Shown here in pieces: positions 1 to 64,000 of a DNA stretch of 64,000 nucleotides. Position 1 is the stretch's first letter. Every line of letters begins with the position of its first letter. The translations under genes were made by a program, and so were the position numbers. Location of the stretch: the NCBI GenBank assembly GCA_964647995.1, contig CAZYNP010000004.1, forward strand, positions 124,422 through 188,421, in the 5' to 3' direction. Under the pieces are notes generated by a model. The model was not told the DNA's origin and ran no database searches. It saw nothing but the letters and a program-made list of their open reading frames with translations. The stretch comes from an uncultured Cytophagia bacterium. GTDB lineage: Bacteria > Zhuqueibacterota > Zhuqueibacteria > Thermofontimicrobiales > Thermofontimicrobiaceae.

Positions 1-795
1 GATATTTTTTTGCGCATCCCAGAGCAAGGTAGCCGGATCGACCGGTCGCCCGGCCTCAATGGATTCTCGCTGCCGCTCGATCTCATAGGTCAGAGCTCTG
101 GCGACGCTGCGAAAAGAATTCAGATTCTTGATTTCGGTCCTGCTGCTGGCATGCGCCTGTCCCACCACCGCAAGCGAAATATTGGCATCGCAACGGAGAT
201 GCCCTTGCTCCATATTGCCATCGCAAATCCCCAGATAAATTAGCATCCGGCGCAGCATCTTCAGGTACGCTACCGCTTCCTGTGGCGAACGAAGCTGCGG
301 CTCGCTGACAATTTCCAGCAGCGCCACGCCACAGCGATTCAGATCGATCAGCGTTTGATCCGGCGGCAGCCAATCTTCCTGATGAATCGATTTTCCCGCA
401 TCCTCTTCCAGATGAATGCGCTGAATGGCGATGGTTTTGCGCTCATTTCCAACCTCAAATTCGAACAGCCCCTGTCGACACAGGGGCTGTTCGTATTGGG
501 AGATCTGATAGCCCTTCGGCAAATCCGGGTAAAAATAGTTTTTGCGCACAAAAATGGTCCTCGTGGCAATCTGGCCGCGCGTGGCCAATCCCATTTTGAT
601 GGCCATGGCCACTGCCTGCCGATTCAGCACCGGCAGGGACCCTGGCAAGCCCAGGCAGACGGGGCAAACATGGGTATTGGGCGGAGCACCAAATTCGGCA
701 CCACAAGAACAAAAGATTTTCGATTGGGTTGTCAGTTGCGCGTGAACCTCAAGCCCAATGATCGCTTGCAGAATGCTATTCATGGCGCTATTCAT
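1..795 (-). CDS. gatB: Asp/Glu-tRNA amidotransferase subunit B, N-terminal part; runs off the window start
   Basis: Hand translation of the minus strand from ATG at 795 gives [19 protein letters not shown]...[24 protein letters not shown]...[17 protein letters not shown] with no stop before position 1. These are GatB signature motifs. The ORF is missing from the supplied track because it has no stop inside the window. Confidence 0.85.
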
Positions 796-953
796 CCCCA
801 ATCACACCAGGCGTTCTGCCCGGCGCTTCGAGGCAAGACGTTGTTCCCCCAGGACGCAAACAATTTGAGCATGGATTTTTGGGCATTGATCGTAACTTGC
901 AATACGTTCAGACAGATGGATTCGAGCAATATTTTCATTTTTGGAGATAAAGT

Positions 954-2417
954 TTAGCGTGATGTAATGCCAGCGTATGCCAGAAGTTTTTCCAGAGAAT
1001 AGCCAACTTGCAAAGCTGTCGCTTCGTGAAATGGTTTGGCTAATAGTTGAATACCAATTGGCAGGTGTTGCGAATCAAATCCAGCCGGCAAAGCCAGCGC
1101 CGGTAATCCCGCCAGGCTTGCCGCTACCGTGTAAACATCCGACAGATACATTACCAGCGGATCAGCCACTTTTTCACCGATCGCGAATGCCGTCGTCGGT
1201 GTCGTCGGCATTAAAAGACAATCGCACAGCTCAAAGGCGCGCCCGAAATCGGACCTGATCAGCGTACGCACTTGCTGGGCCCGACGATAGTAAGCGTCGT
1301 AATATCCGGCTGAAAGAACGTAGGTCCCCCACAAAATTCTTCGCTTCACTTCCTCACCGAACCCCTGGCTGCGACTCTCCGCATACATCTCCTCCCACTG
1401 CGTGGCTGCGGCCGCTCGATGGCCATAGCGCACACCATCATAGCGCGCCAGGTTTGATGAGGCCTCTGCCGTGGCCAGAATATAATAGGCAGCAACCGCA
1501 TACTCGGAGTGCGGCAAAGAAACGGGCACGACAGGGATCCCGGCCGTTTCCAACAATTCGGCACAACACTCAACCCGGGCTCTCACTTCAGCGTTCAAGC
1601 CAGGGCCAAGATATTCCACCGGCAAACCAATTTTGAGCTGACGGATAGGCTCTTTCAGCGCTTCCGTGTAGGCAGGGACAGGTTCAGCGATGGCCGTGGC
1701 GTCGCGCACATCCGGCCCGGCAATGATCTCCAGCACAGCCGCGCTGTCGGCCACGCTGCGCGCCAGAATTCCAATCTGATCGAAGGACGATGCATAGGCC
1801 ACCAGCCCGTAGCGAGAGACACGGCCATAGGTCGGTTTGAATCCCACCAGACCACAAAAGGCCGCTGGCTGCCGGACCGATCCACCGGTATCAGAACCAA
1901 GCGCAGCCAGGGACATCCCTGCAGCCACTGCGGCAGCCGAACCCCCGGACGAGCCACCAGCAACACGCGATAGATCAAATGGATTACACACTGCGCCAAA
2001 ATATGAGTTTTCATTGGAAGAACCCATGCCAAATTCATCCAGGTTGGTTTTGCCAATGATGATGGCGTCGGCAGCCTCCAGACGTTCGATGACCGTGGCC
2101 TGATATGGCGCGATGAAATTGGACAACATTTTTGAGCCACAGGTAGTCCGCTCGCCTTGCACCAGGATATTGTCTTTGACTGCGATCACCAATCCCGCCA
2201 AAGGACCAGCGCGGTTCTGCCGGATTTTTTCATCGATGGCATCGGCTCTGGCCAGTGATTGGATGGCAAAAACAGAAATGAAGGCATTTAACGCGCAGCC
2301 TTCATCTATTCTGGTTAAATAGTGCTCAACTAACTGGCGACAGGTTATCTTCTGCTGCCGTAGCAGGTGTTGAATGGCATGGAAATCCAACGCAGCCAGA
2401 TTCAACCCATGGGTCAC
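954..2417 (-). CDS. gatA: Glu-tRNA(Gln) amidotransferase subunit A
   Basis: The 487-aa ORF carries the amidase signature GGSSGGSAAAVAAG and aligns over its full length with GatA. It sits immediately upstream of gatB. Confidence 0.93.
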   Translation of the reverse strand: MTHGLNLAALDFHAIQHLLRQQKITCRQLVEHYLTRIDEGCALNAFISVFAIQSLARADAIDEKIRQNRAGPLAGLVIAVKDNILVQGERTTCGSKMLSNFIAPYQATVIERLEAADAIIIGKTNLDEFGMGSSNENSYFGAVCNPFDLSRVAGGSSGGSAAAVAAGMSLAALGSDTGGSVRQPAAFCGLVGFKPTYGRVSRYGLVAYASSFDQIGILARSVADSAAVLEIIAGPDVRDATAIAEPVPAYTEALKEPIRQLKIGLPVEYLGPGLNAEVRARVECCAELLETAGIPVVPVSLPHSEYAVAAYYILATAEASSNLARYDGVRYGHRAAAATQWEEMYAESRSQGFGEEVKRRILWGTYVLSAGYYDAYYRRAQQVRTLIRSDFGRAFELCDCLLMPTTPTTAFAIGEKVADPLVMYLSDVYTVAASLAGLPALALPAGFDSQHLPIGIQLLAKPFHEATALQVGYSLEKLLAYAGITSR

Positions 2418-2608
2418 GATTGGGAAATTTCCGTTTTGGAAGTTTCTAATTTTTTGGGTTCTTCCTCATCCACTCCGCGACTGGCGCGTTTGAACTCCCT
2501 AATTCCCTTGCCCAATCCCGATGCCAGCTCGGGCAATTTTTTGGCGCCAAACAGCAGGATAATAATAAAAAAGATGATGAGCAACTCTTGTATGCCTAAT
2601 CCAAACAT
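2414..2608 (-). CDS. tatA: twin-arginine translocase subunit TatA/E
   Basis: 64 aa, MFGLGIQELLIIFFIIILLFGAKKLPELASGLGKGIREFKRA. One N-terminal TM helix, the FGxxKLP hinge and an amphipathic helix. It overlaps the gatA start by 4 nt. Confidence 0.85.
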   Translation of the reverse strand: MFGLGIQELLIIFFIIILLFGAKKLPELASGLGKGIREFKRASRGVDEEEPKKLETSKTEISQS

Positions 2609-2729
2609 TTTTCGCCTCCATAATTTTCAATTAATGCCGTCTGACAAAAGTTACTTGCCAGAGTGGAATCGCCGTCAGACGTGCGTGCCTGCTTTCGTCA
2701 CTGCACGCGGCCGATCAGTGGTCTGCCAA

Positions 2730-2918
2730 TTATCCTTTCAATTGACGATCGATATCATTGAGGTTGATTTCATCCTTGACATCTTCCATGGCTTTCCGAA
2801 ACTGCTGAATCCCTTTGCCGATGCCCCTGGCCAGTTCGGGCAATCGTTTGGAACCAAACAGTAGCAGAATCACAAAAAATATCATAATCAACTCGGGAGT
2901 ACCAATTGCACCAAACAT
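2730..2918 (-). CDS. tatA: twin-arginine translocase subunit TatA/E, second tandem paralog
   Basis: 62 aa, MFGAIGTPELIMIFFVILLLFGSKRLPELARGIGKGIQQFRKA, with the same TatA architecture. Confidence 0.85.
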   Translation of the reverse strand: MFGAIGTPELIMIFFVILLLFGSKRLPELARGIGKGIQQFRKAMEDVKDEINLNDIDRQLKG

Positions 2919-3260
2919 AAACTCTCACCTCGCCAAAAAAATGTACCTTGCATTGTTAATGGGAATGGGATGCAACTCCCGTTCTTCATTGTTGCAATTT
3001 GGTAGCCAACAACAGCAAATAATCGACAGGGAATACTACCTTGCATCCGATTTTGCTTTCGCATTGTTGAGTTGCCAATGCCAGAAAAAGCAACGTCCTT
3101 CACCTGACAATTAGGTTTATCACCAAACCGCCATTGGCCACAGCGCCGGATGGCTTGCACCGCCTTAATGTCCATCAGCGTTGTTAGTTGGGCACGATCT
3201 CAACGAGCCATTTATCCGCCTGGATCGAATTTGCCGGAATTGCTAACGTGCGTTCGGTTG

Positions 3261-3536
3261 TCAAAATCGTTCCCGGTGATACCAGCGCAGCACATAGGCA
3301 GCAAGAGCAATCCCGACCACGCCGATGACATTCAAAATGAATTTGAAACCCAGTGTAAAACTAATAATTCCGAGGTTCAAGGTAAACGGATCAAAGCCGA
3401 TCGTCGCCGATCGCAAGAAAAAATCATGCACCACACCAGCAGGCAGCAGCAGTGCCAACAACTCGGACAATGCCGAACCAATGATGGCGCCAAGAAACAG
3501 AATCACCAGCACGAATGCTAAGGATATTTTGCGCAT
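3261..3536 (-). CDS. small membrane protein, possibly DUF4321-like
   Basis: 91 aa with two predicted TM segments and a C-terminal RWYHRERF. Family assignment is from memory only. Confidence 0.45.
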   Translation of the reverse strand: MRKISLAFVLVILFLGAIIGSALSELLALLLPAGVVHDFFLRSATIGFDPFTLNLGIISFTLGFKFILNVIGVVGIALAAYVLRWYHRERF

Positions 3537-3654
3537 GGTTCAAAACAGGTCCATTTGATTTTGGGATATTGCGCCAATTCTCGAATCCAATATACAGAAA
3601 AAATATGAAAAAGACAATAACTTTTTCATGTCCGGCGATCATTTTGTTTTTCGG

Positions 3655-4353
3655 TCAGCCGCGAATCATGCGAAAGATATATCGCACCACGCCCCACAAA
3701 ATATAAATCGTGCTCAATGGAAAAAATGTCTCCTGAGGGAAGAGCGCGAGAATTATCGTCGCCAAAAACATCAAGCCGATGCCGAAAAGCCGCTTTTTGC
3801 TCTGCCGCAGAGTAAATTTGGGCATGGTGTAATATTCCACGGTGCTGACCATTAGCACGCAAACCAAAAACAACTGGGGAATTAATAAGCGGCTCAATTC
3901 CAATTGGCCCCAAAAATGATAATTCCAGATCACAAACGCCGCGATGTTCAGTGCGGCGTGAGGAATGGGCAAGCCGGTAAATTTCGTCTTTTCTTTGCCC
4001 CCAAACAGGACATTGAATCGGGCCAGACGGACACTCCCAAAAAACAGGGGCAAGAAACTGATGATAATTCCCAGAATGCCCATGGTGCTAAAATGTAACC
4101 TGAACAGCAATACCGAGGGAGCCACTCCAAAGGAAACAACATCCGCCAGCGAATCAAATTCGACACCAAAACTGCTGCTCGATCCCGTCAGTCGAGCCAT
4201 CTGGCCATCCAGTAAGTCCAACACCGCCGCCAGCGAAATCAGCCAACTTGCGGTGACCAATTTGCCATCCAACGCACTAATAATTGCCAGGAAGCCGCAG
4301 AAGATATTCAGGGTAGTAAAAATATTGGGGATGACGCTTTTGCTATTCTTCAT
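3655..4353 (-). CDS. pssA: CDP-diacylglycerol--serine O-phosphatidyltransferase (CDP-alcohol phosphatidyltransferase family)
   Basis: 232-aa polytopic membrane protein with the CDP-alcohol phosphatidyltransferase motif DLLDGQMARLTGSSSSFGVEFDSLAD. Confidence 0.8.
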   Translation of the reverse strand: MKNSKSVIPNIFTTLNIFCGFLAIISALDGKLVTASWLISLAAVLDLLDGQMARLTGSSSSFGVEFDSLADVVSFGVAPSVLLFRLHFSTMGILGIIISFLPLFFGSVRLARFNVLFGGKEKTKFTGLPIPHAALNIAAFVIWNYHFWGQLELSRLLIPQLFLVCVLMVSTVEYYTMPKFTLRQSKKRLFGIGLMFLATIILALFPQETFFPLSTIYILWGVVRYIFRMIRG

Positions 4354-4997
4354 TTCGGTCCATAGGTTCCTATAATGGTTATGCCAGCGGTGACTTTTTG
4401 CTGCAGTTCGATCTGCAATGGCACCGATACCGGCAAAAATAAATCCACCCGCGAGCCAAATTTGATCATGCCAAAGCGTTCGCCAGCCTTGACCTTATGT
4501 CCTTCCCGAAGGTGGCAAACAATCCGCCTGGCAAAAATGCCCGCAATCTGCTTCATGAAAATTTGCACGCTATCGTTTCGAATCCCGATGGCACTCTGTT
4601 CGTTGGAGAAACTGGCCTCGTCTTTGTATGCAGGGTGATAGGTGCCCTGGCGATAATTAAAATAGACCACCTGGCCAGTGATGGGCGCTCGATTGACATG
4701 GACATTGAACGCCGACATGAAAATGCTTACTTGAATCGCCTCCCCCTTAAAAAACTCCGGCTCATTGACCTTTTCAATCACGATAACTTTGCCATCAGCG
4801 GGGGCCAGGATCATGTTAGCACCGGAGGGAATAGTTCGTTGGGGATCTCGAAAGAAATAACCGGAAAACAGGATGAGTGCACCGCACAATGCCACCAGCA
4901 CCCATAGCAGCCCATTATGAGTCAGCGTCGCACCCACCGCCAACACCAGTAGGATCAACAGCAATAAAAGAATAATCGGAATACCTTCTTTTGCCAC
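4350..4997 (-). CDS. psd: phosphatidylserine decarboxylase family protein (short archaeal/Asd-type)
   Basis: 215 aa with an N-terminal TM anchor and the Psd C-terminal GERFGMIKFGSRVDLFLP region. It overlaps the pssA start by 4 nt, consistent with a psd-pssA operon. Confidence 0.8.
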   Translation of the reverse strand: MAKEGIPIILLLLLILLVLAVGATLTHNGLLWVLVALCGALILFSGYFFRDPQRTIPSGANMILAPADGKVIVIEKVNEPEFFKGEAIQVSIFMSAFNVHVNRAPITGQVVYFNYRQGTYHPAYKDEASFSNEQSAIGIRNDSVQIFMKQIAGIFARRIVCHLREGHKVKAGERFGMIKFGSRVDLFLPVSVPLQIELQQKVTAGITIIGTYGPK

Positions 4998-5235
4998 GTC
5001 GACCTCGAATAAATGGTCTGAATACCGCCTGAATAATTTCTAAATCCTGAACGATAATGTCAATGTTGTTTTGCCGCGCAGCGGGCATCGCAGCAACCGC
5101 CAGCCATCAACTTAGCAACCAAAAGCTCGTGCACCATTGCTTTTGAAATTCAACGCCAGATGCGATGCTTTGACTTGTCAGTGTGTTGTTAGATTTGTGC
5201 CGCAGCAACGAATTGGCAAGCCAGCCAGGCAGCGG

Positions 5236-5955
5236 TTATGGCTTCGAAAAAATACGATTTTTGATTTCCTCGTAGTCCAACTCCAGCTCACTCAATTTCT
5301 GCTGGGATCGATCTTTGCCGATCTGAGTCGCCTTCATTGCATCCCAGAGATAGCAGGTAGCTGGCGATAGTTCATCCCCCAACATGATTTTATTCTTGAA
5401 ACGCCCATATTCGATCGTAAAATGTACCAATAGCAATTTGCGCCGCAGAAAGAAAGATTTTAGAATGGCATTGATCTTGGAAGTGAGGCGTTCGATCATG
5501 TGCATCTCATCCGATGTCGCCAGATTGAAGGCGATGATGTGGCTTTGATTGATCATGGGATCGTTTCTTTTCTCATCTTTTAAATAGAACTCCATGACCG
5601 GACAGTTCAATTCTTTGGTGGCATCAATACCGTAACGCTCGTCCAGATTGCCCGCGATCAGGTTGTACATTATCACTTTAATCGGAATCATCTCCAGTTT
5701 CCGCACCAGCAGATCCCTGGCATTGAGACTTTTTATCAAATGCGTCGGGATGTGAAATCCTTCCAGGTAGTCAAACAGATACGCCGATAAGTCTTTATCG
5801 ATGGCACCTCGGCCTTTGGCAGCAGCAGTTTTACCACCTTCAGCCGCTGATGGGTCATCTTTGAATTCCAGAATTAATTGGTCCGCCTCGGTTGTGGCAT
5901 ATAATTTTTTTCTCCGCCCCTCGTGCAATTTTCTCGTCTTTTTCAAGTTGCTCAC
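5236..5955 (-). CDS. purC: phosphoribosylaminoimidazole-succinocarboxamide synthase (SAICAR synthetase)
   Basis: 239 aa, KKLYATTEADQLILEFKDDPSAAEGGK...GKGAIDKDLSAYLFDYLEGFHIPTHLIK, a typical PurC N-terminus. Confidence 0.9.
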   Translation of the reverse strand: MSNLKKTRKLHEGRRKKLYATTEADQLILEFKDDPSAAEGGKTAAAKGRGAIDKDLSAYLFDYLEGFHIPTHLIKSLNARDLLVRKLEMIPIKVIMYNLIAGNLDERYGIDATKELNCPVMEFYLKDEKRNDPMINQSHIIAFNLATSDEMHMIERLTSKINAILKSFFLRRKLLLVHFTIEYGRFKNKIMLGDELSPATCYLWDAMKATQIGKDRSQQKLSELELDYEEIKNRIFSKP

Positions 5956-5987
5956 CCCGCTGATTTTTGGTTAGGAACTCCAGGTTA

Positions 5988-7286
5988 TTATGCTACAATT
6001 CCGACACGCTCGAAGATTTTATCAATATTCCTTAAATGCGTCTTCAGGTCAAAACAGTCATCAATCTCCGCCGGCGTTAATACCTGTGTAATCTCTGGCT
6101 GCATCAGCAGCAGTTGCTTAAACTCCTTGCCGCTCTGCCACACTTCCATGGCACTCTGCTGAACTAATCGATAGGCTGTTTCGCGCAACATCCCTTTGCG
6201 GGTAAGTGCCAGCAATACCATTTGCGAAAAAATCAGCCCTTTCAATTGTGCTAAATTGCGGAGCATGTTGTCAGGATACACCAGCAGCTTGGTAATAATT
6301 TTGGTCAGCCGCTGCAACATGTAATCGATCAAAATGGTGCTATCGGGAATAATAATGCGTTCGACCGACGAGTGCGTAATATCTCGTTCGTGCCACAAAC
6401 TGACATTTTCAAGGCTGGCCAGGGCATTGCTACGCAGAACGCGGGCGAGCCCGCAAAGCTGCTCGCAACTGACCGGATTACGTTTGTGCGGCATGGCTGA
6501 GGAGCCCTTTTGGCCACGGGAGAAAAATTCTTCGACTTCCAGAATTTCGGTACGCTGCAGATTTCGGATTTCCGTGGCAAATTTTTCCACCGAACTGCCA
6601 ATCAACGCCAGGGTGGTGAGGAATTCGGCATACCGATCGCGCTGGATGATCTGTGTGGAGGCCGGAGCTGGTCGCAGCCGCAATCTTTGGCAAACCCGTT
6701 CTTCGATGACGGGATCCAGATGGGCAAAGGTGCCCACGGCGCCGGAGATTTTGCCGACAGCTATCGTCGCCAATGCATGCTGCAGCCGTTCGATGTGCCG
6801 GCCCACCTCATCGTACCAGACCGCCAGCTTCAACCCAAAGGTGGTGGGCTCTGCATGAACACCATGGGAGCGCCCGATGCAGATCGTATATTTATGTTCC
6901 AAAGCTCTCGTTCGAATGGCCGAACGGAGCTGCGCCAGGTCTTCCAGAATAATTTCTCCTGCCTCGCGCAATAACAATGCCATCGCCGTATCCAATAAAT
7001 CCGACGAAGTCATCCCCAGATGGATGTAGCGCGCCGCATCACCAACATATTCGCCCACATTGGTCAAAAACGCGATTACGTCGTGTTTGACCTCCTGTTC
7101 GATCTCCAGAATTCGTTGTTTCTTAAACTGTGCTCGGGTGCGAATTTGTTCCACTGCCGATGCCGGGATGAGACCCAACTCCGCCTGGACTTCACACACG
7201 CAGATTTCGACCTCCAGCCATTTCTGGAATTTATTTTCGTCCGTCCAGAGGGCGGCCATGCGCGGGCAAGAATAGCGCTCGATCAC
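5988..7286 (-). CDS. purB: adenylosuccinate lyase
   Basis: 432 aa showing full-length similarity to PurB (RYSCPRMAALWTDENKFQKWLEVE..., fumarate-lyase fold). Confidence 0.9.
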   Translation of the reverse strand: MIERYSCPRMAALWTDENKFQKWLEVEICVCEVQAELGLIPASAVEQIRTRAQFKKQRILEIEQEVKHDVIAFLTNVGEYVGDAARYIHLGMTSSDLLDTAMALLLREAGEIILEDLAQLRSAIRTRALEHKYTICIGRSHGVHAEPTTFGLKLAVWYDEVGRHIERLQHALATIAVGKISGAVGTFAHLDPVIEERVCQRLRLRPAPASTQIIQRDRYAEFLTTLALIGSSVEKFATEIRNLQRTEILEVEEFFSRGQKGSSAMPHKRNPVSCEQLCGLARVLRSNALASLENVSLWHERDITHSSVERIIIPDSTILIDYMLQRLTKIITKLLVYPDNMLRNLAQLKGLIFSQMVLLALTRKGMLRETAYRLVQQSAMEVWQSGKEFKQLLLMQPEITQVLTPAEIDDCFDLKTHLRNIDKIFERVGIVA

Positions 7287-7295
7287 GACTAAACC

Positions 7296-8501
7296 TCATT
7301 TAAGTTCTTCTAACTGCAATGGTATGTTCAGGTATTTGCCTTTGCGTATAATCTTTAGTGCCAGCACATCCCCACCCTTGGCATCCGTATCTTCGATGAC
7401 CCGCCAGATGTCACGAGTATTCTGAATTACATGATCGTCGATGCCAATGATGACGTCGCCCACCTGCAAATGCGCTCGTGCAGCCGGACTGCGCGATTCG
7501 ATATTCGAAATAATCACACCTTTAGTACTATTCAATCCCAGGTATCGGGCCAGCGAGTAATTCAGGTTCTCCACTTCCAGGCCGGTCCAAAAACGCCGAT
7601 TGACTCCACCGTATTGCCGCAATTCGCTGACTATTTTTTTGGCGCGATTGATGGGGATCGCAAACCCCAGGCCGATATTGGTGGCATTGCTTTCGCTGCC
7701 CGAATAGATAAACGCATTAATGCCAATAACCTCTCCCAGGCTATTTACCAGCGGCCCGCCGCTGTTGCCGGCATTAATTGCCGCGTCGGTTTGGATCATA
7801 TCTTTGTACACGCGGCTGTCGTCCTGTCGCCCAAAATCCCGGTCGGTGGCGCTAATTATGCCTTGCGATACCGAAGGTTGCCCCATGTCAAACAGGCCGA
7901 AAGGATTGCCGATCGCAATCGCCCATTCGCCAATGATCAAATCATCGGAATCCCCCAGCATGGCATACGGCAGTGATTCTTTGGGATTGATCTTCAACAG
8001 TGCAATATCCGAAATATAATCGCTGGCGACCAATTGAGCATTATACTTTTGTCCATTCGGAAGCGTAACCACGATTTCGGTGGCGCGATTGACTACGTGC
8101 TCATTGGTGACAATATATCCATCCGGCGAAATGATGAAACCCGAGCCCAAACCTTTCACCTGTTGCCGTTGTTCCGGAAAGAAAAACCGGAAAAAGTCGT
8201 CATCATAAACCCATTCCGGTGAGCGCGATTCTCTGATCTGCAGCACATTGATTCCCACCACCGCCGGGCTAACTGCTTTGACCGCTTCCGTAATCACCGT
8301 TTGGCGGGAATTGGCTAATTGCTGACTATTCACCTGGCGCATGGCGACAGATCTGGTGGCAGCTTTACCGCTATTGACTTGCGGTGCGCTGCTCCAATAA
8401 AAAACCGGTTCGCGCATCCGATCCAGCCAGTACGACCAGATCAATATGCCCACCGAGGTGCCAACCACAAAAACCAGGAGATATGATAGGAATTTTTTCA
8501 T
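7296..8501 (-). CDS. HtrA/DegP-family serine protease with PDZ domain (catalytically intact)
   Basis: 401 aa with an N-terminal TM/signal, trypsin-like triad motifs TNEHVV (His), DIALLKI (Asp) and GNSGGPLVN (Ser), and a C-terminal PDZ domain. Confidence 0.9.
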   Translation of the reverse strand: MKKFLSYLLVFVVGTSVGILIWSYWLDRMREPVFYWSSAPQVNSGKAATRSVAMRQVNSQQLANSRQTVITEAVKAVSPAVVGINVLQIRESRSPEWVYDDDFFRFFFPEQRQQVKGLGSGFIISPDGYIVTNEHVVNRATEIVVTLPNGQKYNAQLVASDYISDIALLKINPKESLPYAMLGDSDDLIIGEWAIAIGNPFGLFDMGQPSVSQGIISATDRDFGRQDDSRVYKDMIQTDAAINAGNSGGPLVNSLGEVIGINAFIYSGSESNATNIGLGFAIPINRAKKIVSELRQYGGVNRRFWTGLEVENLNYSLARYLGLNSTKGVIISNIESRSPAARAHLQVGDVIIGIDDHVIQNTRDIWRVIEDTDAKGGDVLALKIIRKGKYLNIPLQLEELK

Positions 8502-8595
8502 GGATCACGGTCCTTATCCAACATTTCGTCCATTGATTGCCGCTGAAGAATGGCGGCATCGGCGGCTTCAATTTGACGCATGCCAGCACGCAACG

Positions 8596-9243
8596 TTAGC
8601 GACTCTTGACCTTTTCCCAGTCCTTCAAAAAATTCTGGATGCCAATATCGGTGAGCGGGTGCTTCACCAACTGCTCGATGACTTTGAACGGAATGGTAGC
8701 AATATGCGCGCCAGCCAGCGCCGCTTCGACCACATGCAATGGATTTCGAACACTGGCCACAATAATTTCGGTCTTGAAATCATAGTTCTTGAAAATCGTC
8801 GCAATGTCTCGCACCAAATCCATTCCCCAATCGCTGATATCATCGATTCGGCCCACGAAGGGGCTGACGAAACTGGCGCCGGCTTTAGCCGCCAACAGCG
8901 CCTGCGATGGGCTAAAAATCAGTGTGACATTCACCCGGATCCCTTCCGTTTCCAATTGCTTGATGGCCTTCAAGCCCTCTCGGGTGATGGGGATTTTGAT
9001 TACAATATTCGGATGAATTTTGGCCAATTCGCGACCTTCGCGAATCATTCCTGGCGCATCCAGGCTAACTACTTCTGCGCTAACCGGGCCCTGAACCACG
9101 TCACAAATCGAGCGCAAAATATCCTCGAATTTTCCGGGCACTTTTGAAATCAACGATGGATTGGTAGTAACGCCATCCAAAACACCCAACTCCGCGGCCT
9201 GCTTTATTTCTTGAATATCCGCTGTGTCAATAAAAAACTTCAT
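8596..9243 (-). CDS. fructose-6-phosphate aldolase / transaldolase (TalC/Fsa type)
   Basis: The track ORF 8596..9390 starts inside truA. The internal Met at 9243 ([14 protein letters not shown]...GVTTNPSLI) gives a ~216-aa product of typical Fsa/TalC length. Confidence 0.85.
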
Positions 9244-9268
9244 CGCAACCTCCGGTTTCGGTTCAAAA

Positions 9269-9997
9269 TCAGTAATAGATTCTTTCCAGACACAATCCTT
9301 TCGCCGGAACGGTGGGGCCGGCATTATTTCGATCGCGTGACTCCAGAATACTGGGTATATCGTCGACGGCAGTAAATCCCCGTCCGACATTGATCATCGT
9401 TCCCACAATAATCCGCACCATGTGATGCAAAAAACGATTGGAGACGATATTTAAAATTAATGTAGTTGCCATTTGTTCCCAATCGATCCTTTCAATACAG
9501 CACCGCTGCCCTTCTTGCGGATCATCCACCCGACAAAAAGCCCGAAAATCATGTTCCCCCAATAGATAGTTCGAAGCTTCCTGCATCCGGCCGACATCCA
9601 GCGGCGAACGGTACGTCCAGCAATAAAACCGATTGATCGCTCGTTCCTGCCGGGTAATGGTATAGCTATAATGCCGTCTGATGGCATCAAAGCGCGCATG
9701 AAACGCAAGCGGCATCTCCGCAGCCGATAGGATTCTAATGTCGCGCGGCAGATTGCCATTCAGCGCGGCCATGATTTTTTCGGGCGGCATGGGGTGGTCG
9801 AGCCTGAAATTAGCCACCTGCCCCCGGGCGTGAACACCGGTATCGGTTCGGCCTGCGCCAATGACGGCAATATCGCTGCGGAAGATCTTTTTTAGAACAT
9901 CCTGCAAATCGCCCTGAATTGTGCGCAATCCCGGTTGGTATTGCCAGCCGTGGAAATTAGTACCATCGTATTCGAGCAGCAGTTTGATATTTCGCAT
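9269..9997 (-). CDS. truA: tRNA pseudouridine(38-40) synthase
   Basis: 242 aa, [23 protein letters not shown]...[18 protein letters not shown], with the catalytic-Asp region typical of TruA. Confidence 0.9.
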
Positions 9998-10018
9998 GGC
10001 GCCAGTTGCTACTGATTA

Positions 10019-10867
10019 CTAAAAGTAAATGAACAAAAACGTTAAGCCCAGCGCGCTGGCCAGGAAATAATAATCCTCGCGGCCGAACGCCAACGCCTGG
10101 TAATTGGTTCGGCCCTGACCCCCGTTGTAGCAGCGCGCATCCATGGCCAGGGCCAGTTCATCGGCACGCCGAAACACGGATAGGAACAGCGGGAGCATCA
10201 ACGGAATCACGCTCTTTATTCGCCGAATGATATTTCCTTCGAACGTTGCGCCTCGAGAGATCTGAGCCTTCTGAATCTTATCGGCCTCCTCGATCAGGGT
10301 CGGAATAAAGCGCAGCGACAGGGTCATCATCATGGTTATTTCATGCGTTGCCAGGCCCCATCTTTTTTGTAGTGGCCGCAAAAAACGATCCAACGCATCA
10401 GTAATCTCCATGGGTGAAGTGGTCAGTGTTAAAATTGCCGCCAACAGAATTAAAATTACCAGCCGAATAGAATAGAGGGTGCCGTTCAGCAAGCCACGGC
10501 TGGATATGCCAATCCCCACATACGGAATGGTGATAATTTTCGAATCCTGATCACTCAAAAACAGGTGTAGCCCGATGGTCAACAATAGTAGCCATAAAAA
10601 CGGGCGCAGATTTTTCAGCACCAGCATCAGGGGCAAATGAGCCATGCCGATCAGCGCCAGAATGATTATCAGCGAAACCAGTAGCTTAATAATGCTGTGG
10701 GTAGCCACGAACAACATCATGGCGACCAGGATTACCAAGATTTTGGTGCGTGGATCCAGGCGATGCACGAATGAATCGACCGGGTAATATTGCCCCAGAG
10801 TAATGTTGTTTAAAATGGCCATGTTATCTTTTAAGTATTGGGCGGAATATACGGATTTTTTTTGCAA
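10019..10867 (-). CDS. ecfT: energy-coupling factor transporter transmembrane component (EcfT/CbiQ family)
   Basis: 282-aa polytopic membrane protein with a conserved GQYYPxDSFVHRLDPRTKI N-terminus and the A-x3-RG loop (ISRGATFEG) of ECF T components. It lies adjacent to truA, as is common. No ecfA genes are in the window. Confidence 0.7.
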   Translation of the reverse strand: MQKKSVYSAQYLKDNMAILNNITLGQYYPVDSFVHRLDPRTKILVILVAMMLFVATHSIIKLLVSLIIILALIGMAHLPLMLVLKNLRPFLWLLLLTIGLHLFLSDQDSKIITIPYVGIGISSRGLLNGTLYSIRLVILILLAAILTLTTSPMEITDALDRFLRPLQKRWGLATHEITMMMTLSLRFIPTLIEEADKIQKAQISRGATFEGNIIRRIKSVIPLMLPLFLSVFRRADELALAMDARCYNGGQGRTNYQALAFGREDYYFLASALGLTFLFIYF

Positions 10868-11014
10868 AATGCAAGCCCTGTGGTTGGCAATATTTCCGCT
10901 GAATTATTTTTTTCTTGACATTTTGCCGTTTTTATTTTATTTTGCATGGCAACTAATTCGCGTAGATTTCGAAAACTGGTTTATCACATCGATTCTTAAG
11001 GAGTAGGAGGAAGC

Positions 11015-13078
11015 ATGGCAGAAATCAAAAGCAGTTCTTCCGCAACAGGTCCTCGTTATCAACCCTATGTCCCCGCCAGCACCAGCATGAAGGAATTCAC
11101 CCTCCGCGCATTGCTGATCGGTTTAGTGATGGCGGTGGTTCTTGGCGCGGCCAACGTGTATCTGGGATTGAAAGCCGGTATGACCATCGCCGCGACCTAT
11201 CCTGCTGCAGTGATTGGCATGGCCATTCTGCGAGTGGTAAAAGGCAATATTCTTGAAGAGAATTTTGCCCGTACCGTCGGTTCCATCGGCGAATCAGTGG
11301 CCGCAGGGGCCATCTTTACCATCCCGGCGTTTTTCCTGGCGGGCATCTGGAAGGAGTTCGTTACCACCGGGCACTACCTGCAATCCGCAGCCATCATGCT
11401 CGTGGGTGGCGTCCTGGGCATCATGTTTGTGGCGCTGCTGCGCCGGGTGATGGTGGAAGACGCCGAATTACCCTTCCCGGAATCGGTCGCAGCCGCGGAA
11501 ATCCACAAGGCGGGTCGTGCGGGTGGCACCGGCGCCAAATTTCTGTTCAGTGCCATGGGTATTGGTGCGTTCATTCAAACGCTGGCTTCGTTGAATCTAT
11601 TCAAGACTACCTGGGAACACTTCGTACCTTTTGCCAAAAAAAGCATCGGTTTGCTCTCCAGTGGCAGCGCAACCGGCCAGAGCGGTTTGTTGCTTAGTTC
11701 TCCCGGCGTAAAGCCGGCCTACATTGGCGTGGGCTACATCATCGGTCCCAAACTTGCATCACTGAACTTTAGCGGCGGCCTATTGGCGTGGGGACTTTTT
11801 GTGCCCATTCTCACCTATTTCATCGGTCCTTCCCTGTTCCCTGAAGGTGCTGCGGAAGCTACCTGGGTGGCCATGGCCAATAACGTGTGGAGCCGCATCG
11901 TCCGCCCCATTGCCATCGGCGGCATGCTCATGAGTGCGGGCTATACCCTGTTCCGGATGCGCAACAGCCTGGCGATTGGCATCAAGCGCTCCATCGGTGA
12001 CGTGAAAAAAGCTGCCACAGGCGAGCAGGTGGTGCTCCGGACCGAGCAGGATTTAAAGTTGCAACAGGTGATGATCGGCATTCTGCTCACTGCTGTTGCC
12101 ACCTTTTTTATCTATTACTTTTTTGCTCAAAACGTCGTTGCGGCGCTGGTCGCCATGATTGTGATGATCATTGCTGGCTTTTTCTTTGCCGCAGTATCGG
12201 GCTACCTCGTCGGCATCATCGGGTCGAGCAATAATCCCATCAGCGGCCTGACCATTTCTACGCTGCTGGTTGCGGCCATCCTGATGGTCGTGCTGGGGAT
12301 GAAAGGCGACTTTGGTGTCGCCGCTGTGCTGGGCGTGGCCGCGGTCGTGTGCGTCTCCGCAGCCGTTGCTGGCGAGATGTTGCAGGATTTAAAAGTGGGA
12401 CATATCCTGGGTGGTACCCCCTGGAAAATGCAGGTGGGTGATCTATTAGGTGTCGGGCTATCGGCGCTGGTCATGTTTGTGCCGTTGTTCATTTTGCACC
12501 AGGGCGATATCAATCAGGGCAAATTGGCTGATTCACCGTACGAAGGTGGCTTTGGCAGCGCCAAATTACCAGCCCCGCAAGCCGGGTTGATGGCATTGTT
12601 GGCCAAAGGCATTGTCGGCGGTGAGATGGCGTGGCCGTTGATCATTGTTGGAATGTTTATGGGATTTGGTTTTATTTTGATGCAGGTCAAAAGCCCCATG
12701 CTGGTCAGCGTCGGCATGTATCTGCCCTTGGAAACCACCTTCGCCATTTTCATTGGTGGCTTGATCAAAGGCATCGTCGAAAAAATCAGTTCGGCCCGAC
12801 AGCACAATGACGCGCAGAAAGCACGCATCGAAAATATTGGCATCCTGCTGGCAGCAGGTTTGATTGCTGGGGAGGCGTTGATCGGATTAATCTTCGCCGC
12901 ATTGGCGGTGGGCGAAGTCGATTACGGCAACTTTTTGCCTCGTATTTTCTCGTTCCTGCCGCTGCCGTTTTCGGTCAGCTTGTTGGTTTTCATTTTTATC
13001 GGCTGGATCTTGATCCAATTTCCATTGAAAAACGCCGGCAAAGCGGATGAACCCGCGCCACCAAGTGCAGTGATGTAG
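11015..13078 (+). CDS. OPT-family oligopeptide transporter
   Basis: 687 aa with about 16 predicted TM helices and an OPT-like N-terminal segment (EFTLRALLIGLVMAVVLGAANVYLGLKAGMTIAATYPAAV). An RBS-like GGAGG sits 8 nt upstream. Confidence 0.8.
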   Translation: MAEIKSSSSATGPRYQPYVPASTSMKEFTLRALLIGLVMAVVLGAANVYLGLKAGMTIAATYPAAVIGMAILRVVKGNILEENFARTVGSIGESVAAGAIFTIPAFFLAGIWKEFVTTGHYLQSAAIMLVGGVLGIMFVALLRRVMVEDAELPFPESVAAAEIHKAGRAGGTGAKFLFSAMGIGAFIQTLASLNLFKTTWEHFVPFAKKSIGLLSSGSATGQSGLLLSSPGVKPAYIGVGYIIGPKLASLNFSGGLLAWGLFVPILTYFIGPSLFPEGAAEATWVAMANNVWSRIVRPIAIGGMLMSAGYTLFRMRNSLAIGIKRSIGDVKKAATGEQVVLRTEQDLKLQQVMIGILLTAVATFFIYYFFAQNVVAALVAMIVMIIAGFFFAAVSGYLVGIIGSSNNPISGLTISTLLVAAILMVVLGMKGDFGVAAVLGVAAVVCVSAAVAGEMLQDLKVGHILGGTPWKMQVGDLLGVGLSALVMFVPLFILHQGDINQGKLADSPYEGGFGSAKLPAPQAGLMALLAKGIVGGEMAWPLIIVGMFMGFGFILMQVKSPMLVSVGMYLPLETTFAIFIGGLIKGIVEKISSARQHNDAQKARIENIGILLAAGLIAGEALIGLIFAALAVGEVDYGNFLPRIFSFLPLPFSVSLLVFIFIGWILIQFPLKNAGKADEPAPPSAVM

Positions 13079-13090
13079 CAGAGTTTCGTT

Positions 13091-13126
13091 ATCATCAGAG
13101 AGGCAGCGCTGCCTCTCTGATGATAA
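13091..13126. repeat. perfect 16-bp inverted repeat (hairpin) directly after the OPT gene
   Basis: atcatcagagaggcag-cgct-ctgcctctctgatgat. No T-tract follows on either strand, so it is not a canonical intrinsic terminator. It may be a protein-binding palindrome or a REP-like element. Confidence 0.5.
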
Positions 13127-13320
13127 AAATTAGATCCCAAACCATGCCTCCAGCTACTGGAGATCTTAATTCCATTTTTTAATTTTAAATGGGGCGTTCA
13201 TTCTATCAATAAGCCTATTCTGGAATCGGTCGGACTGGGACAGAGAGCGATAGACTTGAGCTACCACAGTGAAGGCAAGGAAAGTAATTCAGCAGCGCAG
13301 TTCATGCAACACCCTATCAA

Positions 13321-13734
13321 GTGAATCGCAATCAAGCGGGCCATCATCGTATTGCCATGAGACAACCGACAAGGAACCTTTTCGATCTTATCCCAATCAC
13401 AACTATTCCAAGCGAAACCGCCAGCGATGGCCGGGTCACACTGCTTAAGCCGAAATTCCGCCATCGACTGCTGGTAAAATATCTGCTGCCGCGACTGAAA
13501 GCACCTTATTTCAAGATCACCCTGGATCGATATGGCAGCTTTGTGTGGCAGCAATGTAACGGCAGTTTTAATGTCAAACAAATAGCGAATCTCTTTCAGG
13601 AAAAATTTCCGGAAGACGCAGCGCAGGCCGAGGAGCGCGTGGCCATGTTTCTGCAACATTTGCAGCGCTTGCAAGCAGTAGAATTTCGCTCCGGTCAAAT
13701 TCAATCATTGACCAATAATTCATCAACCAACTGA
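13321..13734 (+). CDS. PqqD-family protein (RRE-type peptide chaperone-like)
   Basis: 137 aa with a PqqD-like core LDRYGSFVWQQCNGSFNVKQIANLFQEKFPEDAAQAEERVAMFLQHLQRLQAVEF. The true start may be the internal Met (MRQPTRNL). Confidence 0.55.
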   Translation: MNRNQAGHHRIAMRQPTRNLFDLIPITTIPSETASDGRVTLLKPKFRHRLLVKYLLPRLKAPYFKITLDRYGSFVWQQCNGSFNVKQIANLFQEKFPEDAAQAEERVAMFLQHLQRLQAVEFRSGQIQSLTNNSSTN

Positions 13735-13800
13735 TTAACTTAACTGATTTCGATTCGGCAAACTCCTCCTTGGGGGGAGGAAAATCAATTCGTAGCAGCA

Positions 13801-14754
13801 ATGGCCAAATTAGAAAAAGCCATCCATAAACTCTTCGCCGACTGCCTAAAAATAGTTCCTGGCGATTCCTGTTTGATTCTGGTGGACCCGGGCACCTGCC
13901 AACTGGGGGAGATGATATTCAAAAATTTCCCGCGCATCAGGGCTGAGGTGGCGCTGTTGGAAGTTCAGCCCTTCAACGCGAATCAGATCGAACCGCCCGC
14001 CGCCATCTTGAACATGCTCAAGCAAATGTCGGCGATCGTGGCTTTTACTTCTAACTCGTTGATCCATTCCAACGCGTTGAAACACCTCTGTCATAACGGC
14101 GCGCGCGTGCTGTGTCTGGAGCCCATGTCGTCCGAAGCCTTTGTTCGCGTCATTAATACCGATTATCAATTTATCGAACTCAAAAGCCGGCGCCTGGCCG
14201 ACCTCTTTTCCATCGGGCACAAGATTCAAGTGCTTACCGCAGCCGGCACCGATCTGACCATTCCCATCGCCCGACATCGGGGGATGGCCAATACCGGTGT
14301 GGTTCATGAGCCGGGTAATTTTAGCCTGTTGCCCGCAGGTGAAGCAGCCATCACTCCCGATCTGCATGGGACAGAGGGGGTCATCGTGGTGGATGGTTCC
14401 ATTCCAGCATTGGGATTGCTGCAAAATCCCATTGAGCTCAAAGTCAAAAGCGGCTATACCTATCAAATTACGGGCGGCGAGGAAGCTGAAAAATTGCGCA
14501 AGATCCTGAAACCATTTGGGAAGCTGGGCCGCAACATCGCCGAATTCGGCATCGGAACCAATCCCCACGCCCTCCTGACCGGGCAATCGCTCGAAGATGA
14601 AAAGGTGCTGAGCACTGCGCATTTTGCCCTGGGGCATCACGTCTACGAAGGGGGACGATTGAAAGGAAAACTCCATCTGGATCTGATCATCAAAACACCG
14701 ACCATCACCATCGACGGCCGAATTATCATGGACGCCGGCAAGTTGTTGATCTAA
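13801..14754 (+). CDS. M29-family aminopeptidase (AmpS/PepS-like)
   Basis: 317 aa. The C-terminal region EFGIGTNPHALLTGQSLEDEKVLSTAHFALG...KLHLDLIIKTPTITIDGRIIMDAG resembles aminopeptidase T/S. Confidence 0.7.
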   Translation: MAKLEKAIHKLFADCLKIVPGDSCLILVDPGTCQLGEMIFKNFPRIRAEVALLEVQPFNANQIEPPAAILNMLKQMSAIVAFTSNSLIHSNALKHLCHNGARVLCLEPMSSEAFVRVINTDYQFIELKSRRLADLFSIGHKIQVLTAAGTDLTIPIARHRGMANTGVVHEPGNFSLLPAGEAAITPDLHGTEGVIVVDGSIPALGLLQNPIELKVKSGYTYQITGGEEAEKLRKILKPFGKLGRNIAEFGIGTNPHALLTGQSLEDEKVLSTAHFALGHHVYEGGRLKGKLHLDLIIKTPTITIDGRIIMDAGKLLI

Positions 14755-14819
14755 TTCCGATCGAACCCCCCGCCTTCTGTGCCAATTTCAATCGAATTTT
14801 CGCCGTCAATAGCCCACGC

Positions 14820-16253
14820 TCACGGTTCAAACGGCTGACTTTGGTCCAGGCAACGATCACATTCACCCCGCCGACAGTATAGTTTGAATAGATGCAGCAG
14901 TCCCTGCTGCAACGCAGCGGTTTGGATCGGCCGGTTCGCTTTCTCTTCAGCACTGAACAAGGTGTTGATCATCTGGGTGACAATGGAATTATTCGATTGA
15001 CGCGGATAGAGCTCGTAAATATGCCAGATTTTTTCCATCAACGCCGATGCGCCGATCTCTTTACCATGTGCCAATAGCACTGGCAGCACCACATTGATCA
15101 CGATTTCGCGGGCACGCTCCGGACCAACCAGCGTCGCAGATCGACCATCTTCGAGTGGCGATAGATTGTCCTCAAGCTGATAGTGATTGGCCCAATAGCC
15201 ACTCGTTTGACAAATAAAACACTTCTCCAGGCGATTGATCAACTGTCGGGGCTGTTGCTCAGCGTTGGCTACCAAACGATATAATGGTTCCAGGATGCCA
15301 GTGGCCAGAAACGGCTGCAGAATCAAACAGGCGCCAGCCAGCCTTCGGGTGGGAAAATTCGAAGGCCGCATTCTAAAAAATTGCCACTGCTCGCGGCGCA
15401 TCGGTTCCAGGCCCAGCCGTTCTGAAAATTCCCGCCAGGCTTCCTCCAATTGGGGAATGTACTCCTGCGTTTCGCTGTCCTTGATTTTTCGCCAGTCAAA
15501 CGTGGGATCCTGACTGGGCAGCAGTCCCGCCAGCCCCAGCAAAATCCCCAGCGGCCGTCCCAGCATGCCCTCGGCGGAAAGCGGTTGAAATTCCAGCGCC
15601 ACGGCTTCGAAGGGAAATAGATGTGCCAATTGCCGAAATGGTACTTGATTTTTCACATAGCCTAATGCTTCCATCATGCCAACATATAGAATCTGATTCC
15701 AGGAGCAGGTCTCTCGCAGTTCGGCAAAGCGATCGGCCTTGTCCTGCAGGCGCTGGTGCCCCCAATATTCAATCAATTTCAATTTATAGTCGATGCTTTT
15801 TAGGCGATGTGGACAGGAGCGTGCGGGCAAAGTTGGCGAGACGCCCAACTGATACTGTTGGTGCAAGGCAAAAAATTTCTCTTCGGGGATATCAACAAAC
15901 ACCTGGGCGACCACCGCATGTCGGTTCAAGCGAATGGCAGGCTCCGACGTATCCACCGGCCCGATGACCAGATGCATGATAACATTGTTATAAGCGGGAT
16001 CGGCATGATGGCTATGCTGATACCAGTCATCTGGCGCCCGATGTATCTCCAGATCGCCCTGATAAAGCGTATCGTCAAGTCGTATGGTGATGTTTTTGAA
16101 ATCCGGGCCAGCATCATCATTCCGTTGGCCCAGCGAAACAATGCCCACGATCTGTCCGTCGATCGTGGTGAGAGGAATCGAGGCAAAATAGCCGCGCTCC
16201 CATAATTGGTAGATCAACTGCTCGGCAATCACACTGCGATCATCCACCTTCAT
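14820..16253 (-). CDS. conserved hypothetical protein, DUF2851-like
   Basis: 477 aa ending in a CxxC...C cluster (CRRGECDRCLDQS). Family recalled from memory; function unknown. Confidence 0.5.
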   Translation of the reverse strand: MKVDDRSVIAEQLIYQLWERGYFASIPLTTIDGQIVGIVSLGQRNDDAGPDFKNITIRLDDTLYQGDLEIHRAPDDWYQHSHHADPAYNNVIMHLVIGPVDTSEPAIRLNRHAVVAQVFVDIPEEKFFALHQQYQLGVSPTLPARSCPHRLKSIDYKLKLIEYWGHQRLQDKADRFAELRETCSWNQILYVGMMEALGYVKNQVPFRQLAHLFPFEAVALEFQPLSAEGMLGRPLGILLGLAGLLPSQDPTFDWRKIKDSETQEYIPQLEEAWREFSERLGLEPMRREQWQFFRMRPSNFPTRRLAGACLILQPFLATGILEPLYRLVANAEQQPRQLINRLEKCFICQTSGYWANHYQLEDNLSPLEDGRSATLVGPERAREIVINVVLPVLLAHGKEIGASALMEKIWHIYELYPRQSNNSIVTQMINTLFSAEEKANRPIQTAALQQGLLHLFKLYCRRGECDRCLDQSQPFEP

Positions 16254-16658
16254 GGCGTTCCTTACCTCCGGCTAAGTCTGGAACATACCTGAAAATCTTT
16301 TTCGGGTGATTGACTTTTATCAAACAGATCTCCCGGCCGTCAGATCACAACGATTATGCGAAAAGTAACCAACGACCCGGCTTCTTTTGCTAAGCACAGT
16401 AAGCGATAGCAGGATTTTTTTTCGATATCGCTGCTATCCATTCGTCCATTGGCTTGAGGCTACTTGCAGTCATGAATTAGTTACTTTTTCTGGCCGCGCA
16501 TCTCACTCAATCGCTCAACCAGAATAGCAAAAAATTATGAATTAAACGAGCAAACGTCAGTTAGCGCTGATTGCCCATCACTCAGCGGGAGGATAAACCG
16601 ATATAGCTACCCACCGAAACCCAATGGGATGGTTCATGAAATTCATGCCAGAAAAATA

Positions 16659-17834
16659 TCAATGAGAACCAACGCCACTCACTCGGGTGGTATCGACGGC
16701 AGTCGTTTGCGCCGTAACCAAGCCAGTGTGACCGGAAATATAGCCGCGCTCATTGATGACCGCCGGATTTTTGAGCGGTGCTGAAAACCTTCGCAACTGC
16801 GCTAAAACTGTATCCGCTTCGGCTCCCGCCAATCGCCGCGGTTGAAAATGAATCCGCTCATTGTTGACACAAACCGGAATCGCTTTGGCATACAACAAGC
16901 CATTTCGGGTCAAGAATGCTTTCAGAATAATGCTCTCGGTGGTTTTGCGGCTATAGGATGAAAACGTGAAGTTGCCCAGACTATAGGCGATCAGCCGATT
17001 GTTATAGATCTCCAGTCCCTGCAGGACGTGGGGATGATGTCCAATCACCAGGTCTGCGCCGTAATCAATGGACTTGTGAGCGATCTGTTTCTGATAATCT
17101 TTGGGATAATTCGCCAATTCGGCACCCCAATGGAAGGTTACGATGGTGATATCGGCCAGAGTATCGCATTGCTGAATGCTTTTTTTCAACAGATGTTCAT
17201 GAGGGAAAACCGTGCCGCCATGCTGTCGGTTTGCCCAAAACTCCTCCGGAAAAGTGAGGGAATAACCGAGTACCGCTATGCGATAGCCATTTCGTTCCAA
17301 AATGGCGGGTTTGATTGCCTCCGCATAGGTCGCTCCCGCCCCGCAATGGGCAATGCCCAGCGAATCCAGGGTGCTGATAGTATTTTTCAGCGCCTCCATG
17401 CCAAAATCGAGAATGTGATTATTGGCCAGAGTTACCACATCGATACCGGCGTGAAGCAAGCTCGGGGCATATTTGGGCGGCACCTTGAAAGTAAATTTTT
17501 TATCAAAACGGGTGCCGGTATTGGAGAAGGCCGCTTCCAGGTTGCCCATGGTCAAATCGGCTTCGGCCAGTATCTGCCGGGTGCTATCGAAGGGATAGTT
17601 GACGCCATATTGCTCCATGTATTGAGGCGTTACTTCGCCCAGCATAATGTCGCCAACCGCAGCAATCGAAATGAACGGCGGTGATAGCTTCTCGAACAGA
17701 AGCGGCAGACGTCGCGGCGGTTCTTTCCCCTGCGGCTTGAAAACAAAAGGTGGCGCCAGTTGAACAACTGGTTTCACATTGTGGCATGCCCAAACAACCA
17801 GCATTATTATCAGAACCAGAATGTTCTTTTTCAT
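16659..17834 (-). CDS. CapA-family protein (PGA_cap metallophosphatase-like)
   Basis: 391 aa with an N-terminal signal/TM, then AAVGDIMLG...ADLTMGNLE...GIDVVTLANNHILDFG...VIGHHPHVLQGLEIY, characteristic of CapA/PgsA. Confidence 0.8.
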   Translation of the reverse strand: MKKNILVLIIMLVVWACHNVKPVVQLAPPFVFKPQGKEPPRRLPLLFEKLSPPFISIAAVGDIMLGEVTPQYMEQYGVNYPFDSTRQILAEADLTMGNLEAAFSNTGTRFDKKFTFKVPPKYAPSLLHAGIDVVTLANNHILDFGMEALKNTISTLDSLGIAHCGAGATYAEAIKPAILERNGYRIAVLGYSLTFPEEFWANRQHGGTVFPHEHLLKKSIQQCDTLADITIVTFHWGAELANYPKDYQKQIAHKSIDYGADLVIGHHPHVLQGLEIYNNRLIAYSLGNFTFSSYSRKTTESIILKAFLTRNGLLYAKAIPVCVNNERIHFQPRRLAGAEADTVLAQLRRFSAPLKNPAVINERGYISGHTGLVTAQTTAVDTTRVSGVGSH

Positions 17835-17861
17835 AGCTCACTTTTTCGATTAATTAAAAGC

Positions 17862-17890
17862 CCCACTCGATGAATCCGTGGGGCGCAATT
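17862..17890 (-). terminator. putative intrinsic terminator downstream of the 123-aa coiled-coil gene
   Basis: On the minus strand: gccccacggattcatcgagtggggc followed by ttttaatt. Confidence 0.5.
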
Positions 17891-17962
17891 CAAATAATAA
17901 GCAACACTAACTTAGCTGAAGAGCTGAAAATTCACCAGAGCAGGCCTGCGGCAAGGGTTATT

Positions 17963-18334
17963 TTACCCCTTGGCCTTGCCTTCTTCGGCTTCGGCATCTT
18001 TTTTGACCAACTCATCAAGGTCTTCGGGTGGTTTGCCATACTCGGCCCGAACGCGGTCCAGCTCTTCTTTTTTCTGTTTGAGCTGTTCATTCAAATTCTG
18101 GATGCCCGTGATGAGTTGTTGCACTTCGTCATTGGCGGCAATTTTGGTATCTTTCAGTTCGACCAGCAATTGATAGGTTTTGCCACCGAGCTCATTGAAC
18201 TTTTTGTCGATCTCTCTTTTGATGCCGATAATATCCACTTTGATTTTACCGATCTTGGTATACTCATCGGTTTTGCGAGCCAGAACGCCAATGCCCTTTT
18301 TGAATGCATTGGTCAGATCATCAACAAGTCCCAT
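17963..18334 (-). CDS. hypothetical coiled-coil protein
   Basis: 123 aa, charged with heptad character. It has a good RBS (GGAGGAG), a TTGACA-17-TAAATT promoter-like element about 60 nt upstream, and its own terminator. Confidence 0.6.
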   Translation of the reverse strand: MGLVDDLTNAFKKGIGVLARKTDEYTKIGKIKVDIIGIKREIDKKFNELGGKTYQLLVELKDTKIAANDEVQQLITGIQNLNEQLKQKKEELDRVRAEYGKPPEDLDELVKKDAEAEEGKAKG

Positions 18335-18539
18335 AATCTCCTCCTCTCAAAAGGTATTTAGGGGTCACCAGTGAATAAATGAGTCTTCATTTTTCCACCA
18401 GACAACTTGGCTTTTGAAGCGCTGCAATTTAATGAGAAATCTCCTAAATGTCAAGCTAAAAAATGAGATCACCATCTTTCGCTCTTGTGGCAGATGAATG
18501 GTGGAGATGGTTCGCAACATCCGTTTCAAACTCAAGCAG

Positions 18540-18720
18540 CCGCTGGTTGCATTCATCCGCCCGGCAGAGGGGTGCTTTTTCCCCAAATTCATCGCTAAAA
18601 AACAGAGCCACCAGGCGCGCGCTCTGATCAGGCGCTGAGCGGTGGAGCATCCTGAGTGGGTCAAGCCACCAGGCGCTTCGGTGTTACGGATCATTCTTTT
18701 AGAATCACGATTGCCTCGAA
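18540..18720 (-). ncRNA. candidate structured small RNA or terminator element in the 410-nt cdsA/coiled-coil-gene intergenic region
   Basis: GC-rich and palindrome-rich: a 12-nt direct repeat gccaccaggcgc occurs twice 60 nt apart, the palindrome ctgatcag is present, and on the minus strand the stems end in gctctgtttttt. No long ORF with signals. Not matched to a known RNA family. Confidence 0.2.
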
Positions 18721-18745
18721 CGGTATCTCCCTTTTCAGCATCAGG

Positions 18746-19573
18746 CTAAAAAACGATGTACCGCAGGTACAAATACATCAGTGGGGCGACGAACAGTGGA
18801 GCGTCAAAGCGATCCAGAAAACCACCATGGCCTGGCAATATGGCCGCCGTATCCTTCACCCCGGCATCGCGTTTGAACACCGATTCCACCAGATCACCGA
18901 TTTGGCTCAGCACTCCAATGGCGGCACCAATGATCAAACAATGGATCAAGCTGATCGACTGCACATAAGTTACATGCAACACATACGCGGTGAGAATGGC
19001 AAATAGGAAGCCGGCCACCGCTCCCTCGACGGTTTTGTGCGGACTGACTCGCTGGTACAGCTTATGTTTGCCCAGGGTAGAACCCACAAAATAGGCGGCA
19101 GTATCGCAAATCCAGATCGTGAGCAGCATCAACAACAACCAACTCCCACCGACCGCGTAGTCCAATTGTAGCGAACGGGGCAGCTCGCGAATAAGGATAT
19201 GGAAACCAAAGAAACATGCCGGATAGAAAAAGCCCCAGGTTGTTGCCGCAACATTTAATATCGCTGAACCGTTATTGCGGAACAGCTCTAACAACAGCGT
19301 GACATAAAAAAGCAACGTGATGATCAACCACAGCTTTTCCAGGCCAAACAGATAGAACGAAATGGTGATCAGAACTGTGCCGACCAAACCCAGGATTTTG
19401 AAGGGCCGCATTTGTTTGGACTCGGCCAGGCGATAGAACTCATATTGCGAACGCAAATTAATCACCAGCACCAGTATCACCAATGGCCACCCACCCTTGA
19501 GAATCAGCAAGATGATCAGTGGCGCACCAAACACCGCCACCAGAACCCGTTGCCCCAATTTCCTGAGATCCAA
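18746..19573 (-). CDS. cdsA: phosphatidate cytidylyltransferase
   Basis: 275-aa membrane protein with the CdsA signature SPHKTVEGAVAG...PGHGGFLDRFDAPLF. Confidence 0.85.
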   Translation of the reverse strand: MDLRKLGQRVLVAVFGAPLIILLILKGGWPLVILVLVINLRSQYEFYRLAESKQMRPFKILGLVGTVLITISFYLFGLEKLWLIITLLFYVTLLLELFRNNGSAILNVAATTWGFFYPACFFGFHILIRELPRSLQLDYAVGGSWLLLMLLTIWICDTAAYFVGSTLGKHKLYQRVSPHKTVEGAVAGFLFAILTAYVLHVTYVQSISLIHCLIIGAAIGVLSQIGDLVESVFKRDAGVKDTAAILPGHGGFLDRFDAPLFVAPLMYLYLRYIVF

Positions 19574-19622
19574 TAGTATTTTCCTCCTGTTAGTTTTGGT
19601 TGGATGCAGCTACCAGACGTTG

Positions 19623-19722
19623 AGCAAAGATTAGTATTAGCAATCTTTCACCCCGGAACTGAAGGCAAAATCGAACCAATAATACGTGACCTTGCAAAGA
19701 TTAGTATTCGCGATCTTTCACC
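19623..19722. repeat. two copies of a 28-nt hairpin element (gcaaagattagtattRgcRatctttcac)
   Basis: Copy 1 is at ~19625-19652 and copy 2 at ~19695-19722; copy 2 overlaps the rlpA stop codon. Each contains the inverted repeat aaagatt/aatcttt. They may be tandem terminators or a small repeat family. Confidence 0.5.
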
Positions 19723-20303
19723 ACTTCAATCGAGACCTGAGTGATTCCCTGTTTGATGAAATCCAGTTTTTCGGCGGCTGCGTAGGATAAATCAATGATA
19801 CGCGACTTCACCCGAGGCCCGCGATCATTGATCCGAACGATCACGCTCTGCTGATTATAGAGGTTGGTGACACGAACCATGGTACCAAATGGAAGCGTTG
19901 GATGAGCCGCGGTCAATTTGGTGGGATCATAAATTTCACCGCTTGCCGTGCGGTTGCCTTTTAACTCCAGCGCATAGTACGATGCCCGGCCCGTCTCGAT
20001 GCCCTGGCTGGGTTTAAATGGCTGGTTGGGCATTTCTTTCGCCTGATCTTCGTCGCTCAAGAAAATAATGCCCTCGCTCTTTTTAAAATCACGCAGCTCT
20101 TCGGGGGGTATTTCGATTTTCTTGCTTTTGGTCTCGGCCTCGCTGGTGCTCTTGGCGACACGCGCCTTTTGCTCTTTCACTCCGGGTTCATCCTTCGCCA
20201 AATAGATGATCCCATCAATTTCGCGGTTCTCTTTTGGCTTTCGGTTGAAAAAAGCACAATTCACCACCAGCAGCATCATGAGCAACATTGCAATTTTGCG
20301 CAT
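19701..20303 (-). CDS. rlpA: septal ring lytic transglycosylase RlpA-family protein (DPBB domain)
   Basis: The DPBB core GRASYYALELKGNRTASGEIYDPTKLTAAHPTLPFGTMVRVTNLYNQQSVIVRINDRGP is present. The start was moved to the internal Met at 20303 (MRKIAMLLMMLL signal peptide), which has a GGAGG RBS; the track ORF began at 20336. Confidence 0.8.
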   Translation of the reverse strand: MRKIAMLLMMLLVVNCAFFNRKPKENREIDGIIYLAKDEPGVKEQKARVAKSTSEAETKSKKIEIPPEELRDFKKSEGIIFLSDEDQAKEMPNQPFKPSQGIETGRASYYALELKGNRTASGEIYDPTKLTAAHPTLPFGTMVRVTNLYNQQSVIVRINDRGPRVKSRIIDLSYAAAEKLDFIKQGITQVSIEVVKDREY

Positions 20304-20432
20304 TGCAACCTCCGTGCACATTGTAAACCAGATCATTTGCTCTCTCGTTGATGGTTAGATTTGGAATTTTCAATTGATAACAGGCGGAGCTGGGTAGCTC
20401 AAATATTCGCCATCACCTCAGTTCCATCCTAC

Positions 20433-21347
20433 CTATGTCAGCTCAATGCTGCCGATGATGTCCTTCACATCCGGTATGCCCTGCGCTTCCAGGTACAGTT
20501 CCAGATCCCTCACCATTTGCTCGGCAGCATGTGGGTCAATGAAATTAGCCGTTCCCACTTCGATGGCCGTGGCACCAGTAATCAGAAATTCCAGCACATC
20601 CGCCGCATTCATAATGCCGCCAATCCCGATCACCGGTATCGCCACCGCCCGAGTGACTTCGAACACTTTGGCGATAGCAATCGGTTTGATCGCTGGCCCG
20701 GACAGCCCGCCGGTGACCGTCGCCAATTTCGGCCGCCGTCGCTGAATATCAACCGCCATGCCGACCAACGTATTGATTACGGCCAGCGCATCGGCGCCAG
20801 CCGCTTCCGCCGCACGGGCAATCTCTCCAATCGAAGTAACATTGGGACTCAGCTTGACGATCAAACACCGCTGAGTAGCTTTTCGGGCAGTTGCGGTAAC
20901 CTCGGCCGTAATCTTTGGGCTGGCACCAAAAGCCATGCCCCCTTCTTTTACATTCGGGCAGGATACATTCAACTCATAGCCGTCCGCGCCGCCGGCCGCC
21001 TCGATCGTTGCGATCACCCGACCGAATTCATCGATGGTTTTGCCGGCAATATTGACGATTACCGCGGTTTGCAGCGTTTTCAAAAACGGCAGTTTCTCCT
21101 GGATAAACTCTTGAACGCCAACATTGGCCAAGCCAATGGAATTGAGCATTCCCGCGGCGGTTTCCACAATTCGCGGCGGCGGATTTCCGGGACGCGGCAA
21201 TTCGGTGATGGCTTTGGTGACCAGACCGCCGAGGCGATTTAAATTTAGAAATGGCGAAAATTCAGCCCCATAGCCGAAAGTTCCGGATGCAGTTAGGATC
21301 GGATTTTTTAATTTTAATGGACCGAGTTTGACCGAAAGGTTAATCAC
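20433..21347 (-). CDS. pyrD: dihydroorotate dehydrogenase (class 1B) catalytic subunit
   Basis: 304 aa, MINLSVKLGPLKLKNPILTASGTFGYGAEF..., a TIM-barrel flavoprotein with the PyrD signature. Confidence 0.9.
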   Translation of the reverse strand: MINLSVKLGPLKLKNPILTASGTFGYGAEFSPFLNLNRLGGLVTKAITELPRPGNPPPRIVETAAGMLNSIGLANVGVQEFIQEKLPFLKTLQTAVIVNIAGKTIDEFGRVIATIEAAGGADGYELNVSCPNVKEGGMAFGASPKITAEVTATARKATQRCLIVKLSPNVTSIGEIARAAEAAGADALAVINTLVGMAVDIQRRRPKLATVTGGLSGPAIKPIAIAKVFEVTRAVAIPVIGIGGIMNAADVLEFLITGATAIEVGTANFIDPHAAEQMVRDLELYLEAQGIPDVKDIIGSIELT

Positions 21348-22182
21348 TGAAATCTATCTCGCTTGAAAAAAATACGGGGCCATCTTTGCATACATATTTA
21401 AATGAATTTGTGGCGGTAGCCGATTTGACGACGCAGCCCAGACAGACTCCAAAGCCACAGGCCATCATGGTCTCCAGCGATACCTGGCAGGGGATCTGCG
21501 CCGCGGCAGCCATCATGTTCACCTGCTGCAACATGGCATTTGGTCCACAAGCATAGATCATCGTGCGCGGCATCTGCCAGAGCTCCGGGTGGGCCAGGGC
21601 CAGGTCGGTCACTTTTCCAATAAAACCGAGCGACCCATCCTCCGTGGCGATCCAACTCTGGACTCCCAATTCGTTGAATTCATCCTGACAACAGCAGCCG
21701 GTTTGCGATTTATTGCCATAGAGCAGCGTTACGGCCATCTGTTGCTGCCGGAGTTCCTGGGCTAAAAACAGCAGCGGCGCAATTCCCAACCCCCCAGCTA
21801 TCAACACCGCCTGGCGGAATTCTTCCTGCACCTGAAAAGCGTTTCCCAGTGGCCCCAATAAATCCAGTTCATCCCCCACCGAGCAGCGACTGAGCCATTC
21901 CGTGCCGGGTCCCAGGATTTTAAATAGTATCTCCAACCAGCCGGCGTTTCGATCGACACGATGAATGCTGAACGGCCGCCGCAACAGAGGGAAGTAGCCC
22001 TGCCCCACTTTGATATTTACGAATTGTCCCGGCAACGAGAACCCTACCAATTCAGCCGCCGAAATCCGCAATCGAACGATATCGCGGTTCAATCGCTCAT
22101 GCCGGATGATGCGCTGTTTGCTGAGCCGGGGGGATTGAGCAGCAGGAATTTCAAATTGTCGGTCATTCATGGCGCTTACCAC
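21340..22182 (-). CDS. pyrK: dihydroorotate dehydrogenase electron-transfer subunit
   Basis: 280 aa with FAD/NAD-binding domains and a C-terminal 2Fe-2S cysteine cluster CGFGVCLGCVV. Overlaps pyrD by 8 nt. Confidence 0.85.
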   Translation of the reverse strand: MVSAMNDRQFEIPAAQSPRLSKQRIIRHERLNRDIVRLRISAAELVGFSLPGQFVNIKVGQGYFPLLRRPFSIHRVDRNAGWLEILFKILGPGTEWLSRCSVGDELDLLGPLGNAFQVQEEFRQAVLIAGGLGIAPLLFLAQELRQQQMAVTLLYGNKSQTGCCCQDEFNELGVQSWIATEDGSLGFIGKVTDLALAHPELWQMPRTMIYACGPNAMLQQVNMMAAAAQIPCQVSLETMMACGFGVCLGCVVKSATATNSFKYVCKDGPVFFSSEIDFSD

Positions 22183-24380
22183 CGTTTGGGCGTTTTCCGT
22201 CGCGGATCATTTTTTTGCATCTCCTGACGCAAAAAGAGCCGATATTTTTCCTGCTCCAGGGAAGTCACTTCCGCCACCTGGGTCGTATCACTGGCAGCAA
22301 TGACCTTTTCTCGGTCGATATCGCTCTCGGCCAGCGCCAATGAATCGGCCGATTCCCCTTTCGCGGCAGCCGCTCGCGCCTGGCGAACCTTTTCGACCTT
22401 AGCCTTTACGCGTTTGGCATAAATGGAGGCTGGATAATTCTCCAGCAGGTTTTCATAGGCCTGAAATGCTTTATCCGGCTGGCGCATGCTATGTTCATAT
22501 ACCCAGCCCGCTGCCAGCAGCGCTTTGGGTGCCCACTCCGATTGCGGAAAATTTCGGAAGATAGACTCGAAGGTATCGATAGCGTAGTCATAATTCTGAG
22601 ATTCGAGATAGGCCTTCTCCGCTGTACGAAATTTTTCCGCCAGCGGCGCTTCGTAATCGGTCACTGGCAACGTTCTGATTTTTTTGCGGGCATGACGCGC
22701 CAGGGGATCATCGGGATATAATGTGACCAGACGCTGATAGACCGAATCGGCCAGCGAGGTGTCTTTTTTATAAGTTTCACAAATGAAGCCAATGGTAAAC
22801 AGTGTTTTGGGGATAATCGTTCGCGAGGTATCCATTTCCAAAACGTCGATGAATTCCTTCAATGCCGAATCGGGTTGATTGAATTCAAACAAATACAGCT
22901 CGCCCAGCAACAGCTTATCTTTAACCAGTTCCTGCTGGGGTGTCCCCAGTTCGCCGGTTTTAAGCAACATTTTCTGATTCTGATTCAGCGGCTGCGGTTG
23001 CCGCAGCGACCGCTCCGACCCTTCCTGATCCCGCAATCTGGTCATTGAAGCTGTTGGATCTCGCTCATTGGCCAGCGTATCGGCGAGCGCCAGGCTGCTA
23101 TCGGCCCGAGCGCTGTCGCCCAAAGCGGGATCGAGTATTGGATTTGGTACCCGACCGACATCGACGCTATCCATCGCTGCGGCAATGGAATCACCTTTGG
23201 CGATCTTTTCGCGCTGGGCAGCGATATCAGCTTTCAATGCCAGCAAGCGTTGGATGCTCTTGCTCATGGCCGTCGCGCTGGCATTGGTCTCGGCTCTGGA
23301 ATTCTCAGCGACGGATTTGTCGTAATAATCTTTGGCAAATTGATATTCGGCCTTCTGCTCCTGATAGATTTTCCCCAAATAGAAGTATGCCGCAGCGGCT
23401 TCCTCGGTGCGCGGATGCTGGGTGGTAATGTCCAGATACCAGCCAATCGCGCTATTAAAGTCGCCTTTCAGTCGATAACAGTGGCCGATCTCGAGCCGAC
23501 AAAGCGGCCAGTTGGGTTCATTGACCGCATCCCCCAGGAAGTTGGAAAACAATTTGATTGCCTCATCATATTTTTCCATCTCTTTCAACGCTAAGCCGGC
23601 TCGCAGCATCACATTGAATTCGAATTTCTCATCGGGACTAAATTTGCGCGCTTGCTTGAAACTCTCAACAGCTTTGGCAAAATTTTTTAACTTGTAGTAG
23701 CATTCGCCCATTTCATAAAATGCATTGGCCCGCAACTCTTTTTTCCGGGCACGTTTGGCAGCCGTTTCATATTCACTAATGGCCGTAATATAATCGCCCT
23801 TGTGCTTGAACAAGCCGCCGAGCAGCAATTGGGCTTCGTCGCGCACATCATTGGGCACATCACTATTGAGAATATCATGAAAATTCTTCTCAGCCGTTTC
23901 ATAATCCTGAAGTTCGATATTGGTCTTTCCCAGCCACAATCGAGCTGCCGGAACAAATTCGCTGGTTCCGAAATTCTCAATCAGCTCCAGAAATTTCCGC
24001 TTGGCCTTATTGTAATCTTCCTTTCTAAAAAAACACTGACCCAACAAAAACAATGCATCATCGACATACTTGCTTTTGGGATAAAGCTCCAGCACCTTGG
24101 ATGCTTTCTCAATCGATTTATCATAATTTTTGATTTCCGAGGGGGTCACCTGGCTGCCACCCGAATTTACCGCCTGACCTCGTTTGCGAACATCACTTTC
24201 GCGTTTTAGTCGCTCCTTCTCAGCATCGCTGTAAAATTTTTTGGCATTGAAAAAAGTGTTATAATAGGCACAGCCGAAATTGCCGACCAGAAAAATAAGC
24301 ATGGCAGCAAAAATAAAGGCGCGCGGCCGAAATTGGCGCAGCAGCTTGAATGCAAATGTCGAGGTAGGGTGATTCATCAC
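22176..24380 (-). CDS. large tetratricopeptide-repeat lipoprotein
   Basis: 734 aa with an N-terminal signal plus Cys (FGCAYY) and many TPR units (AxxYYxLG, A..F..L). The C-terminal region is basic. Confidence 0.8.
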   Translation of the reverse strand: MMNHPTSTFAFKLLRQFRPRAFIFAAMLIFLVGNFGCAYYNTFFNAKKFYSDAEKERLKRESDVRKRGQAVNSGGSQVTPSEIKNYDKSIEKASKVLELYPKSKYVDDALFLLGQCFFRKEDYNKAKRKFLELIENFGTSEFVPAARLWLGKTNIELQDYETAEKNFHDILNSDVPNDVRDEAQLLLGGLFKHKGDYITAISEYETAAKRARKKELRANAFYEMGECYYKLKNFAKAVESFKQARKFSPDEKFEFNVMLRAGLALKEMEKYDEAIKLFSNFLGDAVNEPNWPLCRLEIGHCYRLKGDFNSAIGWYLDITTQHPRTEEAAAAYFYLGKIYQEQKAEYQFAKDYYDKSVAENSRAETNASATAMSKSIQRLLALKADIAAQREKIAKGDSIAAAMDSVDVGRVPNPILDPALGDSARADSSLALADTLANERDPTASMTRLRDQEGSERSLRQPQPLNQNQKMLLKTGELGTPQQELVKDKLLLGELYLFEFNQPDSALKEFIDVLEMDTSRTIIPKTLFTIGFICETYKKDTSLADSVYQRLVTLYPDDPLARHARKKIRTLPVTDYEAPLAEKFRTAEKAYLESQNYDYAIDTFESIFRNFPQSEWAPKALLAAGWVYEHSMRQPDKAFQAYENLLENYPASIYAKRVKAKVEKVRQARAAAAKGESADSLALAESDIDREKVIAASDTTQVAEVTSLEQEKYRLFLRQEMQKNDPRRKTPKRW

Positions 24381-24462
24381 TGGGACTAAAAGTTATGCCA
24401 TGGTTCTTTGCGCATCCATCGGAACAAGGCGCCATCTGGAAGCCACTTCATTCAAGACCGCC

Positions 24463-25257
24463 TCAATCCGCGGTCTCGGCCAGAGCAGTCATCAAACGCG
24501 GCAGAATTTCGCCCGACTTTCCCATAATACTTTCATCGACCACAGTGGAGATCGGTGTGGGCTCCAGGTTAATTTCAACCACATAGGCTCCGGCATATTT
24601 GGCTTCGATCGGCAACGATGCCGCTGGCTGCACAATAGCCGAGGTTCCCACACAGAGAAAAACTTCTGCTCGCCGGGCTGCTTCGAACGCCAGCCGCAGT
24701 TCTTGTTGCGGCAACGCTTCACCGAACCAGACCACATCCGGTCGGATCAGGCCCCCGCACTCGCAGCGCGGCAGCTCCGCGTCAGCCGCGAAGGATACCT
24801 CAGTCACTTGTTTATTACAGTCAACGCAACGGCTGCGCATAATGTTCCCATGCAGTTCATAGATTCTCTGGCTGCCAGCCAGGCGATGCAGGCCATCCAC
24901 ATTCTGGGTGATGAGATGAAACTCCGGGAATCGAGCTTCCATTGCCACCAGCGCATAGTGGCCAGCATTGGGTTTGACCTGGCTGATGAGATGTTTCCGA
25001 TAATTATACCACTCCCATACCAATCGGGGATTGCTGATGAACGCATCGAAGTTGGCCAACTCCTCGGGACGGAACTTTTTCCATAGCCCTTCGTCGCCAC
25101 GAAAAGTCGGCACCCCGCTTTCGGCGGAAATACCTGCTCCCGTCAGCACGCAGACCGCGTTTGCCTGTTTGAGTTTGGTTATCAATTGCGCTGAAAACAT
25201 ACCTTGCTCCTCAATATTCGTCGCTTCAAAAATAGGATAATTATCGTTCAGATGCAA
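24463..25257 (-). CDS. cobB: NAD-dependent protein deacylase (Sir2/CobB family)
   Basis: GAGISAESGVPTFRG, QNVDGLH, and a Zn ribbon CVDC...CECGG. The true start is probably an internal Met (MFSAQL) near 25200. Confidence 0.85.
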   Translation of the reverse strand: MHLNDNYPIFEATNIEEQGMFSAQLITKLKQANAVCVLTGAGISAESGVPTFRGDEGLWKKFRPEELANFDAFISNPRLVWEWYNYRKHLISQVKPNAGHYALVAMEARFPEFHLITQNVDGLHRLAGSQRIYELHGNIMRSRCVDCNKQVTEVSFAADAELPRCECGGLIRPDVVWFGEALPQQELRLAFEAARRAEVFLCVGTSAIVQPAASLPIEAKYAGAYVVEINLEPTPISTVVDESIMGKSGEILPRLMTALAETAD

Positions 25258-25446
25258 GGCTTTTGTTTAAAATTTTGTGATTTTCAACCAAAGGGAATAA
25301 TTTTTGTTGATCCATTGATTGTGCCTGGGATGATAAAGCGTCCTCTCGCCACCGATTATGACCGGTCTCAGCCTGGTTCAGCCGGTGGTAATTTTCCGGC
25401 CAGGCAATAAATTACAGTGAGTTTCAGATAAATACCATATTTTAAC

Positions 25447-25475
25447 TTGACCTTTTTAAAATTTATCGTTATAAT
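25447..25475 (+). promoter_or_regulatory. sigma70-like promoter, TTGACC-17nt-TATAAT
   Basis: Near-consensus -35 and -10 hexamers with a 17-nt spacer, about 35 nt upstream of the 25512 ORF. Confidence 0.5.
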
Positions 25476-25511
25476 ACAGCTAAATTTTCGTTCTGCAAGT
25501 CTCAAGCTGCA

Positions 25512-26048
25512 ATGCAATCATTCCAGTATGATGGAGGTGTTATGAGGTTATTTGTGAGGGTGATGGGCGCGTGGTTACTGGTTCTTCCGATTATCTTGCT
25601 ACTGAATCAGCCGCCTCTCCTGGGGCAGGATCAAAATTATCCGCGTGGGGCACAGTACTTTTTAGGCACCGACGACCAACTACTGATCAAAGTGAATATC
25701 TGGGGTTTTGTTGCCAAGCCCGGTCAGTATCTGGTGCCGCGCGATACTGATCTGATTTCGCTCATCTCCTTTGCCGGTGGTCCGCGTGAGGGTGCCAAAT
25801 TGGGCCATATCAAACTGATCCGTGCCAAGAAAACTGCCGATGAAAAGGACAAAATCATCCATATCAACGTCGACAAATATATCAAAAGTGGTCAGGAATC
25901 GCTAATCCCCCAATTAGAACCCAGCGATACCATTATTGTGAGCGGCTCCACCTGGTATCATGTCAATAACTTTCTGGCATTTGTAACCAGAGTCGCAGCC
26001 CTGGCTCAAATTTATTGGTGGATCGTTTACTATAGCAATCTCGATTGA
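25512..26048 (+). CDS. SLBB-domain polysaccharide-export-like periplasmic protein (Wza/GumB-like)
   Basis: 178 aa with a signal peptide and a beta-grasp motif LLIKVNIWGFVAKPGQYLVPRDTDLISLISFAGGPREGAKLGHIKLIR. Confidence 0.6.
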   Translation: MQSFQYDGGVMRLFVRVMGAWLLVLPIILLLNQPPLLGQDQNYPRGAQYFLGTDDQLLIKVNIWGFVAKPGQYLVPRDTDLISLISFAGGPREGAKLGHIKLIRAKKTADEKDKIIHINVDKYIKSGQESLIPQLEPSDTIIVSGSTWYHVNNFLAFVTRVAALAQIYWWIVYYSNLD

Positions 26049-26199
26049 TTATTCTTCAGCAGTTATATCCGATTAAGATGTTGTAACAACCAAAATATCT
26101 ATTGACAATTTATAAAAAAGAAGTAAATTAAAGTCATCAAACCGAAGTTATTTGGTACTGCTTCTTTTGAATTAAGACATCAACTTGGAGGTTTGAATT

Positions 26200-27366
26200 A
26201 TGAAATTACGCCGAATCGCTGGTGGGGGGATCATTTGGGTGTTGCTGTTAGCAGCCGTGCCGCTGACTTATGCCAATAACTTGAATGGCGGCAATGGTCT
26301 GGTCTATGTGAAGTCTGCCTGGAATTTAAAGCCCGGCTATCTCACCTTATCGGCCCGCACGCGCTTCTTTGGCAAAGTCGCCGCTTTAGCCCCCAATCAA
26401 ACCCAGGCCGTCACCTATTGGGATGTTCAGGGGGCGCTTAGCCTGAATTACGGCATTGGCGATCATATCGAATTCGCCCTGTCGCCTATCATGTATCAGG
26501 ACAATCACAAAGGCGGCAAAGGCTACAATCTGCCGGACGATCTATTTCTCGGCTTAAAATTGGGCTCCTATCCCATCAAAGGGACGTCACTAACCTGGGC
26601 GGTCAGTCTCAATTCTCGATTTCCCACTGCCAAATATCACAATGTCCCGTTCGAACCGTATTCCGCCGGCAGCGTGGAATGGGGATTCACTGGCATGCTA
26701 ACTTATTCGAAAGATCCCCTGTACCCTGAAGACAATCTCAATGTCCATGCCAATTTGGGCTACATCAATCACAATGACGTTGGCAAACGACTGACTCGTT
26801 ACAGCAATGACAATATCAGTGTCACGGCCATGAGCCAGCAACTGATCTATGGCCTTGGCTTCAAGATCCCGACATCCGATTTCGATTTCTCCATCGAATT
26901 ATTTGGGAATAAATTTCTCCAGCGCCCGCCCCTGGCTACTGCCTATAGCGTGGAGGACTATCTTTATCTTACGCCTGGAGTGCATTTCAAAGCCTATCGT
27001 TGGTTGACGCTGATCTTTGCTACCGACCTTAGGCTAACCGAGGATAAAGACAATACACTCTATACCTACGGCTGGAAAATCTATGATATGCCCAATTATC
27101 CTGCCTGGCGGATTAATTTAGGCCTGAATATGGTTCTGCTGCCAACCAGCGTCTACCGATTGAGCGATAAAGACATTCTAATGAAGAAGGCCGAAAGTCG
27201 CCGGGAGCTGTTCGAGCAAATCATCAAAGAACAGCGGGAAACCGAATCGGCCGAGGAAGAGTTAGAGCGAATCAAAGAAGAACGGCGCAAAGCCGAACGT
27301 GAGCTGGAACGGCTGCGACGTATTCTTGAAGGCGATGCCAAGAAAAAGAAAGACGACAATCAATAA
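26200..27366 (+). CDS. putative outer-membrane beta-barrel protein with a charged coiled-coil C-terminal tail
   Basis: 388 aa with a signal peptide and alternating amphipathic beta-strand pattern. The C-terminal ~60 aa are KE/R-rich (ERIKEERRKAERELERLRR). Strong RBS GGAGG. Confidence 0.55.
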   Translation: MKLRRIAGGGIIWVLLLAAVPLTYANNLNGGNGLVYVKSAWNLKPGYLTLSARTRFFGKVAALAPNQTQAVTYWDVQGALSLNYGIGDHIEFALSPIMYQDNHKGGKGYNLPDDLFLGLKLGSYPIKGTSLTWAVSLNSRFPTAKYHNVPFEPYSAGSVEWGFTGMLTYSKDPLYPEDNLNVHANLGYINHNDVGKRLTRYSNDNISVTAMSQQLIYGLGFKIPTSDFDFSIELFGNKFLQRPPLATAYSVEDYLYLTPGVHFKAYRWLTLIFATDLRLTEDKDNTLYTYGWKIYDMPNYPAWRINLGLNMVLLPTSVYRLSDKDILMKKAESRRELFEQIIKEQRETESAEEELERIKEERRKAERELERLRRILEGDAKKKKDDNQ

Positions 27367-27390
27367 CATTTAGCAACCGATTTCTTTGTG

Positions 27391-27430
27391 AAGCTCCTTG
27401 TCCTGTCATTTGGGCAAGGAGCTTTTTTGT
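27391..27430 (+). terminator. intrinsic terminator
   Basis: aagctccttg...caaggagctt stem followed by TTTTTTG, directly after the 26200 ORF. Confidence 0.7.
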
Positions 27431-27503
27431 TGTCTTCTGTCAACCATCGCCAGGAAACGGCTACCATTTCGCGCTTGAAAATTTTATAAAAATAAAGATT
27501 CGG

Positions 27504-27532
27504 CTTGACTTTTTACGATTGTTGGCTTATAT
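27504..27532 (+). promoter_or_regulatory. sigma70-like promoter TTGACT-17nt-TATATT with a ~250-nt leader
   Basis: Hexamers and spacing read directly. It would give the OmpA-family gene an unusually long 5' UTR. Confidence 0.4.
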
Positions 27533-27786
27533 TCTTACCCAGAATAGCGGAACAATATAGCGAATTCCGGATCTCAGCAATCAGAATTGCCGCCGGCAAA
27601 TTTCTGACCAACGACAATCGATCACTGAGAAATTACTTCTGTTTTCGATGCAGGATCAGTTCCTGCCACGGACAAGACACGATTTACCTATATTTTTTTG
27701 AACCAAATTGCATCTTCCTGAGCACTTATCGATAGCAACAGGGTTTAGACATCCTTTGTCGACTGTCAAACGGATACTTCAAAATT

Positions 27787-29286
27787 TTGGGAGACTGTGC
27801 TATGAACAAGTGTTATCCTCGTTGTCTACCTTCTAACAAAATGAACCATATCTTCTGGCTATCACTGCTGCTGGCCCTGGGAGTTGTCCTGCTTTCTGCT
27901 GCTGCCCATGCCCAGGACAACATCAAAGCGCGGGTCTTTCAACGGGTCACCGATCTTCTGAACGAGGCCAAAGCCGAACAAGCCGACCTGCTGTCGCCAA
28001 CCACATTTACCAAAGCGATGCAGGAATATGAACAGGCAGCGAAGGATTTCGATCGTGGGAAAAATGTCCAGAAAAAAATTGGCGAGGTGAAAACGCTGCT
28101 GGAGTCGGCAGTGGAAAACGCCAAACTGGCCAAGATCACGCTGCCACACCTGTTGCAGGCTCGTGAGGATGCTCTCGAGGCCAATGCCACCGAATTTGCC
28201 AAAGCTGCCTATGATAAGGCAGAGATGCTGTTTTATGAGACAACCACCACCCTGGAAAAAGGGGCTCTGGATAAAGCCAAAGAAAGAGCATTGACCACCG
28301 AAAAACTCTATCGAGAGGCCGAGTTGCTCGCTATCAAAGCCAGCATCATTGGCAATGCCAAACTGCGACTGCAACAGTCACAGGAGCAAAATGTCAATAA
28401 GTTTGCGCCCATTACCTTCAAAAATGCGGAGACACTACTGGCAGAAGCCGAAAAAATCCTGACCAGTGACCGTAGCGCCAAATCCGAAGCGCGGCAGAAG
28501 GCTGAGGCCGCCGCCTACGAAATCGAACATGCCATTTATCTGTCCAAGATCATCCAGGCATTACGAAAAGACGAAGCCAATTGGGAAAAGCTGATCTTGC
28601 AAAATGAGAAATATCTTTCTCAGATCATTGCTCAATTGGGATTTGCACCTGAATTCAATGAGGGCTTCGACCGGCCGGTTAAGTCCGCCGTCGATGCCAT
28701 TATTAATTTGCAAAAAGAGAAACAGAAGCTGGCCAATGAAATTTCCAGCCAGGATCAAACCATTGAATCACTCAATGGGACGATCATGAAACTCAGGGCG
28801 GAACTGGATCAAACCAAGGAACAGGAAGCCGGTTTGAAGGCGCGGCTGGCACTGGAACAGCAAAAACGGGAGCGCTTTCAGAAAATCGAATCGATCTTCG
28901 AGCCAGAAGAGGCGGCTGTGTTGCGCGAAGGCGATCAAATCCGGATTCGATTGTTGAAATTGAATTTTCTCAAGGGCAAAGCCGTGATCGAGCCAGAATA
29001 TTTCCAGTTGCTGACCAAGTTGCAGCGCGTGATTCGGATGCTGGATGAATATCATGTGGCCATCGAAGGTCACACCGATAACATCGGAGATGATCGCGTC
29101 AATCAGTCGCTCTCCCTGCAACGCGCCAAAGCAGTAAAAGCCTATTTGATGGCCAATATGGCATTGACCGAGGATCAAATTTCGGCCATCGGCTATGGGG
29201 AGAGCAAACCTATCGCTTCCAATGATAACGAAGCCGGTCGCGCTCAGAACCGTCGCATCGATGTGGTGTTCACACCCAATCAATAA
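27787..29286 (+). CDS. OmpA-family protein (coiled-coil N-region, C-terminal OmpA/peptidoglycan-binding domain)
   Basis: C-terminal HTDNIGDDRVNQSLSLQRAKAVKAYLM...GYGESKPIASNDNEAGRAQNRRIDVVF. The likely real start is Met 27841 (MNHIFWLSLLLALGVVLLSAAAHA signal peptide). Confidence 0.85.
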   Translation: MGDCAMNKCYPRCLPSNKMNHIFWLSLLLALGVVLLSAAAHAQDNIKARVFQRVTDLLNEAKAEQADLLSPTTFTKAMQEYEQAAKDFDRGKNVQKKIGEVKTLLESAVENAKLAKITLPHLLQAREDALEANATEFAKAAYDKAEMLFYETTTTLEKGALDKAKERALTTEKLYREAELLAIKASIIGNAKLRLQQSQEQNVNKFAPITFKNAETLLAEAEKILTSDRSAKSEARQKAEAAAYEIEHAIYLSKIIQALRKDEANWEKLILQNEKYLSQIIAQLGFAPEFNEGFDRPVKSAVDAIINLQKEKQKLANEISSQDQTIESLNGTIMKLRAELDQTKEQEAGLKARLALEQQKRERFQKIESIFEPEEAAVLREGDQIRIRLLKLNFLKGKAVIEPEYFQLLTKLQRVIRMLDEYHVAIEGHTDNIGDDRVNQSLSLQRAKAVKAYLMANMALTEDQISAIGYGESKPIASNDNEAGRAQNRRIDVVFTPNQ

Positions 29287-29350
29287 CCATTGCCTTGCGA
29301 CCTGAAGCCCGATAGGCCAGCGACACTATCAATCGAACGAGCAAGCCAGC

Positions 29351-29887
29351 ATGATTCGAAAGCGATTATTATTACATACCTGTTGTGCGCCATGCGTGGT
29401 GGTGCCGGTGGAGCGATTGGCCGCGCAATACGACATTACCTGTTTCTTTTTCAATCCCAATATTCAGCCGGCCGAAGAGTATCACCGGCGGCTGGCTGAA
29501 CTGGAACGAATCCGTGAGCGCTTGAATGTCGAAATGATCGTTCCGGCTTATGATCCCGATCGGTGGCTGGAGTTGGTGCGCGGCCTGGAAGCTGAGCCCG
29601 AAGGCGGCAGGCGCTGCGCCATTTGCTTTCAGGTTCGGCTGGAGGCTACCGCACAGGTAGCAAAAGAACGACAATTTGATGTGATGACCACTACTTTGAC
29701 GATCAGTCCCCACAAAAATGCTGCGCTGATCAATCAAATTGGCCAAACGCTCGGCGAAACGTATGGCGTGGCGTTTCTGGAAGAGAATTTCAAAAAGAAA
29801 GATGGTTACAAACGAAGCATCGAACTGAGCAAACTCCATCAGCTCTACCGGCAACATTACTGCGGTTGCATCTTCAGTCAACCATGA
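29351..29887 (+). CDS. queH: epoxyqueuosine reductase QueH (DUF208)
   Basis: 178 aa, LLLHTCCAPCVVVP...RRCAICFQVRL...YRQHYCGCIFS, the QueH Cys motifs. Confidence 0.85.
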   Translation: MIRKRLLLHTCCAPCVVVPVERLAAQYDITCFFFNPNIQPAEEYHRRLAELERIRERLNVEMIVPAYDPDRWLELVRGLEAEPEGGRRCAICFQVRLEATAQVAKERQFDVMTTTLTISPHKNAALINQIGQTLGETYGVAFLEENFKKKDGYKRSIELSKLHQLYRQHYCGCIFSQP

Positions 29888-29897
29888 GCGTCAGGAA

Positions 29898-30929
29898 TTG
29901 GAGGAGCGGGGTATGAGAGAAGCCATGTTTTATCGCCAGTTGGAAGAGGACCGAGTGATCTGTGAGTTGTGTCCTCATTTCTGCAAACTAAAAACCGAAC
30001 AAATTGGGATTTGCGGTGTTCGTAAAAATATCGCAGGCCATTTATATTCGCTGGTCTATGGCCATGCCATTGCCGTTCATGTCGATCCCATCGAAAAAAA
30101 ACCGCTGTTTCATGTAATTCCGGGCACGGGGTCTTTCTCCCTGGCAACCGTTGGTTGCAACTTCCATTGCAAATTTTGCCAGAACCATGACATTTCTCAG
30201 GTGAATAAAAACGGCGACTTGAAATACTATGGCCAGGAAATCAATCCAGAAGACATTGTGACCATGGCCCGGCGCAATGGTTGCCGTTCCATTGCCTATA
30301 CCTACACCGAGCCGACGATCTATTTTGAATATGCCTATTATTCAGCCCGGCTGGCCCACGAAGCAGGATTGCTGAATGTGTTGGTGACCAATGGGTATAT
30401 CAATCCAGAGCCGCTGCGGTTCATCAGCGAATTTATCGATGCGGCGAATGTCGATCTCAAAAGTTTCAGCGATAATTTCTACAAAAAATTTGCCGGCGCC
30501 AAAATTGCTCCAGTCCTGGAGACACTCAAACTGATGAAACAACTCAATATTTGGGTTGAAATCACCACCCTGGTTATTCCCGGCGAAAATGATTCGCCAC
30601 AAGAGCTGCAGCAAATAGCGAGCTTTATCAAGAATGAACTGGGGCCGGAGACGCCCTGGCACATCAGTCGTTTTTATCCCCAATATCAGATGCATGATCA
30701 TCCGCCGACCCCGCAGGCAACGTTAGAAAGGGCCCACAGCATCGGACGGGAACAGGGACTGCGATATGTTTACCTGGGCAATGTGCCCGGCAATGCTGCA
30801 GAAAACACTTATTGTTATGCCTGTGGCAAGCTGCTGATCGAGCGATTTGGTTATCAGATAATCGAAAATAATATCCAATCTGGTACCTGTAAATACTGTC
30901 AGACCACCATCGATGGCCTGTTTAGCTAA
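29898..30929 (+). CDS. AmmeMemoRadiSam-system-type radical SAM enzyme (PFL-activase-like)
   Basis: 343 aa, REAMFYRQLEEDRVICELCPHFCKLKTEQIGICGVRKNIAGHLYSL...DPIEKKPLFHVIPGTGSFSLATVGCNFHCKFCQNHDISQ, with an N-terminal Cys cluster plus CxxxCxxC. Starts 10 nt after queH. Confidence 0.8.
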   Translation: MEERGMREAMFYRQLEEDRVICELCPHFCKLKTEQIGICGVRKNIAGHLYSLVYGHAIAVHVDPIEKKPLFHVIPGTGSFSLATVGCNFHCKFCQNHDISQVNKNGDLKYYGQEINPEDIVTMARRNGCRSIAYTYTEPTIYFEYAYYSARLAHEAGLLNVLVTNGYINPEPLRFISEFIDAANVDLKSFSDNFYKKFAGAKIAPVLETLKLMKQLNIWVEITTLVIPGENDSPQELQQIASFIKNELGPETPWHISRFYPQYQMHDHPPTPQATLERAHSIGREQGLRYVYLGNVPGNAAENTYCYACGKLLIERFGYQIIENNIQSGTCKYCQTTIDGLFS

Positions 30930-30964
30930 TCTTACATCAATACAAACCAAAGGAGACCACCCAC

Positions 30965-31807
30965 ATGGCCAGCACCAATCTGCTGCCACCAATGACCGCT
31001 ATTCGCATGGTCTGGGCTCAGACAGGGAAATTTTCCAATGACGAACAATCACGCGAAACCGCAACCCTGGTCGACGCCAGCCTGAAGGATATCATCGATC
31101 AGGCGGAAGGCGATGAGAAAAAGTACATTACCAGCGCTGTCGCCACTATGAACGCATGTCTGCGCAGCCTGGATATCGTCTATAAAGGCCGGGAACTCAA
31201 TTTTCAAGAGAATGAAAAGCTCCGGTTGGCATACCTGGAGTCCATCAAAGAGAGCCTGACCTTTGGCGAAAAAGCCAAAGACTTTATGCAATCCATCCCC
31301 ACGATGACCATCAGTGCGGCTGGCGGTCTGACCATTGGCCAGCTTATGGGCGTCCCGCCGATTACGCTGACGGGGATTGCGCTGGTTTTGGCTGCCGCCG
31401 GTTATCTGTTCAATCGCTTGATAGTCAAACGCGCACGACGCAAAAGCCAACTGCTCTATATCGCCCAGGACTATGAGCGCAGCCTATATTACAATCATTA
31501 TGTTTCGCGCGTTTCTTCCATTTTGACCTCGCTCTATCTGGACCTTGATCGCATTCACAAGAATATTTTTCAAACCTCCTATCCCATCGATGGCATCGAG
31601 CTGAGCAAAATGATCAAAGAATTGCTGGATGGCGTGCGGCCCTCATTCTGCCCGTATATTCATAAACACATATTGGAAAAAAAGATCACCCCGGAAATTT
31701 GGGCAACCTGCGAAACCGGTGGCAAAGAGGCTATCAAATATTGTCCCCATTGGAACTACGAAACTGGGGTGAATAAACTAAAAGCGGTAGTAGAAAAACG
31801 GGTCTGA
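30965..31807 (+). CDS. hypothetical protein with a central double TM hairpin and a Cys/His-rich C-terminus
   Basis: 280 aa. Hydrophobic stretch PTMTISAAGGLTIGQLMGVPPITLTGIALVLAAAGYLF, then C-terminal SFCPYIHKH...WATCETGG...KYCPHWNYE. No family recognised. Confidence 0.55.
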   Translation: MASTNLLPPMTAIRMVWAQTGKFSNDEQSRETATLVDASLKDIIDQAEGDEKKYITSAVATMNACLRSLDIVYKGRELNFQENEKLRLAYLESIKESLTFGEKAKDFMQSIPTMTISAAGGLTIGQLMGVPPITLTGIALVLAAAGYLFNRLIVKRARRKSQLLYIAQDYERSLYYNHYVSRVSSILTSLYLDLDRIHKNIFQTSYPIDGIELSKMIKELLDGVRPSFCPYIHKHILEKKITPEIWATCETGGKEAIKYCPHWNYETGVNKLKAVVEKRV

Positions 31808-31870
31808 TATCTTTGTGCTATCTACTGACAATTGATTTTTCCAAAACACTATTGAAAGGAAAAAACGAAG

Positions 31871-33595
31871 ATGACAGATCAAATTCGGCATGTTGTCATC
31901 ATTGACATTGACGGCTTGCGCCGCGATGTACTTTATAATACGCTGGCCGAGGACAGCCTGCGCGATGAGACCAACAAGCGTTTGCCCAACCTATCACGAA
32001 TTGTCGGCCAACTCAGCCTGGAAAAAATCACCTCACCCGACGCCATTGCAGTGTTTGGTGATTACGATGTGTCGCAGAGCGAATCCATTGTCGTCAATCG
32101 CTGCGTCACTGCTTTTCCATCCTATACCTACCCCTGCCAGACATCCATTTTCACCGGTCTTTTTCCCAAACACCATGGCATCACCGCCAATTTTCATTTC
32201 GACCGCAGGGGGCAATCGCTGGGAGCCAAAGGCAAAACCGAAAACTACTCCAAATTTGAAGCGCTGAGCTTTTTTATAAACGAAGGCAGCGGCAGCCGCA
32301 TGATGAACAAAGGCACCCAGACCATCTACGATTACTTGCATGAACAGTACAAATGCGCCGTTTGCTACAACCTTTTCGTGTCACAAGATAAAGCGGCCGT
32401 AAACCACATCGTCGGCGTTTTCCCCTGGCGTCTGCCCTGGCGCTTCGATGGCGCCGATCCCAAAGCCATCGATTGGATTATTCCCAATATTTTCAACCAG
32501 ACACAATTCCTCACTGAACGTGCGGCGGATGGCATCGGCGACTATCGCGAAAATTTCGATGAGGAAATGATGGATGATGCCATTCGCTACTTAGAAGATT
32601 TTGTGCGACACAAGCATGCGCCGCCCAATCTATTCACCCTCTATTTTGGAGGGCACGATCACCAGGCACACATCAATTTACGGGGCGCATTGCAGGATCA
32701 TGGCGATATCATTGCCCAGCGAGACTACCTGATCAACACTGTCGATACCCAATTGGGACGCTTCTTGAAAACCTGGGCTAACTTATCCAAATTTGAGCCG
32801 CTCAATGACACACTATTCGTCATCTGTTCGGATCATGGCCATACCGGCGCTGAATTGAACGATGCCAAACGAATCACACGTGCCGAAATGAAAGCGCTGT
32901 TGAAACGCTGCGGCTATGATATATTGGGCAAAGGGGAATTTGGGGAAATTGAATCATCCTGCAATGCCATTATTACGATCACCGCAGCCGCCGCTCAAAT
33001 CTATATTCGTAGAGGCATCTTTGGTTATCGAACACGGGGTGAAAAAATCGATTGGCCAGAACAACCAACCTTCAAAGACCTGCGCGAATTGTTGCAGCAA
33101 CTCAGCCAGGCCAATCAGGCGACTCCCAGCGGCAGCAATTTTTTAGCCGATGCCCTGGATTATATTCTATTCAAAGATTATGAAAAAAATGCTTATCAGA
33201 TCTACCACTACGATCACCATCGGGCTGCTGATCGCATCGCCGCGCTGACCTCCAATTTTGGTAAAGAAAAAGGATACATTTTAGCTCAGGACCGACTGCA
33301 AGAGATGTACGGTGACAATAGCGGCGACATTATTTTATTGATCAACTATCAACAGGACTTTCGGTTTGAAAAAAGTCATCGCATGCGATCGACCCATGGC
33401 AGCTTGTTGCCCAGCGATTCCTATGTACCCTTGATTTTTGCCACACCGTTCAACCGCAAGCTGCTGAAAAAAGCCGCCGCGGGTAGCTATCCCAAAGGCG
33501 TCATCCAGCAGGCACGAATTTATGACATCACGCCGACCATTGTTGGTCGATTCGGAATCCATCCGGCTAATCTGGATGGGAAGGAACTCTTTTAG
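31871..33595 (+). CDS. type I phosphodiesterase / nucleotide pyrophosphatase (alkaline-phosphatase superfamily)
   Basis: 574 aa, VVIIDIDGLRRD...YPCQTSIFTGLFPKHHGI...ICSDHGHT, with metal-ligand and catalytic-nucleophile motifs of PF01663-type enzymes. Confidence 0.7.
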   Translation: MTDQIRHVVIIDIDGLRRDVLYNTLAEDSLRDETNKRLPNLSRIVGQLSLEKITSPDAIAVFGDYDVSQSESIVVNRCVTAFPSYTYPCQTSIFTGLFPKHHGITANFHFDRRGQSLGAKGKTENYSKFEALSFFINEGSGSRMMNKGTQTIYDYLHEQYKCAVCYNLFVSQDKAAVNHIVGVFPWRLPWRFDGADPKAIDWIIPNIFNQTQFLTERAADGIGDYRENFDEEMMDDAIRYLEDFVRHKHAPPNLFTLYFGGHDHQAHINLRGALQDHGDIIAQRDYLINTVDTQLGRFLKTWANLSKFEPLNDTLFVICSDHGHTGAELNDAKRITRAEMKALLKRCGYDILGKGEFGEIESSCNAIITITAAAAQIYIRRGIFGYRTRGEKIDWPEQPTFKDLRELLQQLSQANQATPSGSNFLADALDYILFKDYEKNAYQIYHYDHHRAADRIAALTSNFGKEKGYILAQDRLQEMYGDNSGDIILLINYQQDFRFEKSHRMRSTHGSLLPSDSYVPLIFATPFNRKLLKKAAAGSYPKGVIQQARIYDITPTIVGRFGIHPANLDGKELF

Positions 33596-33612
33596 CTGCA
33601 AGGGGAATACCA

Positions 33613-34221
33613 ATGCCACCTTCAAAATTATCGTTAGAATTGAACCTGGACCTGGCCAGCCTCTCATGGCCGCAAAAGATCGAATTGCCTTACTTTGAGG
33701 GCGAAATGGGCGGCTTTCATTATTCACAGCATCCCACGGATCCCCTGAGCATCGAAGCGATCGAATTGGGCATTGCCGCCGCTAACCGGCTGCGCCTGTC
33801 GCTGCGGGGCACCGGCCGACTGAACGTGAACAATGCGCCAGATCTTCGCATTGGGGGCACCAAACTGCAATTGGAGGCCACGCTAATTTTAGCGAATGGC
33901 CGGCTGCAACTGACGCAGCCGGAACTGGTAAAATTGGATCTGCCCAACCTGCCCCCTTTTGGCGACAATATGCTTCGCGCCATCTTCAATCGGCATCTGA
34001 TCGCAGCATTAACTGAGAATCTAACCATCGATCTGCAGAGCATTCTGGATAAAATTCAGGCCGATCTGAACCAGCCCATCCCGCTGATCGCCTCGCCAAA
34101 TCAATTTTGGCTCCGGCTCAACTTGGACACAGTGACGCCGGAAATTCAGATTGGCCACGAAGGAATTTCGGTCATACTCAATTTAACTCTCCATCCGGCC
34201 GTTAGCCGGGAATGGACATAG
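33613..34221 (+). CDS. hypothetical protein
   Basis: 202-aa ORF starting 17 nt after the phosphodiesterase gene. No recognisable motifs. Confidence 0.45.
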   Translation: MPPSKLSLELNLDLASLSWPQKIELPYFEGEMGGFHYSQHPTDPLSIEAIELGIAAANRLRLSLRGTGRLNVNNAPDLRIGGTKLQLEATLILANGRLQLTQPELVKLDLPNLPPFGDNMLRAIFNRHLIAALTENLTIDLQSILDKIQADLNQPIPLIASPNQFWLRLNLDTVTPEIQIGHEGISVILNLTLHPAVSREWT

Positions 34222-34240
34222 CTATTCAGCCCAAAGCTGA

Positions 34241-35131
34241 CTATGGTTTTGGCGATTGGCGGGATACGGTGGCTGCTGGCGTGACGGCTTTCATTTGATA
34301 GAGCACAATGCCATCGCAAACTGGAGTGAGGATATGCTTTTTTCGCTTGCGCGTGTACCGATAGAAATCTTCGCGCACCACGCGGCGGGTATATTTGGAA
34401 GCATGGACAAAATCTTTCCCGTCGATCAGGATGCCCTCATGCCCGACAATGATTCCACTTTTGAACAATTCCTTTGGTATCACCGCAACCCCACAGACCG
34501 CTGGCAGTTGCTGCAACAGTTCGCGCGTAATATGCGCTTTGGGGAGATATGCCAGTTCCACCTTCTTTTCCCAATCGATTGGTAGAAAATGGGTGCCGTC
34601 TTCCTGCCGGTTCAGGACCAGCCGCACAGTGTCCAGCCTGGTGGGATCAGCCACGGCTGAGGTTATTATTTCGAAATAAGGCGAGGTAAGCAGTCGATCC
34701 GAGGTGAAATGAATGCGGTTGCGATACGAAATCGGGTTTTGTCCAACGGACGGCGGATAGTAGTTCAAAAAAGTCATCAGCGACTCGGCCTCATGATAAC
34801 TTTGGGCACTGGCCAGCGCCATCGTGGTTAAAACGAACGCGGTGCAGTTGGTTTTATCGAGGCGGAAGATCGGTGCCGGTTCGATGCCACTGCCCTCGCC
34901 GATGGCTTGCCAATCGAATGGCGTTCCCAGCCGTGCCAGAGCAATCAGCCGAATCCGGTCTTCGAATTGCGGCTGTTCTCGCTGCAGGGTCTGTAACAAT
35001 TGATCGATTTCCTGAATCGAGAGCTGCTGCAAATTTTTATGAAGGTGCAGGGAATTGGAGGAATTTTTCATTGCGGACGCGGGAGCGAACAGATACATCA
35101 TTCCAGCGATCAACCATACAAATCTACCCAT
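34241..35131 (-). CDS. DUF1460-like putative amidase/transglutaminase-fold protein
   Basis: 296 aa with a signal peptide. DKTNCTAFVLTTMALA resembles the catalytic-Cys region of DUF1460/NlpC-like proteins. Assignment is tentative. Confidence 0.45.
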   Translation of the reverse strand: MGRFVWLIAGMMYLFAPASAMKNSSNSLHLHKNLQQLSIQEIDQLLQTLQREQPQFEDRIRLIALARLGTPFDWQAIGEGSGIEPAPIFRLDKTNCTAFVLTTMALASAQSYHEAESLMTFLNYYPPSVGQNPISYRNRIHFTSDRLLTSPYFEIITSAVADPTRLDTVRLVLNRQEDGTHFLPIDWEKKVELAYLPKAHITRELLQQLPAVCGVAVIPKELFKSGIIVGHEGILIDGKDFVHASKYTRRVVREDFYRYTRKRKKHILTPVCDGIVLYQMKAVTPAATVSRQSPKP

Positions 35132-35165
35132 AACGTCTCAAACTTTTCGAATTCAGAAACAAAAA

Positions 35166-35190
35166 ACCCATCGGTTCGCGATGGGTTTGA
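35166..35190 (-). terminator. intrinsic terminator after tRNA-Pro
   Basis: Minus strand: caaacccatcgcgaaccgatggg followed by tttttt. Confidence 0.55.
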
Positions 35191-35199
35191 CAAATTTGC

Positions 35200-35277
35200 T
35201 GGTCGGGGCGCCGAGATTTGAACTCGGGACCTCCTGCTCCCAAAGCAGGCGCGCTACCCGGACTGCGCTACGCCCCG
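35200..35277 (-). tRNA. tRNA-Pro (anticodon TGG)
   Basis: Reverse complement is CGGGGCGTAGCGCAGTCCGGGTAGCGCGCCTGCTTTGGGAGCAGGAGGTCCCGAGTTCAAATCTCGGCGCCCCGACCA. It has a 7-bp acceptor stem, D loop, anticodon loop TTTGGGA, T-loop GTTCAAATC and an encoded CCA. Confidence 0.9.
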
Positions 35278-35439
35278 GGCGTGAAACCGAAAAAATATAA
35301 TGTATTTCGTGGCCAAATGCAAGACTTTTTTTGAAGCATCCTTATGACCAAATCTTTGCCAACCACTTCCAGTCCTGATCAAATCAGCACGGTCTTGATC
35401 GAGATCGGTAGCTTTCACAGGCATTTCAGCAATGGCTGA

Positions 35440-36042
35440 TCATTGCTGTGAGCTTGCAAGCCACTGCTCTAAAATGACGCGTGCCTTTTGCAGTGCCAGC
35501 CCGCGATGACTGATATCATTTTTGAGGGCCAAGGGCATTTCAGCAAAAGTTTGTCCCAGTTTGGGGACATAAAACACTGGATCATAGCCGAATCCACCCT
35601 GGCCCCGCCTTTCTTCGCTAATAATTCCCTCACAGACCCCTTCGACAACCTGCTCCATCGTCGGACTTACTAACGCCACGACACAGCGGAAGCGTGCGGT
35701 TCGTTGCTGGCGGGGAACGCCGTTCAGCCGTTGCAACAATTTTTCGACATTGTCATCGTAGGTCGCATCCGGACCGGCAAACCGACTGGAATAAACGCCA
35801 GGCGCACCACCCAAAAAATCCACCTCTAATCCCGTGTCATCGGCCAGACAGAGCAGTTGAGTATAATCACATACCGCACGAGCTTTTTTTATGGCATTTT
35901 CGGCCACCGTTTGACCATCTTCGACCAGGGCCGGAATTTCTGGGAACCGATCGAGGGTTAACATTTCCATGTTCAAGCCCTCCAGTGCGGCCCGGATTTC
36001 ATTTATCTTGTCAGCATTGCGTGTGGCCAGAACCAGCTTCAA
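35440..36042 (-). CDS. rdgB: non-canonical purine NTP pyrophosphatase (RdgB/HAM1)
   Basis: 200 aa, MKLVLATRNADKINEI...GFGYDPVF...SHRG, the HAM1 signature. Confidence 0.9.
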   Translation of the reverse strand: MKLVLATRNADKINEIRAALEGLNMEMLTLDRFPEIPALVEDGQTVAENAIKKARAVCDYTQLLCLADDTGLEVDFLGGAPGVYSSRFAGPDATYDDNVEKLLQRLNGVPRQQRTARFRCVVALVSPTMEQVVEGVCEGIISEERRGQGGFGYDPVFYVPKLGQTFAEMPLALKNDISHRGLALQKARVILEQWLASSQQ

Positions 36043-36127
36043 TCTATCCTCTTCGTTGGCAAAATATCTTTCACTTCATTGGGGTCGGCTTGCAATCAAA
36101 AGCAATTGCACTGCCGTGATGGCTTCA

Positions 36128-36325
36128 TTAAGCGTATACTTCTTTCTCGTTGCACTTGCAAACGAGAACAAATTTCTCCTTAAAGCGCCAGGTAGTGGCA
36201 TTTTTCTCGGAATCCACCAGTTTGATAACCGTGGCCACTTCGCCGCATTTGGGGCACTGCCTGGATTTGAGAGCTTCTTTGGTTCCTTTGGCAAGTTTTG
36301 CTACAAAACTTCGATCTTTCGCCAT
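36128..36325 (-). CDS. small zinc-ribbon protein
   Basis: 65 aa with CPKCG...CKC. Uncharacterised. Confidence 0.45.
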   Translation of the reverse strand: MAKDRSFVAKLAKGTKEALKSRQCPKCGEVATVIKLVDSEKNATTWRFKEKFVLVCKCNEKEVYA

Positions 36326-36500
36326 AATGATTCTCCGTTCAAAATTACAATCATCATCGTTCCTAATTTTAGCCCACTAATTTAACAAAAAATATGAAAA
36401 AGTCAATCAAAATTTCTAACGTCCTCGAATCGCTAATGAAATTCTGGGATATTTTCTTGCAGTAGATGTCGAACCAGCAACGCAGCAAGTTACGCTAAGG

Positions 36501-37730
36501 CTATCGAGGCGACGCCTGTTGCAGTTGGCTCTTGAGACTGCGAATCTCGTTCTCCATCTGAATCATGCGTGAGTTCATCTGCTGGAATCGAGTCGGAGAG
36601 AGAATTATCGGATATGGTGGAACGGTCTCGCTACTGGGACTTACTGGCCGGGAGGCAAGCTGTCGAGGCTTTTGGGCATTAAAACCGAGCGGCCACTTTT
36701 TTTCGATGCAGGGAAAAACTTTGAGCTGACGATTGTCACGGCTAAAATTTATGGACACGTGGGTTCCGGGCTTGGTTTGCTCGATCAATGTCCGGGCGAT
36801 GTCGATCGTGGCCAGGTCAGATTCATTAAATTGGAGCAAGCGATCGCCTTTTTTCAAGCCGACGCGTGCAGCAGGTGATCCCACTTTCACATCTTTGACC
36901 ACCAGACTGTTATTGCGAATGGAATCCGGATCGAATTCGACGCCCAACCAGCCTTTTTGCTCCCGATGCATCTGAATAACTTCATTCACCATCTGCCTGA
37001 CTTGATTGATGGGCAATGCCATGCCGGTCTGCCCCCCATAATCGAGATATTTGGGTGCCAAAGTGGCGGCATCGGTCTCCAATTGGGCGGTGACAATCCC
37101 AATAATCTCCCCTTTGATATTGAAAACAGGACCGCCAATGTTCCCGGGATTTACCGGTGCCGAGAAAATAAAAATGCCGTCGGCCGTGTAGCCATTGATC
37201 AAGCCAAACGAGGCAAACGGCGAAATCCCCATCGAATTACCTAATACCATGACCAATGAATACAGCAACACCTTGTCCGAATCACCAATGGTAGCAGGCG
37301 TTATATTTTCAGCCGCAATTTTCAGTACCGCCAGACCGGTGGCTTCGTGAACGCCGATATATTCGGCATTAAATTCCCGACCGTCCCACACGGTGACCCG
37401 GATGCTTTCAAATTCTGCCAGAATACTACCGCGTGTAATTATGTAGCCATCCGCATTGTAAATAATTCCGGAGCCAACGGTCCAGAGGTTATCCTTCTTT
37501 TCCTGGCGATTATCTTTCAAAAACGAGAGTAATCCCTCATCTCGATCGATCACATACGAATGCGATGATTTGGCGGAAACCGTGACCACCGACAATTTGG
37601 TGAGATCGATCAGCGCTGAAATTTCTCCCTGCATTTTTTCCAACATCGAAACATTTTGGGAAAAAGTGGGCGAGACCAAATTCGCGACCGCAATGATATT
37701 AACGAAGACCACGATAATCAGCTTTTTCAT
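36501..37730 (-). CDS. HtrA-like trypsin-fold + PDZ protein with all three catalytic residues substituted (predicted pseudo-protease)
   Basis: 409 aa with a signal peptide. Aligned to the intact HtrA at 7296-8501: TNEHVV is ITRGSIL here (His to Ser), DIALLKI is GLAVLKI (Asp to Gly), and GNSGGP is GNIGGP (Ser to Ile). The PDZ region is retained. Confidence 0.75.
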   Translation of the reverse strand: MKKLIIVVFVNIIAVANLVSPTFSQNVSMLEKMQGEISALIDLTKLSVVTVSAKSSHSYVIDRDEGLLSFLKDNRQEKKDNLWTVGSGIIYNADGYIITRGSILAEFESIRVTVWDGREFNAEYIGVHEATGLAVLKIAAENITPATIGDSDKVLLYSLVMVLGNSMGISPFASFGLINGYTADGIFIFSAPVNPGNIGGPVFNIKGEIIGIVTAQLETDAATLAPKYLDYGGQTGMALPINQVRQMVNEVIQMHREQKGWLGVEFDPDSIRNNSLVVKDVKVGSPAARVGLKKGDRLLQFNESDLATIDIARTLIEQTKPGTHVSINFSRDNRQLKVFPCIEKKWPLGFNAQKPRQLASRPVSPSSETVPPYPIILSPTRFQQMNSRMIQMENEIRSLKSQLQQASPR

Positions 37731-37880
37731 ACCAATCTGCAGGTTACTCTATATATAGCCTAAACCCTGAGTTAATGAAGCAGTACCAAAGCAGCACATA
37801 CATTAACCCAGGGTTTAGAAAATTATGTTAAGCATTCGCGTTCATTGAACATTTGAAGAATATAACAATCATTAGTGACA

Positions 37881-38483
37881 TCAATAGACGATTTCCGCTC
37901 TTCTCTCGATCGTACCGGTGCGGGTGGCGATGGATCGGCTGGAGTCTGCCGGCAAACGTTGATCAAACTGCTGATAGGCGCCAGCGCTGACCTGCACAGG
38001 ATTCTGGGTGGTTATACGGGTAGCAGGTTGCTTTTCGAGCATATAAAAAATGACATTCACTGAGTCGACCTGCTGGTAACGACCGCCATAATATTCGGGA
38101 TTGACGTAAGCATCAGGAGGATACAGTTGACGTTGCCGGTTCAATTGCGAAAAGATGGTGAACACCGCCAGCACGATCAGCGTCATAGCCACGGCATAAG
38201 CTGGTACGCGAAACTTCCAGGAAGCAAAAAAACGATCGTGTTGTCGACGTGCCAGGCCATTTTCCAGTCGGATGCGGGCGCGCAAAATGGTATCAAAATC
38301 GGGTGATACCGCGACCTGAGGCAATGCCTTCAATTCCGAGATCAGGTTGCGCAGTTCCTTCGTCGTGCTGCTACAGCGGACACACTCGTTGAAGTGATAT
38401 TCCATCTCCTGCTTGCTCTGCGGGTCAAGCCCTCCCTCGATATAGTCAGACATCAACTCTTTGAACCGTTGACAACTATCCAT
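37881..38483 (-). CDS. zf-HC2 anti-sigma factor (single-pass membrane)
   Basis: 200 aa. N-terminal zinc motif CQRFKELMSDYIEGGL...HFNECVRC (HxxxCxxC) and one TM helix (VPAYAVAMTLIVLAVFTIF). Sits directly downstream of the ECF sigma gene. Confidence 0.65.
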   Translation of the reverse strand: MDSCQRFKELMSDYIEGGLDPQSKQEMEYHFNECVRCSSTTKELRNLISELKALPQVAVSPDFDTILRARIRLENGLARRQHDRFFASWKFRVPAYAVAMTLIVLAVFTIFSQLNRQRQLYPPDAYVNPEYYGGRYQQVDSVNVIFYMLEKQPATRITTQNPVQVSAGAYQQFDQRLPADSSRSIATRTGTIERRAEIVY

Positions 38484-38631
38484 TTTCTTTCCTCAAGATT
38501 TTGATTTAGGGTTCTAATAATTTCTATTTCAATATCATCAATATGCCAGAATCTCCTGGCACAACCAATTCACCTGTTACTTAGATACCCTCACCTCAGC
38601 AGCATTTTCCATCATCTAAAAGGATCGAATG

Positions 38632-39216
38632 CTAACGCTCTAAGAGACTTTTCAACCGCTCTTGCAATTTCAGTCGACCGCGATTGACTCGCGACTTCAC
38701 TGTCCCCAGCGGAATATCAACTATCTGACTGATTTCTTCATAAGAAAGCTGTTGCACATCCCGGAGCAAGATAACCTCCCGGAACTTAGGAGAAAGGTCA
38801 TTAATCTCGCGATGAATGATTTCCTCTTTCATGCGACTATCGACATCTTTTTCGGGATTGAACGCTTCATCCGAGATGTCATAATCTTTCTCATTATATC
38901 CCAGGTCTGATATCGAAAAAAATTTCCTCCTTTTCCGTTTTCTGAGTTCTGTTTTGGCTAAATTACCAGCAATGGTATAAATCCACGTAGAAAACTTGGC
39001 AACTTTCTGGTACGCCCTTCGATTACGATAAACTCGAAGAAACGTCTCTTGAACCAGATCCTCGGCTTCCTCGGCATTGCCGAGAAAACGGTATACAAAA
39101 TTCATCAGTTGGTTCTTATAGCGTTTGACAATTAAGTCAAAGGCATATAAATCGCCATTCTGGAATCGTTCAATTAAATCTTCGTCTGTAGGTTTTACAC
39201 CCTTTTCTTCTTCCAT
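38632..39216 (-). CDS. ECF-type RNA polymerase sigma factor (sigma-70 family)
   Basis: 194 aa with region 2 (DLVQETFLRVYRN...FSTWIYTIAGNLA) and region 4 (SYEEISQIVDIPLGTVKSRVNRGRLKL). Confidence 0.9.
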   Translation of the reverse strand: MEEEKGVKPTDEDLIERFQNGDLYAFDLIVKRYKNQLMNFVYRFLGNAEEAEDLVQETFLRVYRNRRAYQKVAKFSTWIYTIAGNLAKTELRKRKRRKFFSISDLGYNEKDYDISDEAFNPEKDVDSRMKEEIIHREINDLSPKFREVILLRDVQQLSYEEISQIVDIPLGTVKSRVNRGRLKLQERLKSLLER

Positions 39217-39290
39217 TCGCTTAACCTACCAAAGTTTTTAACACAGTCCTAGAATCAAAAGTTCCCGAACATTGCAACTTGAAAAAATTG

Positions 39291-40316
39291 TCAACGATGA
39301 ATGAGTTTATAAAGCAACAGTTCCATAACCAGCGGACTACGCATATAGCCTGTCTTTAGATGATAATCGGCCTCGCTTAAGCAATGAAATGACGCTCTCA
39401 GTTGTTCTGGCGTAAAGTTCTTTACCTGCCGCAGCAAATCATTTACAAAGTAATTGGCAAGTCCGGTCACCTTCGCCAGCTCAGCGGGTGTTCGTTTTCC
39501 CTGCGCCACACACTCGCGCACCTTGAGCAAATTGACAAAATGCCGCACGAGTTGAATGACTATGCCCGTAGGTTCATCGCCTTGCTGGAGCAAATGCTGC
39601 AAAATTGTTATCCCCCGTGCCAGATGCCGCTCACCTATCGCATTGCAGAGCTCGAACACATTGAATTGTTTGGAAATGCTGGAGACGCTTTCGACATCGG
39701 CGACGGTGATGCGGTTGCGTGGCAGAATATTGATCTGGATCTTTTCTAATTCATTCACCAGGTTTTGCAAAGAATTGCCGATCTGCGCCTGCAGCAATGT
39801 CATCGCCGGAGCCTCGATCTCCAGCTTTCTGACTTTTAAATAATTTTGAACCCATCCCACGACTTCGCTATCGTATAGCTGGCGACAATCAATTGCTGTC
39901 GTCTGGGCCGCCAACGTCGACAGCGTCTTGTTCGAGCGCAATTTCTCCGCCATGGTCATTATCAAGCAGGAGGTTGCCGACGGGCTGGAAATATAATTCA
40001 GTAAATGTTTCAAATCCGCCGGTTTGAAATCCTGGATTTCCTTGATTATGACCAATCTTCGGCTGTCCATCATCGGGTACGAGCGAACCACCTGGATCAC
40101 CCGCTCGATTTCGACATCATTGGCATAAAATAAGTCCAAATTGAAATCGCGTGTGGATGGATTGACCGCGATTTTTATGATGCGACCGATCAGATCATCG
40201 TGGAGATATTTTTCTTCACCGAAAATAAAATAGTTGTTCGCCAGCACGCCGCTGTTGAGTTGTTCGACCGCGGCGGCGTACGTAAGCGCATTTTTTGTCG
40301 ATTGCAGTGGTGGCAT
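39291..40316 (-). CDS. holA: DNA polymerase III subunit delta
   Basis: 341 aa with a clamp-loader delta-like N-terminus (YFIFGEEKYLHDDLIGRI) and overall architecture consistent with HolA. Confidence 0.75.
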   Translation of the reverse strand: MPPLQSTKNALTYAAAVEQLNSGVLANNYFIFGEEKYLHDDLIGRIIKIAVNPSTRDFNLDLFYANDVEIERVIQVVRSYPMMDSRRLVIIKEIQDFKPADLKHLLNYISSPSATSCLIMTMAEKLRSNKTLSTLAAQTTAIDCRQLYDSEVVGWVQNYLKVRKLEIEAPAMTLLQAQIGNSLQNLVNELEKIQINILPRNRITVADVESVSSISKQFNVFELCNAIGERHLARGITILQHLLQQGDEPTGIVIQLVRHFVNLLKVRECVAQGKRTPAELAKVTGLANYFVNDLLRQVKNFTPEQLRASFHCLSEADYHLKTGYMRSPLVMELLLYKLIHR

Positions 40317-40845
40317 ATTATCTTCTTAAACTCGCTCGGTAGCACCTCCAAACGCCTACCGTAATAGATGCGGCTGGCCATCGAATGGTGCGATTCCATC
40401 CCAAACCATGAATACCTGATAGCTGGTTTTTTGCTGCTTAACATTCAGACGCGTCAGCGGTGATAACAAGATCGGTCCAATCTAATTGTTGGTCATTGGA
40501 AGCCAATCGGGACACGCCAGCCCCGAAACAATTCAAGCATCACCGGTGGCTCCTCCCGCCGCTGCGAATCGGGATCATTTTATTAGTTAACTTTTCAGGG
40601 CTAATATAGGTTATTTGTGGGAATATTGCAAGAAAAAAAACTGATCTGATCAATCCTCAGGCCACTCTAAATTTACGGGGCAGTTGGTCAAGAACTATTG
40701 GTCAATCCGTCAAATGAGAGGAAACGGCTATCCCCGGCCCATTCATCTTCCTCGGCGCTGCCCCAATTCGCCTGGCGTCAATACTACGGCGCAAATTTTC
40801 GAGCCAATTTTCGCACCCCAAAAGCTCCGTCGCACCAAAATCGAT

Positions 40846-41574
40846 CTATAATTTTTGGGCATAAACCAGAATTTCAAAGTCATCCAGTTCAATAGCCCGC
40901 GACTGAAAATTGCCAGCCTGGCAGCCATAGCCATCGATAACATCGAAACCAATTGTTTCCAGAATAAACTTGATTTCGGAAAAAGTGTAGTACCGATTGG
41001 AGCAGCACAGTTCCTCCGGCTGGCCACTTTCATTGATAAATTTTTCCGTCCAATACCCCATGCAGGTTTTAGGATCAAAATATGAGTCTTGCTCCGGATG
41101 TCGGAAAATATATGACGCATGCAACACGTTCAGCAATAGTTTGCCCCGACTTTTTAGCGATTCATAGAGGTTGGTTAAGATGGCGACATTTTCGGCATCA
41201 TTGTCCATAATACCAAAGGCGCCCTCACAAAGAGAAAACGCTGCATCGTAGCATGCTGGAAAACGCATGGTGCGGGCATCGGCATGAATGAACTCCACCG
41301 CCACGTTTTCCTGCGCAGCTCGCTCACGGGCCAGGGCGATCATGCGCGGGGAAATATCCAGCCCCGTGACCTGAAAACCGCGTCGAGCCAGCTCAATAGC
41401 ATGACGGCCTGGTCCGCAGCCGACATCCAGGATTCGCTGCGGAGGTGTTAATTGTAGCAACTGAACGATGAAGTCAACCTCTTGCGCTGTTCCTTGAGTA
41501 AAGGGATAAGCAAGGTAATTTCGGCCTAATTTTTCGAATAGCTCTAAATACCATCGTGGAGTGACCTGGCGCAT
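40846..41574 (-). CDS. class I SAM-dependent methyltransferase (small-molecule/UbiE-like, not a DNA MTase)
   Basis: Motif I ILDVGCGPGRHAIELARRGFQVTGLDIS. The start was moved to Met 41574 (MRQVTPRW), which has RBS AGGGGAG; the longer track ORF would overlap the upstream gene by 26 nt. No DPPY/NPPY motif. Confidence 0.8.
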   Translation of the reverse strand: MRQVTPRWYLELFEKLGRNYLAYPFTQGTAQEVDFIVQLLQLTPPQRILDVGCGPGRHAIELARRGFQVTGLDISPRMIALARERAAQENVAVEFIHADARTMRFPACYDAAFSLCEGAFGIMDNDAENVAILTNLYESLKSRGKLLLNVLHASYIFRHPEQDSYFDPKTCMGYWTEKFINESGQPEELCCSNRYYTFSEIKFILETIGFDVIDGYGCQAGNFQSRAIELDDFEILVYAQKL

Positions 41575-41650
41575 GATCGTATCTCCCCTTTTTGGAACCG
41601 GTCCTTTTGTCGTTGTGCTGCAATTGTCGCTGAGGCAGTTCCCTCGACGG

Positions 41651-44600
41651 TCAGAATAATTGCAATTGTGCATCATCGACTGGCGTTTCTTTGTCTCGGG
41701 GTCGGTCCTTGAGCTGTGCCTGACGTTGTTGCTTTAGCGCTTCTTCGATGTCGGCTAAAAATCGCGAGGGTCGATTATTTTTTCTCTCACCAAATAGGAA
41801 GCGGCTTTTGGTATACAATAGAATCAATCGTTGTTTGGCGCGGGTCATTCCCACGTAGAATAGCCGCCGCTCTTCTTCGATGTCGCCAGTAGTAGCCTGC
41901 GGGTGCCGATAAGGAATCAGCCCTTCCTCACAGCCGGCAATAAAAACAACCGGGAACTCTAAGCCTTTGGCGGCATGCAAGGTTAACAACGCCACTTTTT
42001 CCGCTTGCGGATTGTAGACATCCGTCTCTCTCTGAAGCGCGATCTGCTCCAGGAAATCACTCAAATTCACGGCTGCCGCATCGGCATATTCCCGCAACAA
42101 TTGCCAATAATATTGTCGCCGTCGGTCTTTTTTATAATACGATAGCAATCCGAATTGCGTCATTATGCGGGAGAGAATTTCGCCAACCGGGGCATCAGGA
42201 ACGAAAGCCATTATGTCCTTCATTCGACCGACCCAGCGCTCGATCGGCTGCTTCTGGGCTGCACTCAGCGGCGCAATCTGGCGACAGCGCTGCATGGCTT
42301 CCCAGAGCGACAGCGCATTGGTACGTTGGTAGCTCACCAATGATCGCAAAGTCGACTCGCCAATGCCGGTTGGCGCAATCTGGAGTATCCGCTGCAAATC
42401 CAGATCCGCCTGGGGCTGCTGCAGCACCTTCAAAAACGAAACCATTTCTTTCACTTCGGGAATTTCATAAAACGGCTGTTCGCCAACCGTCTGGTAGGGA
42501 ATCCCGGAACGAAGAAATGCCTCTTCCAGCGCAGCGACCTGGGCCCCCAATCGATAGAGTACCGCAATCTCGGAAAAACCAGTACAGGTTTGGGATTCCT
42601 CGTCGCCAGCACGACCAGAATCTACCGAAAAGAAGCTGGTGGCCCCCATCATCTTCTCGATCTGATGCACGATAGTCTCGGCTTCGGATTTCTCAGTTGG
42701 CGTCTGAAAAATGTCAATTTGAGTCCGGGAGATCAGGGGTGACCAGAGATGGTAATTCTGATGGTCTGGATTTTTGGAAATCACCTGCGTCGATGCCTTG
42801 AGAATCGTTGCCACCGACCGATAGTTCTTTTCCAGCCGAATGACCCGGCAGGCCGGAAAGTCCTGTTCAAATTGCAGGAAGAAACGACGGTCCGAGCCGC
42901 GAAAACCATAGATCGCCTGATCGGGATCGCCAATGGCACAGATGTGGGTCTCCGGAGTCGTCAGCGAGCGTAACAATTCATATTGCGGCCGATTGATATC
43001 CTGATATTCATCGATAAACAACCATCGATACCGCTGTTGATATTTCTTGAGCACGGCAGGCTGCGCTTGAAATAGGCGGATGGGCATTAAAATCAAATCA
43101 TCATAATCAAACGCCTGTTGCGCGTGGAGCGCTTGCTGATATTGATCGCACCAGGAACTCAACCGCGCATCAGTTGACGCAGGTGCTTCCGGGTCAGAAT
43201 GGGCAGGAGACAGGCTGTTTTTGAACCGGGAAATTTGATCGGCCAGCTCTCGTATCTCTTTGTTGGATAATGTCGGTGCGATTGTTTTTAGCAAATTTAT
43301 CACGTCGCTCTCGCCGTAGATCAAAAAGCTCGCCGGATAATTTATCGTTCGCGCCTCCTGCCTCAAAATGGAAGCTCCCAGAGCATGGAATGTTTTAATG
43401 GTTATGGCGCTGGTGGTGCTCTCACCCAACACCGCCAGCAGTCGCGACCGCATCTCCTGAGCGGCACGATTGGTAAAAGTAATTGCCAATATCTGATCCG
43501 GCGGGACACCCTTGTTTTGAATCCAAAACGCGATGCGCTGCGTGAGGGTATGAGTTTTGCCGGTGCCGGGCCCGGCAACTATCAATAACGAAGAACCGTC
43601 ATATTCTACTGCCTCCTGCTGGCGGCGATTGAGGCCGGTCGCGCCTTCTTCATCAGATTCGTGCGGCGCCGCAATTGCGGCCTCTGGAGTAACCTCCGGC
43701 GGGGGTTGTTGCTGACCGTAGGCCAACTCCTGATCTTTTATCCCCGACGGCGCGGGTTGATCGCCTGCGGTTGGCAACACCGAGGCATCATCGCCAAAAA
43801 AGAAGGATTGCGATAAAAACCGCTGTCGCTCGTCATCCGAGAAGAGTTTGATGGTGCCAAACTCGCCATCATAGCCGGCAGCAATCTGGACCTCTTTCTG
43901 GCGCATACGTCGAATTCCCTCGGCCAACAAGCTCCCGCCGGCTCGCTGGAGTTCACTGAGCGGAATCTCCGTCAGGATCGTTATTTCGGAACCGAATTGG
44001 CGCAGTAGCTTTTCCAGCTTTGCCGCGACCGCCTTGGTGCCCGCACCGACCGCTAAGATCTCCGCCAAAACTTCCGGCAACGGTATCAGGCTATGGAAAG
44101 GCCTGGCAGCAGACGGTTGTGAGCCGAACGGACGGTCGGCCAATGCTTCCACGCGATTGAGGACGCCAACGGTCACGCGCTTGCCGCAAACCGGACAGTG
44201 GCCCTGATGCGCGGCAGTCTCAGCCGGAGTGAGCCGCACCTGGCAGCTCCGATGACCATCCAGATGATACTTGCCCTCCTCCGGGAAAAATTCAATCGTA
44301 CCTAAGAAGTGTCCCGAACTGCCGTTTTTTAACGCTGTTAGCATCGCAGGATAGGAAAACTCACCATCGAATATATTTGCCTCGCGTCCCAGCTTTGCCG
44401 GTGAATGGGCATCCGAATTCGAGACCAGGGTGAATCGATCCAGTTGGGAAAGCATCCAATTCATCGGCGGATCTGACGAGAGACCGGTTTCCAGGGCGAA
44501 AATTTGCGGCGTGAGGTCCTCGAAGCAATCACCAATGGAATCGAAGCCGGATTTTGAGCCCAGCACGGAAAACCAGGGCGTCCAGATATGCGCGGGAATT

Positions 44601-45079
44601 AAAAACGACCATTCGTGCGATTGGAGCACCATTTCCAGCAGATCCCGAGCATCGAGCCCCAGGATGGGCCGGCCGTCAGATCGGATATTGCCGATTTTTT
44701 CCAATGCCACTTGAAATTTTTGGGCAACATCAAGGGAGGGAAAAAAGACGATGTTATGAATTTTGCGGACGTGATCGCCTTTTTTATAAATATTGCTAAT
44801 CTCGCCCGACAGCACAAAACGGACCTCGCGGTGACATGCTGCTGGGACGGTGGCATCGATGGCGCGGGCATAATCAGATTTCAGGCGAAAGAAACCCGGC
44901 TCGGCCGGTTCCAATTTGGTTTTGATCTCATCCAACCAGCCCGGATGCGTGATATCGCCGCTGGCAACCACCTGAATCCCCTTTAGCTGTGCCCAGCGGT
45001 GCAACTGTTCGAATGTCAGATCCTTGCTGGTAGCTCGGGAAAAGTGAGAATGAATATGCAAATCAGCGATGAATTTCAT
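41651..45079 (-). CDS. fusion protein: N-terminal EndoQ-like PHP-domain endonuclease + Zn ribbon (~aa 1-430), Pro/Gln-rich linker, C-terminal UvrD/PcrA-like SF1 helicase (~aa 500-1142)
   Basis: N-terminus: MKFIADLHIHSHFSRA, GDITHPGW, IPAHIWTPWFS, SNSDAHSPAKLGREANIF, GKYHLDGHRSC...CPVCGKR, RPFHSLIPLPEVLA and FGSEITIL match EndoQ/TIGR00375 as I remember it. C-terminus: Q-motif LNRRQQEAV, Walker A AGPGTGKTHTL, FTNRAAQEM, Walker B DEYQDI, GDPDQAIYGFRG, NYRS, TLHAAKGLEFPVVFIAG and YVGMTRAKQRL, i.e. SF1 motifs Q through VI. Confidence 0.85.
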   Translation of the reverse strand: MKFIADLHIHSHFSRATSKDLTFEQLHRWAQLKGIQVVASGDITHPGWLDEIKTKLEPAEPGFFRLKSDYARAIDATVPAACHREVRFVLSGEISNIYKKGDHVRKIHNIVFFPSLDVAQKFQVALEKIGNIRSDGRPILGLDARDLLEMVLQSHEWSFLIPAHIWTPWFSVLGSKSGFDSIGDCFEDLTPQIFALETGLSSDPPMNWMLSQLDRFTLVSNSDAHSPAKLGREANIFDGEFSYPAMLTALKNGSSGHFLGTIEFFPEEGKYHLDGHRSCQVRLTPAETAAHQGHCPVCGKRVTVGVLNRVEALADRPFGSQPSAARPFHSLIPLPEVLAEILAVGAGTKAVAAKLEKLLRQFGSEITILTEIPLSELQRAGGSLLAEGIRRMRQKEVQIAAGYDGEFGTIKLFSDDERQRFLSQSFFFGDDASVLPTAGDQPAPSGIKDQELAYGQQQPPPEVTPEAAIAAPHESDEEGATGLNRRQQEAVEYDGSSLLIVAGPGTGKTHTLTQRIAFWIQNKGVPPDQILAITFTNRAAQEMRSRLLAVLGESTTSAITIKTFHALGASILRQEARTINYPASFLIYGESDVINLLKTIAPTLSNKEIRELADQISRFKNSLSPAHSDPEAPASTDARLSSWCDQYQQALHAQQAFDYDDLILMPIRLFQAQPAVLKKYQQRYRWLFIDEYQDINRPQYELLRSLTTPETHICAIGDPDQAIYGFRGSDRRFFLQFEQDFPACRVIRLEKNYRSVATILKASTQVISKNPDHQNYHLWSPLISRTQIDIFQTPTEKSEAETIVHQIEKMMGATSFFSVDSGRAGDEESQTCTGFSEIAVLYRLGAQVAALEEAFLRSGIPYQTVGEQPFYEIPEVKEMVSFLKVLQQPQADLDLQRILQIAPTGIGESTLRSLVSYQRTNALSLWEAMQRCRQIAPLSAAQKQPIERWVGRMKDIMAFVPDAPVGEILSRIMTQFGLLSYYKKDRRRQYYWQLLREYADAAAVNLSDFLEQIALQRETDVYNPQAEKVALLTLHAAKGLEFPVVFIAGCEEGLIPYRHPQATTGDIEEERRLFYVGMTRAKQRLILLYTKSRFLFGERKNNRPSRFLADIEEALKQQRQAQLKDRPRDKETPVDDAQLQLF

Positions 45080-45587
45080 TTTCAGATTGATACGTTCGTT
45101 GTTAACTTTTGGCTAATCAATGTCTACAGATAATCGATTTTTGACCTGGAACTGGCAGAGAGACGATGGTGACAGTTGACAGTTGTCAACCGAATCAGAA
45201 TGATCCAATGACCGCCACGCCACCACGACGATCAGGCGGCGTCTGCCATTGCGTGTTGAAAACGCCGCCAAAAATCTGGCAATCGCATCCAGATGCTTCG
45301 GGTTTTGTTCGCTCAGCGGCCTGTTGTCCTGGAAGTTAGAATGCCGGTTGACTCCGAGATAGCCATTCATCACCTCCCCATTCAGGCTTACGAGCACTAA
45401 TACTATAATTAAATAAAAGGAGAAAGTCAAGAAGATTGTGGGAAAAGGTTGGTGATATTTTGTCATTTCTGGCAGGAGGAAAAAAACTATCTCCGCTTGT
45501 CGAAAAAGCGATTTCGACAAAAAATGTTCTGACCCATGGCAAATGTGACTGGCAGCGTTGGTCAGCAATGTCCTGGTCGCGGTGCAG

Positions 45588-45875
45588 TTATTTTTTCGAA
45601 GATGACCGGGATGATTGTTTCCATAAAATATATCCAGTGACCAGAATGGCTATCACCAGATTGGTGATAAAGATGGCGTTCCAGAATGTGACATTGTAAA
45701 AAAATCTGCCCAGTCGCATCCGAAAAATCAGGATGAGAACTCCCAAAAGAGCGTAGATAAATGCATAGATGTAGTACAGGAAGATGTTGCCATGATTGTA
45801 GTCCTCGAACAGCGCTCTGAGGATGAAGAACAAAAGTGCGCTGCATAGTATGCCGAAAAAGACTGGAAGTAGCAT
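45588..45875 (-). CDS. small 3-TM membrane protein (hypothetical)
   Basis: 95 aa, strongly hydrophobic, with AAGGAG RBS 8 nt upstream. This is the only ORF in the 45.1-47.2 kb stretch with reasonable signals. Confidence 0.4.
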   Translation of the reverse strand: MLLPVFFGILCSALLFFILRALFEDYNHGNIFLYYIYAFIYALLGVLILIFRMRLGRFFYNVTFWNAIFITNLVIAILVTGYILWKQSSRSSSKK

Positions 45876-46686
45876 GACTTTTGCTCCTTATTTTTGTACT
45901 GGATTGCAGTGGCACATCCACCATTTTCAAAAAATGAATTGGCAAATTGAAATTCATTGACAGCTTAAATGGCAGAAATTCGTTCCAAAGTGGGTAGTGG
46001 CTGGAGAGCAATGCAGCACGAAATGCGATTCTGTTTCTTGGGCAGCGGTGAATATTTTCGGTTATTTGGTATAACGATCCAATCGATGCTCAGCCTCCGA
46101 GGTAGAAGAGCAGGCAGCCCCGAAAGGCCGGGCGCTTGCCAGCAGAGAGAGGGCATTGACGATTTTACAGCCAATGTCTGACTTCGGATTGAATTAAAAT
46201 ATAGCTATCACCTCCTGAATATTTATTTGACGGCATAAATTTCGACAACATGTTACACCAATAATATAACCAGATTTTCTTGAAAGTCAAGTAGATTTTA
46301 TACTCAAAAAAAATAACCAAACAGAACAATGCCCAATGGAGGGCTAACTCGACTATGAGCTGACAATTGGCAATTCTTGACGGCCATCGGCTATTTTTCG
46401 CCGGCAGGGTCACACGCACCAAGTGCGGCAAAGAAATCCCTCGTCGAGGGAAAACTGCAAGGCATTTTGCGTTCGTTGACGGCTGAAGCGTAGGCTGATC
46501 CATAGGGTTCTAATAAGCAGAGCAAACAATTGTCCTTATGCAAATACGGCCCAGGGATCGATGGCAGCATCTAATCTGAGTTTTCTAAACTAAATTATAA
46601 TCTGTCGGAAAAAATCCAAACGCCTTCCGGCCGCTGGTGTTGACCAGATCAATAAGTCACAAAAATCTCATCAATACCAAATTGGC

Positions 46687-46870
46687 GAGCGACCGGTCAG
46701 TAACTTGGTCCACTCATACGTGAGGTTTTTCAGCTCATTGAAAAAAATCAGTTATAGGTGGACTGACCAGTCGCTTAAAAATGGAATGCTTCCAAAATCT
46801 CAAAAAGTTGAGCGACCGGTCAGTAACTTGGTCCACTCATACGTGAGGTTTTTCAGATCATTGAAAAAAA
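46687..46870. repeat. two 61-bp direct repeats (1 mismatch) flanking a partial inverted copy
   Basis: gagcgaccggtcagtaacttggtccactcatacgtgaggtttttcagMtcattgaaaaaaa occurs at 46687-46748 and 46810-46870. Between them lies ggtggactgaccagtcgc (46757-46774), an inverted partial copy of the repeat's 5' end. The track ORF 46705-46935 is an artefact of this repetition. Confidence 0.7.
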
Positions 46871-46873
46871 GTC

Positions 46874-46902
46874 TTGACATCGAAAAAATTTATTTCTATA
46901 TT
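46874..46902 (+). promoter_or_regulatory. sigma70-like promoter TTGACA-17nt-TATATT immediately after the second direct repeat
   Basis: Hexamers and spacing read directly. It points toward the lytic transglycosylase gene about 310 nt downstream. Confidence 0.4.
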
Positions 46903-47215
46903 CGGCGCTTTATTTTTAAAAACGAAATTCGATAAAATTAGCTTTTAGGCATATTCATTGAAACTTGACCTAAATCACAGCTATATTTTCGAAAAAAAGT
47001 TACATTTGACCAACAAAAAAGGATATTGACTATCGTCAACGAATAGTTGGGCAGTCCATCTCCTCATTCCCAAAAACGGTCAACGATGAAACCTAAACTG
47101 AGATGGATCGTTTAAAGCAGAGTTTTTAACGGCGCCATTAGAGCCTAACGAGAATTCAATTTCAATGCTATACGGGACCATAATTAGTTATTCAATTACA
47201 TAAGGAGAAATCAGG

Positions 47216-47920
47216 ATGAAGAAAGAGAACCTACTGTACAAGCACATCCGATTGCCATTGAAAATTTTGTTAATCGTTTTCATGTCGATTACCGTCATAG
47301 GGTTCACCTATAAGTATTTCGACACGACCGATGAAACAAAAAAGAAAATGAGCGATCTGGAGCGTTCTCTGCAAGACCTGAGAGCCGCGATGAGTGTGGA
47401 TAGCGTGCGACAATATAACATCCAGAAGATCATGGCGATTATTGACAAATACAACAAAACGATGTCGTCAGTTGAGAAATACGAGATTGCGAATGAGATT
47501 TATAACATGAGTCTGAAGTATACCAATCTGGATGTCGATTTGATTTGCGCCACGATCACACACGAGTCGGCCAAGACCTGGGATCCAAAGGTCATCTCGC
47601 AAGCGGGTGCTATTGGGTTGATGCAGATTATGCCGGCAACTGGCATGTATCTGGCTGAATACGAAGACATCACCTGGACCAGCCCCGAAGAAGTGCTGAT
47701 GAATCCCATCTACAATATCCGCATGGGCACTCGCTATCTGTCGACGCTGGTCTCTTATTACGGCGTGGACGGCGGGTTGGCCGCTTATAATGGCGGTGAG
47801 AAACAGGCTGCCCTCTGGCTAAAGAAAAACAAGCAAAAAGGCATCCTGTGGGCGGAAACTGAAAACTACATCCCGGCAATCATTAAATTATGGGATCAAT
47901 ATCGCGAAAAAGCTCTGTAA
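47216..47920 (+). CDS. lytic transglycosylase domain (SLT) protein, membrane-anchored
   Basis: 234 aa with an N-terminal TM and an SLT catalytic region ITHESAKTWDPKVISQAGAIGLMQIMPATG (catalytic Glu in HES). RBS AAGGAGA. Confidence 0.8.
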   Translation: MKKENLLYKHIRLPLKILLIVFMSITVIGFTYKYFDTTDETKKKMSDLERSLQDLRAAMSVDSVRQYNIQKIMAIIDKYNKTMSSVEKYEIANEIYNMSLKYTNLDVDLICATITHESAKTWDPKVISQAGAIGLMQIMPATGMYLAEYEDITWTSPEEVLMNPIYNIRMGTRYLSTLVSYYGVDGGLAAYNGGEKQAALWLKKNKQKGILWAETENYIPAIIKLWDQYREKAL

Positions 47921-47942
47921 CGACAACAGGGTTTGACATCGA

Positions 47943-47971
47943 AAAGGCTGCTCACCAGAGCAGCCTTTTTT
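47943..47971. terminator. bidirectional intrinsic terminator between convergent genes
   Basis: aaaaggctgctc-acca-gagcagcctttttt, with a T-run on the plus side and A/T-run flanks on the minus side. Confidence 0.65.
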
Positions 47972-48035
47972 ATTTTCTCCCCCAAAATTATTCCTGCACT
48001 TACCGATCGCTGGTGAGCGAGCGGTCCATTGAGCA

Positions 48036-49040
48036 CTAATTTTTCCGCTGGCGACGCTTGCGGAAGTAGTCTCGCGCCAGGTCGTTCCACAATTGACTCC
48101 AGGTCATTTCGGTATTGGCACGAAGCGGCACGTAGCATGCGCCGCAGGTATTGTGATTGGTGAAATTCGTCACCAACGCCCGTCGATTCTCAAACCTGAT
48201 CTTATGCATGGCACACGGAGCCAGGGTACCATCTGGATTGACGACCAGATGCCGAATACCGGTGCGGCAATTGGGGATGTGGTTGGTCTCGAAGAAATCG
48301 ATCATGCGACGAAAAACGGCCTCGGTATTCACGATTGGTGCGCCCTGCCGCCGCATCGCGATCAACTGCTCGATTTGATGACGCAACAATTGCAGCTCTT
48401 GCGTTGTTTTCAGGGAATGCGCATCGCTCTGGGTCCGCAATTGCGTGTAGGAACTAAACGTCAATGAGGCGCCCCAGCGAAACGCGGTGTTGGCAATATC
48501 CAGCAGATAGGGCAAATTTTCTCGCCGAATGACGGAGATCATGGCAATATCATGATAACCCAGTGCGGTCATGCGCGGGATGATTTCCGAGAGATGCTTG
48601 AAGAGCCCCGGAATCTGCCGATTTTTGTCATGACGCTCGTCGGGCATGTCCAGTGAAAATGAAAATTGATCGACGCCGGCCTGTTTGAGCTCCACGTATT
48701 TCTCCACGGTCATCAGCGAAGCGTTGGAGACAAAGGCAATCATGGGCAATGTTCCATGACTCCGAAACAATCGTACCACATCGAGATAATCCTGGCGCAG
48801 CAATGGCTCGCCGCCGGACACCTGGGCAAACAGGGGTCTCAATTGGCGATAGATCTGATCGAATTTTTCTGGTGGCGCCAATTTTTCGTTGGGGATGATG
48901 CCGTCCTTGTCGCAATGGGAACAATTGGCATTGCAGGAGTGCGTGATCTCGAACGATATTGCCAGTGGTTTTTTCATGAGCAGATTGGCAACGCCACGGA
49001 CAAATAGCCCGCGGGCCAGCTTCGGCGAAATATTTTTCAT
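48036..49040 (-). CDS. radical SAM protein with a SPASM/twitch-like C-terminal Cys cluster
   Basis: 334 aa. CNANCSHC (Cx3Cx2C) near the N-terminus and a C-terminal NCRTG...PCAMH...CGACY. RBS GGAAGGAGAGG. Confidence 0.8.
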   Translation of the reverse strand: MKNISPKLARGLFVRGVANLLMKKPLAISFEITHSCNANCSHCDKDGIIPNEKLAPPEKFDQIYRQLRPLFAQVSGGEPLLRQDYLDVVRLFRSHGTLPMIAFVSNASLMTVEKYVELKQAGVDQFSFSLDMPDERHDKNRQIPGLFKHLSEIIPRMTALGYHDIAMISVIRRENLPYLLDIANTAFRWGASLTFSSYTQLRTQSDAHSLKTTQELQLLRHQIEQLIAMRRQGAPIVNTEAVFRRMIDFFETNHIPNCRTGIRHLVVNPDGTLAPCAMHKIRFENRRALVTNFTNHNTCGACYVPLRANTEMTWSQLWNDLARDYFRKRRQRKN

Positions 49041-49266
49041 ATATTTTCCTCTCCTTCCAAATGAAATACCGCCAGCCCAATTTATCGGCTGACTCCAATG
49101 TAGTGTCGGGGTCTATGGACTACTCTTGACGAATTAACTTTTCAGTTTTTAACGAGTCAAGCAAATAATGCCACCATATTATCCTTCGAATTTAAGTGTT
49201 CAACTTCTGAATTATCAAAAACGCTCCCCCAGTACTCCGATGGCAATGGCTTCGAACCATAGTCTT

Positions 49267-50223
49267 TTACTTTTTTAGCTTCGCACTCAATTTAGTCAGC
49301 ATATCCTGGGTCATCGTTTCCAGAGTATATTTCGGCTGCCAGCCCCACTCCTCTCGGGCCGCACGATCATCCAGGCTATTGGGCCAGGAATCGGCGATGG
49401 CCTGACGCACCGGATCGATCTGATAGTCTATTTTGAAGTCGGGAATATGCCGCCGAATAGCAGCCGCAATGCTTTCGGGATCAACGCTCATGGCGGTGAT
49501 ATTGAACGCATTGCGATGTTTCAGTCGCGTGGGATCGGCTTCCATCAATGACATGGCGGCGCTCAGGGCATCGGGCATGTACATCATGTCCAGGAAGGTA
49601 CCTTGCTTCAAGTAGCAGGTGTATTTTCGATTTTTGATGGCTTCATAATAGATTTCGACGGCATAATCGGTGGTGCCGCCGCCGGGCAAAGTTTGGTAGG
49701 AAATCAGGCCCGGATAGCGCAGCCCTCGGGTATCGACGCCAAAACGATGAAAATAGTAGTCGCACAACAATTCGCCGGCGACTTTGGTGACGCCGTACAT
49801 CGTCTGGGGACGTTGAATGGTGTCCTGCGGCGTGCGATCGGCCGGTGTGGTCGGACCAAATGCGCCAATAGAACTGGGAGTGAAAACGCTGCAATGGTAT
49901 TCGCGAGCGACTTCCAGCACGTTATAGAGACCGTTCATATTTACCTGCCAGGCAAGCTGCGGCCGGGCTTCGGCCACCGCCGAGAGAATGGCCGCCAGAT
50001 GATAGATCGTTTTCACCTGGTACTGTTTCACAATTTCGGCAACCTTACCAGCATCCAGACAATCCAGGAGATGAAATGGACCGGCCGCGAGAACGCTTCC
50101 ATTGGGGTTGGGTTTAATATCGGAAGCGATTACCTGATCATTCCCATACACTTTTCTCAATTCAGTTGTCAATTCGGACCCAATCTGTCCCAGAGCACCG
50201 GTTACCAGAATCATTTGTTGCAT
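49267..50223 (-). CDS. NAD-dependent epimerase/dehydratase-family protein, L-threonine 3-dehydrogenase-like
   Basis: 318 aa. Rossmann motif ILVTGALGQIGSEL, YxxxK (YGVTKVAGE), and overall similarity to SDR-type TDH. Confidence 0.75.
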   Translation of the reverse strand: MQQMILVTGALGQIGSELTTELRKVYGNDQVIASDIKPNPNGSVLAAGPFHLLDCLDAGKVAEIVKQYQVKTIYHLAAILSAVAEARPQLAWQVNMNGLYNVLEVAREYHCSVFTPSSIGAFGPTTPADRTPQDTIQRPQTMYGVTKVAGELLCDYYFHRFGVDTRGLRYPGLISYQTLPGGGTTDYAVEIYYEAIKNRKYTCYLKQGTFLDMMYMPDALSAAMSLMEADPTRLKHRNAFNITAMSVDPESIAAAIRRHIPDFKIDYQIDPVRQAIADSWPNSLDDRAAREEWGWQPKYTLETMTQDMLTKLSAKLKK

Positions 50224-51060
50224 TGTGCCTCCATGCTTTTCATTTTCAGATCAAAAAACCTAACCATGCTAATTTAACAGTGCCAACTTTTTGCTGATAT
50301 ATATTCAAGCGATTAATTCTACTCCGATAGTTCATCTCATTCCAAACGGCACGGCGTCTGGCCCGGTGCGTTGGATAACAATCGATTCTCTCTGAGAATA
50401 CCGACAGGATCATTTCGAACCCGAAAATCCGCGCTTGCAACAACTTACTCGGGTTCTTTATCCGGCAATAGATCCACTTCATTTAGCTGAGCCAAATGCA
50501 GCCCTAAATCTATCGGATATATTGGTAAAAGTCAATCTTTTTTTGCAAGCGGAGAATATTTTTATCTCATTGCCGTTATCGAACATCTTTTAATTTCGGC
50601 TCTAAAAGGGGGATTGGAATTGGAAAAATTCAGCGCATTGGAGGTAAATAAAGCTTAAGGGAGCCGTGACGAACCACTTTTGCAGTGCTTGCAGTTGCCA
50701 ATTCACCAAATCAAAACGAAACCCAAATTGATATAACTGGCACGGACGGCCTGGCGGCTTGAATTTATGTTCGATATCCAGCGGCTATGTACTCCCGACC
50801 CCCTGGGGTTTTGGTGACTTCGTGGCTAACCAATTGGTGTCCAATTGCAGAAAATAACTCCATGCTTTTGGGAGGTTACAATGGTGGTACTTACAAAACC
50901 AAATTTGGCCAATAATGACCAAACTGCTAATTGAATGCAGAACGCAGCAATTTAAAATTTGAAATTCGCTTCGTCCTCCGTGCCAGATTGACAAGAGAGG
51001 AAGTGAGGGCAGCGAAGCAGCTACAAGATCCTGGACGACCAGGCAATCAAGCCCCTCTTG

Positions 51061-53576
51061 CTACCGCCTGGTTAATATCACCCCTAAATTGATTCGTCGT
51101 CCAACATCGAACGCACTGGGATCACCCAATTCGCCGCCAATTTTTCCATCGGAGGCAATCCATAGCACATTGTATTTGTCAAATAAATTACGCACATCCG
51201 CGTATGTCTGGATCGTTACATCTTTGGCTAAACGCCAGTTCTTGAACATCTTGATATCAACATAGGCAACCGTTCTCATGCGAGCATTGTTCGGCTTCAT
51301 TTCGACACTCAAGTCCGGGACATAGCCGGTGCGAGAAGGATAATAGGTGTACGGTCGCGGGGAATGCCAGCGCCAGATTAAGCTCAGACCCAATTTCTGA
51401 GGAATCCCGACAAAAATGTCCCCGACCAGCGTCTGCCGTTGATCCCAGCTTAAATAGAATTCCTCATTGGGGACAGCAAATCCCCAGACAAAATAGTTCA
51501 GCCCCTGGTCAATGCTGCCGCTGAGGCCTTTGGCATGCATGTGCGTGTAGCACAATTTTCCAGAGACAAAATGACCATATTTTTTTCCAGCAGCAGCTCA
51601 AATCCGTTGGAGTTGCCGCCAGCCAGGTTGACGAATTGGGAGTAACCGTCGTCTTCGGCTTTGCTGTCCGAGGCTAAAAAAGTTTTAGTATCCACCAGGC
51701 CCGAAATGTCTTTATTAAAATAGGTGAACGACACCAACCAGGTATTCCACAAGGTACGTTTGTAGCTGAGCTCTATGGCGCTGGTGCGCTCGGGCTTTAA
51801 GTCGGGATTACCATACTGCGCCTTGATGCCTTTCTTGAGATCGAAATTCAAACCGGTGAACATATAATCGAACATGGGCACCTGAAAAAAGAAGCCATAG
51901 TTAATGAAGAAAAAATCGTTTTTGGTGATGGGAAATGAAAATCCAAAGCGTGGGCTTAATTGCGACTTAATCGAAGCGGGCACCAAGTTTTTGATCTCTT
52001 GTTTATAATCTTCTGCCGTGATAGGAATCCATTCGACGACCGGGCGCCGGGCGCGGGGATTGAGGAATTCATATCGCAACCCCAGGTTCATTACTACAAT
52101 ATCATTATCTATTTTATTTTAAATAAACAATGCACCCTGATAGGGTCGATAATGATAGTAGCTGCTGTAATTGAGCAACTCCCGATCGAGCAATGGCTTG
52201 ACCCAGAACGACTTCTGTGGCTCATACTTGACTAAATCATTCTCTAAATCAAAATATTGAAATTCGAATCCCATCTTCAATTGCGAAACGGGATGATACT
52301 GGGCGGTAAAATCACCTTTTGCCAGATAGCTAATCTCCCTCGCATCCTGCCACCACAGACGATTGCCAGCGAAAACGAAATAGTACCACGGCAATTCATA
52401 CTGAAACGGCTGCATCGCCTCCACATCGTTTTTATCACCCTGCCCCAGGTAATGCTCAATTTGATAGCGACTGAAATAGAGAGAATAAAAAGTGCGGGGC
52501 GACAGCGTATGCACCAACGTACCGCTCAATTGCAGCGAACGCCTGGATTGCGGCGGCAGTCCGGTCAAATTGTAGCGCCAGCGATATTCATAAGGCTTAA
52601 TGTCCCAATCGGAAAAAATCGCCTGAGTAATGAACCTAATATTGTGAGTGAGATCGAAATTAATTTTTCCCATGAGATTGATGTTTTTTTACATGGGCGA
52701 ATCAAAGTACTGTCGCAGATCCTGCCACCAGCGGGTGTCAGAAACCAGCAGATGGGAAGCGAAGAAATAGCGGATTTGGTCACGATAGATCGGACCGGAT
52801 AGCATTAATTCGGCTTCACTTTTTTTATCGCTTTCTTCAATGCCAATGTGATCGTCCAGCAATCGGGCCAGGACCTCATGCTTGTTTCCGCCCGATTTGG
52901 TCACGATATTGATGATGCCGGACATGGCGTTGCCATATTCCGCATTGAATCCACCGGTTTGGACCGTCATTTCGGCCAGCGAGGCGTGTGGGATTTCAGA
53001 ACCAGCGCCGCCTTCCATGGATTGCTGGATTGGCAAGCCGTCAACAAGATAGAGGACTTCGGTAGCTCTTCCGCCCCGGATGTGCAGATCCGATGTCACG
53101 CCTGGCTGCAACGCAATCACTTCTCTATAGGAATTTACCGGCAGGTCATTGATTTTGGAACTGCCGATTGAGTGCGTTGTGCCGGTGATGTCCTTGGGAA
53201 TCAGTGGTCGCTCGGCTGTGACGACAATTTCCTTGTCTATATCCACCGCGGTCTCGATCATTTCCATTTTGACTTCGGTTTTCAGATCCATGATGATGCG
53301 GACATTTTCGATGACATAGGGCTGATATCCAATCATCGGCGCAGTCACCCGATAAACTCCCGCAGCCACATGATAAACCACAAATTTGCCATCTTGATCT
53401 GTGGCTGCCCCAAATTTGGTACCAACGATGATAACGTTGACCCTCACCAGCGGTTTGCGGCTTTTCTGGTCCACCACTTCGCCCTTCAGCGTACCGGTGG
53501 TGCTTGAATGAAGAGCCGCCGAAATTGAAAAGCATACGGCGATGCCAGTTAAGATGATTAGTGGTTTCATGTTCAT
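51061..53576 (-). pseudogene. TonB-dependent receptor interrupted by two frameshifts and one in-frame stop
   Basis: Four consecutive minus-strand ORFs cover an N-terminal carboxypeptidase-regulatory-like domain plus plug (52689-53576), then barrel segments (52119-52673, 51498-52091, 51061-51555). Frame changes fall in T7 homopolymers at 52684-52690 and ~51577-51583. There is an in-frame TAA at 52117-52119, read as ...GALFI*NKIDNDIVVMNLGLRYEF. Confidence 0.6.
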
Positions 53577-53634
53577 ATTCCAGGACCTATTGCACCATCA
53601 ATAAATTCCTCTACGGACTATGAATCGCCAGCTC

Positions 53635-54429
53635 TCAAAAGGGACAGGGCGGATCGCCTTGCATTGTAGCTCCTTCACGACACCAGAATTTTCGCCGAAA
53701 GCCATCAGCGGGCATAAAATAGTGAATTCTGAATTCCAGGGTATCGGACATTACCCGGTGATAATTTTTAAAGAGCTGAACTTCAGCTTGTGCCAGGATG
53801 GTTTTGGGCGGCGAGAACGCGATTACAGTATCCACCGGAGCCAGCATCGTGGTATCGCAATGCCGCCAGCGGATTAATTCTGGTGGTTTCGTTCCAGCTA
53901 TCAAGGAATCAAATTCAATGCAGTCGATCCAGATCGGGGTATAGCTATCGGTTTGATGGATGCTGTTCCCGCTCATGTCTCGCTGCTCCCAGGTCAAACG
54001 GTTCCCGGCATACAGCAACAACGAATCGTGAGGAGGGATCGTCATATTTCGGTTCGATACTGTATCCGCGTAAATCAGTTGCGCATGCCAGGTATCGGCA
54101 GGATGCGCCGACCAGATATTTACCTTCAAAACCAACCACTTTTGGCCATCCATGGCTTCATCAAAATCGTTGTACGCGGTAATTGTGAATGGCACTCGCC
54201 ATTTAGCAAGCTCCTCGAACTGTTGCTGAGTCATGTTGTTCGGAGGAATTTTGTAGCGATTTTCCCAATTATTTTCCTGGGCAAAATCGTATCGGTTATC
54301 TTTGATCGCCAGCCTGATTTTCAGGATTTCTGTTCTACCCGGTCCTTCAGGAATTTTTTCGGTGCACCAATAAATCAGACACCAGCTTAATAGGATCAGC
54401 AGCAGAAGCTGTCTTTTTTGATGGTTCAT
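53635..54429 (-). CDS. hypothetical secreted/lipoprotein
   Basis: 264 aa with an N-terminal hydrophobic signal containing Cys. No recognised domains. Confidence 0.5.
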   Translation of the reverse strand: MNHQKRQLLLLILLSWCLIYWCTEKIPEGPGRTEILKIRLAIKDNRYDFAQENNWENRYKIPPNNMTQQQFEELAKWRVPFTITAYNDFDEAMDGQKWLVLKVNIWSAHPADTWHAQLIYADTVSNRNMTIPPHDSLLLYAGNRLTWEQRDMSGNSIHQTDSYTPIWIDCIEFDSLIAGTKPPELIRWRHCDTTMLAPVDTVIAFSPPKTILAQAEVQLFKNYHRVMSDTLEFRIHYFMPADGFRRKFWCREGATMQGDPPCPF

Positions 54430-54521
54430 TTTTCAACCACCCCTTTTTTATAAATATCTAAAATCAACCTTCCAAATTAATTTTTTGGATTTTATTATTT
54501 GACAGTTGAGATTTTTACCGC

Positions 54522-55019
54522 TTACCTCAAAATCACAAATTTCCCGGTCGCCGCTGCGCCATTTTTAGTCTCCACTACGAACAGATACAACCCATAGCTT
54601 ACTTTCAAATTGCTGTGATTCAGCAAATCCCAGAACTCATAATCGGTATTGGGATCATCATGCACCAGCGTCCGCACCTGGTCGCCGCTCAAGGTGTAAA
54701 TATGAATTTGGCACTGTGTCGGCAAATGGATGAATTGGATTTTCGATTCATTGCGATCCAACTCCCAGCCAGCCGCAACAATGTAGGGATTGGGCACAAC
54801 TTTGACTTCCTTCAAATCCAAACCGCGGATTGGCTGTGGCTGCATTGCAGTGGTTTTGATGCGAAATTGATCGCCGGTCAGAAATGGCCGTTTCAAAGCA
54901 ATATGGGCCACATCGCCGGGCTGCGGAGGAAATTGTCGGCGTGGCATCGGAAAATTCGGTGATGATGATCGGCCGCATAGGTTGATAATTGCTTCAAAAT
55001 TATCCCGAAGGGAAATCAT
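54522..55019 (-). CDS. T9SS C-terminal sorting-domain-containing protein (short; possibly a gene remnant)
   Basis: The C-terminal ~80 aa (IHIYTLSGDQVRTLV...YEFWDLLNHSNLKVSYGLYLFVVETKNGAAATGKFVILR) match the Por-secretion-tail pattern. There is no signal peptide, and an in-frame stop lies 9 codons upstream of the Met. Confidence 0.55.
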   Translation of the reverse strand: MISLRDNFEAIINLCGRSSSPNFPMPRRQFPPQPGDVAHIALKRPFLTGDQFRIKTTAMQPQPIRGLDLKEVKVVPNPYIVAAGWELDRNESKIQFIHLPTQCQIHIYTLSGDQVRTLVHDDPNTDYEFWDLLNHSNLKVSYGLYLFVVETKNGAAATGKFVILR

Positions 55020-55283
55020 GCTGCTGGCTCGAGTTGGTTTCGAGTCATCTGTAGAATCACCGACTAACGCATAGTTACGATTCTAACAGGAAACACATTA
55101 GCAAGCCTTGCCCCCAAAGCAAACGAAAATACAAGAAAAGCGTTTTCCAAATTTATGCTTTGTGTCGTTCCGTGTATTTCAAGGGCAAGAGCATAAGAAT
55201 TTTTGGTGCCATAATCCATTTCAGAAATTTGGGCTATAATTTATCCCCCAAAGTTTTTTCGCTGATGATCTACTTTGCCCCCG

Positions 55284-56384
55284 TCAATCCCGGGCATAAC
55301 ACGAAAAACCAGCCTCGCGAATCAGTTGCACCGCCTGTTGCCGTTCGGTTTCATTTTCAAACGCCAAGCGAATTGTGCCCCCTTCGCCCTCGCGCACCTT
55401 TAGCACTTCGATATCTTTGATATTGATGTTATTCTTAGCCAGCACGGCAGAAAACTTAGCAATAACGCCAGGCTCATCTTCCACGGCGATGGAAACATCA
55501 TATAGTGGCCGAATGAAACCCTTGCTATCCTTGGGGATGGCCAGGCGGGTTATCGCCGCCTGATTGAAATAAGCCTCCAGGGTCTCTTCCTGCAAGTATT
55601 TTTTGATGCGCTGGAGTTCAGCGATATATTCATCGATAAAATTAGCAATTTGGTCCTTGTTGGTCCGACAGATATCTTTCCAGATCGAAAAGGGACTGGA
55701 AGCAATGCGGGTCATGTCCCGAAAGCCGCCAGCGGCCAATTTCAGAAAATTGGCATCCTCCTGATGAAACCGAGCGATCAAATTGACCAAGGACACGGCG
55801 GCAAACTGCGGCAGATGGCTCACAGCGGCGATGATGCGATCGTGCATTTTGGGGGTCAGCATCAGGATCTTGGCGCCCATTCCCTCCAGCAACGCCCCCA
55901 GTCTGCGGATCATTTTATCCGGCACACGATGCCCCGGCGTCATCACCCAAATGGCATTTTCAAATAAAAAAGGATCGGCCGATTCGATGCCTCTGGTCTC
56001 GGCACCGGTCATCGGATGCGTGCCCAGAAAATATTTTTTATTCACAAAATGGTTGTTGGCCTCATTGACAATGAATTCTTTGCTGCTGCCCACATCACAC
56101 ACCAGAACATTTTCCGGTGCCGATTTCGCGACCACGGGTAGCAGATCGATGATCTGTTGCACGGGGGTGCAGAGAAAAATAATTTCGGCATCCTTCACCG
56201 CCTTTTCGATCTCGGAACGATTAAAACCTTCAACGATTGCACCACGTTCCAATGCGCGATGGACAATGGAAAACTCATCCACGCCAACGACGGTATCACA
56301 CAGTTTGCGACGCTTCAAAGCCAGGCCAATAGACCCGCCAATCAAGCCCATACCAATAATAACAATGCGACAATATTTTTCCAT
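55284..56384 (-). CDS. tyrA: prephenate dehydrogenase with C-terminal ACT domain
   Basis: RIVIIGMGLIGGSIGLAL Rossmann motif, a PDH core and a C-terminal ACT-like region. The start was set to Met 56384 (MEKYCRIVIIG), which has RBS AAGGAGA. Confidence 0.85.
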   Translation of the reverse strand: MEKYCRIVIIGMGLIGGSIGLALKRRKLCDTVVGVDEFSIVHRALERGAIVEGFNRSEIEKAVKDAEIIFLCTPVQQIIDLLPVVAKSAPENVLVCDVGSSKEFIVNEANNHFVNKKYFLGTHPMTGAETRGIESADPFLFENAIWVMTPGHRVPDKMIRRLGALLEGMGAKILMLTPKMHDRIIAAVSHLPQFAAVSLVNLIARFHQEDANFLKLAAGGFRDMTRIASSPFSIWKDICRTNKDQIANFIDEYIAELQRIKKYLQEETLEAYFNQAAITRLAIPKDSKGFIRPLYDVSIAVEDEPGVIAKFSAVLAKNNINIKDIEVLKVREGEGGTIRLAFENETERQQAVQLIREAGFSCYARD

Positions 56385-56981
56385 GGCTGTCTCCTTAACA
56401 AGTGACTTTTGAATCCACTCTAACAACTGTTAATTCCATCGTCCTCCGCCAGCGATGAACACCAACCGAAAAATCATTCGAACGCCGATAGCGCCGTGGG
56501 ACGCAAAGCCGGCAAAATTGTTTAGACTTCAATTGCTGGCTCTCCCTGGAAAATGCCACTATCGCGCTTGCTTTGCTCTCAGGAGGACCGAGATTTCATC
56601 GGAATCGATCGAACATGAACCAATTTGCTTGGGTTGACACCAATGACCAGCCAATTGACAGCTTCACTAATTTGAACTTCAACCAATCTATTGCTCAAAT
56701 TGGCGATCAAGGTCTGGTCACTTCAGGCCGAACCTTCCATTTTTTATTCGGATGCCTGTTCCGACTATTCATTGGGATAAACTGGAATCGCCAAAAAATT
56801 AACCGTCGGCATTATCAGGAAACCAGCCGCCTGACTCTGCCGAGCCATAAATGATCAATTCCGAGTCAGCGAGCGGCTGAAAACCAGGGCGCCAGGCCAG
56901 TTACCAACCGCCAATCCCGGATAGCGCTCTGGCCGCAGCTTTCGTCCGGCCGATGGTCATTTTTTTCGTTGCCTGGAACCA

Positions 56982-57995
56982 TCAAACCGTCCGCCCAATC
57001 GCCCAGGCGATGACCTTTAATTCTTCCATTAACCGCTGAAATTGATCGGGAAAGAGCGATTGTGGGCCATCGGACATGGCTTTGTCGGGATCATGATGGA
57101 CTTCGATGATCAAGCCATCGGCGCCGGCGGCAATGGCGGCTCGGGCCATAGGCGCTACAAATTCCCGCTTGCCGGTACCATGACTGGGGTCGGCAATAAT
57201 CGGCAAATGGCTCAGCTTTTTGACAATGGGGATGGCAGAAATATCCAGCGTGTTACGGGTATAGGGCTCGAAGGTACGGATGCCGCGTTCGCAGAGGACC
57301 ACCTTGTAATTGCCGCCAGACATGATGTATTCTGCGGCCATCAGAAATTCCTCGATGGTCGCCGACATTCCCCGCTTCAGGAGTACCGGTTTATCGGTAT
57401 GACTAAGTGCTCGCAGCAAAGGGAAATTCTGCATATTGCGGGCGCCGACCTGGAACATGTCGATGTAGGGATAGATGGCGTCGATCTGGCTCGGCTCCAG
57501 GATTTCGGTTACGATCGGCAGTTTGAATTCATCGGCGGCCTGGCGCATCAATTTCAAGCCGTCCATGCCCATGCCCTGAAAGGCATACGGTGACGTCCGG
57601 GGCTTGAACACTCCGCCGCGCAGAATGGTGGCACCGGCCTGAGCCACCGCCTGGCTGATCCTATAAATCTGGTCTTCGCTTTCGATGGCGCAGGGACCGG
57701 CCATGACGATGATCCGATCACCACCCAGTTGCAACCCGTTGAAACTGATGACCGAATTTTCCGGATGAAACGTGCGACTGCACAGTTTGTAAGGTTCCAT
57801 GATGCGCACAACATTGAGCACGCCATCCATATTTTCAAAATCTCGAATATCCACTACTGTGGTGTCGCCGATCGCACCGAGAATGGTGCGGATTGCACCA
57901 TCGACACGATGAACTCGCAATTTAGCGGCGGTGAGCCGCTCTTGCACCGCTTCGATCTGTTCGGCAGTGGCTTTTTCTTTCATGACGATGACCAT
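56982..57995 (-). CDS. aroF: 3-deoxy-7-phosphoheptulonate (DAHP) synthase, type I-beta with an N-terminal regulatory domain
   Basis: Core motifs GPCAIESEDQ, KPRTSPYAFQG and ADPSHGTG (KDO8P/DAHP synthase family). The start was set to Met 57995 (MVIVMKEK) to avoid overlap with the chorismate mutase gene. Confidence 0.85.
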   Translation of the reverse strand: MVIVMKEKATAEQIEAVQERLTAAKLRVHRVDGAIRTILGAIGDTTVVDIRDFENMDGVLNVVRIMEPYKLCSRTFHPENSVISFNGLQLGGDRIIVMAGPCAIESEDQIYRISQAVAQAGATILRGGVFKPRTSPYAFQGMGMDGLKLMRQAADEFKLPIVTEILEPSQIDAIYPYIDMFQVGARNMQNFPLLRALSHTDKPVLLKRGMSATIEEFLMAAEYIMSGGNYKVVLCERGIRTFEPYTRNTLDISAIPIVKKLSHLPIIADPSHGTGKREFVAPMARAAIAAGADGLIIEVHHDPDKAMSDGPQSLFPDQFQRLMEELKVIAWAIGRTV

Positions 57996-57999
57996 GGCT

Positions 58000-58266
58000 T
58001 TATCCTTTCTGAATTTGCTGAAGGTTTCGACAGGATTGGATAATGAGGCGGAAAATGTCTTGCAGTTGTTTATCCGATAACGGGCCGGGGTTGGCGCTGG
58101 CAACTTGTCCCAGCACCGCTTGCTCGCGCTGCGGATCGTAAACGGGTCGATTCAACTCCTGCTTTTGTCGAAGTATCTCCAGGCTAAGTTGTGCCCGCTG
58201 GCTCAACAATTGCACCAGTTTCGTGTCGATCGCATCAACCTGTTGTCGTAATTGCTCCAATGACAT
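58000..58266 (-). CDS. chorismate mutase (AroQ class)
   Basis: 89 aa from Met 58266 (MSLEQLRQQVDAIDTKLVQLLSQRAQLSLEI...), which has RBS GAGGTGGAG. An all-helical AroQ-like sequence. Confidence 0.7.
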   Translation of the reverse strand: MSLEQLRQQVDAIDTKLVQLLSQRAQLSLEILRQKQELNRPVYDPQREQAVLGQVASANPGPLSDKQLQDIFRLIIQSCRNLQQIQKG

Positions 58267-58769
58267 GCTCCACCTCGCTAAAAATAAAAAACCCACTGTT
58301 TCATCAGAAAGAGTGGGTCGGAAGCTACAAAGGAAATATTAATATATTTTCATCCGCCCACTGCTTCTAAAATAATAAAAATAAAAATAGTGCATGCTAA
58401 TATTAATAGAATAGTCGTTTGTTTTGAACGTAGTTTTCATTTTCGTCTTCCAATAAAAAAGCATGGGCTTAATATATAAATATTTTTCTTTATGTCAAGC
58501 GAATTTTTCAGAATGATAAAAAATCTATTGACCCCAAATGAGACACATGTCCTGTTTGCATAGCAATAGTGACGAACCGGACATTTTGCAGAAAAAATTA
58601 TTTGTTTTCTTTCTCCCGACAACTGCTGGCCGGTGTCGGAGCACTGGCGACAGCCGTTTGCGCCGGCAAACAACTGCGTTCAGGATCGCCGCAGCAATCG
58701 GTTCAAATGCTCCACGAGGGATTGGCTCGTAATTTGCTTCCTCTTTTCTAATTCTGCATTTGCTTTGAC

Positions 58770-60134
58770 TTGTCAATATTATCGAGGTACAACATAATTC
58801 AACCATCACTTCATTATTTCGAGCGCAACATGATCAGGCAAAACTGGTTTGGAATCCTCATCTTGCTTTCACTAAGCTGGCAGGGTTGTACGACCTTGAA
58901 TTATCAGCAAAGTCCGGCCCAATTGGAGCGCGACATCGCTGGTTTTCAAGCACGGCTGCGCAACAATCCCCATGATGTGGAAGCGCTGCGCGAGCTTGGC
59001 GTTAGCTACTATGAACTACAGCAATTTGGGCCAGCGCGAAACTACTTATTGCAAGCCTTCAAGCGAAATCCCCAGGACGGCAAGACCATGACCTATCTAG
59101 GGATGACGCTGGAGGCCGAAAACAAGGACCGGGTTGCGCTGCTGGTTTATAAGCGTTTCACCAAAGTATCCCAGCTTTCGCCCTATCGTCAGACCATGGC
59201 CATGCGTTACCGCCTATTACATCGCCACATGATGCAGGCCGAAATGCGCCAACTGCTAAGCCAGGAAGAGAATTTGAATTCCGCCAATGTGCCCGCTAAT
59301 TCCATCGCGGTTTTCCCACTGACCTACCAGGGTAAAGACCAGAAATTTTCGGCCCTGGGTTTGGGCTTGAGCGAAATGATGATCACCGATTTGAGCCAGG
59401 TGCCGGGTCTCGTGCTGGTGGAACGCGTGCGGCTGCAGGCATTGCTGGAGGAGATGGCGGTGGGGCAATCGGGACTGGTGGATGAAGCCACCGCCCCGCG
59501 GTTTGGCAAATTGCTGAGCGCCGCCAAAATCATTCACGGCAATTTCGACGTGCTCGAATCAGAAAATTTGCATCTGGACATCGCGTTCTGGGATGTGCGA
59601 ACCAACGCAACGCCGGAGTTTAGCATTCAGCAGGACGCCCTGGACAATGTGTTCAAATTGGAGAAAGACATTGTGTTCCGCGTGATCGATGGCATGGGCA
59701 TTGAATTGACGCCGGAGGTGCGGGAGAAGATTCAGCGCATTCCTACCAAAAACATTCAGGCCTTTCTGGCCTATTGTATGGGCCTGGAAAAGGAAGATGG
59801 CGAGCAGTTCGATGCCGCCCTGGAATATTATCGATTGGCAGTGAAATTGGATCCGCAATTTCGAGAGGCCAGTGCCAAAATAGATGAAAGCCGCGCCATG
59901 TTGCAGGCCGAAAGGCCGGACCGACCTGGCCTGAAAGCTGAACATTCGAGGAAAAACGAACTATCACCACACCAGCGATTGGTTCAGCAGCGACTGGGGC
60001 ATTTGAACAATAGCCTGGGTTCCTATTTCATTCCAGGCCGGGAAAGCCGGGAACCCGCCCAGGAAATGCAAAATTCCGGTGCAGAAGTGTTTGAAAACCT
60101 GCCGTTGCCTCCCAGACCACCCATTCGACGATAA
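58770..60134 (+). CDS. TPR-containing CsgG/LpoB-like lipoprotein
   Basis: 454 aa with signal plus Cys (SWQGCTT), TPR units, then SIAVFPLTYQGKDQKFSALGLGLSEMMITDLSQVPGLVLVERVRLQALLEEM, resembling the CsgG-family N-domain. Confidence 0.6.
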   Translation: MSILSRYNIIQPSLHYFERNMIRQNWFGILILLSLSWQGCTTLNYQQSPAQLERDIAGFQARLRNNPHDVEALRELGVSYYELQQFGPARNYLLQAFKRNPQDGKTMTYLGMTLEAENKDRVALLVYKRFTKVSQLSPYRQTMAMRYRLLHRHMMQAEMRQLLSQEENLNSANVPANSIAVFPLTYQGKDQKFSALGLGLSEMMITDLSQVPGLVLVERVRLQALLEEMAVGQSGLVDEATAPRFGKLLSAAKIIHGNFDVLESENLHLDIAFWDVRTNATPEFSIQQDALDNVFKLEKDIVFRVIDGMGIELTPEVREKIQRIPTKNIQAFLAYCMGLEKEDGEQFDAALEYYRLAVKLDPQFREASAKIDESRAMLQAERPDRPGLKAEHSRKNELSPHQRLVQQRLGHLNNSLGSYFIPGRESREPAQEMQNSGAEVFENLPLPPRPPIRR

Positions 60135-60147
60135 TTGAGGTAGCTTT

Positions 60148-63100
60148 ATGAAAGAATTTTCCAAATCAGCGATTGCTCTGCTGCTGCTCAGCCTCGCATC
60201 CAGTTTTTCAATTGGGCAGACGCACGAAAATATAGCCCAGCTTGGCCATTGGACCGAGGGCCAGTGTCAGGCGATCTGTCTTGGCCAATATGCCTTCCTT
60301 GGTAATGACAGCCTGTTGACGATTTTGGACATCTCCAATCCTGCAATGCCGGCCATTATCAGCAACCTGAAACTAACCGATAGAATCGAAGATATTTTCG
60401 TGATCAACGATCGGGCGTATGTTGCAATGGGCTTTGGTGGCGTTCAAATCCTGAATATCAGCAACCCGGCAACGCCCTATCTCCTGGGCAAATATCAGGA
60501 AACGTCAGAGCAAGCACTCGGCGTCTGGGTTCAAAACAATTACGCGTATGTGGCTGCTGGCTACAATGGCCTAAAAATTATCGATATCAGCGATCCAGCG
60601 GCACCGGCTGTGATTGGCGCAGCGCAAATTCAGGGCGAAGTTTTCAATGTACAGGTCGTTAATAACCTTGCCTATTTAGCCTGTTCCTGGGGCGGATTGC
60701 GGATTTATGATGTGAGTTCACCAACAACGCCAATGGAGCTTGGATTTACTGACAGCCCTGGTGACGCCAATGATGTCAAAGTGGTCGGCCAATATGCTTA
60801 CGTAGCCTATTTCGCCGGCGGCCTGCGTATCTACGATGTCAGTTCGGCCCAGGTGCCCCAGGAGGTGGGTTTTTATGAGGTCATCCAGGATGCGCGAGCG
60901 GTGGACGTGGTGGGAAACCTGGCCTATGTTGCTGGTGCAGATACTGGCCTTTTTGTCCTGGATGTGAGCAAGCCTTACGCACCCATCGAGATTGGCTATT
61001 TCGACACCGAGCATCAGGCCCAGGATGTGGCCGTAGCGCAGGACAGAATCTACGTTGCCGATGGTCAGGCAGGCCTGTACCTGCTGCGATTGCAAGCTGA
61101 GCTGGGACTGTCGCAATCCAATTTGAATTTCGGAGCGACGCGCGTCGATCAGGCGAGGAACGACACCCTGATCATCAAAAATATTGGCAGTACTGTTTTG
61201 CACGTGGATAGCACGATGATTCAGGGGAAGAATGGCCAGGATTTTTCCATCATCAGCGGCGGTGGCTATCAGGATGCCTTTACCATTTTGCCGGCGGATT
61301 CGGAAATTGTGATCTTTCAATTCGTGCCTGAAAGCCAGGGCATCAAAACTGCCTTTTACCTAATTTATAGCAACTCCAAAACCACTCCGGACACGGTGCG
61401 ATTAACTGGCCAGGGTTTATCACCATTTTGGACCATTTACAATACTTCCAACTCCAGGCTCCCGACTAATCGGGTTCAATGCCTGGCAATCGACCCATTG
61501 GGGCAAAAATGGATCGGCACCAGCACGGATGGCTTGGCCCAATTCGACAACACCAATTGGACCAACTACACCACCAGCAACTCCGGGCTGCCCAATAATG
61601 ACGTGCGGGCCATTGTCATCGAAGAAAATGGCAATCGGTGGATCGGCACCTTCGGCGGCGGCCTGGCCCGGTGGAAGGCCTCCGGCTGGACGGTCTACGA
61701 TTCTACCAATTCGGGACTTCTATCCAATCGGATTGCAGCCATTGCCCTGGATGATAGCGGCCACCAATGGATCGGCACGCTTGGCGGAGGCCTCGCTCGT
61801 TTCGATGGCACCACCTGGCGCGTCTATCATCAGTCGAATTCCAATCTCCCCACGAACGACATTCACTGCATCGCCATCGACAACCAGGGCATCAAATGGT
61901 TGGGTACCCCGGCGGGATTGGTCCGTTTCGATGGATCGACCTGGACGACTTTCGATACGACCAATTCCGATTTGCCAGACCAGCAGGTGCACGACATTGC
62001 TATCGACGAGCGAGGACGAAAATGGATCGCCACCTTTGACGGTCTGGCGGTGCTCGATGGCAGCAATTGGACTATCTTCACTGCGGCCAATTCGCCCCTG
62101 CCTTCCAATCACCTCATGACCGTGGACATCGACGGCGGTGGCAATGCCTGGATCGGCACCGATGGCGGGGGCCTGGCGCTTTTCGATCAGAGCCAATGGT
62201 CGATTTTTGATCCGATCAACTCCGGCCTGCCGGGCACTCATGTGCGAGCGTTTGGCATCGAAAGCGGCATCGAGAAGTGGATTGGGACCCTGGACGGCGG
62301 TCTGGCCCGATTCAATGAGCCGATTGGTAACATCGTGCCCCGGCTGGTGGTTTCACGGCCGATACTACAATTCCCCAGCGCGGTGGTGGGCGATTCATCG
62401 CACCAGGACCTTGAGCTGATCAATCGCGGCAATGCCGATCTCGTGGTTCAAGGCATGACCATTGCCGGATCGGCTGCCGGCGATTTTGCGATTGTTGACG
62501 GCGGTGGCCCCGCAACATTGGTTCCGAATGCGCGTCGACAGTTACTCCTGCGATTTTTGCCCAAAGCTCCGGGCAACAAGACCGCCCTGTTGATCATCAG
62601 CAACAATGCCGCCACCAGTCCCGATACGGTTATTTTGAATGGCACAGCCCCTGGCGCCAGCATCACCGTCTCGCCACTCACTATCACTTTCAGCCCGACT
62701 CTGGTGGGCACCACCAAAATCGATTCCATTAAAATCAAAAACAGCGGTGCTGCTCGGCTGGATTTTGGCCCCATGCGTCTCAGCGGTGCTGATGCCAAAC
62801 AATTTAAGGCCGACACCAATGCAACCTTTACGCTGATGCCCGGGGATAGCCAATTTTTCAAAATCCGTTTTGCACCCAATGTTGCCGGCAATAAGATCGC
62901 CCGGCTCAATATTCCCAATAACGACCGGGATACCTCCGTGGTCCTGACCGGTCTGGCCATAGCGCCAAAATTGGACATTTCGCGGAACACGCTGGCGTTC
63001 GGAAATGTCCCGCTCGCCAGTTCCCGGACCGACTCGTTATGGGTCAAAAATATCGGTTCTGCAAACCTGAACCTTGGAACGATCACCATCACTGGCCCCG

Positions 63101-64000
63101 AGGCCGCCAGGTTTGCGCTGAACCCCAGCTCATTTTCCCTGGCGCCGGGCGATAGCAGCCCGCTGCGGGTGACGTTTCGACCAGATTCTATCAAGAATTG
63201 CCAGGCAACGTTGAACCTCTTTAGCAATGGCGGGGATACTACAGTGATAGTGACCGGGACCGGCGCAGCCGCCAAAATTTTGGTGACACCGCTCAGCATC
63301 AATTTCCATGAGGTGCTCATCAATCGCTCCAAAACCGATACCGTTTCCATCCGCAACATCGGGAATCTCGAATTGCACGCGATGCGAATCCGACTGGTAG
63401 GCACCGAGGCTGCTCGCTTCGATGTCGATACCACTCGCTTTGTGCTGACGCCAGGTCAGGTTAAAAAGCTGGCCGTTCGTTTTGCTCCGAACCGCCAGGA
63501 TACCATTGGCGTGACGCTGCGCATCGAAACTAACGGCGGGAATGAGAGCATAGCGCTCTTCGGTATTGGCGTCGCGCCACTGATGGCCATCTCGCCGACC
63601 ATTGTGTCTTTTGGCGCGCTGGCACTGGGTGAGGATTCTGTCCGAGTGGTCAAAATTCGCAATGACGGTATGGCTCCGCTGACCATTTTTCAACAGGACA
63701 TCATGGGTTCGGCTGCCAATAGCTTCTCCATCCTGAAGATTACTGGCAACCAGCCCATTGCACCAGCCGATTCCTTGCTATTTGCACTGAAATTTTCACC
63801 CATCACTGCGGGCACTAAATCCGCCTGGCTGGTAATCGCCAGCAACGCCCCCAATAGCCCGGATTCGGTGCAGTTGACCGGCGCCGGTCGGGAAGCGGCC
63901 ATTCGGGTGGAATACGATTCCACCGTTGTCGCCGGCGATAGCCTGAGCTTCACCATCAGCCCGACATCGGGATTTGTGCCCACCGTGAAGCGTCTCTATT
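60148..64000 (+). CDS. very large secreted surface protein (LVIVD-like repeats, two-component-regulator propeller repeats, tandem choice-of-anchor-D/ASH-type Ig-like domains); 5' partial, runs off the window end
   Basis: Hand translation from ATG 60148 (RBS GAGG) gives signal peptide MKEFSKSAIALLLLSLASS, YAYVA/LVIVD-type repeats (AYVAMGFGGVQILNISNPATP...), at least eight NSGLPxNxVxxIAIDxxGxxWIGTxxGLARFDG propeller repeats, then repeated FGxVxxG...IKNIG..L... domains. There is no stop before position 64000. Minus-strand track ORFs here are antisense artefacts. Confidence 0.8.
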   Translation, partial: MKEFSKSAIALLLLSLASSFSIGQTHENIAQLGHWTEGQCQAICLGQYAFLGNDSLLTILDISNPAMPAIISNLKLTDRIEDIFVINDRAYVAMGFGGVQILNISNPATPYLLGKYQETSEQALGVWVQNNYAYVAAGYNGLKIIDISDPAAPAVIGAAQIQGEVFNVQVVNNLAYLACSWGGLRIYDVSSPTTPMELGFTDSPGDANDVKVVGQYAYVAYFAGGLRIYDVSSAQVPQEVGFYEVIQDARAVDVVGNLAYVAGADTGLFVLDVSKPYAPIEIGYFDTEHQAQDVAVAQDRIYVADGQAGLYLLRLQAELGLSQSNLNFGATRVDQARNDTLIIKNIGSTVLHVDSTMIQGKNGQDFSIISGGGYQDAFTILPADSEIVIFQFVPESQGIKTAFYLIYSNSKTTPDTVRLTGQGLSPFWTIYNTSNSRLPTNRVQCLAIDPLGQKWIGTSTDGLAQFDNTNWTNYTTSNSGLPNNDVRAIVIEENGNRWIGTFGGGLARWKASGWTVYDSTNSGLLSNRIAAIALDDSGHQWIGTLGGGLARFDGTTWRVYHQSNSNLPTNDIHCIAIDNQGIKWLGTPAGLVRFDGSTWTTFDTTNSDLPDQQVHDIAIDERGRKWIATFDGLAVLDGSNWTIFTAANSPLPSNHLMTVDIDGGGNAWIGTDGGGLALFDQSQWSIFDPINSGLPGTHVRAFGIESGIEKWIGTLDGGLARFNEPIGNIVPRLVVSRPILQFPSAVVGDSSHQDLELINRGNADLVVQGMTIAGSAAGDFAIVDGGGPATLVPNARRQLLLRFLPKAPGNKTALLIISNNAATSPDTVILNGTAPGASITVSPLTITFSPTLVGTTKIDSIKIKNSGAARLDFGPMRLSGADAKQFKADTNATFTLMPGDSQFFKIRFAPNVAGNKIARLNIPNNDRDTSVVLTGLAIAPKLDISRNTLAFGNVPLASSRTDSLWVKNIGSANLNLGTITITGPEAARFALNPSSFSLAPGDSSPLRVTFRPDSIKNCQATLNLFSNGGDTTVIVTGTGAAAKILVTPLSINFHEVLINRSKTDTVSIRNIGNLELHAMRIRLVGTEAARFDVDTTRFVLTPGQVKKLAVRFAPNRQDTIGVTLRIETNGGNESIALFGIGVAPLMAISPTIVSFGALALGEDSVRVVKIRNDGMAPLTIFQQDIMGSAANSFSILKITGNQPIAPADSLLFALKFSPITAGTKSAWLVIASNAPNSPDSVQLTGAGREAAIRVEYDSTVVAGDSLSFTISPTSGFVPTVKRLY

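Follow-up and report, generated by a model that had tools for sequence, protein, structure and literature searches.

Probable tandem insertions of an undescribed MITE in fixed register to sigma-70-type promoters of KSB1 bacteria

The repeat cluster upstream of the SLT gene, in the 64,000-nt stretch of DNA analysed here (the window), is with good confidence identified as two tandem insertions of a previously undescribed 114–115-bp MITE of KSB1 bacteria, which stands in fixed register to sigma-70-type promoters. MITEs as such are known, but we are aware of no earlier description of one from the uncultured phylum KSB1/Zhuqueibacterota. The cluster lies within a 2.1-kb region (45080–47215) for which a preliminary description had offered three explanations, and the first of these, a decayed mobile element or MITE-like insertion, was right for 46673–46862, where terminal inverted repeats, 8-bp duplications, an empty site in a close strain, and eight further copies are found. 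Outside the MITEs, the 2.1 kb is an ordinary fast-evolving divergent intergenic region comprising one small membrane-protein gene, the conserved sigma-70-type promoters of three neighbouring genes, and lineage-specific filler.

Structure of the repeat cluster

Two 61-nt direct repeats, as previously described, are located at 46687–46747 and 46810–46870 and are identical at 60 of 61 positions; when extended, they reach 75 nt at 91 % identity, and a repeat match was obtained in 0 of 100 shuffled sequences. Their start-to-start distance is 123 nt and not 124 bp. The partial inverted copy noted between them is also present (AGCGACTGGTCAG, minus strand, 46763–46775), with one mismatch relative to the repeat arm. 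Tandem Repeats Finder returned nothing relevant. The true repeated unit, however, is the spacer together with the second repeat and not the 61-bp repeat itself, which is composed of the right arm and tail of R1 or E2, the duplicated 8-mer, and the 8 nt (GAAAAAAA) past the 8-mer.

E2 is a complete 115-bp MITE copy on the plus strand (46740–46854), to which a profile of the other copies aligns with E=4e-41. Its left arm, GGTGGACTGACCAGTCGCT (46757–46775), corresponds to the inverted fragment of the preliminary description and is separated from the right arm, AGCGACCGGTCAGTaacttgGTCCAC (46811–46836), by a 35-nt loop containing a GGAATGCTTCC mini-hairpin; the right arm is followed by a tail ending in GTGAGGTTTTTC. 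The copies of the 8-bp target-site duplication on the left (AGCTCATT, 46732–46739) and on the right (AGATCATT, 46855–46862) match at 7 of 8 positions. R1, or E1, at 46673–46731 on the plus strand, is the solitary right half of an older MITE copy, which contains part of the loop, the right arm, and the tail, and ends 8 nt before E2. The profile match that reveals it covers 46673–46747 (model positions 55–129, E=9.5e-18), R1 being the portion up to 46731. The left half of this older copy was sought upstream, where the alignment score of 20 did not differ significantly from the shuffle mean of 19.5.

The probable order of events is seen from L003, a strain of ~93–96 % identity, which contains R1 and lacks exactly 123 bp, i.e., the 115 bp of E2 and the 8 bp of one duplication copy. 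A single AGATAATT occupies the position of the duplication in L003, and the empty site is thus precise and the element is present or absent depending on the strain. E2 is a recent, strain-polymorphic insertion, and R1 is the remnant of an earlier insertion at this site; another possible order of events is that L003 lost the 123 bp through recombination between the repeats. A derived AACTTG occurs in both R1 and E2, as do identical 8 nt past the duplicated 8-mer, from which we infer gene conversion between them after the insertion, an extra step that is needed to explain AACTTG.

The MITE family

The MITE is one long, imperfect, non-coding palindrome with the termini GTAAAAG...CTTTTAC and the end sequences GTAAAAGATCAG and GTAATACYTGAG, in which GTAAAAGATCAGTTATAGGTGGACTGACCGGTCGCT at one end is matched by an imperfect reverse complement of itself at the other. 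The sampled DNA yielded nine full copies and at least three remnants. The eight full copies other than E2 reside on other contigs in unrelated gene contexts and are flanked by 8-bp duplications, so the repeat is not unique to this locus. A 25-mer of the right arm, used as a DNA pattern that required the exact arm, matched three metagenome contigs, which align to 46742–46852 (the spacer and the second repeat) at 76–88 % identity. Copies L036–L041 were recovered by peptide searches with translations of the element. Two of these, L036 and L039, share their sample of origin with L002, and their tetranucleotide correlation with the window (0.96–0.97) equals that of one half of the window versus the other; three loci from sample 3300045276 carry the tetranucleotide signature of the window.

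All nine full copies are 114–115 bp in length, with only short spurious frames crossing the element, and their alignment has a mean column identity of 87 %. The termini define subfamilies, one with GTAAAAG/CTTTTAC and another, L038 and L041, with GTAATAC paired with GTATTAC. The left end is GTAA in seven of the nine copies, GAAA in the window, and GCAA in L039; the right end is TTAC in five of the nine and TTTC/TTGC in the window, L036, and L037, and the aligned row of L040 is one base short. The duplicated 8-mers all differ from one another in sequence but have a constant length of 8 bp. Their two copies agree at all eight positions in L035, L036, and L038, and at seven in the window, L039, and L041; the duplications of L033 and L040 (6/8) and L037 (5/8) are the three imperfect ones. 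Older right-end remnants are located on the promoter-distal side of the full copy in the window, L036, and L040.

Position of the copies relative to promoters

The promoters considered here are consensus matches that are kept between relatives and are known from sequence alone. The one adjoining the second repeat, TTGACA-17-TATATT, is present as previously described and agrees with the consensus at 11 of 12 positions; its -35 hexamer occupies 46874–46879 and, after a 17-nt spacer, its -10 hexamer 46897–46902. This promoter of the SLT gene is preceded by an 11-nt A-tract (GAAAAAAAGTC), the two together covering 46863–46902 on the plus strand. It is conserved in L001 and L003, both of which lack E2, and its intact state there without the repeats leaves the second of the earlier explanations, a regulatory repeat array for the downstream gene, unsupported as such. 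Of the two sites reported for the motif TTGACATCGAAAA, that at 46874 stands, and the other starts at 47933 rather than 47930; shuffled sequences contain a mean of 0.15 matches to it, and none contains two.

The order of duplicated 8-mer, 11 nt (A-rich with a final C), and -35 hexamer recurs at the insertion sites, the -35 hexamer lying exactly 11 nt past the duplication in seven of the nine copies. A perfect TTGACA-17-TAnnnT is found at this offset in five of the nine (the window, L035, L037, L038, and L039), TTGACT in L040, and TTGATT in L033. In L041, TTGCTA-17-TATATT is displaced to offset 12, and L036 has no promoter beside the copy. The promoter can be on either side of the MITE and is outside the duplicated target. 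With a background of 3.3e-4 promoter-like sites per position, five of nine copies at the exact offset correspond to P ~1e-14. Some copies came from searches that may favour gene-proximal copies; such a bias, however, cannot create an exact 11-nt spacing. Since promoters at the exact offset exceed chance, insertion in register with promoters is the likely mechanism by which the MITE copies were placed, and the constant distance that separates almost every recovered copy from a strong promoter downstream of it suggests that the transposon targets promoters.

A more specific model, for which the chances appear evenly balanced, is that the MITE and its transposase integrate upstream of sigma-70-type promoters at one set distance, with the target at ~-54 to -47 and exactly 11 nt from the -35 hexamer, in either orientation, which would make the MITE a bacterial promoter-targeting transposon. 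Each new copy would then be situated between the promoter and any older copy and may serve as a hairpin insulator. The target at about -54 to -47 would be selected by a DDE transposase acting in trans, perhaps one of the IS66 family, and the cue could be either the A-tract/CTTGAC sequence or a DNA bend at the upstream edge of the promoter-bound RNA polymerase. Repeated insertion at one site would push older copies upstream, where these displaced palindromes would decay by asymmetric deletion. The hairpin, with its A- and T-run flanks, is a putative bidirectional terminator or insulator before the promoter.

We know of no bacterial transposable element that inserts at a constant nucleotide distance from resident promoters. 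A review of prokaryotic MITEs (PMC10969869) gives no such element, and its insertion preferences do not include a constant spacing of 11 nt to a resident -35 hexamer. If the register reflects target choice, the family would be a natural system for studying a transposase that reads a promoter or promoter-bound RNA polymerase, would deliver hairpin, terminator, or operator modules before many genes at once, and would allow true promoters of an uncultured lineage to be marked computationally at no cost. Insertion of the MITE also accounts for swollen intergenic regions, differences between close strains, and assembly breaks at these places.

Alternative explanations

Selection rather than targeting could have fixed the promoter distance if the unit were a portable operator or enhancer module, in which a transcription factor bound to the GACCGGTC arm palindromes controls the promoters and copies are kept as a regulon. 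Such a module is compatible with the identity of the element as a MITE and disputes only the cause of the copy positions; we judge it unlikely, though the least so of the alternatives. It would be in keeping with the promoter distance, which is fixed in seven to eight of the nine copies, with the solitary right halves kept by the promoter in the window and L003, and with a minimal arms-only palindrome in L001. The right arm AGCGACCGGTCAGTA is almost invariant and the left arm has several changes, but the conservation of the former derives partly from the search method, as the DNA pattern needed an exact right arm. Moreover, the element can face the promoter either way, and in L033 and L038 it is the other arm that lies nearer to it; L001 has a conserved, intact promoter in spite of having no arms there; and L036 has no adjoining promoter. 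Selection alone would have to purge every insertion that is at least 1 nt out of register.

The fold of the element raises the question of whether the unit encodes a small RNA or is a dedicated intrinsic terminator, i.e., a long hairpin with a U-run; the repeats would then be duplicated RNA genes. E2 folds with -38.5 kcal/mol (z=-4.8), a value that none of 200 shuffles equalled, with a T4-5 run 3' of the hairpin and an A-run 5' of it, and several copies lie directly after stop codons (L033 and L036). However, the opposite strand folds equally well, covariation is lacking (a term of +0.3) and numerous broken pairs are tolerated, and there is no conserved promoter 5' of the unit, where conservation begins exactly at the GTAA terminus. 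The 8-bp duplications and the empty site are foreign to RNA genes and terminators, and this explanation is accordingly held to be very improbable; terminator activity is possible as a side effect of the MITE. Rfam 15, applied to the whole window at gathering thresholds and to 44900–47400 at E<=5, returned only a tRNA-Pro (35203) and, by chance, a snoRNA match of 17.9 bits, with no family matching the element, and returned nothing for L033–L035. The third of the earlier explanations, unannotated small RNA genes, has no support, given the lack of an Rfam match, of covariation in the hairpin, and of a conserved promoter inside the element. An RNA-gene or riboswitch reading of the element was dropped on account of the absent covariation and the equal fold of both strands. 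Interpretations of the arm as CtsR-like, ECF-promoter, or attC-like were assessed by eye and dropped because their spacing or motif varies between copies.

Two further alternatives have scarcely any probability. A purely local rearrangement of unique sequence with no mobile element involved, be it through template switching during replication or through duplication in tandem or with tandem inversion, would produce the direct-inverted-direct layout, near-identical direct copies (60/61) that both carry the derived AACTTG, and a 123-bp unit that is polymorphic between strains. It is already contradicted by the dispersed copies, as the spacer and second repeat occur at a minimum of eight other loci at 76–88 % identity, with unrelated neighbours and their own 8-bp duplications; in addition, L003 has neither the left arm nor the loop, which thus cannot be copies of local sequence. 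Just as implausible is a REP/REPIN-type palindromic repeat moved by a RAYT (Y1) transposase instead of a DDE enzyme, despite the palindromic doublet architecture of about 115 nt, the solitary 'singlet' arms (R1 and L003), the short hairpin of L001 that consists of the arms alone and follows a stop codon, and the intergenic position of copies at gene ends. Insertions of REP/REPIN elements are not, to our knowledge, known to make target-site duplications, which are clear at the copies described here. The arm palindrome GACCGGTC is loopless, so a single arm cannot form its own REP hairpin, and the few copies in the sampled DNA are unlike typical REP families.

Relationship to known elements

The KSB1 MITE resembles Correia/NEMIS of Neisseria and ERIC/IRU of enterobacteria, which are 100–150-bp non-coding imperfect palindromes with terminal inverted repeats that form long hairpin folds, are intergenic and often abut gene ends or promoters, show insertion polymorphism between strains, and occur in clustered or nested copies (PMC10969869). 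It has no sequence similarity to any of them, and while Correia duplicates TA and has internal promoters, the KSB1 MITE duplicates 8 bp and the promoter is outside both element and duplication. REP, BIME, and REPIN elements have in common with it solitary arms, palindromic arms whose orientation alternates, and sites just after stop codons, but the KSB1 MITE differs from them in its 8-bp duplications and conserved ~35-nt loop, in its low copy number, and in that no RAYT gene was seen.

IS30 and IS911 insert next to IR-like sequences, and the eukaryotic Ty3 targets Pol III start sites. As in these systems, insertion of the MITE occurs at a defined distance from a DNA or protein landmark, with repeated hits at one site. 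Similar to the IR-like targets of IS30 and IS911, the flank of the MITE duplication (GAAAAAAAGTC and similar sequences) resembles the element terminus GTAAAAGATC; the landmark of the KSB1 MITE, however, is apparently a bacterial sigma-70-type promoter (A-tract, C, TTGACA).

The GTAA ends and the 8-bp duplication indicate the IS66 family, which is possibly that of the parent transposase. Duplications of 8 bp are also made by other IS families, and we are not aware of site-specific targeting by the IS66 family. In the IS66 family, the inverted repeats begin with GTAAGCG and insertion generates direct repeats of 8 bp (PMC11946415); inverted repeats of GTAAGCG... and GTAACCG... are also given (PMC12888890). 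Both features are found in the MITE, with GTAA at seven of nine left ends, yet only the first 4 nt agree (GTAAAAG in the MITE versus GTAAGCG in IS66). No tnpA/tnpB/tnpC genes were seen, and a search of ~1 Mb of fetched DNA for a full-length parent or a second pair of matching ends found neither, nor a transposase with matching ends. A scan of viral contigs and a BLAST search of plasmids with the element gave no matches.

The remaining intergenic region

A degenerate short palindrome, CTTACCGATCGCTggtgAGCGAGCGGTCCAT, consisting of the MITE inner arms only, is located at 47999–48029, just 3' of the radical-SAM stop codon, and a perfect ACTGACCGGTCGCTggcAGCGACCGGTCAGT is found at the orthologous place in L001, L004, L005, and L009.

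The description of the 2.1 kb as poorly coding holds insofar as no other ORF is conserved in L001 or L003, but the 95-aa ORF, for which a good RBS had correctly been reported (AAGGAG 8 nt 5' of the ATG), is a conserved gene. It is encoded at 45588–45875 on the minus strand, is retained at its length of 95 codons in both L001 and L003, and specifies a protein with three hydrophobic segments; a Pfam search of the six ORFs of the region gave no family. The differences between the window and L001 are biased toward the third codon position (16/6/32), and a tblastn match in L013 covers residues 1–94 at 46 % aa identity. The promoter of this gene, TTGACT-16-TATATT (46263–46290, minus strand), is among the most conserved blocks relative to L001 and L004, and the ~390-nt non-coding leader (45876–46262) that follows it has a few conserved blocks and no conserved ORF.

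The promoter of the EndoQ/PHP-UvrD helicase gene, TTGACT-17-TATAGT (45402–45430, minus strand), is near-invariant in L001, L003, and L004 and 82 % identical in the distant relative L013. Between this promoter and the helicase ATG is a lineage-specific insert of ~270 nt (45128–45397) without TIR, which is absent from L004 and L005. Its identity to L003 is 89 %, so that it diverges at least as fast as neutral sites, and in L001 this point is occupied by an unrelated insert of ~180 nt. The filler between the divergent promoters (46315–46672) is likewise lineage-specific and fast-evolving, with no conserved ORF; it is largely absent from L001, L004, L005, and L008 and is 83 % identical to L003 with indels, compared with 3–9 % divergence at 4-fold sites. 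No other copies of 45080–45400, 46300–46610, or the L001 insert were found.

Conserved RNA structure was sought in the SLT leader of about 310 nt (46903–47215, plus strand) and none was detected, the consensus energy being only -3.7 kcal/mol. The leader is 77 % identical to that of L001, as against 33–49 % divergence at 4-fold sites, and contains conserved blocks at 46961–47024 and about 47086–47120, the former of which also precedes SLT in L011 and L013, two distant relatives.

The Intergenic Region and Its Relatives

The 2136-bp stretch at 45080-47215 is the gap between two diverging genes, which encode a PHP/EndoQ-like-UvrD helicase (1142 aa; 41651-45079, minus strand) and an SLT-domain lytic transglycosylase, SLT (234 aa; 47216-47920, plus strand). 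The window belongs to candidate division KSB1, as indicated by contigs with an identical SLT protein and by a genome scan using that protein. Contig L002 (99.9% identity) is the same strain as the window, L003 is a close strain (92.6-96% intergenic identity, 3-9% divergence at 4-fold sites), and L001, L004, L005, and L009 ("candidate division KSB1 bacterium JZ4_201803_bins_154") form a sister lineage at 33-49% 4-fold-site divergence from the window; the gene order is retained in the distant relative L013.

The Repeat Unit as a MITE

The 61-nt direct repeats of the preliminary description lie at 46687-46747 and 46810-46870 (60/61 identical, 123 nt apart), and the inverted partial copy between them is also present (arm copy at 46763-46775). 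L003 has a single repeat and lacks exactly 123 bp relative to the window. When a 25-mer of the repeat was used to scan metagenomes, three contigs came up (L033/L034 and L035), whose neighbouring genes are not those of the window. Since they match window 46742-46852, i.e., the spacer with the inverted arm and the second repeat, at 76-88% identity, the true unit runs from the left arm through the loop and right arm to the tail, and the first repeat is just a solitary right half. The complete copy (E2) occupies 46740-46854, flanked by duplications at 46732-46739 and 46855-46862, and the solitary half (R1) occupies 46673-46731. Two short-read Logan contigs of the same strain, L006 and L007, begin inside the second repeat (window 46827 and 46841); the repeat cluster thus fragments assemblies at this locus.

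Further copies (contigs L036, L037, L038, L039, L040, and L041) were obtained by translating the element in its open frames and running chimeric peptide queries against spurious ORFs called over copies. Over 114-115 nt, the nine full copies can be aligned with a mean column identity of 87%; they fall into two subfamilies, one with GTAAAAG termini (contigs of 45-51% GC) and one with GTAATAC termini (contigs of 32-43% GC). L036 and L039 stem from the same sample as L002, and their tetranucleotide correlation with the window (0.96-0.97) equals that between the window's halves; therefore, the family is multi-copy in this organism.

All nine copies have GTAA...TTAC-type inverted termini and a flanking 8-bp direct repeat, the 8-mer differing per copy. 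This duplication is perfect (8/8) in L035 (AAAATAGT / AAAATAGT), L036 (AATAGAAT / AATAGAAT), and L038 (TTTCATTG / TTTCATTG), matches at 7/8 positions in the window (AGCTCATT / AGATCATT), L039 (TTGCAATC / ATGCAATC), and L041 (AAAAAAAT / AAAAAAAA), at 6/8 in L033 (GATTACTC / GGTTGCTC) and L040 (CGCCTGAA / CTCTTGAA), and at 5/8 in L037 (ATTGGGAA / GTTGGGGG). The empty site in L003 reads ...TTTTTC AGATAATT GAAAAAAGTC TTGACA. The unit is a MITE, and its family, found in an uncultured phylum, is new. On either strand it folds into a very stable hairpin, without covariation and with broken pairs tolerated, which is the pattern expected of DNA-level inverted repeats and not of selected RNA; an Rfam search found nothing in the region. 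The "MITE-like insertion" offered as one explanation of the stretch holds for ~190 bp, the remainder consisting of promoters, one small gene, and neutral filler.

Published descriptions of the IS66 family give GTAA termini and 8-bp duplications as its hallmarks (PMC11946415, PMC12888890), and the MITE resembles it in both respects, although just 4 nt match; no parent element was found in the fetched DNA, viral contigs, or plasmids. Membership of the REP/REPIN class is ruled out by the 8-bp duplications. The closest functional relatives are Correia-like and ERIC-like MITEs, which, unlike the present element, carry their own promoters or duplicate TA.

The nine aligned copies are nearly uniform in the right arm AGCGACCGGTCAGTA, with a single change in L037, and 5/9 are changed in the left arm; this contrast is partly a product of the copy-finding method, but the right arm could have its own function. 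At L033 3306-3309 and L036 ~9970-9983, the element terminus (..GGTTTTAC / ..GGTTTTTCA) forms or adjoins the stop codon (TAA or TGA, read on the opposite strand) of the incoming gene, a putative TRAP-type solute-binding protein as read from L033 and a PorP/OmpA-domain gene in L036.

Promoter Register and Order of Events

In seven copies, one side past the duplication carries 11 nt (A-rich, C last) followed by a -35 hexamer and, 17 nt on, a -10 hexamer. This arrangement lies to the right in the window (gaaaaaaagtc, TTGACA-17-TATATT), L039 (aaaaaaaggtc, TTGACA-17-TAATAT), L035 (tggaaaaattc, TTGACA-17-TAATAT), L037 (caaaattgtgc, TTGACA-17-TATATT), and L040 (aaaattaacac, TTGACT-17-TACTTT), and to the left in L038 (caaaaaaatac, TTGACA-17-TATTTT) and L033 (ctaaaatatgc, TTGATT-17-TAAATA). 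L041 has TTGCTA-17-TATATT at offset 12, and L036 abuts a stop codon with no adjoining promoter. Over ~1 Mb of these loci, the background frequency of promoter-like sites whose spacer is 17 nt is 3.3e-4 per position and strand, so the probability of 5/9 copies at the exact offset is near 1e-14.

The promoter itself is not part of the element, because a variable duplication stands between them, because it can flank either end of the internally asymmetric element, and because the SLT promoter is kept in L003 and L001 without E2. Other strong window promoters also have C before TTGAC, but their upstream flank is T-rich, not A-rich, and none has a MITE; the A-tract, which is similar to the GTAAAAG end of the element itself, may thus contribute to target recognition. 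Targeted insertion at promoters is the most economical reading, the alternative being that selection maintains the exact register. Promoter-register targeting is absent from the list in a recent review of prokaryotic MITEs (PMC10969869), and this apparent aim at promoters is the reason the family merits follow-up.

Three loci (the window, L036, and L040) preserve the right end of an older copy just past the promoter-distal duplication, which fits a history of repeated hits on one target in which the earlier palindrome then decayed. The 61-nt identity extends 8 nt beyond the duplication on both sides, the E2 terminus is GAAAAAAA, not GTAAAAGA, and matches the promoter A-tract, and AACTTG is common to R1 and E2, in place of the A[GA]C[TA]C[TG] of the remaining copies; these features suggest gene conversion between the tandem copies. 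The reverse order is possible, in which both copies were ancestral and L003 lost 123 bp via recombination between the repeats.

The Remaining Intergenic Sequence

A four-way alignment was used to derive the anatomy of the 2.1 kb. Three conserved sigma-70-type promoters are present, i.e., the helicase promoter TTGACT-17-TATAGT (45430 to 45402, minus; 82% conserved in L013), TTGACT-16-TATATT (46290 to 46263, minus; separated by ~390 nt from the 95-aa ORF downstream of it), and the consensus-like SLT promoter TTGACA-17-TATATT (46874-46902, plus), which had been recognised previously. The 95-aa ORF (45588-45875, minus) is a real gene: its 95-codon length is kept in L001 and L003, tblastn gives a match in L013 (46% amino-acid identity), and its substitutions (16/6/32 by codon position) show third-position bias; a Pfam search returned no family. 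Its ~390-nt non-coding leader (45876-46262, minus), running from the conserved promoter to the gene, contains short strongly conserved blocks, e.g., TGAGCATCGATTGGAT and CTGCTGGCAAG..CCC..CGGGGCTGCC, and a AGGAGGTG without a start codon behind it; it has no Rfam match and may act as a cis-regulatory RNA.

Segments 45128-45397 and 46315-46672 are confined to the window/L003 lineage, with 89% and 83% identity to L003, respectively, and divergence at or above the neutral rate; neither a conserved ORF nor a second copy was found. Directly downstream of the helicase-promoter -10, three lineages have three different sequences. In L001, a ~180-nt insert at ~8478-8656 has inverted ends of its own (..TTCTAAGTCAGATT.. 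/ ..AATCTGACTCAGTAGAA..), is missing from L004 and L005, and looks like a second MITE unrelated to the first; the 270-nt insert at window 45128-45397 is unrelated to it.

The SLT Gene, Leader, and Terminator

The SLT leader (46903-47215) is constrained, with 77% identity to L001, and its block 46961-47024 is conserved as far as L011 and L013; no conserved RNA structure was found in it. The apparently unstructured blocks at 46961-47024 and ~47086-47120 (AAAyTTGAC..TCACA..AAAAAAAgTTACATTTG..CAACAAAA and ATGAAACC..CGTTTAAAGCAGA) accompany SLT in the distant L011 and L013 despite a different gene neighbourhood, and could be an alternative promoter or protein-binding site. The window and the L001 lineage encode exactly the same protein (100% identity; window 47216-47920; 10001-10705 in L001, L003), all 50 nucleotide differences being silent (1/0/49 by codon position), whereas neighbouring proteins are only 82-91% identical; this small lytic transglycosylase is under unusually strong purifying selection.

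In L001, L004, L005, and L009, the radical-SAM stop codon is immediately followed by ACTGACCGGTCGCTggcAGCGACCGGTCAGT (L001 10782-10812), a perfect 14-bp-arm hairpin built solely of MITE inner arms; in the window (47999-48029) and L003, the hairpin at the orthologous place is degenerate. It may be a deletion derivative of the full MITE or the source from which its arms arose. The motif TTGACATCGAAAA, the start of the SLT promoter, does recur, at 47933, just before the SLT terminator hairpin (both within 47933-47970), and this 13-mer is kept in L001 and L003. The stem of the terminator differs between lineages by compensatory changes (GCTGCTCACCAGAGCAGC vs GCTACTCAGATGAGTAGC).
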